From positions 3,690,001 to 3,722,000 of the forward strand of contig NC_010296.1 of the NCBI RefSeq assembly GCF_000010625.1: 32,000 nt of DNA. Reading direction: 5' to 3'. The notes beneath the pieces were generated by a model. That model saw nothing but the letters and a program-made list of their open reading frames with translations, was not told the DNA's origin and ran no database searches. This DNA comes from Microcystis aeruginosa NIES-843 (lineage in GTDB: Bacteria > Cyanobacteriota > Cyanobacteriia > Cyanobacteriales > Microcystaceae). Position numbers and translations under genes: made by a program. This document shows positions 1 through 32,000 of this stretch, piece by piece; position 1 is the first letter of the stretch, and the number at the start of each line of letters is the position of its first letter.

Positions 1-1854
1 CTGTGCTTTAATTAAATCCATCTCCGTATCCGGAAGCGGACCATCATCGCGAATTGAACCGGCCAAACTGAAGGGGACATTATTCTTGACGCATTCATAC
101 ATTACGCCTTTTGTCAATACCCCGGCCGATACAGCTTTGGCGATGCTGCCGTGGCGACGGATGAGGTTGATAATCTTGAGGTGGTGACGATGGCCACCGC
201 GCACGGGGATGCCTTTCTGCATATCTACCCCTAAAGAAGTACCCATGATCGCCTGTTCCATGTCGTGAACTGCGATCGCATTTCCCCCCAGTAAAGCGTG
301 AACGTAACCATCGCGGATTAAACGGGAGAGATGTTGCGCTCCTCCAGTGTGAATGACCACCGGACCTGCCGTTACTGCGACTTTACCGCCCTGGTCGCGA
401 ATTTTACGCATTTCCCAGGCAATCTGCTCCACGGTTAACTCGACTCGGCGCTCGCTGGAAACCCCCGCACCCATAAAGGTAAATTCCTGGGTGCTGTTGC
501 GTTGTTCCCTGGATTCCGCCTGTCGGATAGTACGGATGCCCTCAACTCCCACCATAACGCGATCGCCAGCTTTTAAATCCCGCAGCAGAGTACATTTTGC
601 CGTTTTGCCTTCCGGACTTTCAGTGACGACGATGGCTGCATCCATGCGTTGATTTTCCACCCGCACCCATTCACAGCTAACCCGCACTTCCGTGGGATAG
701 ATGGTGCTGACATAAAAATCATCGGGAGCGACCCCATCTTGTGCCACCACTGCGGTATTGACATCACAGATTTCTTGGGGACGAGCGGCCGCACCGAGGT
801 CGATCAATTGTACCATGATCTCCTCCATTACCTCGTGAGAGGGTGCAGAAACGCGCACTTCGGCCGAGGAGGTACTTTGGCGCTCAATCCCTAAGGTGAA
901 GTTTAAAACCTTGAAGCTGCCCCCATTTCCCACCACAACATCGAGAGCTTTATTCATAATTCCCGCGTCGAGCAGATGACCTTCTAGCTGGAGAATGCGA
1001 CTTTCAATGGTGACATTTGCGTGATGGTCTGGAATTAAGGGTTCGGTGGTACGCAGGGTTAAACATTTAGCGGCTCCTCCTGCTTTTAAGAACTCCGTCA
1101 GGGGAGTTTGTACCACTTCAAACCCTTTTGACACTAACTTATATTGTAAATCGTCACTAATTTTATTCATGACGATTACTTGACCGATATTCACAGCATT
1201 ACAAGCAAAGTTAACCGCATCGGCTTCTTCAACGATAATGCGTTTTTCTTCGGGAATTTTTAACTCAATTAACCGATTAGAATAGGCATCAAAAGCATCG
1301 GGATAGTAGAGGAGATAACCGCCACTAAGGGGACAAAAACAGGTATCAAGGTGATAGAAACGTTCATCGATTAAACGTAGGGATAAAACCTCTATATCGA
1401 GCCATTTAGCGATTAAAGGGTGGGAATCTAACTCAGTTCTGAAGCCATATCCTGCCCATAACCAACGTCCTTCCCGATCTAATAATGCGTCTCCTGCACC
1501 TTCAAAGGGTAAATCTTTGGGCAGTTCGTGAACCGTAAAACCGTTATCTTCAAACCACTGCTTAAAATAGGGTTCTTCTCCCTGTCTTTCTTTGTGTAAA
1601 AAGCGACTGAGAACGACTATTTTTTCCAGAACTAAACCTGCATTAGCGGTAAAAACCATGTCGGGCCAGCCTTTTTCTGGTGGGACTAAATCCACGAGCG
1701 CCCGATCTTTGAGAACATGATAAAGCTGCTGCCATTGTTGCCTAGCTTTTTCCTGGGAAGATTTGTGAATGTTGCCCTCCATCCAGGGATTAATCACATA
1801 ATCCACATCGTAATGATCGGGAGAACACATCAAAAAGCGAATAGTTTCAGTCAT
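1..1854 (-). CDS. argZ: ArgZ/AgrE-like arginine dihydrolase (guanidino-group-modifying N-terminal domain fused to a LOR/SDH-type C-terminal domain); the 3' end lies beyond the left edge
   Basis: Absent from the ORF track because it has no stop in the window. Hand translation from the ATG at 1854..1852 (minus) gives MTETIRFLMCSPDHYDVDYVINPWMEGNIHKSSQEKARQQWQQLYHVL...LPFEGAGDALL. The same frame is still open at position 1 (...VPFSLAGSIRDDGPLPDTEMDLIKAQ). Family assignment rests on recalled similarity to Sll1336-type proteins. Confidence 0.7.
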   Translation of the reverse strand, partial: MTETIRFLMCSPDHYDVDYVINPWMEGNIHKSSQEKARQQWQQLYHVLKDRALVDLVPPEKGWPDMVFTANAGLVLEKIVVLSRFLHKERQGEEPYFKQWFEDNGFTVHELPKDLPFEGAGDALLDREGRWLWAGYGFRTELDSHPLIAKWLDIEVLSLRLIDERFYHLDTCFCPLSGGYLLYYPDAFDAYSNRLIELKIPEEKRIIVEEADAVNFACNAVNIGQVIVMNKISDDLQYKLVSKGFEVVQTPLTEFLKAGGAAKCLTLRTTEPLIPDHHANVTIESRILQLEGHLLDAGIMNKALDVVVGNGGSFKVLNFTLGIERQSTSSAEVRVSAPSHEVMEEIMVQLIDLGAAARPQEICDVNTAVVAQDGVAPDDFYVSTIYPTEVRVSCEWVRVENQRMDAAIVVTESPEGKTAKCTLLRDLKAGDRVMVGVEGIRTIRQAESREQRNSTQEFTFMGAGVSSERRVELTVEQIAWEMRKIRDQGGKVAVTAGPVVIHTGGAQHLSRLIRDGYVHALLGGNAIAVHDMEQAIMGTSLGVDMQKGIPVRGGHRHHLKIINLIRRHGSIAKAVSAGVLTKGVMYECVKNNVPFSLAGSIRDDGPLPDTEMDLIKAQ

Positions 1855-2433
1855 ATTTTTTGACAATGAATATTCAGTATAAGTAGTCTGGAGATAAGTT
1901 TAGACCAATCTTCCATTATACTCTACTTTGCCCCGAAATATCACTAGGTCTAAGATTAGGACAATTCCCGCTCTACAAGCTAAAAACAGCCTTATTTTAG
2001 CCGATAACTGACGGCTAGGAGCTTAAATTATTGTAAATCCTGATATTTAAATAACCCCATAAATTTCGATTTGCGTCCGTGTTCCTTAATTAAACTTTCC
2101 CGATAAGTTTGCCATTCTTCCCGTCTTCCCGACATATAAAAGGCATTACGAGCTTTTTTTAGCCATTTAATCGCTTCTTCGTAGCGATCAGCCTTTTTTT
2201 CGTCGAGTATCTTTTCCGCAGGAGGACACGCGCGCTCGATCACCCAGTTAGGATCGACGGTAGCAGCCGCATCCATTATCCGCCAAATTAGGTGAGACTG
2301 CACATAGGAATTATCAGAAACGACTTTAATTGCATCTCTAACTAAATTTTCGTGGAGAAATATATCAATTTTAGCCTCTAGGGAACGTCCACCGCTAAAC
2401 TCGCGCAAGTAATCTAACAAGTCTAATTTTAAA

Positions 2434-2620
2434 GGTTCTTCGTTACTTGGTATGGTTCGATAGGGGGTCATAAATCGACTAAATCCTTATCTGGTAAGAG
2501 ACTTAATTGATTAGTTCGCTCTAGATCAAAAATAATTGACAAAAATCGCTAAATGCCTTTCTATATAAGGGTTCCATCCCTTATAACCCCCGTCCATTGC
2601 ATAACAATTACCGAAGAGCC
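2434..2620. mobile_element. 187-bp MITE with ISL3-type termini, copy 1
   Basis: Starts GGTTCTTCGTTACTTGGTATGG and ends CCATTGCATAACAATTACCGAAGAGCC. Flanked by a perfect 8-bp direct duplication ATTTTAAA (2426..2433 and 2621..2628). Identical by eye over all 187 bp to 26044..26230. Confidence 0.9.
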
Positions 2621-2707
2621 ATTTTAAATCGGGCCAATCTTCCCCCGCTAAAGACTCAATTTTTTGGTAATGGGAAAAGGAAGGTTGGTCTTGAAATGCC
2701 TTAATTC

Positions 2708-4129
2708 GGCTCTTCGGGAATTGTTATGCAAATAATTAACTTAAAATAAAATTCGATGAGAGCGCCTACGCTCAAAAGTAGCTGAAATCCATACAGGGAA
2801 GGACTTAAGGCACAAACAGGTTAATACCAAAAGATAGACAATTGAGTTAAGATTTGATATAATAGCCAAAAACGAGATTATTTTACTTATGATACTTGAC
2901 AAATTTTTGAACCTAAAAGGAACCTGTATTCAAGGCTATCTACACCTAGAAAATATCGGTATAGTTTGCCGAATCGAATCGAAAAATCAAAAAGCAACCT
3001 GTCCTCGTTGTGGGTTAGAGAGCGATAAACTCCACCAAAATCATCGACATTTAGTCAAAGATTTACCAATCTCAGGTCAACCAGTATACCTACAAATTAA
3101 TCGTCGTCAATTTAAGTGCGATAATTGTCAGAGACCCTTTAGCGAAGAGTTAGATTTTGTCGCCAAGAAACGAACCTATACGAAAAGACTAGCCGCAAAT
3201 ATACTCGAACAATTAAAAGAAGGAGATATTTTAAATGTTAGTCGAATAAATGACGTAACGGAAGAAGAGATTCAAAGAATGATAGAGGACATCGCCGAAG
3301 AAATTACAGAGCCAGACCTATCGGAATTAAAAAGACTAGGAATTGATGAAATCGCTCTAGTCAAAGGACAAAAAAATTACTGTGCGGTTTTAGTAAATTT
3401 AGATACGGGAAAACTAATAGCTATTCTAGAGAAGCGAACACAAGAAGAGTTGAGAGAAACGCTTACGGGCTGGGGAAAAGAGGTGTTAGAGCAAATTGAA
3501 GAAGTGAGCATAGACCTTTGGTTGCCTTATAAAAATTTGGTGAAAGAATTGATGCCATCGGCCGAAGTAGTCGCCGATAGATTCCATGTAATGAAACAAA
3601 TTAATCAAGAGTTAGACGAACAGAGAAGAGCGGAAAAAAGAGCCGTAGAAGCGCAGAAAAATAAAAAACAGAAAGCGGAAAAAGAAGCGAAGCTAGAAGT
3701 TTTAAAGCGAAGTAAATATAGCCTGTTAAAAAATGAAGAAGATTTAACGGAACCCCAAAAAATTAAACTAGAAGCTATCAAAGAAAAATTCCCAAATTTG
3801 AAAAAGATGCAGGAATTAAAGGAAGAATTAAGAACGATTTATGAAACCTCAAAGAATCCGACAGAGGGACTGCTATCCATCTCGGAATGGTTGGCAAAAT
3901 CCTCCAGTGTTTTTACCAAGAGTTGTCAAACAATCCGAAACTGGTTTGGAGAAATCATTAGTTATTTTGAGCGAAGGACAACGAATGGGGTGGTCGAGGG
4001 AATCAACAATAAACTTAAACTAATAAAACGGAGAGGCTATGGCTTTAGAAACTTTCGGAATTTTTGGGTTAGAAGTATGTTATCTTGGCATCTTGTATGT
4101 TGATTTAGCATAAAGGGTAACGAAGAGCC
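2708..4129 (+). mobile_element. ISL3-family insertion sequence (1422 bp)
   Basis: Imperfect TIRs: GGCTCTTCGGGAATTGTTATGCAAAT (left) and GGCTCTTCGTTACCCTTTATGCTAAAT (right end, reverse complement). Perfect 8-bp TSD CTTAATTC (2700..2707 and 4130..4137). One transposase ORF. Confidence 0.9.
2889..4103 (+). CDS. ISL3-family transposase (404 aa, apparently intact)
   Basis: N-terminal zinc-finger pairs CPRCG...CDNC. Motifs LGIDEIALVKGQKNY, VADRFHVMKQ and NGVVEGINNKLKLIKRRGYGFRNFRNF are typical of ISL3 DDE transposases. Confidence 0.9.
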   Translation: MILDKFLNLKGTCIQGYLHLENIGIVCRIESKNQKATCPRCGLESDKLHQNHRHLVKDLPISGQPVYLQINRRQFKCDNCQRPFSEELDFVAKKRTYTKRLAANILEQLKEGDILNVSRINDVTEEEIQRMIEDIAEEITEPDLSELKRLGIDEIALVKGQKNYCAVLVNLDTGKLIAILEKRTQEELRETLTGWGKEVLEQIEEVSIDLWLPYKNLVKELMPSAEVVADRFHVMKQINQELDEQRRAEKRAVEAQKNKKQKAEKEAKLEVLKRSKYSLLKNEEDLTEPQKIKLEAIKEKFPNLKKMQELKEELRTIYETSKNPTEGLLSISEWLAKSSSVFTKSCQTIRNWFGEIISYFERRTTNGVVEGINNKLKLIKRRGYGFRNFRNFWVRSMLSWHLVC

Positions 4130-5552
4130 CTTAATTCTAGCAGCCAAAGCTATATCTATATCCCCTAAAGATTGCGCTAGTTCACTTGTCCAGAGAGCTA
4201 ATTGATAATAATAATTACCTGGGAAATTTAGACCAGTTCGAGCAATTATGAGAGCGGATTCTGGTGCGGATTCATCGCGTAAAGCTTTGGCAAAAAAGAA
4301 GGCTTCATCGTTTTTAGTTATCATGTTTTTTGATGCTGCCATCGCTTCATCAATGCGAGCAAGATAGACTAACTTAGTTAGGTATTCTACCACTTGTCCT
4401 GAAGCTAAAGCTAGATTCAAATACTCCTGATCTTTTTCCTGTTTCTCGAAAATTTCTAAGCGAATAGAAGTTAATGTTTGGGCATAATCGGGGATATTAT
4501 CTGACCACATTTCTGAAAAATTAGCCGATTCTCCCCGTAAAATCTTCTCTAAAACTGCATCGTCCCATCCCTGTTGTAAGGCCGCTAAACTCATCTCAAA
4601 ATCGGCACTCCATTCATGCTGCCATTGCTCGATTTTTTCCCTTAAATCTTGCTTTTCTTGGGGATTAAATTCTTTACTTAAAATTGCCCCAGTTAAAACT
4701 CGATCGATTCTGGCACTTAAATCATCATTGACAGCACCGTAATCTTCTAAATTATCCCATTCCTCGATACAGGCGCTAATAATTGCTTCTAAAATAGCGA
4801 TCGCATTATCCGGTTCTCCCTTTTGATAATAATCTTGGGACTCATCCACTAGGGCATAAATTTCATTAGAAATTGGATCTTCTTCGTAGTAATCTTCTTT
4901 GATCGCTCGCAGGGATTGCCGCAGTTCATTACGGACAGTATTACGATAAGCTTTGACATTAATAGTTATCTTCCCTGCCGCTTTATTAACTGGGGTAGCT
5001 GGCAATAAAAACTTATCAATTGTCTCGATAATTTCTGGGTGTTTAGCCACTAAATGATTAAGTAATTTTCTTAATTTACTTTCATCGATTGGTGTCAATA
5101 ACTCCTCTAGGGAGGCTTTTTTAATAATTAATTCTGGTTGACGAGAACAGGTTAATAAAACCGCTACAATATGCTTACACCAACCTTCGTAATCGTAGGG
5201 ACAGTAACAGGAGACATTTTCAAGGTTTTCTTGGTTAAAATCTATGGAAACTCGATAGGGTTTAACCTCACTACCACTCACTAAAGCTTGCAGGTTTTGC
5301 CCCCGTTGCCAAAGAGAAATAACTGCACCGCTATCGTAATAATATTGACCGCGCTGATAGGAAGCATTGGTGCTATTTTGCTGGATAATTTTTTCATTGA
5401 TAGGAGGAATAGTCATAGTCAGAAAAGGAGAGGATTGGGTGATAAAATCTTGTCTGTGTCAAGAAAACTGCCAGCACCGAGACAGACCACTGCATCAGCA
5501 ACCGAGTCAACTTATCTTCAGTTTAGCCTAAATGTGCTATAGTAAAGACAGT

Positions 5553-5813
5553 ATGGAAATTAAAAACATTCCTCTGTCCCAAATTCGTCGTCCTTTACCG
5601 CGACAAACCGATCCCGAAAAAGTTAATCAGTTGATGCAATCGATCGCTGAGGAGGGATTACGAGAACCGATCGATGTTTTGGAGGTGGATGGTAACTACT
5701 ACGGTTTTTCCGGTTGCCATCGCTTTGCCGCTCATCAGCGTCTCGGTAAAGAAACAATTCTCTGTCGAGTTCGTCGCGCCCCTAAATCCGTTTTAGCTAA
5801 ACACATCGCTTAA
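5553..5813 (+). CDS. srxA: Sulfiredoxin (ParB/Srx fold)
   Basis: REPIDVLEVDGNYYGFSGCHRFAAHQRLG contains the F-[GS]-G-C-H-R sulfiredoxin active-site motif. The track start at 5532 is possible, but the MEIKNIPL start at 5553 fits the usual length. Confidence 0.75.
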   Translation: MEIKNIPLSQIRRPLPRQTDPEKVNQLMQSIAEEGLREPIDVLEVDGNYYGFSGCHRFAAHQRLGKETILCRVRRAPKSVLAKHIA

Positions 5814-5826
5814 GCTGAGAAGTCCC

Positions 5827-6519
5827 ATGAATGAGTCCTTATATAAATATCATCGGCAAAAATTAGAGCAGTTAATGGCAGAAATTGGCTGTAAAAATCT
5901 GGAAGAATTGAGTCGGTTATCGGGTCTATCTTCTTGGCAATTGCAGAGAGTTCGCCATGGTTTAATCGCCAAATTATCCTCTGAATCTTTGGTGAAATTA
6001 GCTAATGCGCTGCAGCTGCCAGTTAGCGATCTTCTCGCTCATTTTCAAATCCCGACGATGGGGACAGAGGATCGTTCAGGGGAATCAAAAATTCTCGAAC
6101 AAGAGTATCAAAATTTACAGCAAAAATTAGACAAGCAAAAAGAAGAATTAGCCGCAGAATTTCAACGTCAAAGCATCGAAGCGATCGAATCTTGGTTAGT
6201 TCAATGGCCCACGGCCGAGGCCGTTGCCCGCAAAAATCCCGACCTAGCAGCCGTCAAAATCCTCTCCCTAGTTAAACCGATTATGCAGTTACTGGAGCGC
6301 TGGGGAGTGCAACCAATTGACAGTGTCGGTGATCATGTGAGTTATGATCCGCAAATCCATCAATTGATCGATGGTCAAGCAGCAATCGGTACACCCGTTC
6401 TAGTGCGTTATCGGGGCTATCGTCATGGGGAAAAACTACTTTATCGTGCTAGAGTGAGTTTAATTAAAGTAGAAATGCCGGAAATTCAACCAGTAGAAAC
6501 AGAAAATGTCACCGCTTAA
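5827..6519 (+). CDS. Helix-turn-helix protein with a coiled-coil middle and a GrpE-like C-terminal region (function tentative)
   Basis: 230-aa ORF starting 14 nt after srxA. N-terminus has an HTH-like segment (LEELSRLSGLSSWQLQRVRHGL). The centre is Q/E-rich and heptad-like. The C-terminus (GDHVSYDPQIHQLI...GTPVLVRYRGYRHGEKLLYRARV) resembles the GrpE beta-domain pattern. Confidence 0.5.
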   Translation: MNESLYKYHRQKLEQLMAEIGCKNLEELSRLSGLSSWQLQRVRHGLIAKLSSESLVKLANALQLPVSDLLAHFQIPTMGTEDRSGESKILEQEYQNLQQKLDKQKEELAAEFQRQSIEAIESWLVQWPTAEAVARKNPDLAAVKILSLVKPIMQLLERWGVQPIDSVGDHVSYDPQIHQLIDGQAAIGTPVLVRYRGYRHGEKLLYRARVSLIKVEMPEIQPVETENVTA

Positions 6520-6881
6520 AGTGATAATTCTTCCAGAGCTTTAGTGCTGTGAAAAATTCCCCCGTGGTCTGCTTTTATCGAAAAAATCGGGTCTAAAACC
6601 TCGCCTTAAGACGAAAAGTTTTTGGAGCGGGACATAAATCCCCATTACAAAACTAATGGCGGCTTGATAACCGCCCCCTGAACGGTTAAAATGAGATTAT
6701 GAGTGATTCGGAGAAAAAAATATGTCAACGCCCTACGATGACTGTTTTGACCACATTACTGATCGTCCAACGAAATTCTGTTCGCCAGCAATGGTTACAG
6801 ATGGTTTGCGGAGGTTTATTTGTTGCCGATGTTAGGATACTACTATTAGCGACGCTTAAGCGAAACCCAACCGCACTAAAC

Positions 6882-6970
6882 CTCACATTTTAGCATATAT
6901 TTCGTAAATGTGCTAATATTTAACAGTAAAGCCGTCGTTCTACGACGGGGTTTCAGACCCAAAATTTTCG
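6882..6970 (-). repeat. Solo copy of the left-end (LE) segment of the TnpB element, copy 1
   Basis: About 95 percent identical to 19124..19211: CTCACATT.TAGCATATATTTCGTAAATGT.CTAATATTTAACAGTAAAGCCGTCGT...ACGACGGGGTTTCAGACCCAAA(A)TTTTCG. Includes the 7-bp-stem hairpin. Abuts ATGAA at 6971. Confidence 0.8.
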
Positions 6971-7207
6971 ATGAAAGCAACGATCCGAAACGTTAAAATT
7001 AGCGAAATCCCCACAGCGATCGAGCAGTTAGGTTTGTCCGCTCATGCGTGTGTCGATTTCACAATCGAGAATCATGAGATGACGGGAAACGAACAGGAGG
7101 AAACCACCCAAGCCTTGATGGAAGTGGTGAATGAAATTCGTGCTTATGCCAAGAGTCAGGGATTGACTGATGAGAAGTTGGAAGAGCTTTTAGTAGATGA
7201 ATCGTGA
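6971..7207 (+). CDS. Putative antitoxin partner of the downstream PIN toxin (78 aa, acidic C-terminus)
   Basis: Small ORF overlapping the PIN gene by 11 nt (7197..7207), the usual type II TA arrangement. No family recognised. Confidence 0.55.
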   Translation: MKATIRNVKISEIPTAIEQLGLSAHACVDFTIENHEMTGNEQEETTQALMEVVNEIRAYAKSQGLTDEKLEELLVDES

Positions 7208-7613
7208 ACCCATTGTTATCGATACGAACGTCTTTATAAGCTTCGCCTTAAGCAGTACGACAACACCAGCTTTGGCTGTAGAATACGCGATTAATAACTT
7301 TATTATTCTGCAAAGTCCCGCAACCATAGGCGAGTTGGTCACAAAACTTCTTCTCCCAAAGTTCGAGAGGTACATTACACTGGAGCAGCGCCGACAACTG
7401 CTAGTAAGAATTTTGGAAATTTCGCTGCTGATTAGACCTACTGACCACACTGAAATTTGCCGAGATCGAGACGATAATAAATTCCTAAATCTGGCAACCA
7501 GTGGGGAAGCACGCTATCTCATTACTGGTGACAATGATTTGCTTATACTGCAACGCTATGGGAAAACAGAGATCGTTACACCAAGGGAATTTTTAAAAAT
7601 TGTTCGGCGGTGA
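7197..7613 (+). CDS. PIN-domain toxin (PIN_3 / TIGR00305-like)
   Basis: N-terminal IVIDTNVFISF and C-terminal RDRDDNKFLNLATSGEARYLITGDNDLL supply the conserved acidic PIN residues. Confidence 0.8.
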   Translation: MNREPIVIDTNVFISFALSSTTTPALAVEYAINNFIILQSPATIGELVTKLLLPKFERYITLEQRRQLLVRILEISLLIRPTDHTEICRDRDDNKFLNLATSGEARYLITGDNDLLILQRYGKTEIVTPREFLKIVRR

Positions 7614-7728
7614 AGTACAAAAAATCCAGTTTGAGTGAGATGATCGAAAGAACAACATCGATATGGAAAAACACGGGATAGACTTTAATTTTGCCAAGAC
7701 AAGTGACTTAAGCAGTAGGTTGGGTTGA
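7612..7728 (+). pseudogene. BrnT (DUF497)-like toxin remnant
   Basis: Hand translation gives ..KIQFE*DDRKNNIDMEKHGIDFNFAK.. This matches the BrnT N-terminal pattern (xFEWDxxKNxxNxxKHGIxFxxA), with TGA where the Trp codon should be. It is truncated after about 35 codons by hairpin repeats. Confidence 0.35.
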
Positions 7729-7847
7729 GCAATAATAACTTTTGTCTGTCAAATATTAGTGACGCTTGAGCGAAACCCAACCACACCAATGTCGTCAATA
7801 ATGTTGGGTTTCTAACTGGGATTGGTGCGTTACGCTAACGCTAACTT

Positions 7848-8696
7848 TTATCTCATCGGTAAAGATTGCAATCCAAAACAGAGACCTTGACAGACTCGTG
7901 TTAGGAAATTTAAATCCAAAGTAGCGATTGTATCCCGATAACTATGATAATAGGGATTACGCATATTAGCCGTATCTGTCACCATAATTGCCGAATAACC
8001 GCGACTCCAAAAAGGAGAATGATCGCTGCGTCGAGTATCGGGGACGATATAACCTCCAAAAATTACCGGCAACCATTCGCAGGGAGTCTGATTTTCTCTC
8101 ATGACTCGACTGAGAAAATTTAAATCCTTGCGGGTTTTGAGATTGCCAATCAAAGCGATAAAATCCCCAGTGTTGGGGTAAAAATATTCTAGAAAAGCTG
8201 GATATTTTTGAGAATGGGGATTTTTATCACAGTAACCGAGCATTTCTAAGGATAACATTAACCTTAAATCCTGCTTAGTTTGTTTTAATTTTTCCGCGTA
8301 GGCAATGCTCCCCAGTAATCCGTATTCTTCTAGATCGAAGGCAATTAAACGAATTGGATAATTAGCCTGATTCTCCCCAAAAAACCTCGCTAATTCTAAT
8401 AATACCGCTAATCCCGTGGCGTTATCGTCAGCCCCCGGCGACCCCGGCACCGTGTCATAATGAGCGCCAATTAAAATCGGAGGTTTTTGACTGTTGTTAG
8501 GCAAATCCAAGATTAAATTTTCGTAAACTTTTCCCTGAAATGAGAAAAAATGTGATTCAACTTTTCCCCAATTGCCTAACTCTTGCCGCAGGTATTCTCG
8601 CACATAAAAATGTCCTTGACTAGAGAAAAAAGGGTTTCTTTCTCGGACAATTTGTTCTAGGTGTTGGCTTAAGCGATCGCTAAGAAGATCAAACAT
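7848..8696 (-). CDS. M28-family zinc aminopeptidase
   Basis: GAHYDTVPGSPGADDNATGLAVLLELAR and FDLEEYGLLGS metal-ligand motifs. Confidence 0.8.
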   Translation of the reverse strand: MFDLLSDRLSQHLEQIVRERNPFFSSQGHFYVREYLRQELGNWGKVESHFFSFQGKVYENLILDLPNNSQKPPILIGAHYDTVPGSPGADDNATGLAVLLELARFFGENQANYPIRLIAFDLEEYGLLGSIAYAEKLKQTKQDLRLMLSLEMLGYCDKNPHSQKYPAFLEYFYPNTGDFIALIGNLKTRKDLNFLSRVMRENQTPCEWLPVIFGGYIVPDTRRSDHSPFWSRGYSAIMVTDTANMRNPYYHSYRDTIATLDLNFLTRVCQGLCFGLQSLPMR

Positions 8697-8805
8697 TGAT
8701 AGCAGCAGATAATTTAATCAAAAGAGCCAATGGATAGAGAAACTGAGGGAAAAATCGGGGAGAATAATAATTGTTAATTATAAAATATTCTGTGGAGCTA
8801 AAATC

Positions 8806-10188
8806 ATGACAAATCTCCAGTGGACTAGCTATGATTGTATCGTTGTCGGGGCGGGATTAGCAGGATTAATCGCCGCGCGTAATCTCCAGAGGCGAGGTCA
8901 TCAAGTTCTGGTAATCGAAGCGCGAAATCGTTACGGTGGCAGAATGTCTGGTCAATATCTCCCCTCCGGACAGTGGATCGATCGAGGTGGTCAGTGGGTG
9001 GGTCCAACCCAAGAGCGTTTTTTAGCTCTCCTCGACGAGTATAAAATACGTCGTTTTCCCTCTCCCAATCAGGGAAAAACTGTCCTAGTGTTCAACAACA
9101 AACGCTATGAATTCAATGGTTTTTTTCAAGGTTTCCACGAGGGAGAAGTACCCGATATCGGCACGGAAGAATGGCAAGATGCGATGTCAGCATGGGCGCG
9201 TTTTCAAGAACTAACCAAAACCCTACCTTCAGGTTATCCCCAAAGCAACGATCACACCAAAAAACTAGACAGTAAAACTTTTGCCCAGTGGATTGAAGAA
9301 AACACCAGCACAGATTTTGGTCAATGGTATTTTGCTTATATGGCGCGTGCAGTGGGTTTTCTCGGGCCGGCCGAACCCAACCAAGTCTCACTACTGCACG
9401 TTCTTTGGGGACAAAATTGCGCCCCTCAGGCCGAACATCCAGAAGCCGAACTGATCCATGGCGGAGCGGGACAAATTCCCGACAAGATCGCGGCGGAGTT
9501 AGGAGAGCGAATTCGACTGGGGGAACCGGTTTTTCGCCTTAATTACGACTCGGCCGGCGTGACCGTAGAAACCAGCCAGAACACTTTTACCGCCAAATTT
9601 GCCATCATTGCCATGCCGCCCCATCTTGCCGGCCGCATTATTTATCATCCCCCGCTGCCACCCCAGCGAGAACAACTAACCCAACGAGTACCGATGGGAT
9701 GCTGCGCTAAAATCCTGATTTCCTACGAGCAACCTTTCTGGCGAAAACAGGGACTAGCGGGAGTTGCTCAGGGGAATTGTCAATGGTTGGAACTCTGTGC
9801 TGATAGTTCCGATCCCGAAACCGGCGTCGGGGTAATCGCCACCTTTGTGGTTGGCGATCGCTATAGTCGTTGGCGCTCCATGAGTAGTCCGGCGCGCCGT
9901 GCCGCCGTCCTCTCGGATTTAGCTATTTATTTCGGCCAAGAGGCCCTTTTCCCGATCAGTTACGATGAGGTGGATTGGCCCGGGGATCCCTGGACTGGTG
10001 GCGCATATTCCGCTTTTATGCCCCCCGGAGTCTGGACAAGTTTCGGCGAGGCTCTTTTTACTCCCGTCGGACCGATTCACTGGGCCGGCACAGAAATGGC
10101 CGATCGCTGGCCGGGATTTTTTGAGGGAGCGATCCGCACCGGTGAGGCGGCGGCCGATCGAATCGCCTTCCTTTTGCGGGAAAAATGA
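8806..10188 (+). CDS. Flavin-containing amine oxidase family oxidoreductase
   Basis: N-terminal dinucleotide fold YDCIVVGAGLAGLIAARNL...VIEARNRYGGR. C-terminal WAGTE...GFFEGAIRTGE is typical of amine oxidases. Confidence 0.75.
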   Translation: MTNLQWTSYDCIVVGAGLAGLIAARNLQRRGHQVLVIEARNRYGGRMSGQYLPSGQWIDRGGQWVGPTQERFLALLDEYKIRRFPSPNQGKTVLVFNNKRYEFNGFFQGFHEGEVPDIGTEEWQDAMSAWARFQELTKTLPSGYPQSNDHTKKLDSKTFAQWIEENTSTDFGQWYFAYMARAVGFLGPAEPNQVSLLHVLWGQNCAPQAEHPEAELIHGGAGQIPDKIAAELGERIRLGEPVFRLNYDSAGVTVETSQNTFTAKFAIIAMPPHLAGRIIYHPPLPPQREQLTQRVPMGCCAKILISYEQPFWRKQGLAGVAQGNCQWLELCADSSDPETGVGVIATFVVGDRYSRWRSMSSPARRAAVLSDLAIYFGQEALFPISYDEVDWPGDPWTGGAYSAFMPPGVWTSFGEALFTPVGPIHWAGTEMADRWPGFFEGAIRTGEAAADRIAFLLREK

Positions 10189-10267
10189 GCATCTACAGGG
10201 CTACGCCACCTTTTAGGTCAAAAAAGTCATCATAGTCAAGTTTCGGGGCTAATAGGGCATAAAAATC

Positions 10268-12793
10268 CTAAATCATCACTATTTCGCCCTGGTAATGTTC
10301 GACGAAATATTGGACACGATGACGATATTCTTTAATTGTCCGATCGACCCATTCCCGCTGCTCACTGTTAGCATAGATATGCACTAAAGGTTCTCCGGCA
10401 TCGGGTAAAATCAATACCCAGTCATCATTAAGGGGATTAATCACCTTCACCCCATCGATTAACTCTAGATTATCGGTAGCGTGAGTTTCCACCAGATAGC
10501 GCATCAAGGATCCCTTGACTTTCCAAGGACAACGCACCGCCGTATTCTTATTGTAAATGCGCGGTAACTCGGCCCGCACCTGAGCTAGAGAACGTTCCTG
10601 AATGGTTAACATCTCCAAAAGTTTCGCCACGCTGAACATGGCATCGAAACCGGGATGTAATTGCGGAAAAATAAAGCCAGTTTGCCCAGAGCCTCCTAAA
10701 ACCACATTAGGATTGGTTTGACATCCTTCCATTAAAGCGCTAGGACTGGCTTTTGTCCGCACCACCCGGCCATCGTGACGACGTGCGATCTGTTCCACGG
10801 CACTAGAAGCATGAACCGGCACTACCACTGTACCGCGAGGATGGGCGGTCAGAATTGTATTCACCATTAGAGCAGTTAATTGTTCCCCGCGAATCGATAA
10901 ACCACTCTCATCGACGAGGACTAATTGTTCCCCGTTGGCCGAAACTTGTACCCCTAAGTTCGCTTTCAGGGCCTCCACCACATGGCCCAATTGATGGATT
11001 AGTAACTCTCTTTCCTGCATGGAAAGGGCATTCTGACGTAAACTGGCATTGAGAACCACGGCATCACAGCCAAATTTGGCCAGTAATTCTGGTAAAATTG
11101 CCCCTGAGACTCCGTAGGCGTAATCAATGACGATTTTGGAACCACTATTGCGAATAGCCTCTACATTTAGCTGAGTTTCAAAGGTTTTGCGGTAATTATC
11201 GAGAATATCAGCCGGATAGGACATACTGCCGATTTCCTGCATTCCCACCCGTCGCAGATCTTCTTTGAAATAGGCCCCTTCGATTTTCTTTTCCCTCGCT
11301 TTGGAAACATTAATCCCTTTTTCGTCTAAAAACTCGATTAAGAGAAAATCCGGGCGATCGGGATGAATACGAACGTGAATGCCACCGACTACGTTTAATT
11401 TAGCCACTAAAGTCCTGGAAATCGGTAAAGCATTCGCTTGTAGGTTTTGGATATTAACTCCCACGGACATTAAACCGGCAATCAGCGATCGACTGACCAT
11501 GCGCGAGACACTACGTTGATCCCGGGAGACGATTACCGTTGACCCCGGTTTCAGAATGGAACCGTAGGATGCCCCCAGTTTAACGGCGAATTCGGGCGTG
11601 ATATCGATGTTAGCGAGGCCCGATACTCCTCGTTGACCAAAGAGGTTTTTATGGGCAGTATTTCCCCAAATCAGGTTAATATTGAGGATGGCTCCCGATT
11701 CGATCTGTTTACTCGGCCAGACTCTGACCCCGGAATTGATCTGCGCTTCTTCTCCCACGATCGATAATTGTCCGATCACCGCACCTTCGTGTACCTGGGC
11801 CCGTCGATCGATTCTGGTTCCCCTAGCGATCGTACAAGCGGCTAAATTGACCTCATCCCCGATCACCACACCATTCCAGAGGATGGGACGTTTCAGATCG
11901 GAACCAGCACCGATGGTGACATTATCGCCGATAACCGAACCCCTCTCGATCAGAACATTTGCACCAACGCGGCAATGATTGCCGATCATGGCCGGGGCCT
12001 CAATGTGGGCGCTAGGATCGATATAGGTATTAGTACCGACCCACACCCCGGGGGATTTTTCTCGATAGGGAAATTCTAGGTTAACTTTGCCGGATAAAGC
12101 GTCGTATTGCGCTTCTCGGTAGGCCTCCAGATGACCGACATCGCACCAATAACCATCGGCCACATAACCATACATAGGTTCGCCCCTTTGCAGCAGCAGC
12201 GGAAACAAATCTTTAGAAAAGTCGGCTTCTTCTTTGTAGGGGAGATAATCAAGGACTTCTGGTTCGAGAATATAGGTTCCGGTGTTGACAGTATCGGAAA
12301 AAATCTCGCTGGTGGATGGTTTTTCGATAAAACGGCGAATTCTGCCTTCTTTGTCGGTAATCACTACCCCAAATTCGATCGGATTGGCAACCCGCGTCAG
12401 GACGAGGGTTGCTTTCGAGTTTTTACTTTTATGGAATGCGATCGCTTTTTGCAGGTCAAAATCGGTGATACTATCGCCACTAATCACCAGAAAGGTATCA
12501 TCTAACCATTCGGCAATATTTTTCACACATCCTGCGGTGCCTAGGGGTTGATCCTCCTCCACAGCGTAGGTGATTTTTACCCCAAAGTCGCTGCCGTCTT
12601 GAAAGTAGTCGCGCATGACATCGGGGAGATAGTGCAGGGTGGTGATAATTTCGGTAATGTCATGCTTTCGCAGTAAATTAATAATATGTTCGGCGATCGG
12701 ACGGTTGAGAATCGGAACCATCGGTTTGGGAAGATCACAAGTAAGCGGACGTAATCTTGTCCCTGAACCACCTGCCATTAATACCGCTCGCAT
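10268..12793 (-). CDS. Bifunctional sugar-1-phosphate nucleotidyltransferase / phosphohexomutase (the type annotated as mannose-1-phosphate guanylyltransferase in cyanobacteria), 841 aa
   Basis: N-terminal [18 protein letters not shown] nucleotidyltransferase loop. A central hexapeptide-repeat region is followed by a C-terminal phosphogluco/phosphomannomutase-like half. All internal antisense ORFs in the track are taken as spurious. Confidence 0.8.
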
Positions 12794-13879
12794 AATTTCC
12801 TCCCAAGGCTATCTTTTCGCCGTTTTTAAATAGTTTTTTCAAATTCTGGCTTTAGTTTCCCGACCTCGATCGAGCCAGTTCCTAACCGGCATTCTAACAC
12901 CGTCCCCCCGATTCAGAACAATATTTTCTTTTCCCAAGTCGGCAAAACCAAAGCTTAAAATAGGAGATGTGAATTCTCTAAATTCAAGGATGAGATGGCA
13001 TGAGACTGGTTATTTTTATCTTATAGTTATTTCAAATAAGAACGAGACACTAGGCGACACAATAAGTACGAATAATTTCATCAAGGGGTGTCCCCACAGG
13101 AGCATACATTCTTGCCCTCTTTAATGCACTAAAATCATGTTCGATATCATTTAAATCAGGAGAGTATTTTGGCAAAAACACGACCTGATGACCTGCTTCC
13201 TCTACCAGTTGTTTAATGACTGTCTTCCGATGAATTGGTGCATTATCCATAATTAATACTGATGTTATGGTTAGAGAGGGCAACAAATATAAAGATAACC
13301 ACCCTTCAAAACCTTCGGCATTCAGGCTTCTCGTAAATACCATCGGTGCAATAAAGTCTTTTTTTCCCTTTCTTCTACCAGCGACAAGGTTCTCTCTTTT
13401 TCCTCGTTTTCCTTGTCTATCTCCAAAGACTTTCTTCCCTTTTTTTGACCAAGCATAAAAACAGGCTTGAAATTCTTCAAACCCTGACTCATCAATAAAT
13501 ACAAGGCTTTCACTTCCATATATTTTAATCAATTCTCTCAGCACTCTGTAGTATTTCATTCTTTCTTCTCGGTTTCTTTCTCTATAACGAAGTTCCTTCT
13601 TTTTTCTGGTAACTTTCATGTTTTTTAAGGCATAGCAAATGGCACTTGGTCTCACTCCAAATTTCTCGGCTCTGTCTCTTAATCTTGCCTCGGGATTTTC
13701 TTGGACATCTTTTGACAGTGCTTTCCAGTCCAGCTTTCTCTGACGGTGTTTTACCTTTGTTGCTTCCAGTTTTTCCCTACCTAGCCATCTATATATCGTC
13801 GCTCTTCCTATATTAAATAGAGCGGCGGCTTTGGTTATGCTTCCCCCATTCTCTACATAATCGATTACTTTTTTTCTCC

Positions 13880-14969
13880 GCCAATTCAAAAATGAAACGC
13901 ATCAACCTCAAGAGTTGACAAAGAAAGGCTCATCAGGTACTGTCTGATCATTAACAAAAACAAATCAGACCCAAAAATGAGCCACCAACATCTTAACATA
14001 GAACAAAGAAACTTGCTCTACCAACTTAGTCAGGAGGGAAATTTATCTCAACGGCAAATGGCCGTCTGGCTCGGATGTCATCAAAGCACAATATCACGGG
14101 AATTAAAAAGGAATCAAAGTTCCCTTGGCTGCTATCTACCTGACACAGCACAAGCTCAAAGCGAGACAAGGCGAAAAAATGCCAAACAACCCTTTAAAAA
14201 TGTCAGCGAGTCAGCCTTAGAGTTGGTCAAAGAAGGATTGAAAGATTATCATAGTCCCGAACAAATAGCAGGTCGTCTGAAAAGAGCCAGTCAAGAATCT
14301 CTCAGTCACGAAACCATCTATCAAATGATCTATCAGAACTATCACGGATGTGGAGAGTACCAGAAATATTTACGCCGGGGGCTTTGTCAAAGAAAGAGTC
14401 GAGGCGGAGCAAAAAGTAAGCGTGGAGGGATTCCAGGGCGTGTAGATATCAGCGAGCGACCAGTAATTGCTGACCAGAAAACTGAAATCGGTCATTGGGA
14501 AAGTGACACAATGATTGGAGGCAATCATCTAGGAGTTCTCGTTACTCATGTAGACAAGGCCTCGAAATTTCTAGTAGCAGGATTAGCCAAAAACAAAACC
14601 GCATCGGAAATCAATAGAGTCACAGAAAAACTTTTTCAAGAGATTCACCCTGACAAAAGAAAAACCTTTACTTGTGACAACGGCAAAGAATTTTGTGGAC
14701 ATCAAGAGTTGAGTCAGAAATTGGGAGCAGATTTTTATTTTGCTACTCCTTATCATTCTTGGGAGAGGGGATTAAACGAGCATACTAATGGACTATTAAG
14801 ACAATTTTTTCCCAAGGGAACGAATTTTAAAATTGTTAAGCCAGAGCAGGTGGAAATAGCCGTAAACTTGATTAACAATCGTCCTCGAAAATGTCTTGAC
14901 TATCGTACCCCGAATGAGGTATTCTATAAAGGTAGATCAGACAGTGATGCAATTCAGACTTGAATTGGC
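13880..14969 (+). mobile_element. IS30-family insertion sequence (1090 bp) nested in IS630
   Basis: TIRs: GCCAATTCAAAAATGAAACGCATCA (left) and GCCAATTCAAGTCTGAATTGCATCA (right, reverse complement). Flanked by CC on both sides (2-bp TSD). Confidence 0.85.
13977..14963 (+). CDS. IS30-family transposase (328 aa, apparently intact)
   Basis: HTH N-terminus (QRQMAVWLGCHQSTISRELKRN). DDE region HWESDTMIGG...CDNGKEF...YHSWERGLNEHTNGLLRQFFPKGTNF. Confidence 0.9.
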   Translation: MSHQHLNIEQRNLLYQLSQEGNLSQRQMAVWLGCHQSTISRELKRNQSSLGCYLPDTAQAQSETRRKNAKQPFKNVSESALELVKEGLKDYHSPEQIAGRLKRASQESLSHETIYQMIYQNYHGCGEYQKYLRRGLCQRKSRGGAKSKRGGIPGRVDISERPVIADQKTEIGHWESDTMIGGNHLGVLVTHVDKASKFLVAGLAKNKTASEINRVTEKLFQEIHPDKRKTFTCDNGKEFCGHQELSQKLGADFYFATPYHSWERGLNEHTNGLLRQFFPKGTNFKIVKPEQVEIAVNLINNRPRKCLDYRTPNEVFYKGRSDSDAIQT

Positions 14970-15342
14970 CCTCAAGTCTAGGCTATAAGACATTTTTCTG
15001 TATGGGTTGCTCGTTTCTCTTGATTTTACCTTATTTTTCCCTCGTCTCACACTTATTTGAAATGACTATAATAATTGTTTATGGTGCCGGTGGTTGGAAA
15101 TTCTGGAATGGATACAGAAGCACTAATTTTAGTTCCAGTTTACCCAATCGTTTAGCTCTAACGCTGTTCTGGCCGCTTCTTTTGGCTGTTAATCCCGCCT
15201 ACCGCAAGAATTTTCAAAAAGCCCTCAAGGGCAAATAAAATTAACATACTGCCAAGGTTGTGGCCATAAAACAGAAAGTAGCTGGGTGTCGATGGCAATC
15301 AACAGTTTAGCCATGGATGGCTTATCATGGTTAGGGAAAAAA

Positions 15343-15416
15343 GGGGTCGTAGCTCAGTTGGATAGAGCGAGTGCCTCCTAAGCGCTAGGCCGCCGGTTCG
15401 ATCCCGGCCGATCCCG
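15343..15416 (+). tRNA. tRNA-Arg (anticodon CCU)
   Basis: Manual cloverleaf. Acceptor GGGGTCG/CGATCCC (one G-U). D arm GCTC-AGTTGGATA-GAGC. Anticodon stem AGTGC/GCGCT with loop CTCCTAA. T arm GCCGG-TTCGATC-CCGGC. Discriminator G. CCA not encoded. Confidence 0.9.
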
Positions 15417-15440
15417 CCTTTTTCAGTGATCAGTAAACAG

Positions 15441-15630
15441 TAAACAGTGAAAAGATACTGGGAAACTGCTATTTATAGCGCTTTTCACGTTATTGAGGTA
15501 TCGACCAGTTTTGCCAACAAAGGACTTAACCTCCTTAAACAGTGAAAAGAGACCGGGAAACTGCTATTTATAGCGCTTTTCACGTTATTGAGGTATCGAC
15601 CAGTTTTGCCAACAAAGGACTTAAGCTCCT
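15441..15630 (+). repeat. Tandem duplication, 2 x 95 bp, starting 25 bp after the tRNA
   Basis: Unit TAAACAGTGAAAAGA.AC.GGGAAACTGCTATTTATAGCGCTTTTCACGTTATTGAGGTATCGACCAGTTTTGCCAACAAAGGACTTAA.CTCCT occurs at 15441 and 15536, with 3-4 differences. Each unit has an 8-bp inverted repeat GTGAAAAG/CTTTTCAC. Confidence 0.85.
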
Positions 15631-15680
15631 TGCCCATGCCTCATTCTGATGAAAACTGCTATAGCGTTCATTATCAAAAT

Positions 15681-15960
15681 CCCACATTCCGCACCCTAAA
15701 GTGTCACATTGAAAATTTTATCTAAATCGTCAAAACGATTGCCGGCTCTGAATTACAGGCTAATTTGTTTGCCCAGCAGATGCACAATTAGCCCTAAAAA
15801 TCTGATAGCTCTGATACCAAATTATTGAGATAAACTCTCATTAAGCTGGCGATCGCTGACTAGAGTGTGACACTTCATAATTCTTAGTAATCGCTAAAAG
15901 TCTTACTATACAAGGGCTAGAGCAACTTTTGATTTCAACGACCAGGGTGCGGAATGTGGG
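15681..15960. mobile_element. 280-bp MITE
   Basis: Perfect 17-bp TIRs CCCACATTCCGCACCCT (15681..15697) and AGGGTGCGGAATGTGGG (15944..15960). Flanked by the direct repeat CAAAAT (15675..15680 and 15961..15966). No ORF. Confidence 0.75.
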
Positions 15961-15968
15961 CAAAATAT

Positions 15969-15992
15969 CTACGGGCTTAATTAAGCCCGTAG
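15969..15992 (-). terminator. Palindromic hairpin downstream of the 91-aa gene
   Basis: Perfect 24-nt palindrome CTACGGGCTTAATTAAGCCCGTAG, followed on the minus strand by ATATTTT. A third arm CTACGGG at 15999 can pair alternatively with CCCGTAG. Confidence 0.45.
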
Positions 15993-16018
15993 GCACGGCT
16001 ACGGGCAACTTCTAGAGG

Positions 16019-16294
16019 TTAGGCTTGATCGCTTCTGTTCTCGTTAATCTGTCGGATGATTTCAATCATTTGAGCGTGTCGATCATCCATTCTCTCTAGA
16101 TGCCGGTAAAAATCGGCTTGAGTCTCATAAAAATCTGATTGTGCGCTTGCTATTCGAGCTAGGTAATCGTAAAGCCCTTTTTTCTCCTGTTTCCGTTCTT
16201 CGCGGTCACTAGCGACGGCATCAGCTAGGGCTTGAATAGCGCGAGCGTTCGATTCCACTATTTTCTCGATCCGCTCTAATCTGTCTTCTGACAT
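16019..16294 (-). CDS. Hypothetical coiled-coil protein (91 aa)
   Basis: Clean ORF with a charged heptad-like sequence and a hairpin after the stop. No domain recognised. Confidence 0.55.
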   Translation of the reverse strand: MSEDRLERIEKIVESNARAIQALADAVASDREERKQEKKGLYDYLARIASAQSDFYETQADFYRHLERMDDRHAQMIEIIRQINENRSDQA

Positions 16295-16501
16295 TTTGGT
16301 AAACTCCTAATAGACTAATTTCTTGTCCCCCACCGATGCCCGTCGGATGGCGGAATAATACTAAATCCGTTGAGTATAGGCTATATATCAGGACAGCCGA
16401 ACGGCAAAAGGCAAAAGGGGGAATAAATAACCAGTTTTTAATAACCGGATTTAGTATCACTCAAAACTTAAAACTGATCACTGATCACTGATAACTGCTA
16501 T

Positions 16502-17050
16502 TTATCTTCTCATTCTGCCCTTAATTTGATACCAAAGCCTTCTTAAACGTAGATCGAGAGAAAAACCCCGACGGGTGGGAATAACAATCGTGCCACCGAT
16601 GCGATCGTGGAAAGCGCGGTTCAATTGCTCATCACCGATCGCCATACCACAATCGGCGAAAAGGGGCGAAGATAATAAAATCAAGCTTAAAGGATTGCCA
16701 AAAAAAGTATTTAACCCTACCATCATTAAAGCTGCCCCGCCACCAGCGATCGCCTCTCGTTTGCTTAACTCCAAAATTCCGGGTAAACGCTGAAGTTGTA
16801 GATCGATGATCTTCATATCCAGGGCCCAACGTCCTAAACTCTGACCCTGATTCTGCGCTACCAATAACACCCGCAAACACCACCAAATCAGGAGAAAAAG
16901 GAAAAATTGTAGTACAGGCGAACTGTTAGCAAAGGAGCTTAAAAACCAGATCGAGGCAAAGTCGATCAGGAAAGCATAGGCACGACGATCTAAGGGAATT
17001 TTCGGAAATTTTTGCGGTAGATTATCTTCAGGTGGGATCGGGTAAACCAT
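16502..17050 (-). CDS. RDD-family membrane protein
   Basis: N-terminal RRAYAFLIDF pattern followed by hydrophobic segments and a second conserved D (FHDRIGGTIV), as in RDD domains. Confidence 0.65.
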   Translation of the reverse strand: MVYPIPPEDNLPQKFPKIPLDRRAYAFLIDFASIWFLSSFANSSPVLQFFLFLLIWWCLRVLLVAQNQGQSLGRWALDMKIIDLQLQRLPGILELSKREAIAGGGAALMMVGLNTFFGNPLSLILLSSPLFADCGMAIGDEQLNRAFHDRIGGTIVIPTRRGFSLDLRLRRLWYQIKGRMRR

Positions 17051-17053
17051 AAA

Positions 17054-17233
17054 AGATCTCTTGTAAAAATCAAAAATTGTTGTTAGGGTTAGGAGTCAGT
17101 AGCCAGTAGTCAGTAGTCAGGAGAATTAAGAATGAATGATAATCAGTTAAATGGTCTATTTACAGACTTTATCCCATTTAATCCTTATTTTTGCCGTTTT
17201 TGAACCCTGAAAAATTAATTATGCAAGAGATTT
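17054..17233. mobile_element. About 180-bp MITE with termini related to the IS5-like element at 23393..24340
   Basis: Left end AGATCTCTTGTAAAAATC compares with IS end AGATCTCTTGCAAAAGTAATC. Right end TTATGCAAGAGATTT compares with IS end TTATGCAAGAGATCT. The interior holds AGTCAGT-type heptamers. A further TIR-like TTTTTGCAGGAGATAT lies at about 17385..17400. Confidence 0.55.
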
Positions 17234-17464
17234 AAAGTAAATTCTCGGAAAAATCCTGCGGTTTATCTTCTACTCTAATCGGGAAATTGGCAATTCTAGG
17301 ATAGTTGTCCCTTGTCTTTTTTCTCCCCCTGTCTCGGAGTCTTCTGTCTGGGAGTCTGCTTACCTAACCGAAGATTTTTGATTTTTGCAGGAGATATAAT
17401 TATTAATCGACTCGGAGATCTAAGCTACCATTGAGCAAAGGTAGCCCAGAATACAGGGATAATC

Positions 17465-17824
17465 ATGGAGCAAGATTCATTAACAACGGAGGTTATTCTA
17501 ACCCATCCGCGGCAAAGTTTGGGAGAGATCCAATTGGATTGGATGCCACAACCGGGTAATTATTTGGCCTTAAAAGGACAAACCTACGCAGTTTTGGAAC
17601 GTCACCACCAGTATCAATACAAGATTGGTGGCTATTGTTTACGCAAAATTTCCCTTTATGTACAAACTGCTCCCACTCCTAACGAAAAAAGTTTGATTGA
17701 AGGACGTTGGGTGATGGGGGATGCTAGTTGTCGTTTTAACGCCAGATCTGAACTGTTGCGCTGTGCGATTAACCCCCCAGGTCCCTGTCAAGATTGTCGT
17801 TTTTACGAAGCTATTAACCCTTAA
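17465..17824 (+). CDS. Conserved hypothetical with a C-terminal four-Cys motif (paralog of 28744..29049; possibly the cyanobacterial DUF6464 family)
   Basis: GDASCRFNARSELLRCAINPPGPCQDCRFYEA aligns with GDLSCRFNAYSPHLRCAVNPTGPCEGCRQYEA in the second gene. Confidence 0.7.
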   Translation: MEQDSLTTEVILTHPRQSLGEIQLDWMPQPGNYLALKGQTYAVLERHHQYQYKIGGYCLRKISLYVQTAPTPNEKSLIEGRWVMGDASCRFNARSELLRCAINPPGPCQDCRFYEAINP

Positions 17825-17891
17825 AAGAGCCTTTTTCGGCAATAATCTGGCTATTTTTCCCCTAGCTAACCACTATATTGATCAATCGCCT

Positions 17892-19211
17892 TTGACATCC
17901 TCACCGCCGTAAACGGACGGTGATTCCCAAACCTCACGATTTAGGTTTCTGCTTCTTTCCCTTGCGGGGTTCCGCACCTGCCTTAACAGATTTACTCTGT
18001 TCTGGTCTTATGGTCGCTCTACAGACTGACACCGCAAGCCCTGCGGCCAAAATATTTTTACTGGCGTTAATATCTCGGTCATGGTGTGTCCCACAGTCTG
18101 GACAATCCCACTCTCGAATATTTAACGGCATCTTTTCGACAATATGCCCGCAATTACTACACCTTTTAGAGCTAGGAAACCATCTATCTATTTCGATGTA
18201 ATTTCTTCCATACCAACGGCATTTATAGGCTAATTGTCGGGTGATTTCTCCCCAGCTTACGTCAGATATTGCCTGAGATAACTTGGGGTTTTTGACCATA
18301 TTCTTGACGGCTAAATTCTCAACCACAATCGTTTGGTTTTCACGAACTAATTGAGTGGTTAGCTTGTGTAAATGGTCTTTCCTGCTATCGGTGATTTGAG
18401 CGTGAATTTTGGCTACTTTGATTTTTGCCTTTTCTCGATTCTTTGAGTCTTTCTGTTTTCTAGAAAGGCTTTTTTGGGCCTTTCGCAGTCTCCGATAATG
18501 CTTTTTAAAATGCTTGGGATTAGATACTTTATCGCCATCGCTGGTAATCACGAGGCTACTAATTCCTAAGTCAATTCCGATGGCTTTATCTGTTACTGGT
18601 AATGGCTTAATCGTTGGGTCATCAAATCTTATTGAGATATGCCAACGTCCAGAAGGATGTAATCTGACTGTTACTGTGCTTGGTTCACAGCTTTCTGGTA
18701 TTTGTCTTGACCATCGAATAGGTAAGGGTTCTGTGCATTTGGCTAAATAGATTTGTTTGTCTTTGAACTTAAAAGCAGATTTGGTAAATTCGGCACTTCC
18801 TCCCTGATGTTTTTTCTTAAAGTTAGGATACTTAGTACGACCAGCAAAGAAATTAGTAAAAGCTGTTTGTAAATGTCTTAAGCCTTGTTGTAAAGGTACA
18901 CAGCTAACTTCATTGAGAAAGTCTAATTCTTCTTGCTTTTTCCACTCGGTCAACATTGAAGAAGTTTCAGTATATCCTACTCTTTCTTGTCTTTCATACC
19001 AAGCTTGTGTTCTGAGATGGAGTGCCTTATTGTAAACCAATCTTACACAGCCCAAAGTGCGCCGCAATAGCGACTCTTGTTCGGGTGTGGGGTAAAATCG
19101 GAACGAGTAGGCTTTTTCCATGTCTCACATTCTAGCATATATTTCGTAAATGTTCTAATATTTAACAGTAAAGCCGTCGTAGAACGACGGGGTTTCAGAC
19201 CCAAATTTTCG
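17892..19211 (-). mobile_element. IS200/IS605-family element carrying only tnpB (no tnpA); boundaries inferred
   Basis: LE side: the hairpin CCGTCGT-TCT-ACGACGG (minus strand) lies about 20 nt inside the point where three copies stop being alike (19211/19212). RE side: imperfect hairpin 17901..17923 with one bulged base. The proposed end after TCAA (17892) is by analogy with IS608 geometry only. Confidence 0.7.
17934..19121 (-). CDS. tnpB: TnpB (OrfB, IS1341-type RNA-guided nuclease), 395 aa
   Basis: N-terminal FRFYPTPEQ. RuvC triad contexts IGIDLG, VVENL and HDRDINA are all present. Zinc finger CSNCG...CPDCG. Confidence 0.9.
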
Positions 19212-20369
19212 ATGAATCATCCTTACTCTTGGATCGAGGATAGCTTAAAAACCCTCCATCGGGCCAATTGGTATCGAAGGGTTAAAACCATTCAAGGCCG
19301 GGGCGGAGCCGTTATAGAATTAGAGGGTCGATCGCTGATTAATTTTGCCAGTAATGATTATCTGGGATTAGCAGCCGATGAAAGAATGATCGCGGCAGCC
19401 ATAGCAGCAACACAACGCTATGGAACTGGAAGCACCGGCTCGCGTCTATTAAGTGGACACCGAGATCTTCATCGAGACTTAGAATTAGCGATCGCATCCT
19501 TTAAAAATAGCGAAGACGCGATCGTTTTTAGTTCGGGATATTTAGCCAATTTGGGGACAATTACCTGTTTAGTGGGGCAGAAAGACCTGATTTTAGGCGA
19601 TCAATACAATCACTCTAGCCTCAAAAATGGAGCCAAGTTAAGCGGTGCCACGGTGAAAGAATACCGGCACAATAGTCTCGAAGACTTAGAAAATCAGTTA
19701 TTAGCCCACCGTCATCACTATCGTCATTGTTTACTGCTCACTGATACAGTGTTTAGTATGGATGGGGATATCTGTCCCCTGGCGGGAATTCTCGCTCTAG
19801 CCGAGATTTATAATTGCATGGTTTTGGTGGATGAGGCCCACGCTACCGGGGTTATGGGGGAAAATGGCACAGGTTGCGTGGAATATTGTGGTTGTCAGGG
19901 ACGGGAATTAATTCAGATGGGAACCCTGAGTAAAGCTTTGGGCAGTTTAGGGGGATATGTGACCGGAAACGCCAAAATTATCGATTTTATCCGCAATCGC
20001 GCCGCCACCTGGATTTATACTACCGGTTTATCCCCCGCCGACACCGCCGCTGCTAGAATGGCTTTAGAGATTATTCGTCTGGAACCGGAACGTCGCCAAC
20101 GCTTACACCAAAATATTAATTTTGTCAAGAGTAAATTAAATAATCTTAATATATTGCCTTCAGAAGCGGCGATTTTATGTTTACCGGTAGCCAATCCGGG
20201 TCAAGCCCTAGAATTATCGCAAAAACTGCTAGAAAAAGGGATTTTTGCCCCCGCCATTCGTCCTCCTACCGTTCCCACCAGTCGTCTGCGGTTTACTGCC
20301 ATGGCCACCCATAGCCTCGCCCATCTAGAGGTTCTTGTCCAGTCTATTGGCGAGTCTTTCCCCACATAG
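19212..20369 (+). CDS. bioF: 8-amino-7-oxononanoate synthase
   Basis: [22 protein letters not shown] and the PLP-lysine context [13 protein letters not shown]. The track ORF begins at 19077, but its first 45 codons are the IS left end. MNHPYSW at 19212 is the plausible start. Confidence 0.85.
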
Positions 20370-20405
20370 GGAAAAAGTTTTTTCTGGGAGCAGGGAGCAG
20401 GGTGT

Positions 20406-20432
20406 GGGGAAGTGGGGTTTGGGGAAGTGGGG
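20406..20432 (+). repeat. G-run array GGGGAAGTGGGGTTTGGGGAAGTGGGG (G-quadruplex-type motif)
   Basis: Four GGGG runs separated by 3-4 nt, preceded by GGGAGCA GGGAGCA GGGTGT. Overlaps the outer box of attC-like element A. Confidence 0.6.
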
Positions 20433-20514
20433 AACGGTAAAGTGCAGCGGCGGCAGACAACCTTAGCATCACCACTGGGAGCTCCCGACCGTCCGCTCCA
20501 GCGCCTTGTTATGC
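20429..20514 (-). other. attC-like structured recombination-site candidate A (86 bp)
   Basis: Minus strand: GCATAAC-aaggc-GCTGGAGCGGACGG-(32 nt)-CTGCCGCCGCTGCAC-tttacc-GTTCCCC. Starts 10 nt after the stop of the PIN gene. Same segment lengths as element B. Confidence 0.5.
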
Positions 20515-20524
20515 TGCGGCGGGT

Positions 20525-20932
20525 TTAGGGACTCTTGAAAGGATTGACAATTTTCAGCCCATCAATGTCTGAATACCCAAAGTCTTCTGTATAGAGAGTT
20601 TCGACGTTTGCTTCCAAACAAGCAGCAACCACCATCGAATCCCAATGAGACAAACTAAAACGCCTGATCAAGTCCTCAGCACGATTAATCACAGCCCAAG
20701 TTGGCAAAGCTGTGTACCAAACCTGTTGCAAATCTCGAATGTACTGATAGGCTTGCGCTCTGTCATACCCAAATGGCTCAAGTTTGCGGCTTGCCGCTAA
20801 ATATTCGCAGGCAACCTGCCAAATTAAAACTCCCTCTGTCAGATTAGCTACTAGAGAAGCTGCGATTGCCTGCTTACTAGGATAACGCGAATCATTGACG
20901 TAAATTATACTTTGCACGGCTACAACTTGCAT
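20525..20932 (-). CDS. PIN/VapC-like toxin, orphan (no antitoxin gene upstream) and possibly degenerate
   Basis: The C-terminal HWDSMVVAACLEANVETLYTEDFGY fits VapC. At the N-terminus the usual first Asp position reads AVQSIIYVND. The upstream space is occupied by a MITE. Confidence 0.6.
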   Translation of the reverse strand: MQVVAVQSIIYVNDSRYPSKQAIAASLVANLTEGVLIWQVACEYLAASRKLEPFGYDRAQAYQYIRDLQQVWYTALPTWAVINRAEDLIRRFSLSHWDSMVVAACLEANVETLYTEDFGYSDIDGLKIVNPFKSP

Positions 20933-20959
20933 TTTTTACTCAAGGACAATAATATAGTT

Positions 20960-21147
20960 GGTTCTTCGTTACTTGGTATGGTTCGATCAGGGGGCATAAA
21001 TCGGCTAAATCCTTATCTGGCAAGAGACTTAATTGATTAGCTCGTTCTAGATTGAAAACAATTGGCAAAAATCGAAGCAATGTCTTTCTATATAATGGTT
21101 TCATCCCTTATAACTCCCGTCCATTGCATAACACAAACCGAAGAACC
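20960..21147. mobile_element. 188-bp MITE with ISL3-type termini, diverged copy 2, without TSD
   Basis: Same ends (GGTTCTTCGTTACTTGG ... CCGAAGAACC) and roughly 85-90 percent identity to copies 1 and 3. The flanks ATATAGTT and GCATATAT do not match. Confidence 0.8.
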
Positions 21148-21224
21148 GCATATATTTCGTAAATGTTCTAATATTTAACAGTAAAGCCGTCGTAGAACGA
21201 CGGGGTTTCAGACCCAAATTTTCG
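21148..21224 (-). repeat. Solo TnpB-element LE segment, copy 3, truncated by the MITE
   Basis: GCATATATTTCGTAAATGTTCTAATATTTAACAGTAAAGCCGTCGTAGAACGACGGGGTTTCAGACCCAAATTTTCG is identical by eye to 19135..19211. Followed by ATGAAT. Confidence 0.8.
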
Positions 21225-21356
21225 ATGAATGCCCCGCAAGCAACTTCAAGCCACTGTCCTAACCGAGGACTTGCCGCGTAACGCCCGAACTCACCCGCCG
21301 CTATTGATTTTGGCTAATCCAAAAATAATATAACACAGGTCGGCTGCAGTGATTTC

Positions 21357-21665
21357 TTAGACAGTCGCTACTCGATTATTTAACCAACGCTTCAAGGATT
21401 TTTGACTTTCCCCTGATGGTTGGCCAAGAATCAAGTTTTTAGTGCTAATGTCTTCATCTAGTTGATTCCAATGGATTCCACTGCCACCAGCGAGCAAGCG
21501 ATAATCATTGCGCTTCTCAGTTGAGCCATGCAGGAGCCGAGGATACCATGCCAGGGGAACAGATATAGTGCGCCCATCAGACAAATCTACACTGAGTGTG
21601 TCATCTGTGATGGCCAATTGCTGAATAGCCAATGTTTCAAATACTTCATTCGTTAAAAAAGTCAT
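21357..21665 (-). CDS. DUF2442-family protein (102 aa)
   Basis: Pattern ...LSVDLSDGRTISVPLAWYPRL...G.GIHW..LDEDIS is typical of DUF2442. It overlaps the remnant of its usual DUF4160 partner. Confidence 0.65.
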   Translation of the reverse strand: MTFLTNEVFETLAIQQLAITDDTLSVDLSDGRTISVPLAWYPRLLHGSTEKRNDYRLLAGGSGIHWNQLDEDISTKNLILGQPSGESQKSLKRWLNNRVATV

Positions 21666-21753
21666 TCCAGCCTGCTAGTAATTGTTCTTGGTTTTCTTGA
21701 ACAAGTTTTTGAATGCGGTTAATTTCGGTGCGGTTAAATCCTTTTCCGAAACA
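21646..21753 (-). pseudogene. DUF4160-like remnant (C-terminal ~35 codons only)
   Basis: Hand translation CFGKGFNRTEINRIQKLVQENQEQLLAGWNDFFNE* overlaps the DUF2442 start. Stops lie immediately upstream in the same frame. Confidence 0.4.
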
Positions 21754-21917
21754 TACAGAACTAATGAACTACTATACTCATCCCACCAGTCTTGTGTAAT
21801 CTTAAGTAGGGAGGCACAATTATTTGTAGGATGGGTTGGCGGTAGCGTAACATAATCGGGAGTTGGGTTTCATGCTTCAACCCAACCTACGTTCATCTTA
21901 TATTTAATTCCACCCAC

Positions 21918-22010
21918 CTACTTAATGTTGGCGGCAAGAATCAGGTTTTCTGTTGGTCTTGCGGTTAGATGACCCAAAATACTGGTTTCAATATAGAGGG
22001 TTTCGCTCAC
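21918..22010 (-). pseudogene. PIN-toxin N-terminal remnant (30 codons)
   Basis: GTG-start translation VSETLYIETSILGHLTARPTENLILAANIK* resembles the N-terminus of a common cyanobacterial PIN family. It is cut off by hairpin repeats. Confidence 0.3.
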
Positions 22011-22163
22011 GGCAATAAGAGAAAATCTATCCCACGTCTATCCTACTGCATTTAATCTTGGTTTTGAGGGAATTGGGTAACAGCCGTCAACCCAAGCTAC
22101 AAGATCAGCGTACTGCTACGCAGTGCCTTCGGCATCGCACTACCTCCGCCAAAAGATGAAGCG

Positions 22164-22249
22164 GCATAACGGTAAAGTGCAGCGGCGGCAGATCCCCTCG
22201 AACTCAACACAAGCGGCTTTCGCCCGTCCGCTGCCACGCAGTGTTAGCT
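22164..22249 (-). other. attC-like structured recombination-site candidate B (86 bp)
   Basis: Minus strand: AGCTAAC-actgc-GTGGCAGCGGACGG-(32 nt)-CTGCCGCCGCTGCAC-tttacc-GTTATGC. The inner arms pair over 12 bp with two single-base bulges. Starts 20 nt after the protease stop. Confidence 0.55.
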
Positions 22250-22269
22250 GGCTGGCAAGAGCAACCAAC

Positions 22270-22698
22270 CTATCCCGAAACAGGAGCTTTGGGGCTAACT
22301 GCAAACTCTAGCTGTGAACGGTAGAAGCAGACATCAAACTCCATAAAGAAGTTCACCTGCCCCAAGATAAGCGGCACGTTGGTAGCTTGTGTCCAGGCAA
22401 ATACCAGTTGCACGGGATCAAATTGCCCAACGACCGCTTGAGCAAGTACGACACGCGCCTCATATTGAGCCAAATTTCCTGTCAAACTCAGTGCTGTTGT
22501 TTGCCGATCCCATTCGTACCCAAGCTCGACTCCTACTGAATATGGTAGTACGTTTACACTTGCTCCAGTGTCCAATAGACCGGATGCTGTGACAGAAGCT
22601 TGTCTGTAAAACAGAGTAAAAGGCAAATGCGGACGAAAACTGGCTTCACCTAATGCCGCGTCACCAGAAACAAATGGATATCGCTCAGCGTTACCCAT
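22270..22698 (-). CDS. Retropepsin-like (clan AA) aspartic protease, single-lobe, 142 aa
   Basis: LLDTGASVNVL (D-T-G-A active-site motif) and the C-terminal PLILGQVNFF motif. Confidence 0.75.
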   Translation of the reverse strand: MGNAERYPFVSGDAALGEASFRPHLPFTLFYRQASVTASGLLDTGASVNVLPYSVGVELGYEWDRQTTALSLTGNLAQYEARVVLAQAVVGQFDPVQLVFAWTQATNVPLILGQVNFFMEFDVCFYRSQLEFAVSPKAPVSG

Positions 22699-22906
22699 GG
22701 TCTTGAGCTTTGGTAGCCTGTAGCACTTTTAACATCGTATCTGCTGCCTCAACCGCATCATAGGGCGACCACACTGGGTAAGCCTGACCCTGTTTAATCA
22801 AATCTGTCTCCTGTTGGGCTAGTTCTGAAATCAGGAGCTGCATGATATAAAACTTATCTGAACGACCCAGTTCTCTCAATGCCGAGATTAATTCTGATGA
22901 AACCAT
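22691..22906 (-). CDS. Small protein (71 aa) translationally coupled to the protease gene
   Basis: Its stop overlaps the protease start by 8 nt (ATGGGTAA). No domain recognised. Confidence 0.6.
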   Translation of the reverse strand: MVSSELISALRELGRSDKFYIMQLLISELAQQETDLIKQGQAYPVWSPYDAVEAADTMLKVLQATKAQDHG

Positions 22907-22936
22907 ATAAAATGAAATGCTCTTGTCAAGCTAGGT

Positions 22937-23368
22937 TTACCCTTTTATTCTAATCGCCCCAACCCGATGCAGTGACGTGCTCGCTGAGCATACACGATAC
23001 AATATCGGCGATCGCACCGTTAAGTCTCTCATTCTAATTTTGTCTTCTTCAATAACTGTAAAGTGTCCATACCAGTCATCCCGCAATGAGATAACCTTGG
23101 CAACTTTCTCAGCGACTACAGATCCAGAAGGTACTCTTATTCTAAACAAAATAATACCAACGCTGGCCGGCAACCTTGAACGAAAGGCGAGTTCTCCAAA
23201 ATCTTGATCAAATGTCAAGAGAATACGATTTTCTGCCTGGGCGCGACTTAAAACTTCCCGGTCCGAGATTCCGGGGGATTCCACCCTAATCCACAGGACA
23301 TCATGGACCTTTTGTCGTAGGGCTTCAACCGCATCAAGGGGGAAATTTTCGTTCGCTAGAAAACGCAT
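22937..23368 (-). CDS. DUF5615-family PIN-like protein with an aberrant C-terminal extension; partner gene missing
   Basis: MRFLANENFP...ILLTFDQDFGEL is the DUF5615 pattern. The last ~30 aa read into a repeat containing GCGATCGC. The upstream space where a DUF433 gene usually sits is occupied by the IS5-like element. Confidence 0.6.
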   Translation of the reverse strand: MRFLANENFPLDAVEALRQKVHDVLWIRVESPGISDREVLSRAQAENRILLTFDQDFGELAFRSRLPASVGIILFRIRVPSGSVVAEKVAKVISLRDDWYGHFTVIEEDKIRMRDLTVRSPILYRVCSASTSLHRVGAIRIKG

Positions 23369-23392
23369 CAGTTAAGCAGGAATAGCATAGAC

Positions 23393-24340
23393 TTTAGATC
23401 TCTTGCAAAAGTAATCAAGATATATCCTTTTGTCGGTAACGAAGTTCGTAATTGTAGATACCAGCAATCAAATTCAATCTCAGACCAAATCGCCGTCTGC
23501 GATTTCTGTATCTTGATGAAAGTATCCGAAATATTTTGAGACGACGATGAATATGTTCTATAACTATGCGCCGTTGTGATAACTGACGATTGTCTTTTTT
23601 TTGCTCTTTACTTAGTTTTTCTTTTTTCTTTTTTTATGAGGAATTTGACTGTTTTGATGGATTTTCTGAATTCCTTGATAGCCTTTATCCCCTAATATTT
23701 CTATTCCTTATTTAACCTTATTTTGCTCTCTTTCCACAGTCGAAAATCATGGACTCTTCCTTTCTCACAACGGACACAGATTACCTGCTCGCTTTTTTGG
23801 TCGCAACGCGCTCGCTGCGCGAGATCGGCAACGACTTGCGACTTTAATGTGTGGTATCCCTGCTTGCCACTATAGCATGATTTCTGTTTTTTTTGGGTCT
23901 TTCTATCTCCTGTTCTGACACATCCACCACTATTACTTCTATTTCACTATTACTTTCTAATAGGGCTTTTTTTCCCAGTAGATTAAACAGACCTGATTTG
24001 ATGAGAATATTCTCGACTTTCCTAACAATTCTATACGCCGTTGATTCGTTAATACCCCAACTATTTCCCAGATGAAAATAGGTGCGATATTCTCGCCAAT
24101 ATTCTAGTGTTATTAGTAGTTGGTCTTCCGTACTCAATTTGCTAGGTCTACTGTCTTTTTTTGCCAAACTTTTTCTGCCTTTAGGACTGTTACCATATCC
24201 TTAAATGTATCTGGATACACGCCACACAAGCGTTTGAACTCTGTTGGCTTTAAAGTTTTTACTTGTTCGTAAGTCATCTTTCAATCTTAACTCTTGGACT
24301 ATTTTATCCTATTTTGTCTAGACTTATGCAAGAGATCTAA
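23393..24340 (-). mobile_element. Degenerate IS5-family-like insertion sequence (about 0.95 kb)
   Basis: TIRs: TTAGATCTCTTGCAAAAGT (left) and TTAGATCTCTTGCATAAGT (right, reverse complement). The transposase is readable only in pieces in different frames: MTYEQVKTLKPTEFKRLCGVYPDTFKDMV; LSTEDQLLITLEYWREYRTYFHLG (track ORF 23844..24167); GDKGYQGIQKIH...QRRIVIEHIHRRLKIFRIL. Confidence 0.7.
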
Positions 24341-24519
24341 TGTGCATGGTGCGTTCCCCCAAAAATCGATCGGTGAAGCAGTGGGAGCCACATTAGGGAA
24401 CGCACCCTACAAGATCGGCGATCGCACTGTTTGCTTGCTTTAATTCATAACAAAAATTAACACACGAAAACCAGAAGAGCCAGAATCTTTGTAAAATGGG
24501 TTGAAATATTGCAATAGAA

Positions 24520-25005
24520 TCATTCTCCCGCAATTGTCAAAACCTTTCTGTAGAGTGTTTCGCTAATTCGGAATTCTGCTTTTAAGATTAGCTGAGCAAC
24601 AATAGGTTTAATATTCATAATCAATTCTTTTTGCTTGGCTTCGAGTAAAACGCCCAATATTCCAGTAATATTTAGCCCAAGAGATCGTGCAACTTTGCGT
24701 CCTTTTCTTTCATCCAAAATTAATATATCTGCGCCTAATTATAGCGCTAAAATAATCCCTTCTGATTCTCCTCGGTCTAATTTATTGAGTAGTTGATTAA
24801 CTTGGTTTTGCTGGGTGACGGGCCGTGTTTCTATCCAAGATAAGGTCATGATTTCAATCGTGCCAGGTACGGCGTAGCCTAAACTCGCCATTTCGTCATA
24901 AACGGCTTGAGGAATGATAATTGTTCCATAGAGTTGATGCAAAAGGGTTAACTGGTTAACGGCGGCTAGGTTGGTAATGGGTGAGGTGTCACTCACGACG
25001 ATCAT
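24520..25005 (-). pseudogene. DUF3368-family (PIN-like) toxin gene with one in-frame TAA
   Basis: Track ORFs 24739..25005 and 24520..24717 are in the same frame. Read through the stop at 24736..24738, the sequence is ...ESEGIILAL*LGADILILDERKGRKVARSLGL..., a continuous DUF3368-like sequence. Confidence 0.7.
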
Positions 25006-25247
25006 AGTCTGCCTAGTTTTTGTAAGGTTTGGATATCTTCTTCTAATTCTTCAAGGTCATAATGGACACAAATCTCTCTTAGATTAAGTTCGTGTTGAAA
25101 TTGGAGGAGGTTCATGCCTGCAAGATGACGGGCTTTGCCAATGCTGATTTTGTCTTGTTTAAAGAGCATGATGGCGATTTCTAGTTTTAGCTCGTCTTCG
25201 GAGAGTCCTGATGCGGTCAGTATGTCATTAGGAATAACTACGCTCAT
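25002..25247 (-). CDS. UPF0175-family antitoxin
   Basis: EIAIMLFKQDKISIGKARHLAGMNLLQFQHEL pattern. 4-nt ATGA overlap with the DUF3368 gene. Confidence 0.7.
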   Translation of the reverse strand: MSVVIPNDILTASGLSEDELKLEIAIMLFKQDKISIGKARHLAGMNLLQFQHELNLREICVHYDLEELEEDIQTLQKLGRL

Positions 25248-25415
25248 AATTTTTAGGGGTTGGCGATTGTCAAATCAGCGATGGTTTTATGATAGCTCGC
25301 TTGTGTCTAGTGCCTTGAGGGAGGTTTATGATTTCTCCAATCTCCGTTAAAAAGAAGCAAATATCAAATAATCCTCTTTTAAATAGGGTTTGCTGAAAAA
25401 GTTTGTTGGTGGGGT

Positions 25416-25459
<44 letters not shown>

Positions 25460-26043
25460 GGAGACAGCTATTAGGGATCGGATTTGAGTTTTCAGTTCAC
25501 TGTTTCCTCACACCAGAAGTCTGACGGAGTAGTGGCTTAGATGTGTAATTAATTTTGCTTAGGTACTTATCTATATCCTTACTTTTAATCATGATACCAA
25601 TACTCACCCCCTGCTGAATGTCAGACACATTCTCATACTTTCTAGCGGAATTATCGCCATTAGCCGGTAGTAGTAGTAAGGAAACCCAACACACAATAAT
25701 TGTTATGATTTCTGGTAATGATTTGGTAGTAGTGGCGTAGCCCTCTTGCTTATCTGGTATGAATTGTGTAAAATATTTATGAATAAAAATAATTGGAACC
25801 CGCTCAGTCTTTAAACCTCTAGCTTGATCATGACTTTTCTGATAAATATCTTTTTCTGGCTCCTGTCTGGCTTACTCAAATATCAGTCTAGCACCGAACA
25901 AAGTACCCCCTTCACCTCTATTCCCCTGTCCTAATTGTGGTTCTCACCATACTATCAAGAATGGTTCTATTCATAATGGAAAACCCAAACGTCAAGGTAA
26001 AGAGTGTGGTCGTCAGTTGGTGATCAATCCCACTAATAAAACC

Positions 26044-26230
26044 GGTTCTTCGTTACTTGGTATGGTTCGATAGGGGGTCATAAATCGACTAAATCCTTAT
26101 CTGGTAAGAGACTTAATTGATTAGTTCGCTCTAGATCAAAAATAATTGACAAAAATCGCTAAATGCCTTTCTATATAAGGGTTCCATCCCTTATAACCCC
26201 CGTCCATTGCATAACAATTACCGAAGAGCC
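26044..26230. mobile_element. 187-bp MITE with ISL3-type termini, copy 3, inside IS1
   Basis: Identical to 2434..2620. Perfect 8-bp TSD ATAAAACC (26036..26043 and 26231..26238). Confidence 0.9.
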
Positions 26231-26453
26231 ATAAAACCGTCTCTGACGAAACCAAACAATTAATTGATAAACTCTTGCTCGAACGAATTTCCTTGCGAGG
26301 AATTGCTAGAGTAACAGGGGTAAGTTGGTCATGGTTACAAAACTATGTCAACAATAAACTGGCGGCTGTCCCCCGTCAAATAAAGGTTTCGGACAAACCA
26401 AAAGGTAAATTGGTTAGAGAATGTGATGAGATGTGGTCTTGGGTTTTTTCTAA

Positions 26454-26882
26454 CTGGACTTCCCCCATACAGAAATACTAAAAAATCAACAAAACCCTTA
26501 CTGCATGGAGCTTCTCAGAAAAAATTGACAAGCCGCTACTGGGTACATTTTTCGCTTGAAAATGGCTGTACCGTTGACTGTATCTGGAGTAGAGCGATTC
26601 CGTAGAGTTGGCTGTATAGTGATCGCTAACCTCATTGTAACAGATGGTGTCATTAATCTCTAGAGTCAGCGATTCCCTCTGTAGCCATGTTTTTGCTGGT
26701 TTTCTGCCCCGAAACAAGCTATAATGGTCGAAAGGTCAAATTTGAAAATTTTTGCCTCAAACCCTATCAGCGTAAGGACTTCAGGAGTTTGTGTCCAGTA
26801 GTCCATTAGTATTATATGGCTTTAACTCAGGCTCTATAAGACTTTTAGCCATAGCTAGTATGTTTATACGGGGGAAGTCCAG
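26454..26882. mobile_element. 429-bp MITE inside IS1
   Basis: TIRs: CTGGACTTCCCCCATACAGAAATACTA (left) and CTGGACTTCCCCCGTATAAACATACTA (right, reverse complement). 6-bp TSD TTCTAA (26448..26453 and 26883..26888). Removing it restores ...WSWVFSKTIKVYIW... Confidence 0.8.
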
Positions 26883-27540
26883 TTCTAAGACGATAAAGGT
26901 TTATATTTGGCGGTTAATTGATAGAAAGACAAGAGAAATTATTGGTTGCTATGCGCGGAGATAGGAGTCGTCAATCAGCTAAAAAACTTTGGGGCCAGTT
27001 TACCAGGTGTTTACCGACAATGCGCGGTTGCTTACACAGACTTTTGGGAGTCCTATAAGACAGTAATTCCTAGTAAACGTCATCGGGCAGTAGGTAAAGA
27101 AACTGGTCAAACTAATCATATTGAAAGATTAAATAATACCTTTCGACAAAGGATTTCTCGGCTGGTGAGAGAGAGTCTATCTTTCTCTAAAAAAATGGAG
27201 AATCACGTTGGGGAGTCCTTTGGTATTTTATCCATGACTACAATGCACAGCAAAGCAAAGGATTAAGCCGCCATCACTACTACCGAATCACCACCAAAGC
27301 CTAGTCCCTAGCTAATCAGGGTTGGCTGAAAAAGTCTGAAATGCCGCTAGGAAAAAGGTTTCGACTCAATAAAGCGATCGCCCCTCTTGTAGGTTGGGTT
27401 GAGGAATGAAACCCAACACAGAATTAGATAACCAACTAAAATAATCTATACTAAGCCAATAAAGCCTGTTTTATTGGGTTTCTTGCATCCTATTAACAGT
27501 ATGCTAAAACTAATAATTAATATCATCGTCGCAATCACTC

Positions 27541-28191
27541 GTGGACTGGAGACAACAACTGATTATTTTTACCCGTTATCCGGAATTGGGGAAAGTAAAA
27601 ACCCGTATGATTCCAGCTTTGGCAGCCGAGGGAGCCGAAGAATTACACCGAAAACTGGCCGAATATACTCTCGGTAAATTAGCGGGTTTGAGGAATTTTC
27701 TCTCCCTGATCATTTACTACCATGGCGGCAGCGAGGAAAAAATGCGTACTTGGTTAGGTGTGCATTATTCCTATCATTCTCAACGGGGAAAAGACTTAGG
27801 AGAAAAGATGCAAAATGCTTTTGCCGATGGTTTTGCTCAAGGGATAACAGCGATCGCTATTATTGGCACAGATTGCCCAGAAATCGGGGAAAAAGAGATT
27901 TTATCAGCCTTTGAGGCCTTAAAAACCCACGATATGGTTTTAGGGCCGGCGTTAGATGGGGGATACTACCTAATTGCTTTAAAACAGGTCTTTCCAGAGC
28001 TTTTTGACGGTATTCCCTGGGGAACGGGGGAAGTCTTGGAAAAAACTCAGACAATCGCCGCTAAACTGGCTTTAAAAACCGCTTATCTGCCTAAATTAGC
28101 CGATATTGATCGTCCGGAAGACCTGCCCATCTTAAAAAATTATCTGCCGGAATTAAGGTTGAACGATGACGGGGGTTCCCATGCGGACTAA
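27541..28191 (+). CDS. DUF2064 / TIGR04282-type glycosyltransferase-like protein
   Basis: GTG start. The patterns LIIFTRYPELGKVKTRM and IGTDCPE...GPALDGGYYLIAL are typical of DUF2064. Confidence 0.6.
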   Translation: MDWRQQLIIFTRYPELGKVKTRMIPALAAEGAEELHRKLAEYTLGKLAGLRNFLSLIIYYHGGSEEKMRTWLGVHYSYHSQRGKDLGEKMQNAFADGFAQGITAIAIIGTDCPEIGEKEILSAFEALKTHDMVLGPALDGGYYLIALKQVFPELFDGIPWGTGEVLEKTQTIAAKLALKTAYLPKLADIDRPEDLPILKNYLPELRLNDDGGSHAD

Positions 28192-28683
28192 ATCAAACAA
28201 CACTTTCACATCCCGATTCCGCATCCGCACACAACCATGGGAAGCGGCACTACCGAGGGAATTTTCTGCGGGGGTGCCATGAAAACCGATGGAATTTTTG
28301 CCGTCACTCCAAAAACCGATCCATCTTTCCCCTAGGGGACTATTGGGACCGGGGGTGCTGACTTTTCCCGTCCAGGGACTTTTCCAGACGGGATTGCGAA
28401 CTAATTCCCGCACTTCAAATTTACCGGTGGGGGTTTCCCAGCCTTTTTTGCCGACGGCGACGGTAAATTGTGCTAAAACTTGCTTATCTTGATAAACGTA
28501 AACTTTTCTCTCTTTCAATTTTAAGACCAGATGGGTGGCGAGAGTTTGATTGGCCGCCGTATTCGGGGTGACGGTGCTGATTTGGTTAGCTTGGGCCGGA
28601 TATACGGGTAAACAAGTTAATCCTAATCCGATGATTAAGAGGGTCAAATTTCGTTTGAACGCCATTGTTCCCACACTCCTCAA
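28153..28683 (-). CDS. L,D-transpeptidase (YkuD domain) with N-terminal signal/anchor
   Basis: Catalytic context GFHGTP...SHGCVRM. Hydrophobic N-terminus LTLLIIGLGLTCLPVYPAQA. Confidence 0.8.
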   Translation of the reverse strand: MRSVGTMAFKRNLTLLIIGLGLTCLPVYPAQANQISTVTPNTAANQTLATHLVLKLKERKVYVYQDKQVLAQFTVAVGKKGWETPTGKFEVRELVRNPVWKSPWTGKVSTPGPNSPLGERWIGFWSDGKNSIGFHGTPAENSLGSAASHGCVRMRNRDVKVLFDLVRMGTPVIVQP

Positions 28684-28743
28684 TTGCGATAGCGATAATT
28701 TTTAAGGATAGCAAATAGGGAACTTTTTGGAAGCTCAAGCCGC

Positions 28744-29049
28744 TTACACTGTGCCGGTTTTAGCTTCGTACTGCCGACAACCTTCACAGGGACCTGTGGG
28801 ATTAACCGCACAACGCAAGTGGGGGGAATAGGCATTAAAACGACAACTAAGATCACCGATCAAGGCCGGTTTATTTTCTGTCTCTACAGGGATTGACAAA
28901 AAATCACTGGCAATCACCGTGCTGTATTCGTGACGATAGCGAATCCCTCTCAAACGGTTGCTTAATCTCTGTTGGGATCGGTTAATCAACCAGAGACTAA
29001 CGAGAGAGGGAAAGAGGGCGAGGATAAAAACAAAGGTTATCCTGATCAC
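28744..29049 (-). CDS. Membrane-anchored paralog of the four-Cys-motif protein
   Basis: N-terminal TM helix (IRITFVFILALFPSLVSLWLI). C-terminal GDLSCRFNAYSPHLRCAVNPTGPCEGCRQYEA. Confidence 0.7.
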   Translation of the reverse strand: MIRITFVFILALFPSLVSLWLINRSQQRLSNRLRGIRYRHEYSTVIASDFLSIPVETENKPALIGDLSCRFNAYSPHLRCAVNPTGPCEGCRQYEAKTGTV

Positions 29050-29108
29050 GATTTCAGTTTAGGCGATCGCCAGTGCTGCTAACTTATTATTGAGGCCGGC
29101 GCTAGAAA

Positions 29109-29516
29109 TTAGGCCATAACCAGGGAAGACTTAAGGGGTTCTTCCTTTTTGCTTTCATAAACTCCCGCAGTACTGGGGAATCCTCTGGTTAGTTCCCGCA
29201 CTTTAATCTCACCTGCTTGCAGGGATTTGGTCAAAATTTCCATGGCAACCACGGGTTTACCCGCACCACAGAAGAATAAATCGGCGGCGAAATAGCCGTG
29301 TTCAGGCCAGGTGTGGATCGCGATATGAGATTCAGCTAAAGTCGCCGTCGCGGTAACTCCGTGGGGACTGAACTGGTGGACACACAAATCGATCAGCGTT
29401 GCTTCTCCTGCCGTAATTCCATCGAGGATAGCGCGACGAATGCGCTCGGGATCGTTGAGGAGGTCAGCAGGTACTTGCCAAGCATCGACAATCAAATGGG
29501 TTCCCAGTTTGGTCAT
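29109..29516 (-). CDS. speH: S-adenosylmethionine decarboxylase proenzyme (small bacterial type)
   Basis: LGTHLIVD...LAESHIAIHTWPEHGYFAADLFFCG contains the self-processing E-S site and flanking motif. Confidence 0.8.
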   Translation of the reverse strand: MTKLGTHLIVDAWQVPADLLNDPERIRRAILDGITAGEATLIDLCVHQFSPHGVTATATLAESHIAIHTWPEHGYFAADLFFCGAGKPVVAMEILTKSLQAGEIKVRELTRGFPSTAGVYESKKEEPLKSSLVMA

Positions 29517-29649
29517 TTTTTTTTCAATACTCCCTATCGAAAAACCTTCACAGATTCACCAGTATAACACAATTTTTCTAACTTGTGAAAAAAAAATCAG
29601 GTTTTTCTCGGGTACTTTCCCTAAAAAGCTGAGACAGAGCAGGGGAGAA

Positions 29650-29680
29650 GGGTGTGGGGTGTGGGGTGTGGGGTGTGGGG
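29650..29680 (+). repeat. GGGGTGT heptamer array (G-quadruplex-type motif)
   Basis: GGGTGTGGGGTGTGGGGTGTGGGGTGTGGGG, read directly. Confidence 0.9.
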
Positions 29681-29697
29681 CGAAGGCTTACGTCTGC

Positions 29698-29754
29698 TTG
29701 ACAATAGTATCGTTAGGCGTTAGAATTTGATCATCAGTGCACCAGTGATCAATT
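29698..29754 (+). promoter_or_regulatory. Candidate sigma-70-type promoter and operator of higBA
   Basis: TTGACA (29698..29703), a 17-nt spacer, then TAGAAT (29721..29726). It is followed by the imperfect palindrome TTGATCATCAGTG/CACCAGTGATCAA, which ends at the higB ATG. Confidence 0.5.
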
Positions 29755-30039
29755 ATGATAGTCAAATTCAAGTCCGAAGAGACTAAGCTCATTTTCGAGG
29801 GGTTTCAGTCTCGTCACTATCCCCCTGATATTCAATCGGTCGCTCTACGAAAACTGCTAATCCTTGCAGCGGCGTTATCGATCAATGATCTGCGTGTCCC
29901 ACCGGGTAATCGGTTGGAGAAGTTGCAGGGCGATCGTCAGGGCCAGTACAGCATCCGTATTAATGACCAATGGAGAATTTGCTTCATTTGGACTGATGAA
30001 GGCAATGCTGATCAGGTAGAGATAGTGGACTACCACTAA
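29755..30039 (+). CDS. higB: HigB-type (RelE/ParE superfamily) toxin
   Basis: 94 aa. LRVPPGNRLEKLQGDRQGQYSIRINDQWRICF pattern. Toxin-first order with a HigA gene 15 nt downstream. Confidence 0.8.
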   Translation: MIVKFKSEETKLIFEGFQSRHYPPDIQSVALRKLLILAAALSINDLRVPPGNRLEKLQGDRQGQYSIRINDQWRICFIWTDEGNADQVEIVDYH

Positions 30040-30054
30040 AATTAGCTAAATGCA

Positions 30055-30408
30055 ATGAACAGCAACACTTCGACACATTTCGACAGGCTCAATGTAAAAG
30101 CTCAGTTCCACCGTTTGCCAAATATCCATCCCGGTGAAATCCTCAAGTTAGATTTTCTGGAACCGCTCAATATTACCCCCTACAGACTGAGCAAAGATTT
30201 AAGCGTAGCTCAAACTCGTATCGGTGAGATTTTAGCTGGTAAGCGTAGTATCACTGCGGACACAGCTTTGCGTCTGTCACGATATTTTGGTAACAGTCCT
30301 CAGTTTTGGCTGAATCTTCAAACAGACTACGATCTCCGTCAAGCTCAGACAAAGAATGCCGAAGTTTATAACCAAATTCCTATTACTCCATTTACAGATT
30401 TAGCTTAG
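30055..30408 (+). CDS. higA: HigA-type antitoxin (XRE HTH)
   Basis: IHPGEILKLDFLEPLNITPYRLSKDLSVAQTRIGEILAGKRSITADTALRLSRYFGNSPQFWLNLQ. Confidence 0.8.
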   Translation: MNSNTSTHFDRLNVKAQFHRLPNIHPGEILKLDFLEPLNITPYRLSKDLSVAQTRIGEILAGKRSITADTALRLSRYFGNSPQFWLNLQTDYDLRQAQTKNAEVYNQIPITPFTDLA

Positions 30409-30418
30409 GGGACTAATT

Positions 30419-31072
30419 TTATCTAGGAGGGGGGACGGGATTAGTGGGGACGGTGGGACTGGGAGAAGCGGCGGGAATGGGTGGATTTTCGGGTTTACGG
30501 ACTTGGGGGACGGGTAACAGATAGAAAAGTAGGGCGCAAGCGACAAGACTGCCTAATCCTGCCAAAAAAGGTACTGTTCGACCGGCCACCGATTCATTGA
30601 CCTTATGGTAGCGACGGGAAACTGGCTGTAATTTCAGGGTTAGGTCAGGTAAAGTGCGAGTATCAGCAAAAAATTGGTCAATCGCTTCTATCAAATCGAA
30701 TAACTGCACGGTACTGATTTCTATCTTGACCGGACTTTCCGGGATATTCAAGTCCGTTGATGGATACCAGACCAGACGATGGAGATTATGGTCAATCTTT
30801 TCTAGGTACACATGATCTGGTTCATGGACGGGGTCTTGGGGATGACGAACACCACTCAAAAATTCTTGGGCATACTGACTGACCGCTTGTACCAAATTTT
30901 CCAAGAAAACCCGACCACCTTGCAGGACTTTATTGGCCCCGATTAACCGACATTCTACGTTAGTCAAAATTGAGAGTAAAGGTCGGCTATCACCGGGGTT
31001 AGCTGGGGCGAAATCATCGCCGAAACCATCGAGAATCAGGGTACAATTGGGCAGGCTATACTGTCTTCTCAT
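30419..31072 (-). CDS. DUF4335-like protein with a Pro-rich C-terminal tail after a TM segment
   Basis: N-terminal RRQYSLPNCTLILDG is recalled as the DUF4335 signature. The family name is from memory. Confidence 0.5.
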   Translation of the reverse strand: MRRQYSLPNCTLILDGFGDDFAPANPGDSRPLLSILTNVECRLIGANKVLQGGRVFLENLVQAVSQYAQEFLSGVRHPQDPVHEPDHVYLEKIDHNLHRLVWYPSTDLNIPESPVKIEISTVQLFDLIEAIDQFFADTRTLPDLTLKLQPVSRRYHKVNESVAGRTVPFLAGLGSLVACALLFYLLPVPQVRKPENPPIPAASPSPTVPTNPVPPPR

Positions 31073-31074
31073 TT

Positions 31075-31701
31075 TTACACTATCTCCCCATCAAATAAAC
31101 TAATCCAAAACCGCTGCATTCCCGTCGTACCAGTACAAAATAATAACTGATCGAGGAGGGATAAAGCCAGTTCATTTAAAGCATTTTCATCGGCTAGATA
31201 AACCGATACTTTGGCCCGGCGGGGGTTCATGCGACTGCGAAAATTGGAGCGAAATCTTTCTAGGTATTCTGATAAAAGAAAATTATTATCCACGGGTAAA
31301 CCCTTTGATTCCATCTGTTGCCGCGCTAACAGTAATTGTCGGATGGATATAGCTAGGGGTTTGGCCCGGTAACTGGCAATGATAACTAAAGCTTTTGCTT
31401 GGTCAAGGGTGAGACGGTCGAGGGTGTAGGAAATTCGCCACGGATTAGTACAGCGTAAGCGCCAGAAAATAATCCGGTTTTTGACAATTTTATCGAGTCC
31501 TAGTTCTTTACAGAGGGCTAACAGGGCCTCCCCGGCACCGACTTCTAAGGATTCCAACGCTAACAGCATTAAATCGATATGCTGTTGGAGATGTAGGGCG
31601 CATTGCTGACTGGCAATCGGAAAATCGGGTAAAACGCTTAAAATAACTGGTTTTTCTGGGGCTGATGCTGTAGATTCGGGCGTTAGGCTAGTAGAGGTCA
31701 T
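31075..31701 (-). CDS. DUF3038-like protein
   Basis: 208-aa ORF ending 2 nt before the downstream gene starts (operon-like). Family name from memory of the DUF3038/DUF4335 neighbourhood in cyanobacteria. Confidence 0.45.
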   Translation of the reverse strand: MTSTSLTPESTASAPEKPVILSVLPDFPIASQQCALHLQQHIDLMLLALESLEVGAGEALLALCKELGLDKIVKNRIIFWRLRCTNPWRISYTLDRLTLDQAKALVIIASYRAKPLAISIRQLLLARQQMESKGLPVDNNFLLSEYLERFRSNFRSRMNPRRAKVSVYLADENALNELALSLLDQLLFCTGTTGMQRFWISLFDGEIV

Positions 31702-31791
31702 GATATAGGAGAACTAAAACACAAGGGCGATCGAGTCAGGGTGTTGTAAATTGTATTGTATATATAAGTAGGTAGGTGTTAAAAGTTCTCA

Positions 31792-31841
31792 GATCCCCCC
31801 GCCTATCGGCACCCCCCTTATCAAGGGGGGCAGGGGGGATC
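31792..31841. repeat. Nested C-run/G-run inverted repeat
   Basis: GATCCCCCCGCC...CCCCCCTTATCAAGGGGGG...CAGGGGGGATC. An inner 19-nt palindrome sits inside an outer pair. Confidence 0.7.
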
Positions 31842-31917
31842 AGAGGCAAAATCTATCTTCAATTTAATTATAACTACTTACTTAGCTGTCCCCCATTTTA
31901 CGAGACACGGAAACCGA

Positions 31918-32000
31918 ATGGATCTGAAATCACTGATTCGCGATATTCCTGACTTTCCCAAACCGGGTATTGTCTTCCGCGATATTACTACCCTACTCAA
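31918..32000 (+). CDS. apt: Adenine phosphoribosyltransferase, N-terminal 27 codons (continues beyond the right edge)
   Basis: [27 protein letters not shown] matches the conserved Apt N-terminus. Confidence 0.7.

Follow-up and report, generated by a model that had tools for sequence, protein, structure and literature searches.

A 1,320-bp TnpB-only element at the start codon of bioF in Microcystis aeruginosa is an ordinary representative of a known transposon family with the target TCAT

In Microcystis aeruginosa NIES-843 the gene bioF begins exactly where a stretch of DNA carrying a tnpB gene ends. This raises the question of what kind of element lies at the start codon, where the element begins and ends, and whether its position there is more than chance. 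A sequence-only reading of the window, that is, the whole stretch of 32,000 nucleotides that was analysed, had described a TnpB-only element of IS200/IS605 type, inserted exactly at the bioF start codon, with TTCAT as target and TAM. Apart from the target, which is refined to TCAT, that description agrees with the results below. The 1,320-bp element is an ordinary representative of a known transposon family.

The element and its boundaries at bioF

The locus is made up as follows:
17465..17824, plus strand: DUF6464 gene, the upstream neighbour
17892..19211, minus strand: whole inserted element, 1,320 bp, missing in empty bioF alleles and with blastn ends shared with more than 40 copies
17934..19121, minus strand: tnpB, 395 aa, intact, recognised by Pfam, ISDra2 TnpB structure sequences and residue positions
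19212..20369, plus strand: bioF (8-amino-7-oxononanoate synthase), 385 aa, intact, Pfam Aminotran_1_2

Alleles without the element were retrieved through an exact look-up of the 385-aa BioF protein, which is present in many Microcystis assemblies. The element is missing in L001, L002 and L004-L010, and alignment with these alleles fixes both ends. The empty alleles, from other Microcystis genomes, have the form ...AATCGCCT/ATGAATCATCC, where the slash marks the point at which the window carries exactly 1,320 bp extra. The sequence is ...CTATATTGACAAATCGCCT/ATGAATCATCC in L002, L009 and L010, ...GATCAATCGCCC/ATGAATC in L006 and ...AAATCACCC/ATGAATC in L001, L004, L005, L007 and L008. The occupied allele in the window reads ...GATCAATCGCCT/TTGACATCC...(1,320 bp)...AAATTTTCG/ATGAATCATCC. 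No base of the target site is duplicated at bioF and the junctions are unambiguous. Because empty and occupied alleles could be compared, the ends at 17892 and 19211 and the pre-insertion junction, both predicted from the window alone, are known to be exact. The same ends recur in dozens of independent copies elsewhere, and in more than 40 of these the blastn alignments break off at element bases 1 and 1320.

The empty alleles also show that the ATG of bioF comes from the complement of the target, which places the insertion exactly at the start codon. Residues 21-377 of BioF are colinear, residue for residue, with residues 21-378 of E. coli BioF (1bs0), and the ATG at 19212 is therefore the native start. 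The distance from the DUF6464 gene to bioF is 47-67 bp in most empty alleles and 190 bp in L006. In the occupied allele 1.3 kb separate the bioF ATG from this gene and from whatever leader or promoter bioF natively had, the upstream DNA being 1,320 bp off compared with the empty alleles, and the native leader is thus displaced as had been proposed.

The 1,320 bp consist of a left end of 90 nt, tnpB of 1,188 nt and a tail of 42 nt, with tnpB as the sole ORF. The great majority of full-length relatives match it in length and layout, and a few exceed it in length. The following features belong to the ends of the element and to its other copies in the window:
19122..19211, minus strand: left end, 90 nt, with conserved CGAAAATTTGGGTCTGAAACC first, from an alignment of 67 left ends
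19190..19174, minus strand: left-end hairpin CCGTCGT-TCT-ACGACGG, with co-varying arms, also found by a hairpin scan
19137..19129, minus strand: TGCTAGAAT of a promoter-like TTAGAA-N18-TAGAAT with TG, 7 nt ahead of the tnpB ATG
17922..17902, minus strand: right-end hairpin, bulged, with compensatory substitutions across copies
17892..17895, minus strand: right-end cleavage tetranucleotide TCAA, tail of conserved GGATGTCAA, from copy comparison
21224..21148, minus strand: solo left-end fragment, 77 nt, 100% identical, with TCAT at 21228..21225
6970..6882, minus strand: third left-end fragment, 89 nt, 93%, with TCAT at 6974..6971

Across the 67 aligned left ends the hairpin arms vary as CGTCG/CGACG, CGCCG/CGGCG and CGTCC/GGACG, and GCTAnAAT is kept. 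The right ends examined all finish in GTCAA, nearly always as GGATGTCAA, and the DNA beyond is unrelated between copies. On the minus strand the window has three left ends, which stop being alike at the same base, each after TTCAT, just as had been noticed from the window itself. The 77-nt solo fragment is also found in the allele L003 of strain NIES-102.

These properties are those of the IS200/IS605 family. Insertion took place 3' of a fixed short motif without duplication, and 50 empty sites rejoin seamlessly. There are no terminal inverted repeats; the left and right ends differ, each with a subterminal imperfect hairpin. The family's own Y1 (HUH) transposase TnpA is absent. This absence defines the IS1341 subgroup and does not exclude the element from the family, and tnpB is the sole ORF between family-type ends. 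The IS1341 group, multi-copy in cyanobacteria, likewise has tnpB as its only gene. With a probability of about 0.9, the minus-strand stretch 17892..19211 is an insertion sequence, complete and non-autonomous, that belongs to the IS1341 type (tnpB only) of the IS200/IS605 family and lies in the Microcystis chromosome.

Elements of IS200/IS605 type resembling ISMae41, whose transposase genes measure about 1,170 nt, have been described in Planktothrix (PMC9366434). A Planktothrix relative in the present material (L033) has a TnpB 89% identical to that of the window and a gene length matching about 1,170 nt. The bioF element may correspond to ISMae41, an ISfinder entry from Microcystis aeruginosa. 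A TCAT target, RNA structure or start-codon bias for IS1341/ISMae41-type elements was not found in the literature searched.

Target motif, nuclease and right-end RNA

The target is placed as follows:
19212..19215, minus strand: target and presumed TAM TCAT; on the plus strand ATGA, the bioF start codon and the first base of codon 2

The 5' flank is TCAT in 147 of 147 distinct left-end junctions, chosen for a recognisable left end, and the motif is also present in the empty sites. At position -5 these junctions have T in 61 cases, A in 32, C in 31 and G in 23. As only 41% have T as the fifth base, the core of the target is TCAT and not TTCAT. The five-nucleotide motif put forward earlier is true of the three copies in the window but over-specifies the target of the family. 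Nor did TTCAT turn out to be a known TnpB TAM: the literature searched gives it to an IscB (ISGst5), TnpB2 using TTTAT (bioRxiv 10.1101/2023.03.14.532601), and holds no report of TCAT in that role. Judged from the insertion sites, TCAT would be the TAM of the TnpB protein encoded here.

TnpB contains the Pfam domains HTH_OrfB_IS605, OrfB_IS605 and Cas12f1-like_TNB. It is homologous by sequence to TnpB of ISDra2 from Deinococcus radiodurans (8bf8, 8exa, 8h1j) over residues 2-366 (E=7e-74; 8bf8, 8h1j), with the same D/E/D residues and zinc finger. GIDLGI, VVENL and HDRDINA coincide with the catalytic motifs of ISDra2 in the alignment, so that the RuvC triad (D184, E268, D350) is intact as claimed, and so is the CxxC...CxxC finger (C321, C324, C340, C343). 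An exact look-up of the 395-aa protein gave no identical record. Among full-length Microcystis-type copies 23 of 30 have an intact ORF, with a median dN/dS of 0.11 at dS 0.23, and purifying selection acts on TnpB among the Microcystis copies. By analogy the protein may be active as a nuclease at TCAT-flanked targets.

ISDra2 and the bioF element are also alike in an omega-RNA region that overlaps tnpB at its 3' end and extends to the right end, in insertion 3' of a short motif without duplication and in subterminal hairpins at both ends. ISDra2 has its own tnpA and the target TTGAT, whereas the bioF element has no tnpA and the target TCAT. A close relative of ISDra2 TnpB with a different 4-nt motif could be of interest for compact editors with new TAMs.

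The predicted RNA at the right end has the following parts:
17892..18074, minus strand: omega-RNA scaffold region, about 180 nt, from covariation in a 47-sequence alignment (A1), the source also of the helices below
18047-18042/18036-18031, minus strand: helix
18026-18023/18008-18005, minus strand: helix
18017-18012/17978-17974, minus strand: helix
18001-17996/17990-17985, minus strand: helix
17945-17938/17933-17926, minus strand: helix with the tnpB stop TGA mostly in its loop
17922-17916/17908-17902, minus strand: helix identical with the right-end hairpin
18074-18069/17899-17894, minus strand: long-range helix
17872..17891, minus strand: presumed guide AGGCGATTGATCAATATAGT, the flank directly 3' of the right end, according to the rule for IS200/IS605 TnpB

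The scaffold region overlaps the final 141 nt of the tnpB ORF (17934..18074, stop codon counted). Support for the seven helices was measured as alignment-based pair counts against controls with slid partners: 95.6% of the cells are paired compared with 35-43% in the controls, and compensatory changes affect 16 pairs, in 138 cells compared with 9-25. Rfam scans of 16500..21500 and of the short derivative L121 (E<=1) gave no matches, and there is accordingly no curated Rfam family for the scaffold RNA. The covariance check proposed for this region did reveal a conserved fold, and covariation backs the structure of an omega-RNA scaffold in the 3' region, the RNA itself being predicted.

The flank past GTCAA differs at each insertion site. 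At bioF the guide was expected to start AGGCGATTGATC..., and these bases do lie directly past the right end at 17892, a boundary set by the empty alleles. The presumed guide is antisense to the native bioF upstream region. In the empty alleles its bases adjoin TCAT, with mismatches over the first 16 nt numbering one in L006, two in L002 and four in L001.

A guide complementary to the DNA just ahead of the native bioF start, together with purifying selection on individual copies, would also suit a domesticated TnpB, that is, a TldR-like host regulator of bioF whose guide binds the bioF upstream region. TldR proteins are nuclease-dead, TnpB-derived transcription factors whose RuvC residues and transposon ends are lost. 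The bioF element resembles them in having a TnpB-family protein and a guide beside the upstream region of a host gene, but its RuvC triad is intact and both transposon ends are kept. The element furthermore parts the guide match from any TCAT, so that its own occupied locus contains no TAM-adjacent target. It is polymorphic between strains, and the same architecture is found at many unrelated genes and in phages. Domestication is therefore regarded as extremely improbable.

For an IS1341-type insertion sequence the following mechanism can be proposed. The top strand of the element was inserted directly 3' of TCAT without duplication, the signature of single-strand 'peel-and-paste' by a Y1 (HUH) TnpA, which would have to act in trans at a TnpB-only element. 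Because ATGA, with which bioF opens, is complementary to TCAT, the left end touches the start codon. The scaffold would end in ...GTCAA and the transcript would run on into the flank AGGCGATTGATC... as guide. By analogy with ISDra2 and Geobacillus ISGst, TnpB with its omega-RNA would then cut the element-free site (TCAT followed by the guide match), and the element would be regained when the break is repaired from an occupied chromosome copy. Microcystis is here assumed to be polyploid. In the Geobacillus ISGst model the transposon target doubles as the TAM and the right-end flank supplies the guide; an emptied donor site is cut again by the nuclease, and mobilisation in trans extends to non-autonomous derivatives (Meers et al., bioRxiv 10.1101/2023.03.14.532601). 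The Geobacillus elements belong to another clade and host, and unlike for the bioF element no start-codon association is described for them (bioRxiv 10.1101/2023.03.14.532601). As a fully delimited TnpB/omega-RNA element with a defined TCAT target, a guide and natural empty alleles, the bioF element offers a test case for TnpB homing in a presumably polyploid cyanobacterium.

Copies, mobility and the transposase

The copies are 92-96% pairwise identical, in a star-like pattern. The element has moved recently. It is present or absent at the bioF site depending on the strain, one genome has a 99.6%-identical pair at two sites, and copies occur in Microcystis phages and on one plasmid. Derivatives of 157-353 bp carry both element ends.

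The same bioF site is occupied in strain NIES-102 (L003), where a second IS breaks the omega-RNA region and the remaining tnpB gene call is 206 aa. The elements of the two occupied alleles are 94.3% identical, with the differences evenly spread, while the flanks are 98.4% and 99.5% identical. Simple common descent of the two occupied alleles is not supported by these values.

The window copy could be a dead relic, with a decaying tnpB and without a present-day function, dating from an old event at bioF. The copies are indeed old and diverged, the ORF is lost in 7 of 30 full-length copies, the NIES-102 copy at bioF is broken and no transposase is at hand. The window copy, however, keeps its ORF, its catalytic residues, both ends and all RNA helices, and the dN/dS between copies shows selection on the protein. 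Recent movement is indicated by near-identical copies at different sites, by carriage in phages and by the polymorphism of the site. A relic is consequently very unlikely, and the window copy is best seen as a non-autonomous member of a mobile family.

The transposase of this family would work in trans. A tblastn search with an IS608 TnpA sequence detected no Y1 TnpA in the window or beside any copy in about 200 loci, in line with the earlier statement that tnpA is absent, except for one in L035. The latter sits in a separate, unrelated IS200-like element with different ends; no cognate TnpA was identified in the window and these loci. The closest clue is a tnpA/tnpB pair of IS605 type in the phage Ma-LMM01, with putative ends ..TTAT/CGAAAATGGGG.. 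and ..AGCGTCAA/ that are not fixed by an empty site, and the likeness of these ends to those of the bioF element is only a resemblance. In IS608 of Helicobacter pylori, tnpA and tnpB lie in the same orientation and the target is TTAC. The bioF element shares with IS608 right-end cleavage behind TCAA, a target tetranucleotide on the 5' side of the left end and imperfect hairpins close to either end, which would suit recognition by a Y1 transposase, but it differs in carrying no transposase.

Start codons and the expression of bioF

Of 50 reconstructed insertions 16, about one third, lie at the first ATG of an ORF with 100 codons or more, compared with 80 of 1,947 other TCAT/ATGA sites in the same DNA, the counts resting on crude ORF-based gene calls and 50 reconstructable sites. 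When compared with intergenic TCAT sites only, the excess is about 4-fold (odds ratio 4.4, p=4e-5). Position 1-2 of the Pfam profile falls at residues 1-10 in dnaN, adk, a dihydrolipoamide-dehydrogenase-like gene, prephenate dehydratase, pyrF and cobB. Since the profiles start so early, the abutted genes have real N-termini and are housekeeping genes that still need to be expressed. Two of the three left ends in the window abut a start codon.

On these observations the position at bioF may be due to site choice or selection and not to chance, the family preferring ATGA start codons or being retained at them because the left end could replace the native 5' region of the target gene. Much of the excess is nevertheless trivial, because TCAT is the complement of ATGA and gene-disrupting insertions are lost; genic insertion sites are depleted about 11-fold. 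Beyond exact abutment, intergenic insertions show no orientation bias toward neighbouring gene starts (8 vs 12), a conserved outward promoter was not found in the left end, and the gene calls are crude. Site choice or selection is given somewhat less than even odds.

It is a logical consequence of the insertion that bioF would now be transcribed either by read-through from upstream across the element or from a promoter inside it. A promoter-like site pointing outward from the left end (TTTCCA-17-TATATT, 19115..19143) was considered as the source of bioF transcription but is not accepted as established. The promoter scan gave 6 sites compared with 3.9 expected in shuffled sequence, no better than chance, and TATATT is missing in distant relatives that abut start codons.

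A wider interpretation, rather unlikely on present evidence, is that of a TnpB-only family adapted to start codons, in which the TCAT target would bring the left end flush against ATGA, the conserved left end or transcription crossing the element would give the gene a workable leader and, in a polyploid cell, TnpB with its locus-specific guide would convert the chromosome copies that are still empty. An element at a start codon would be hard to lose because imprecise deletion would harm the gene. If the interpretation were true, even essential genes like dnaN, adk, pyrF and bioF would stay expressed, and it would account for the third or so of copies on start codons, for purifying selection on old copies (dN/dS 0.11) and for two diverged lineages at one bioF site in two strains. 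The start-codon pattern, if real, would show by what means such elements stay cheap for the host and remodel the 5' regions of its genes. For the window itself the result is mainly a clean annotation; the potentially new lesson lies in the family-level start-codon pattern, the cyanophage carriage and the short derivatives with the same ends.

At the third left end of the window the ATGA complementary to its TCAT opens a 78-aa ORF (6971..7204), which lies ahead of a PIN_3 toxin gene.

Boundaries of the bioF element and its tnpB gene

The insertion in front of bioF is a known kind of element, with every testable feature of IS200/IS605, IS1341 (tnpB-only) and TnpB/omega-RNA elements; nuclease activity is predicted from the sequence. 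The features at the site are:

17892..19211, minus strand: the 1,320-bp element, its left end touching the bioF start codon and its right end at 17892
17934..19121, minus strand: TnpB open reading frame (ORF) of 395 amino acids, from the ORF call
From 19212, plus strand: intact bioF, 385 amino acids, from Pfam and alignment with E. coli BioF

In the occupied allele of the window ...GATCAATCGCCT is followed by 1,320 bp starting TTGACATCC and finishing AAATTTTCG, and then by ATGAATCATCC. Empty alleles read ...AATCGCCT|ATGAATCATCC, with the variants ...CGCCC| or ...CACCC|. The comparison shows that the insert is exactly 17892..19211 and that no bases were duplicated. The pre-insertion junction predicted by the sequence-only reading is right to the base, as the empty alleles fix both ends, 17892 and 19211, and place ATGA at the junction. 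On the element strand the layout is TCAT|CGAAAATTTGGG...(left end)...tnpB...GGATGTCAA|AGGCGATTGATC. Residues 21-377 of BioF are colinear with 21-378 of E. coli BioF (1bs0), and the ATG at 19212 is therefore the native start. The identical BioF protein was found in many Microcystis assemblies by exact protein look-up, and in 9 of 10 fetched loci a DUF6464 gene is followed by bioF after 47-190 bp.

The Pfam domains of the TnpB ORF are HTH_OrfB_IS605, OrfB_IS605 and Cas12f1-like_TNB. By sequence comparison, the top natural match among solved structures is its homolog ISDra2 TnpB (8bf8, 8exa, 8h1j; E=7e-74, residues 2-366), with whose catalytic motifs GIDLGI, VVENL and HDRDINA line up. The RuvC triad and zinc finger, which had been called intact, are present as the predicted catalytic residues D184, E268 and D350 and the cysteines C321, C324, C340 and C343. 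A TldR-like domesticated regulator was rejected because the triad is intact. The family may already be named ISMae41, an ISfinder entry from M. aeruginosa with a fitting gene length that is listed in a Planktothrix paper (PMC9366434).

Target motif, conserved ends and predicted RNA structure

Scanning one genome per species gave 273 relatives. The best 80 of these have 91-97% protein identity in Microcystis and 69-90% in many other cyanobacteria, frequently with many copies per genome. In the relatives' loci, blastn matches to the 1,320 bp break off at element base 1 and at base 1320, and do so at dozens of mutually unrelated sites; using the left-end core to search metagenomes gave 120 further loci. 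TCAT directly precedes the left end in 147 of 147 distinct junctions, and position -5 is T in 61, A in 32, C in 31 and G in 23. The target is thus TCAT with at most a mild preference for T. Of the TTCAT proposed earlier as target and TAM, the TCAT part stands and the fifth base, T in only 61 of the 147, does not; all three left-end copies in the window just happen to have it. With the presumed TAM trimmed in this way, the original observation is confirmed and its interpretation supported. The papers searched give TTCAT as the TAM for an IscB (ISGst5), not for a TnpB (10.1101/2023.03.14.532601), and TCAT was not found in them as a TnpB TAM. Every right end examined finishes with GTCAA, nearly always as GGATGTCAA, and the DNA past it is unrelated between sites, which fits a flank-derived guide.

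The consensus of 67 left ends has CGAAAATTTGGGTCTGAAACC at the terminus, a hairpin with co-varying arms and, 7-8 nt ahead of the tnpB ATG, GCTAnAAT with TG before it. The latter motif reads as a putative extended -10 box, and the tnpB mRNA would be nearly leaderless.

An alignment was made of the final 240 nt from 47 non-redundant copies. Seven helices were obtained, comprising the RNAalifold output and two helices added by eye, with these features on the minus strand:

18074..18069 with 17899..17894: long-range pairing, an alignment-supported helix
17936..17934: tnpB stop codon, mostly in the loop of helix 17945-17938/17933-17926
17922..17902: right-end hairpin, an alignment-supported helix

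Five hairpins lie between the long-range pairing and the right-end hairpin. Standard pairs make up 95.6% of all cells, compared with 35-43% when partners are slid by 1-3 columns, and 16 pairs have changes on both sides (138 cells vs 9-25 in the slid controls). In 500 column shuffles the observed values were never attained. The covariation proposed as a check is thus found far above the controls, and the predicted structure matches the layout of an omega-RNA overlapping the 3' end of tnpB. The Rfam scan of the element region gave no model matching the 3' RNA region.

Insertions at start codons

Since TCAT is the complement of ATGA, an insertion can set the left end flush on a start codon, and tnpB then reads away from the gene. 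This is found at bioF and at a 78-aa ORF before a PIN_3 toxin gene (6971). Fifty empty sites were rebuilt from flanks; a site was classed as a start codon when its ATG is the first in an ORF of 100 codons or more.

Table. Rebuilt insertion sites and other TCAT/ATGA sites in the same DNA
Class: insertion sites (n=50); other sites (n=1,947)
Start codon: 16; 80
Intergenic: 27; 598
Genic: 7; 1,269

The odds ratio for start codon against intergenic insertion is 4.4 (p=4e-5), and genic sites are depleted about 11-fold among insertions. Beyond exact abutment there is no orientation bias among the insertions. A share of the start-codon effect is trivial, resulting from target-motif coincidence and the loss of gene-disrupting insertions; a real preference or a retention advantage at start codons has about one chance in three. 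No start-codon bias for this family was found in the literature searched. The value of the element lies mainly in this family-wide pattern and in the empty and occupied alleles that are ready for testing TnpB homing.

Pfam matches place the real protein start at the abutted ATG in six of the ORFs, those for DnaN, adenylate kinase, a dihydrolipoamide-dehydrogenase-type flavoprotein, prephenate dehydratase, PyrF and CobB. Such genes must stay expressed, so an element abutting the start codon does not silence them. The promoter scan gave a single outward site in the left end:

19115..19143, toward bioF: promoter-like site

This site is no better than chance and is not kept in distant relatives. 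At several abutted sites, bioF among them, the next gene upstream runs in the same direction and ends 38-70 bp away, so it is plausible that read-through transcription expresses the abutted genes.

Spread, transposase and fragments in the window

Site polymorphism, phage and plasmid copies and short derivatives are signs of recent movement. Strains differ in whether the bioF site is occupied or empty. A second occupied allele is found in an M. viridis NIES-102-type assembly (AP019314; L003, 2365-5000), where another IS of about 1.3 kb breaks the element within the omega-RNA region. This element is 94.3% identical to that of the window, with differences evenly spread, and is no closer than random copies, while identity in the flanks is 98.4% and 99.5%. 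In an orthologous pair elsewhere (L102/L148) element and flank are both about 99.5% identical. Either the bioF site received two separate insertions, or a single old insertion has had its flanks homogenised by later recombination.

Full copies with 95% protein identity and the flanks ATCAT| and |CAGTG are present in the Microcystis phages MaMV-DH01, MaMV-DL01 and MaMV-DL02, each record giving three tblastn matches to TnpB of which the best supplied these details. These phages are Microcystis myoviruses. The element probably spreads horizontally by way of phages and a plasmid. Metagenomes also contain elements of 157-353 bp that share both ends and lack tnpB.

L211 1910-3230, Cyanophage MaMV-DH01 (OP394178): phage copy, 93% nucleotide and 95% protein identity
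NZ_CP025929 79194-80515: complete copy on a Microcystis plasmid
Fetched loci L093, L114, L116, L120, L121, L125, L144, L150, L169, L171, L176, L189, L195, L197 and L205: short elements

The short elements begin TCAT|CGGAAATTTTGGGTCTGAAACC... and end ...AGCAGAAACTTAAATCGTGAGGTTTAGGAATC-hairpin-GAGGATGTCAA|. They vary by internal deletions and retain part of the omega-RNA-like 3' region; Rfam gave no match for a short element. With TnpB supplied in trans, they may each provide a guide of their own.

Thirty full-length Microcystis-type copies have a star-like pairwise identity of 92-96%, with one pair at 99.6%, and tnpB is intact in 23. The median dN/dS of 0.11 at dS 0.23 among Microcystis copies indicates that TnpB is under selection. 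Copies within one genome (compared in loci L011-L032, L054, L064, L092, L119, L121, L132, L180 and L201) have diverged as much as those between genomes (dS about 0.23, dN/dS about 0.11). Resident copies thus seem to be selected individually, not just through a master copy; this would be surprising if copies can share TnpB in trans.

No Y1 transposase was found in or beside the element across about 200 loci and the window (tblastn with an IS608 TnpA query). The family is thus non-autonomous, as had been claimed from the missing tnpA, and must be moved by a TnpA acting in trans. A Y1 match in L035 was rejected, its element having different ends. Phage Ma-LMM01 has a divergent tnpB (gp031)/Y1 tnpA (gp032) pair (L212, NC_008562 24416-26129), the putative ends of which, with no empty site to fix them, resemble those of the bioF element: ...TTAT|CGAAAATGGGG... 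and ...GGGAATC-hairpin-AGCGTCAA|. As a lead only, a tnpA of this type is a possible class of helper transposase.

Two left-end fragments are found in the window. The first, of 77 nt (21148-21228 including flank, minus strand; also in L003 at 10400-10476), is 100% identical to the bioF copy with TTCAT before it. Its likeness ends at 21148, the exact start of a repeat (20949-21148) that is 65% similar to 2423-2622 and 26033-26232 and spans a small ORF upstream of a 135-aa gene (20525-20932). An equal-length counterpart of this gene in L006, an empty bioF allele, gives a weak PIN match. The fragment has the appearance of a left end that was cut short by a toxin-antitoxin-like cassette or recombined with one. 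The second, of 89 nt (6882-6974, minus strand), has no tnpB or right end behind it. On the opposite strand its TCAT reads as the ATGA opening the 78-aa ORF at 6971 (plus strand), which overlaps the start of the PIN_3 toxin gene (7197-7613, plus strand). The hairpin loop is flipped (AGA for TCT), as in L024 and the short element of L114. Facing the fragment, at 6970, from about 370 bp away is a left-end-like sequence that belongs to a related family (6575-6603, plus strand), TTAT|CGAAAAAATCGGGTCTAAAACCTCG, the flank of which is the same as the putative target of the Ma-LMM01 element.

An intergenic stretch at 15441-15630 contains a 95-nt unit twice in tandem, with 97% identity. Other mobile DNA in the window comprises:

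2889-4103, plus strand: ISL3-family transposase
13050-13889, minus strand: IS630-family transposase
2423-2622 and 26033-26232: 200-nt repeat pair, 98% identity

Follow-up and report, generated by a model that had tools for sequence, protein, structure and literature searches.

Probable cyanobacterial-type attC sites in a presumed decaying cassette cluster beside bioF of Microcystis aeruginosa NIES-843

The stretch of DNA analysed here, called the window, comprises 32,000 nucleotides of the Microcystis aeruginosa NIES-843 genome (NC_010296.1, positions 3,690,001 to 3,722,000 of the forward strand). Next to bioF it holds a group of small minus-strand genes, several repeat insertions and three structured elements, termed A', M' and B', which are putative attC sites. 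In window coordinates the features are:

20429-20514, minus strand: putative attC site A', 86 nt, last in the cluster and directly adjoining the 3' end of bioF
20525-20932, minus strand: gene of a PIN-like (VapC-type) toxin, weak Pfam PIN match (E 0.008), cargo of the A' unit
20949-21148, no strand assigned: dispersed repeat of 200 nt, diverged copy, in the M'-to-A' unit
21148-21230, no strand assigned: 83-nt copy of an IS200/IS605 left end (family D2), in the M'-to-A' unit, identical to sequence upstream of tnpB at 17934-19121
21276-21362, minus strand: putative attC site M', degenerate
21357-21665, minus strand: DUF2442 gene (Pfam PF10387, E 6.7e-19), cargo of the unit ending at M'
21802-21924, no strand assigned: MITE-like insertion within the B'-to-M' unit, missing in strains L008 and L011
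22108-22127, minus strand: attC 5'-arm fragment GGCACTGCGTAGCAGTACGC, with the core CACTGCGTAGCAG at 22113-22125; B' is about 40 nt upstream
22164-22249, minus strand: putative attC site B', 86 nt, closing the cassette of the 71-aa ORF and the Asp_protease_2 gene
22270-22698, minus strand: Asp_protease_2 gene, retropepsin-like, 142 aa (Pfam PF13650, E 7.8e-7)
22691-22906, minus strand: 71-aa ORF overlapping the Asp-protease gene, the two forming a two-gene cargo (22270-22906) that ends at B'

Elements A' and B' are built to the same plan. An earlier note on this DNA had described two minus-strand elements of 86 nt with equal segment lengths, and re-measurement bears out both lengths and positions. 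Each reads R''-spacer-L''-centre-L'-spacer-R', with a 7-mer ending in AAC at one end and a 7-mer opening with GTT at the other; between them lie, in order, a spacer (5 nt), the 5' arm (14 nt), the centre (32 nt), the 3' arm (15 nt) and a second spacer (6 nt). In B' the boxes are AGCTAAC (R'', 22249-22243) and GTTATGC (R', 22170-22164), with G|TT at 22170/22169. Those of A' are GCATAAC and GTTCCCC, with G|TT at 20435/20434, and 1735 bp separate the G|TT points of the two elements. Stop codons of the upstream genes precede B' by 20 nt and A' by 10 nt, also as claimed. A 24-mer, CTGCCGCCGCTGCACTTTACCGTT, is common to both elements and has no further copy in the window; none of 100 shuffled controls matched it, even with 3 mismatches allowed. 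The 32-nt centre is constant in length, as had been stated, but it is not free of sequence constraint, as a family-wide consensus exists and B' follows it.

The two elements are unequal in their pairing. A pair table gives the L box of B' 12 of 13 Watson-Crick pairs with a G and an A unpaired, and that of A' 9 of 13 with three consecutive mismatches, in line with the earlier description of 12 bp with two extrahelical bases in B' and poorer pairing in A'. Judged from its sequence, B' is structurally intact. The 5' arm of A', GCTGGAGCGG, belongs to the variant whose pairing partner is CCGCTCAGC, and the 3' 24 nt of A' are the same as in B'. This mixed make-up, a 5' arm of one type and a 3' end of the B' type, results in the three L-box mismatches, and A' looks like a chimera of two attC variants.

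Site M' was overlooked in the first reading. Its R'' box is GTCTAAG, where a mutation has turned the essential AAC into AAG, and this box also takes in the stop codon of the DUF2442 gene, TAA; its R' box is GTTACGC, with GTT at 21282-21280. The L box forms 10 of 13 pairs and shows compensatory changes. G16 and A23 are unpaired in M' as they are in A' and B', and all three elements have the L''/L' repeat with unpaired spacers of 5 and 6 nt and stand 3' of an ORF in the same orientation. By its R boxes M' departs from the pattern RYYYAAC...GTTRRRY, to whose conserved AAC and GTT A' and B' conform. The site is conserved in strains L007 and L010. On the minus strand the G|TT points of B', M' and A' succeed one another at 888 and 847 bp.

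Beyond B', the earlier note had placed a half-site at about 40 nt. Its existence stands, given that 0.05 matches to the core would be expected by chance in a pattern search, but its position does not: the 20-mer is at 22108-22127 and not at 22103-22122. It gives no match at the level of the attC model. Strains L009 and L012 part from the window sequence just beyond it, at 22095 and 22085, and the fragment is probably the stump of an attC from a lost cassette, which would make it a fourth site.

Are these elements attC sites? A taxon-specific covariance model of cyanobacterial attC sites (CLEN 87) has been published (Ghaly et al., 2021, Commun Biol 4:946, PMC8352920), and the HMM filter of this model, retyped from Supplementary Data 1, was applied to the whole window. 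Exactly three matches were obtained, A', B' and M', all on the minus strand. The scores are those of the filter and not of the full covariance model, for which the cutoff is 61 bits: 40.7 bits (E 7.7e-12) for A', 34.4 bits (E 7e-10) for B' and 21.9 bits (E 5.7e-6) for M'. At filter level the published model thus matches both elements for which attC architecture had been proposed. A family covariance model made in this work, R1, scores B' at 93.7 bits and A' at 64.1 bits; M' has no match to R1, which was built from sites picked by the 3'-arm motif.

The structure line of the published model has the pattern of A', B' and M', with paired R and L boxes, a 5-nt spacer and unpaired G16 and A23. Site lengths of 86-87 nt compare well with the CLEN of 87, and the consensus agrees, GcCUAAC-AAgUC-GcUGcAGCGGACggg ... 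gccGCCGCUgAgC-UuaGuC-GUUAGgC. The differences are that the L box is GTGgCAG/CTGCAC in B' and most of the collected sites but GCUgCAG/CUGAGC in the model, that A' mixes two L-box variants and that M' has AAG for AAC. As a class, cyanobacterial attC sites are already on record, with a covariance model of their own, and the element type is a known one. That integron-like structures are poorly documented in Microcystis, as the earlier note remarked, agrees with the literature searched.

The family is widespread. Scanning genomes for the 3'-arm motif revealed the same consensus of about 86 nt in some 85 cyanobacterial genomes of many orders, ranging from Gloeobacteraceae to Nostoc; the R-box consensus is (G/A)nCTAAC...GTTAG(A/G/C)C. 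RNAalifold applied to 72 sequences gave only a trivial 3-bp hairpin and missed the long-range helices; with helices specified by hand afterwards, the L box is 93.8% paired over the 72 family members. Two pairs show compensatory change, e.g. GTGgCAGCGG/CCGCTGCAC versus GTTgGAGCGG/CCGCTCAAC. Sites are found in same-strand arrays of up to 7-8, spaced at 0.3-3 kb (e.g. L081, L086, L046, L055 and L023). A same-strand ORF stop is located at most 60 nt from R'' at 108 of 158 sites, compared with 39 of 158 in a mirror control; copies elsewhere are mostly at ORF 3' ends too.

Some of the arrays adjoin integron integrases. In L082 a divergently oriented integrase of 326 aa stands next to the sites and scores 452.9 bits against TIGR02249 (cutoff 265); intI beside family sites is partial in L063, a fragment in L054 and a pseudogene in L110 (Microcystis sp. 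BLCC-F210). The intI candidates were located with an IntI1 probe sequence and then verified by TIGR02249. Arrays beside a divergent integrase are a feature of other genomes and not of the 32-kb window.

Additional support comes from the cassette-boundary rule. In the family arrays the R' box of the previous site perfectly complements R'' in 36 of 59 pairs. The controls gave 8 of 59 with the site's own R', 5 of 59 with the order reversed and 8.1% for random pairs, and none of 10,000 permutations reached the observed count. In other genomes consecutive copies do follow the rule, as was anticipated. Inside the window, the rule is weak evidence. The R' box of B', GTTATGC, is the reverse complement of the A' R'' box, GCATAAC, as the earlier note pointed out, but its chance expectation of 1 in 256 is too low: 13.6% of family R' boxes complement A' at 4/4 positions, and the chance of the B'/A' match is about 0.10-0.14, well above 1/256 because the family uses few R-box types. 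The reading of the 1735-bp stretch as one circular cassette is not supported either. M' splits it into two units of cassette size, and complementarity is only 2/4 from B' to M' and 3/4 from M' to A', versus 4/4 from B' to A' when M' is skipped.

Could the elements be MITEs, REP-like repeats or IS ends whose terminal inverted repeats resemble attC by coincidence? They are imperfect inverted repeats ending in TAAC/GTTA, and they lie in a region rich in true MITEs and IS200/IS605 remnants, with a tnpB gene nearby. The 3' spacer also contains TTAC, which recalls the target of some IS200/IS605 elements. However, there are no target-site duplications, copies are at ORF 3' ends in one orientation, and the family fits the published attC model. 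The flank after GTT pairs with the R'' box of the next site and not with the site's own, a pattern that transposition would not lead one to expect. The arrays, the adjacency to integron integrases and the boundary rule lead to rejection of a MITE or IS origin, which is considered extremely improbable. The window itself has just three copies in its 32 kb, each of them at an ORF 3' end and none flanked by a duplication, unlike the dispersed copies of a MITE, REP or IS200/IS605 end, and the element ends are unrelated both to the tnpB element at 17934-19121 and to repeat family D2.

A second possibility is that the elements function chiefly in RNA, as 3'-UTR structures that terminate or stabilise the transcripts of the upstream genes, which would explain their conservation. 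Their location 10-20 nt past stop codons, their presence on the coding strand and their GC-rich hairpins speak for such a role. But neither a T tract nor a terminator-like match is present at the sites, and no Rfam family was found at gathering thresholds in the whole window or at E <=1 in 20300-22400. When both strands of the elements are folded as RNA, energies are no better than those of shuffled sequences, and an RNA role leaves both the integrase linkage and the boundary rule unexplained. A main function in RNA is very improbable, although the elements may have a side role as a transcript end. Folding as single-stranded DNA lends the attC reading no support: with both strands of A' and B' folded, as the earlier note had suggested, neither surpasses its dinucleotide-shuffled controls (z +0.7 to +1.8). 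Thermodynamics alone would fail to flag attC sites here.

The earlier reading of a TA-rich chromosomal cassette region is supported as well. The 71-aa ORF, the Asp-protease gene and attC occur together, at 80-89% amino acid identity, in Microcoleaceae, Leptolyngbya, Elainella and 'Cyanobacteriota JS3', and the same combination adjoins the intI remnant of Microcystis sp. BLCC-F210. B' accompanies the protease gene in every strain and also outside Microcystis, and in the genera compared attC is always 24-134 nt downstream of that gene. Between Microcystis species, homology of the B' region to L110 and L034 stops at 22167, just past GTT. These comparisons suggest that the B' cassette is mobile as one unit. 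Its expected start, GTTAGCTGGC, was sought near 22972-23015 and not found.

The other two units carry insertions. In the B'-to-M' unit, the homology of L008 and L011 skips from window position 21921 to 21805, and further MITE copies are present in L007 and L010. Repeat families D1 and D2 cover both insertions in the M'-to-A' unit, and strain L007 parts from the window at 21222. The antitoxin gene of the PIN toxin is present in strains L007 and L009; in the window, repeat DNA is found instead.

No intI is detectable in the 32-kb window by tblastn with cyanobacterial IntI, even at an E of 10, and the earlier observation that no integrase is in view is upheld. A complete integron (intI, attI and attC) is thus not present in the window. 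Does Microcystis have an integrase elsewhere? In a search of 5.8 billion proteins, the Microcystis intI homologues with at least 83% identity are all N-terminal fragments of 105-168 aa. The closest are truncated to about 146 aa and are at another locus, FUSC...Usp, which is conserved in the three genomes whose context was examined. Around the intI remnant of two M. aeruginosa genomes (L120 and L121) no attC was found within 10 kb.

In integrons the bottom strand folds as a hairpin in which R'' and R' form the R box and L'' and L' the L box; here this is the plus strand of the window. IntI recognises the strand to act on by the unpaired spacer of 5-6 nt and by two extrahelical bases. Its cut falls opposite the G|TT of R', and the gene with its attC is excised as a circle and reinserted at attI. 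The best-studied attC sites carry an extrahelical G and T, whereas on the bottom strand the extrahelical bases of the present sites would be C and T, a point against the attC reading. By analogy with established integrons, from which recombination by IntI is assumed, the attC sites of the window would represent the 3' ends of integron gene cassettes. A CALIN, as defined in IntegronFinder, consists of at least two attC less than 4 kb apart with no integron integrase nearby. The window has three sites, 888 and 847 bp apart, and no intI by tblastn. The match to the published model, the arrays at ORF 3' ends, the integrase adjacency in other genomes and the boundary rule in the family all uphold the attC identity first proposed, and it is highly probable that the elements are cyanobacterial-type attC sites in a decaying CALIN without an integrase in the 32 kb.

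The locus appears to be a relic: of its sites only B' is intact, since R'' of M' no longer has its AAC and the L box of A' is weakened. The MITE and IS-end insertions within the units and the intI stumps at another locus likewise point to decay. Might the sites still work, with an intact intI (elsewhere in the genome, plasmid-borne or carried by an incoming element) mobilising the cassettes in trans, and the cluster being a live secondary array? B' is structurally perfect in the pair table. The last array position differs by strain with the same flank after GTT, being occupied by the PIN gene and A' in the window and by a 75-aa gene and a site C' in L007, and the B' cassette is present at two Microcystis loci, near bioF in the window and beside intI' in BLCC-F210. 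CALIN cassettes may also be mobilised in trans in general (Cury et al., 2016, PMC4889954). However, the 32 kb has no intI, all close Microcystis intI homologues in the proteins searched are N-terminal fragments, and M' and A' have disabling changes. On its left side the L007 replacement joins within the PIN gene, at TTTGGGTAT; an attC-type junction was sought there and not found. Most other breakpoints among Microcystis strains are at MITE insertions or deletions and not at G|TT, contrary to the strain polymorphism that the earlier note had foreseen. A live array is unlikely. The relic state of the sites, together with the truncated intI, suggests that present strain differences are mostly deletions and insertions and not the work of IntI.

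How does the decaying CALIN compare with known systems? Like the CALINs described with IntegronFinder (Cury et al., 2016), it has three attC within 2 kb on one strand and neither intI nor an intI pseudogene in the 32 kb, and the genes it carries are small, unknown or TA-like and not resistance genes. It differs from a typical CALIN in being more decayed, with one site lacking AAC and one chimeric, in having MITEs and an IS end inside its units, and in that all that is left of the Microcystis intI is a stump of 146 aa at a different locus. With sedentary chromosomal integrons, such as the Vibrio cholerae superintegron with its VCR, it shares homogeneous, lineage-typical attC sites within a taxon, an abundance of TA modules in cassettes and a content that varies by strain. 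In contrast to these, it has only three sites, no integrase and apparently no attI or Pc promoter, and its attC type is common to a whole phylum, not to one genus.

The cluster represents a known kind of relic in a Microcystis chromosome and not a new system or mechanism. A tentative and rather doubtful extension is that Microcystis still takes part in a phylum-wide cassette pool, in which attC sites of almost identical sequence and entire cassettes, e.g. the pair of the 71-aa and protease genes, are shared among cyanobacterial orders, that the bioF cluster was seeded by IntI away from a home integron and that B' could be mobilised by an incoming IntI. If this is so, intact sites such as B' would add to strain variation at the bioF locus, and chimeras such as A' would record the loss of cassettes by homologous recombination between attC sites after loss of the integrase.

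The strain-variable island beside bioF in this bloom-forming cyanobacterium can now be named as, in all probability, a decayed integron cassette cluster. For annotation this is of help, as the small genes and GC-rich hairpins of such loci are usually left unexplained. Microcystis would once have had a chromosomal integron, whose cassettes are now scattered and eroding under the pressure of MITEs and IS elements, and the locus may serve as a natural example of how a cassette array decays after its integrase is lost.

On four independent lines of sequence evidence, elements of the A' and B' type are identified as attC sites. The window holds three, not two as the earlier note had it:

20429-20514, minus strand: attC site A', GCATAAC-AAGGC-GCTGGAGCGGACGG-[32 nt]-CTGCCGCCGCTGCAC-TTTACC-GTTCCCC
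21276-21362, minus strand: attC site M', degenerate, starting at the stop codon of a DUF2442 gene
22164-22249, minus strand: attC site B', AGCTAAC-ACTGC-GTGGCAGCGGACGG-[32 nt]-CTGCCGCCGCTGCAC-TTTACC-GTTATGC

The layout first described for A' and B' is unchanged on re-reading of the sequence. Both contain a 24-mer that occurs nowhere else in the window, and shuffled sequences gave no match to it even with three mismatches tolerated. A 142-aa Asp_protease_2 gene has its stop codon 20 nt ahead of B', and a 135-aa PIN-like gene 10 nt ahead of A'. Their architecture is the same as that of the Cyanobacteria-specific attC covariance model built from 51 chromosomal attCs (Ghaly et al., 2021; PMC8352920): in its HMM consensus, GcCUAACAAgUCGcUGcAGCGGACggg...gccGCCGCUgAgCUuaGuCGUUAGgC (length 87; Supplementary Data 1), the R and L boxes are paired, the spacer measures 5 nt, and G16 and A23 are unpaired. 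The published profile, retyped by hand and run with nhmmer, which is the sequence filter of the covariance model only, gives exactly three significant matches in the window, each of them on the minus strand: A' (40.7 bits, E 7.7e-12), B' (34.4 bits, E 7e-10) and M' (21361-21279, 21.9 bits, E 5.7e-6).

Could the elements have originated as MITEs, REPs or IS ends? Such an origin predicts neither integrase linkage nor complementarity across cassette boundaries. Among consecutive array pairs, the four variable bases after GTT of one site are perfectly complementary to R'', the opening outer box, of the next in 36 of 59, compared with 8/59 for a site's own R' (the closing box), 5/59 for reversed pairing and 8.1% for random pairs from different loci; the observed count was reached in 0 of 10000 permutations. 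Over seven bases the figures are 18/59 versus 1/59 (own R'), 0/59 (reversed) and 1.9% (random). The rule foreseen for consecutive copies thus holds in these arrays, and would be the signature of circular cassettes recombined at the exchange point G|TT. Tyrosine recombinases, located by probe search and then checked with NCBIfam, adjoin family sites in divergent transcription and are classed as integron integrases. That of genome L082 reaches 452.9 bits with TIGR02249, for which the cutoff is 265; the L063 gene is partial, running off the locus, that of L054 is a fragment and that of Microcystis sp. BLCC-F210 (L110) a pseudogene. Same-strand arrays with a spacing of 0.3-3 kb were found in other cyanobacteria with our own covariance model and the published profile, with up to 7-8 sites in 8 kb in Leptolyngbya sp. 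Cla-17, six in L086 and five each in L046, L055 and L023. As anticipated, other copies lie at ORF 3' ends: a same-strand stop is found within 60 nt of R'' at 108 of 158 sites (39 in the mirror control), and the TAA within cTAAC is frequently the stop codon itself. Nothing supports a function as a terminator or otherwise at the RNA level: the sites have neither a T tract nor a terminator-like match, belong to no Rfam family and show no excess folding stability. Such a function is possible as a side role.

A scan of one genome per species with the 3'-arm motif CCGCCGCTNNACTTNACCGTT gave 104 loci, about 85 of them cyanobacterial and spread over many orders (including Gloeobacteraceae, Pseudanabaena, Leptolyngbya, Spirulina, Chroococcus, Microcystis and Nostoc); the alignment rests on this one motif, so that divergent sites are under-represented. 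Conservation spans the whole ~86 nt, with the consensus gCCAGCTAAC-ACTGC-GTGGCAGCGGACGG-nCGAAAGCTGCTGGTGCTGAGTTCAAGGTTAT-CTGCCGCCGCTGCAC-TTCACC-GTTAGnC. The centre, formerly thought unrelated between copies, therefore has a family consensus, with which B' agrees. With R- and L-box helices set by hand and pairs then counted over the family, L-box pairing is 93.8%, and two pairs vary compensatorily (GTGgCAGCGG/CCGCTGCAC versus GTTgGAGCGG/CCGCTCAAC); outside TAAC/GTTA, the R'' and R' of one site pair only about half the time. The L-box and R-box motif GTTCCAGCGGAC...CCGCCGCTGAAC..GTTAGGC of the cyanobacterial family recurs in attC sites from a proteobacterium (L043, 3931-3997) and a member of the Chloroflexi (L087, 6872-6981), each adjoining a full-length IntI, so that the inner-arm sequence is not confined to cyanobacteria.

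The G|TT points of A' and B' are 1735 bp apart, and the R' of B', GTTATGC, is the exact reverse complement of the R'' of A', GCATAAC. This complementarity (4/4) stands, although it skips M', but the proposal that the 1735 bp was one circular cassette does not. M' keeps 10 of 13 L-box pairs, some compensatory, with the G and A still unpaired; its R'', GTCTAAG, has lost the AAC. Since M' lies between A' and B', the 1735 bp fall into two units of cassette size (888 and 847 bp), each enlarged by insertions:

20949-21148: diverged 200-nt repeat
21148-21230: IS605 left-end copy
21802-21924: MITE, missing in strains L008 and L011

Complementarity between true neighbours is 2/4 (B' to M') and 3/4 (M' to A'), and the R' of M', GTTACGC, is one transition from GTTATGC, which would fit A'. 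Nor is the chance expectation about 1 in 256: R-box types are few in the family, so that 13.6% of its R' boxes match A' at 4/4, and 10% at 6/7 or better. The B'/A' match fits an old adjacency but carries little weight. The earlier reading is thus corrected in three respects: how many sites there are, whether the 1735 bp is one cassette, and how much the complementarity counts statistically, which is far less than stated. The half-site reported beyond B' exists, 5 bases from the position first assigned: the 20-mer is at 22108-22127, its core CACTGCGTAGCAG at 22113-22125 (chance expectation 0.05 matches). This stump and the strain breakpoints just past it (22095, 22085) suggest that at least one further cassette was lost after B'.

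The B' cassette carries two genes:

22270-22906, minus strand: 71-aa ORF overlapping a retropepsin-like aspartyl protease gene

Several other genomes have the two genes together with the attC, at 80-89% amino-acid identity: a Microcoleaceae MAG and a Leptolyngbya MAG, 'Cyanobacteriota JS3', Elainella (partial) and two other Microcystis (handles L119, L066, L067, L023, L110, L034), with more distant homologues in four additional genomes; the attC lies 24-134 nt past the protease gene in every genome with a homologue of the cassette. Such a distribution is the one expected of a cassette that lineages share. The gene pair may be an uncharacterised toxin-antitoxin-like or defence pair.

Exact protein matches assign the window to Microcystis aeruginosa, whose strains vary in an island from bioF (19077-20369, plus strand) to about 25.3 kb. 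Its genes are small and mostly toxin-antitoxin-like (PIN, DUF2442, DUF5615, UPF0175), in keeping with the surroundings first described, and it holds remnants of mobile elements: an IS200/IS605 tnpB, solo left ends thereof and at least two other MITE-like repeats.

17934-19121, minus strand: tnpB, IS200/IS605 family, with OrfB_IS605 and Cas12f1-like TNB domain
24339-24431: copy of a ~72-nt palindromic MITE-like repeat, GTAGGGTGCGTTCCC...GGGGAACGCACC

The 83-nt left-end segment upstream of tnpB (19135-19217) has solo copies at 6893-6975 and 21148-21230, one of them 100% identical and inside the cassette cluster. The ~72-nt repeat is found between the island's small toxin-antitoxin-like gene pairs, with further copies in L008 (4730-4818, 5500-5585, 6413-6483, 8900-8996) and L009 (2950-3020, 4034-4105), one in L009 marking the very point past B' at which that strain and the window part. 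A dispersed 200-nt repeat has two 98%-identical copies (2423-2622 and 26033-26232); the 65% diverged copy at 20949-21148 is directly upstream of the PIN gene, where other strains have an antitoxin gene. Directly after a tRNA gene (15343-15416), a 95-nt unit is duplicated in tandem (97% identical, 15441-15630), and runs of the heptamer AGTCAGG/AGTCAGT are present on either side of the island (17072-17123 and 25398-25449).

Across strains, the Asp-protease gene is always with B' and the PIN gene always with A'. In strain L007, a variant site, C', follows a different 75-aa gene at the same final position before bioF, with the same flank past GTT (GTTCCCCACTT). The earlier note had looked to cassette-type polymorphism with breakpoints at G|TT; M. 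aeruginosa strain differences trace instead mostly to MITE insertions, short-direct-repeat deletions and an internal deletion of A'. In L009 the A' interior is gone, leaving GCATAA-GC-CGTTCCC (L009 4700-4730 versus window 20396-20508), and part of the PIN gene is deleted between two TTTGGGTAT repeats. These losses represent an array eroding through small deletions.

Where, then, is the integrase? As the earlier note had it, none is in view: tblastn with the L082 IntI gave nothing real in the 32-kb window, even at an E of 10. In BLCC-F210 an intI remnant is divergent to two attC sites, one of which closes a homologue of the B' cassette (80% DNA identity); homology to the window stops at 22167, right after GTT. 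A search of 5.8 billion proteins with this remnant found that the close Microcystis relatives (at least 83%) are all fragments of 105-168 aa, with a common truncation point and a common C-terminal tail. In the Microcystis genomes examined, a stump of ~146 aa occupies a conserved locus flanked by a FUSC-family gene and a Usp gene:

L110, 7214-7645: intI stump
L120, 10001-10441: intI stump
L121, 10001-10330: intI stump

The DNA between FUSC and the stump is strain-dependent, and the region is flanked in L110 by the two copies of a 217-bp direct repeat (2080-2296 and 7584-7800). No attC is present within 10 kb of the remnant in two M. aeruginosa genomes. With only fragments among close relatives, at a separate conserved locus, the integrase of the lineage seems to be defunct in the genomes sampled, and the cluster beside bioF stands physically apart from the stump. 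The only serious alternative, which concerns activity and not identity, is that the sites are still mobilised in trans, which we consider improbable; beyond the 32 kb of sequence covered, a different intact intI could lie elsewhere in the strain.

Integrons in Cyanobacteria, taxon-typical attC sites and CALINs (attC clusters lacking an integrase) are all documented (Cury, 2016, PMC4889954; Ghaly, 2021, PMC8352920). In the literature searched, no paper describing integrons, attC sites or CALINs in Microcystis was found, in agreement with the earlier remark that such structures are poorly documented there. An element of a known kind has thus been correctly identified, in a genus from which it seems not to have been described before.

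A' itself is a peculiar construct. Its 5' arm, GCTGGAGCGG, is of the GAGCGG/CTCAGC-type variant, which pairs with CCGCTCAGC, whereas its last 24 nt match B' throughout, down to the minority T in CACTTTACC; these mixed arms account for three mismatches in succession in the L-box pair table. A' seems to combine two attC variants, probably through recombination or gene conversion between two such sites; IntI exchange at G|TT would not give a hybrid of this sort. A hybrid A' would fit a course of events in which the integrase went first and cassettes were then lost, as attC sites underwent homologous recombination or gene conversion with one another.

Follow-up and report, generated by a model that had tools for sequence, protein, structure and literature searches.

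A paired small gene and retropepsin-like protease gene of Microcystis aeruginosa, matching the phage-defence candidate PDC-M52, as a possible toxin-antitoxin-like module

Results

Gene pair and overlap

The stretch of DNA analysed here, called the window, comprises 32,000 nucleotides of Microcystis aeruginosa NIES-843 DNA (contig NC_010296.1, positions 3,690,001 to 3,722,000). It contains two small co-directional genes, A and B, the positions of which are reported in Table 1 together with those of the motifs, repeats and neighbouring genes discussed below. An earlier note on this DNA had described the pair as a 71-aa and a 142-aa ORF overlapping by 8 nt, and this description is borne out by both the ORF list and the sequence. 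The frame of B relative to A, as read from the sequence of the overlap, is +1.

Table 1. Location of the gene pair, its motifs and the surrounding features within the window
Feature	Position	Strand	Remarks
Gene A	22691..22906	minus	71-aa ORF; PADLOC PDC-M52A; presumed neutralising partner (antitoxin-like)
Gene B	22270..22698	minus	142-aa ORF; single-lobe retropepsin-like aspartic protease (predicted); PADLOC PDC-M52B; presumed effector
A stop / B start overlap, ATGGGTAA	22691..22698	minus	8 nt; forward strand reads ttacccat
Catalytic aspartate motif D43-T-G-A46 of B, within L41-L-D43-T-G-A-S47	22561..22572	minus	codons
I111-L-G-Q114 of B	22357..22368	minus	counterpart of the retropepsin I-I-G-R-N/D motif
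Loop Y43-P-V-W-S-P-Y-D-A51 of A	22754..22780	minus	most conserved segment; candidate protease-binding motif
Cassette block, 921 bp	22095..23015	.	gene pair + 175 bp downstream + 109 bp upstream
Repeat D3 (earlier "attC-like element B")	22168..22246	.	downstream of B; Microcystis-specific
DUF5615	22937-23368		neighbour in window
DUF2442	21357-21665		neighbour in window
PIN (weak)	20525-20932		neighbour in window
DUF3368/UPF0175	24520-25247		neighbour in window

The same 8-nt overlap, with the pattern ATGnnTAA/TAG/TGA, was found in 62 of 77 resolved loci, a small positive gap separating A from B in only 3 of them; B starts with ATG in every one of the 77. Judged from its sequence, the overlap is a translational-coupling junction, and coupled translation across a conserved stop/start overlap implies that the A and B proteins would be made together. 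A programmed frameshift of the Gag-Pro type, joining A to B, was also considered and rejected: no conserved slippery or shift-prone motif is found at the junction and, since the ATG of B is moreover kept in every resolved locus, coupling by termination and reinitiation is the more economical explanation. A consensus scan for a promoter and a terminator of the pair's own returned sites no more frequently than in shuffled sequence; the sole -10 candidate near the pair overlaps the start codon of A.

The protease encoded by B

Asp_protease_2 is the sole Pfam family matched by B, with a score (30.2 bits, E 7.8e-7) above the gathering threshold of 24.3, and both motifs of the protease signature attributed to this ORF, LLDTGAS and ILGQ, are indeed present. 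The catalytic Asp (D43, corresponding to D42 in the 55-member alignment A1, which omits Met1) is invariant across 55 diverse family members, 30-68% identical to B; in the same alignment the G of ILGQ, part of the consensus PLILGQxNFF, is nearly invariant.

When the AlphaFold model of B (pLDDT 95.5) was compared with PDB structures by Foldseek, 17 matches were obtained at E <= 1e-3, all of them to retropepsins, namely APRc and retroviral proteases. The best one is APRc (5c9f, E 3.6e-5, TM 0.65-0.69), followed by the HTLV-1, EIAV, HIV and FIV proteases and by Ddi1, whose domains fall just above E 1e-3. The half-pepsin fold previously supposed for B is thus supported by a high-confidence model as well as by these matches. 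On its motifs and its predicted structure, B, an acidic protein (pI 4.6), is a retropepsin-like aspartic protease of the single-lobe fold; it should be cytosolic, with all catalytic hallmarks, and, by analogy with the retroviral proteases, Ddi1 and other retropepsins, is predicted to be active only as an obligate homodimer.

The fold and the D-T/S-G-A and I-L-G-x motifs are common to B, to the retroviral proteases (HIV-1, HTLV-1, EIAV, FIV) and to Ddi1. In contrast to these, B adds an N-terminal strand (residues ~4-7) and helix (~13-19), features a family-specific C-terminal NFFxEFDVCF motif and is not contained in a polyprotein, being accompanied by a separate small partner instead of Gag or ubiquitin-like domains. 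The closest structural relative, APRc, corresponds to the soluble part of an autoprocessing protein anchored in the membrane and is not known to have a small partner gene, whereas B is a stand-alone protein of 142 aa, always paired with A. This Rickettsia conorii protein (RC1339, PDB 5c9f/5c9b), itself a single-lobe bacterial retropepsin, could be aligned with B over 135 columns, but sequence identity is only 12-15%.

Conservation, pairing and distribution

Homologues form 3431 clusters for B and 2152 for A, all of the latter named "hypothetical". Genomes were scanned for B homologues with an 11-sequence alignment. A homologue of A lies directly upstream of B in each of 80 species genomes, belonging to at least four phyla, and the two genes are adjacent in all 86 fetched loci, including those from Chloroflexota, Acidobacteriota and Planctomycetota. 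Adjacency extends to distant relatives, where B identity is 33-34%, and to two cyanobacterial plasmids, so that A and B do prove to be conserved neighbours elsewhere, a point on which the first reading of the locus had been made to depend. More than 500 A-B pairs from genomes are available in all.

The dN/dS ratio is ~0.11 for both genes, synonymous sites being near saturation, and the divergences of A and B correlate with r = 0.92. Because of the thousands of homologue clusters and of this low ratio, A and B are evidently real genes, not chance ORFs, and their substitution pattern indicates that both are under strong purifying selection. A clean A-B fusion, P0255 (187 aa), was discarded as Rosetta-stone evidence, being a singleton from a metagenome contig of 1,094 bp; the remaining long B homologues, also evaluated as fusions, look like frameshift or read-through artefacts.

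Identity of the proteins is 80-90% across cyanobacterial orders. The family as a whole has a patchy distribution over four phyla, members from different phyla being 57-69% identical; this pattern is suggestive of horizontal transfer. The pair is mostly chromosomal and rare on plasmids; more than one copy per genome may be present, either as tandem duplicate pairs (L013, L057, L087) or as two loci of one Nostoc (L023 and L043). It is widespread among cyanobacteria that form blooms or live in symbiosis, for example Microcystis, Nostoc, Moorena and Leptolyngbya. No match to the pair was found in 50,697 phage genomes, in IMG/VR viral contigs or in PHROGs, and on these grounds a phage origin, or a role as an anti-defence gene, was rejected.

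The Microcystis cassette and its repeats

The 921-bp block containing the pair is 99.2% identical to positions 5684-6604 of a second M. aeruginosa locus (L001, from CP011304.1). Similarity ends at both edges, and the flanks differ between strains: from this comparison, the block is seen to recombine as one unit within Microcystis. In L001 a hairpin repeat of ~75 nt flanks it on both sides. In the window, the D3 repeat has a second copy, 73% identical, at 20433-20511, downstream of the PIN-like gene; two copies of its core, GGTAAAGTGCAGCGGCGGCAG, are present in the window, and of the fetched loci only those from Microcystis contain it.

D3 had been regarded as an attC-like element. The repeat does exist, but its attC nature, and with it an integron reading of the locus, was rejected. 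The folding z-scores of D3, -0.17 for the copy downstream of B and -0.01 for the other, are no better than those of shuffled sequences, and a Pfam scan of ORFs from the window revealed no IntI tyrosine recombinase, the only enzymes of this sort being transposases (IS630, IS30, OrfB_IS605, an IS1 fragment and HTH_Tnp_4). The possibility that the pair is a promoterless integron-type gene cassette, captured at an attC site, would fit its movement as a discrete block and the occurrence of repeats, D3 and the L001 hairpin, at or near the cassette borders. We nevertheless hold it to be highly improbable, given the shuffle-like folding of D3 and the IS-only complement of the scanned ORFs; furthermore, D3 is confined to Microcystis, yet the pair moves in many phyla that lack this repeat, and the hairpin repeat of L001 contains no recognisable attC R'/R'' core.

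Genomic neighbourhood

The 142 genes flanking the pair match 137 different Pfam families, none of which is found in more than 3 cases. No conserved third gene was detected by this Pfam survey, and this dispersion indicates that no third partner gene exists. The majority of immediate neighbours are ordinary metabolic or structural genes, not defence ones; a housekeeping role of the protease homologues, with unrelated neighbours, had been envisaged as a sign against a TA or defence module, but the protease turned out to have no conserved housekeeping neighbours.

All the modules initially reported around the pair, PIN, DUF2442, DUF5615 and DUF3368, were found in the window, PIN only as a weak match. 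The TA- or defence-like setting suggested by their presence recurs elsewhere. In ten Microcystis contigs the pair lies among TA-like pairs in shuffled arrangement (DUF433-DUF5615, UPF0175-DUF3368, Phd-PIN, BrnT, HicA); in Pseudanabaena (L031) it is embedded within a BREX system, where the genes run PglZ-A-B-BrxD-BrxHI on a single strand. Type I S subunits, MADS components and AriA-like ATPases are found as well among the neighbours.

Notwithstanding this setting, B might be a protease that serves regulation or quality control, with A acting as its adaptor or chaperone, and the two would then form a small accessory operon with no part in genetic conflicts. Ddi1-type retropepsins, which are among the fold matches of B, have housekeeping proteolytic roles, and such an operon would be compatible with very high sequence conservation under strong purifying selection, with the ordinary nature of most flanking genes and with a mostly chromosomal location outside phages. 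An accessory operon of this kind is, in our opinion, unlikely: no genomic context of any type is conserved among the 142 neighbours; the patchy spread over four phyla, with the interphylum identities reported above, suggests horizontal transfer; several genomes carry multiple or tandem copies; and the pair, embedded once in BREX, behaves in Microcystis like a cassette of a hypervariable TA island.

Correspondence with the candidate system PDC-M52

Both genes match models of PADLOC-DB v2.0.0. The PDC-M52B HMM (PDLC04692) matches B with E 9.4e-50, residues 1-137 aligning with positions 1-137 of the 139 of the profile; the match of the PDC-M52A HMM (PDLC04691) to A, with E 1.2e-5, is partial, residues 34-69 aligning with positions 47-84 of 86. 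Gene order, A>>B, adjacent and on the same strand, is that of the PDC-M52 cassette definition, FAM_01284>>FAM_00696. According to these profile matches, the locus is one copy of the family catalogued as phage-defence candidate PDC-M52. Payne et al. (bioRxiv 10.1101/2024.01.29.577857) list PDC-M52 in their supplement as cassette CAS_00170, with 55 occurrences and the label "Assign as candidate"; its nomination came from guilt-by-embedding, the surrounding systems being BREX, DISARM, type I RM and Hma. The pair described here and PDC-M52 share their protein families, gene order and adjacency, and the Pseudanabaena relative resides in a typical PDC-nominating context, the interior of a BREX system; nothing structural distinguishes our pair from PDC-M52, which is a bioinformatic candidate only.

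A literature search for PDC-M52 returned no paper mentioning it, and neither domains, nor a mechanism, nor a phenotype were found published for it, PADLOC and the source paper listing an anonymous candidate. Searching for retropepsins or aspartyl proteases in combination with toxin-antitoxin likewise returned no description of the A-B pair. The supposition that the pair has no known precedent must therefore be modified: the genes had already been catalogued, and what stands is that no TA system based on a retropepsin was found in the TA surveys consulted. The present analysis is the first domain-level description of PDC-M52.

The small protein encoded by A

For A, too, the initial impression of a protein with no recognisable domain was correct, as no Pfam or NCBIfam family was found. 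Its model gave nothing below E 0.7 in Foldseek searches against PDB and BFVD, a profile search of PDB produced a best match at chance level (E 0.81), and no DNA-binding domain is detectable. A is acidic (pI 4.6) and is modelled, with pLDDT 79, as three helices (residues 3-11, 15-36 and 48-69); residues 37-47 are non-helical and show the lowest model confidence inside the fold. Four of 28 A proteins match the Pfam family Unstab_antitox below threshold, the best one, over residues 13-38, with 18.3 bits against a cut-off of 23.3 (E 0.0019). By these sub-threshold matches in its N-terminal helices A may be said to resemble, weakly, an antitoxin.

Conservation is highest in the loop following these helices, where all of 45 sequences have Y43, W46, S47, P48, Y49, D50 and A51 in common. 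Across phyla, P48 never varies, and conservation of Y43, W46 and S47 is 90% or higher; not every member has the Y-P dipeptide, Y-E or Y-S taking its place in some.

The HIV MA/CA cleavage site, SQNY/PIVQ, is of the aromatic-Pro type. In A, conservation peaks in a loop that is exposed and modelled with low confidence; it starts with Y-P-V/I-W, in agreement with the P1-P1'-P2' positions of retroviral cleavage sites of type 1. A could thus be a substrate or pro-peptide and B its maturation protease, cleavage, for example at Y43/P44, freeing an active helical peptide, from either the N- or the C-terminal part of A, as a signal, toxin or regulator; strict pairing and coupled translation would suit an enzyme-substrate pair equally with an inhibitor pair. 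This arrangement appears distinctly unlikely, since in several clades P44 is changed to E or S with W-S-P retained, which argues against Y/P as an essential scissile bond. In addition, the two halves of A are equally conserved, A contains no signal peptide, Cys or Gly-rich core, or known peptide-precursor features, and processing would leave the TA/defence island setting unexplained.

Discussion

In this work, a pair of small genes has been traced from a single Microcystis locus to a family in which the gene of a retropepsin-like protease is strictly paired with that of a small partner. On balance, we lean towards the view that the pair is a TA-like or abortive-infection-like mobile module, in which B would act as the effector and A would hold it in check. 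Several observations favour a role of this type: the full-length match of B to the PDC-M52B profile; strict pairing, conserved overlap and co-inheritance of the two genes; embedding in BREX, presence in the Microcystis TA-like island and mobility as a cassette; the lack of a third partner among the 142 neighbours; and the invariant catalytic Asp, with conserved DTGA and ILGQ, by which B is predicted to be a protease of the active type. Other observations do not fit as well. Identity of 80-90% across cyanobacterial orders is unusual for conflict genes, non-defence genes are the most common immediate neighbours, and the pair is rare on plasmids and was not found in the phage genomes and viral contigs searched; furthermore B is acidic, whereas many toxins are basic.

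The likeness to type II TA systems (VapBC, RelBE, DUF433-PIN/DUF5615, UPF0175-DUF3368) concerns the organization of the pair, made of two small co-directional genes, the smaller first, which overlap, and its behaviour as an autonomous, mobile, multi-copy unit residing inside a shuffled TA island. Compactness and a bicistronic layout with putatively coupled expression are supported by the overlap in 62 of 77 loci, and mobility in a variable context by the 137 Pfam families of the neighbours, the 921-bp cassette and the plasmid copies. The differences concern the proteins. A is acidic and has no recognisable DNA-binding, autoregulatory domain, unlike most type II antitoxins, and neither A nor B falls in an established TA family, the Unstab_antitox matches being below threshold. 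The putative toxin would here be a retropepsin-like protease, and no aspartic protease is listed among the toxins in the TA surveys of Makarova 2009 (PMC2701414) and Kopfmann 2016 (PMC4963859).

As to how a TA-like module of this composition might work, we conjecture that A binds B, probably via the flexible Y-P-V-W-S-P-Y-D-A loop, which resembles an aromatic-Pro retropepsin substrate; the replacement of Y-P by Y-E or Y-S in some members weighs against this role of the loop. Bound A may act as a pseudo-substrate or prevent dimerisation of B, and in either way keep the protease inactive. When A is lost or titrated, as could occur under stress, during phage infection or when the element itself is lost, B would be freed and might cleave host or phage proteins, thus stopping growth or infection. 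More tentatively, with a confidence that falls somewhat short of even, we propose that PDC-M52 may represent the first TA or abortive-infection family with a retropepsin-like effector, silenced by its 71-aa partner through the Y-P-V-W-S-P-Y-D loop and released on phage infection or element loss to cleave specific host or phage proteins.

Were this the case, a soluble dimeric retropepsin would constitute a new enzymatic class among toxin and defence effectors, and A would be a natural, genetically encoded protein inhibitor, or a dedicated substrate, of a retropepsin, with a bearing on the evolution of retroviral and Ddi1 proteases and on the design of protease inhibitors. Since the family is compact (71 + 142 aa), highly conserved and widespread, a single set of experiments would annotate thousands of pairs now reported as "hypothetical protein / aspartyl protease family protein".

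A partial parallel is offered by the Asp_prot proteins linked to archaeal type III CRISPR-Cas systems, such as Saci_1895 (PMC3973734), which are stand-alone retropepsins of ~100 aa. They differ from B in being archaeal and in having no A-like partner reported; compared by description, they are an earlier example of a free-standing retropepsin with genomic links to an immune system.

A conserved pair of overlapping genes

Gene A, encoding 71 aa, and gene B, encoding a retropepsin-like aspartic protease of 142 aa, form an obligate pair coupled in translation, A specifying a small helical protein and B a retropepsin of the active type. Both ORFs, described in an earlier note, were recovered in the ORF listing and in the sequence, along with the 8-nt overlap between the A stop and the B start (22691-22698, ttacccat; ATGGGTAA on the coding strand). 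The same ATGnnTAA-type overlap of 8 nt recurs in 62 of the 77 loci where the junction could be resolved; 14-nt and 4-nt overlaps are found in 6 and 3 loci, respectively, a small positive gap in only 3, and B starts with ATG in all 77.

B homologues fall into 3431 clusters at 90% identity and 879 at 50%. A profile of A collects 2152 clusters, every one of them annotated as "hypothetical" and lacking a Pfam domain. The pairing scan took a single genome for each species and gave 80 loci, mostly from Cyanobacteriota; others include Chloroflexota (e.g. a complete Caldilineaceae chromosome), a Blastocatellia contig and two Planctomycetota. Proteobacteria were left out of the distribution, because the three loci found in their MAGs (L028, L033 and L035), being 78-79% identical to cyanobacterial versions, may result from binning contamination. 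Conservation of the two genes as neighbours, proposed earlier as a check, holds throughout: by tblastn, an A homologue lies directly upstream of B in 80 out of 80 loci and in six more Microcystis contigs. The pairing is kept where B relatives are only 33-34% identical, including one tandem double pair, and on Rippkaea and Nostoc plasmids.

Both genes are under strong purifying selection, dN/dS being about 0.11 for each (Nei-Gojobori, 24 ungapped pairs). Since synonymous sites in the same pairs are near saturation (pS about 0.68), the 80-90% amino-acid identity observed across cyanobacterial orders reflects constraint, and not recent transfer alone. Divergences of A and B correlate (r = 0.92): the genes are passed on together, as one unit. 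Several copies may occur in one genome, in tandem or at multiple loci (L013, L057, L087, and two loci in Nostoc UHCC 0252). Two diverged pairs lie near each other in L013 (4787-6370, B copies about 50% identical) and L057 (1988-5423, about 66%), and a double pair is found on the L087 contig (2126-3429), which suggests duplication or repeated insertion at one spot. A 187-aa protein, P0255, from a 1,094 bp metagenome contig, has an A-like N-terminus (up to residue 64 or so), continued in the same reading frame by a protease resembling B but lacking roughly the first 15 residues; as it is a singleton cluster, the fusion may be either genuine or a product of misassembly.

Features of the protease and of its small partner

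By motif and predicted fold, B is a member of the retropepsin clan. It passes the gathering threshold of Pfam Asp_protease_2 (30.2 bits versus 24.3), while scoring below that of the related gag-asp_proteas model, and carries both signatures reported in the earlier note, as LLD43TGAS and I111LGQ (numbering is full-length; alignment A1 omits Met1, and is thus one lower). Its model, built with a 55-sequence alignment (pLDDT 95.5), matches only retropepsins among PDB folds: Rickettsia APRc first (E 3.6e-5, TM 0.65-0.69), followed by the HTLV-1, EIAV, HIV, SIV and FIV proteases and Ddi1. The sole PDB match by sequence is HTLV-1 protease, around the active site (E 0.19). APRc is the nearest structural relative, yet identity is just 12-15%; it is not known to be accompanied by a small partner gene. 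The catalytic Asp, P52, G60, W102 and F117 are invariant among members 30-68% identical, and a C-terminal motif, NFFxEFDVCF, is specific to the family. With an invariant catalytic Asp and a retropepsin fold, B therefore looks like an active-type enzyme rather than a pseudoprotease.

A is acidic (pI 4.6) and, as the earlier note had it, without recognizable domain, matching no Pfam or NCBIfam family. It is predicted to form three helices (3-11, 15-36 and 48-69; pLDDT 79), and neither PDB nor BFVD offered a structural relative. In 4 of 28 members, Pfam Unstab_antitox matches helix 2 below its threshold (best E 0.0019), a hint in the sequence falling short of membership. Conservation peaks in an inter-helix loop, Y43-P-V-W-S-P-Y-D-A51, invariant within cyanobacteria and with its W-S-P conserved across phyla; it is also the least confident part of the model inside the fold. 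Such a pattern is typical of motifs that become ordered on a partner, and the loop may be one of them. It begins with an aromatic-Pro dipeptide, also found in type 1 retroviral cleavage sites; some clades have Glu or Ser in place of the Pro. That A serves as a dedicated substrate or pro-peptide of B seems to us improbable.

Mobility and genomic context

The pair moves horizontally, as a cassette some 0.9 kb long, and resides in toxin-antitoxin (TA) and defence islands. A 921-bp segment, 22095-23015, matches a block of NIES-2549 (CP011304.1) at 99.2% identity, similarity ending on both sides. Ten Microcystis contigs with an identical A protein carry differing TA-like pairs at its flanks (DUF433-DUF5615, UPF0175-DUF3368, Phd-PIN, DUF2442, BrnT, HicA and unnamed small pairs), while the island itself adjoins the same aminotransferase and DUF6464 genes in the window and in all contigs long enough (L001, L091, L092, L095 and L096), as well as RDD genes wherever the contig extends that far. 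In the window, Pfam confirms the neighbours listed earlier (DUF5615, DUF2442, a weak PIN and DUF3368, the last as a split DUF3368/PIN gene adjoining UPF0175), and adds several IS remnants.

The earlier note would have taken housekeeping protease homologues with unrelated neighbours as a refutation; no conserved housekeeping neighbours emerge: the 142 immediate flanking genes in 75 loci match 137 different Pfam families, none present in more than 3 loci, and include no third partner gene or housekeeping operon. Defence proteins are a minority of them. In two Pseudanabaena loci (L031 and L032) the pair has PglZ (E 1e-236) on one side and BrxD/BrxHI on the other, in the same orientation, which places it inside BREX. 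Sequenced phages, IMG/VR contigs and PHROGs yielded no copy of the module. The many ordinary neighbour genes, and the unusual conservation of the pair, would suit an accessory protease with its adaptor, not involved in conflict; mobility, copy number and island context speak against this reading, which we hold to be unlikely.

The earlier note had placed the pair next to an attC-like element, the second copy of a 79-nt repeat. Each copy lies just downstream of a different minus-strand TA-like gene, but the repeat is found only in Microcystis among the fetched loci and lacks significant secondary structure, folding no better than shuffled sequences; the attC likeness is thus not supported. As Pfam detected no IntI in the window ORFs that were scanned, an integron-type cassette is a very remote prospect.

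A catalogued candidate and its possible mode of action

The pair is a member of PDC-M52, a catalogued candidate family of PADLOC-DB v2: the match of B to PDC-M52B spans the whole protein (E 9.4e-50), that of A to PDC-M52A covers residues 34-69 (E 1.2e-5). The 145 "phage defence candidates" of this set, described by their authors as untested, were nominated for lying inside BREX, DISARM, type I RM or Hma systems (Payne et al., bioRxiv 10.1101/2024.01.29.577857), the kind of context seen in Pseudanabaena. The supplementary entry (cassette CAS_00170, FAM_01284>>FAM_00696, count 55, "Assign as candidate") gives no functional description (bioRxiv 10.1101/2024.01.29.577857), and PDC-M52 was not mentioned in the literature searched. 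The earlier remark that no TA family of this kind was known stands in part: no retropepsin-based TA pair was found by keyword search, in the broad survey of Makarova et al. 2009 (PMC2701414) or in the Synechocystis inventory (Kopfmann 2016, PMC4963859), but the pair had already been catalogued.

The architecture is that of a type II TA module; two features differ, A having no recognizable DNA-binding domain and neither protein belonging to an established TA family. On balance, it appears somewhat probable that the pair works along type II TA-like or abortive-infection lines. A would bind B and hold it inactive, as a pseudo-substrate or by dimer block; upon loss or titration of A, free B would cleave cellular or phage proteins. 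Such a mechanism, if confirmed, would be new.

Other elements of the region

Features of the window and of L001 (M. aeruginosa CP011304.1); positions refer to the window unless stated
Feature	Position	Strand	Remarks
A, 71-aa ORF	22691-22906	minus	ORF listing
B, 142-aa ORF	22270-22698	minus	ORF listing
79-nt repeat, two copies	20433-20511, 22168-22246		73% identity; exact 21-nt core GGTAAAGTGCAGCGGCGGCAG
~75-nt hairpin repeat	L001 5520-5590, 6604-6675; window 24339-24411		11-bp stem GGTGCGTTCCC / GGGAACGCACC
DUF5615 ORF, 143 aa	22937-23368	minus	Pfam model match only over residues 1-108
IS-like insertion, ~960 bp	23386-24348		27-nt inverted repeats 23386-23412 and 24322-24348; degenerate HTH_Tnp_4 ORFs
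Exact 83-nt direct repeat	19135-19217, 21148-21230		First copy at end of OrfB_IS605 (TnpB-like) gene 17934-19121
~205-nt direct repeat	20940-21147, 26024-26230		86-88% identity; two island sites
UPF0175 antitoxin-like gene	25002-25247	minus	Followed by split toxin
COG2405-type PIN/DUF3368 toxin, two ORFs	24739-25005, 24520-24717	minus	After UPF0175 gene
HigB-like toxin gene	29755-30039	plus	E 9.5e-19
117-aa ORF	30055-30408	plus	Follows HigB-like gene
tRNA gene	15343-15416		Rfam, 62 bits

The hairpin repeat (DNA fold z-score -1.3 to -3.1) flanks the cassette on both sides in CP011304.1, the single window copy adjoining an IS end, and may delimit cassettes within the Microcystis TA island. With the 99%-identity block starting at 23015, the last 35 or so DUF5615 codons come from the upstream flank of the cassette, and the C-terminus of this 143-aa form looks generated by recombination. 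The same form adjoins the cassette in several Microcystis strains, a separate 121-aa DUF5615 being found elsewhere in those islands. Only 18 nt separate the IS-like insertion from the start of DUF5615, downstream of it; in other strains (L093 and L098) DUF5615 is directly preceded by an intact DUF433 antitoxin gene; the window DUF5615 thus appears to have lost its partner.

The 83-nt direct repeat, whose second copy is an orphan inside the TA island, is probably an IS200/IS605-family end, and the 205-nt repeat may be a MITE-like element. The PIN/DUF3368 toxin gene, split identically in L094, is probably frameshifted. Outside the island, the HigB-like gene and the 117-aa ORF may form another TA pair, and some 5 kb separate the tRNA gene from the beginning of the variable island.
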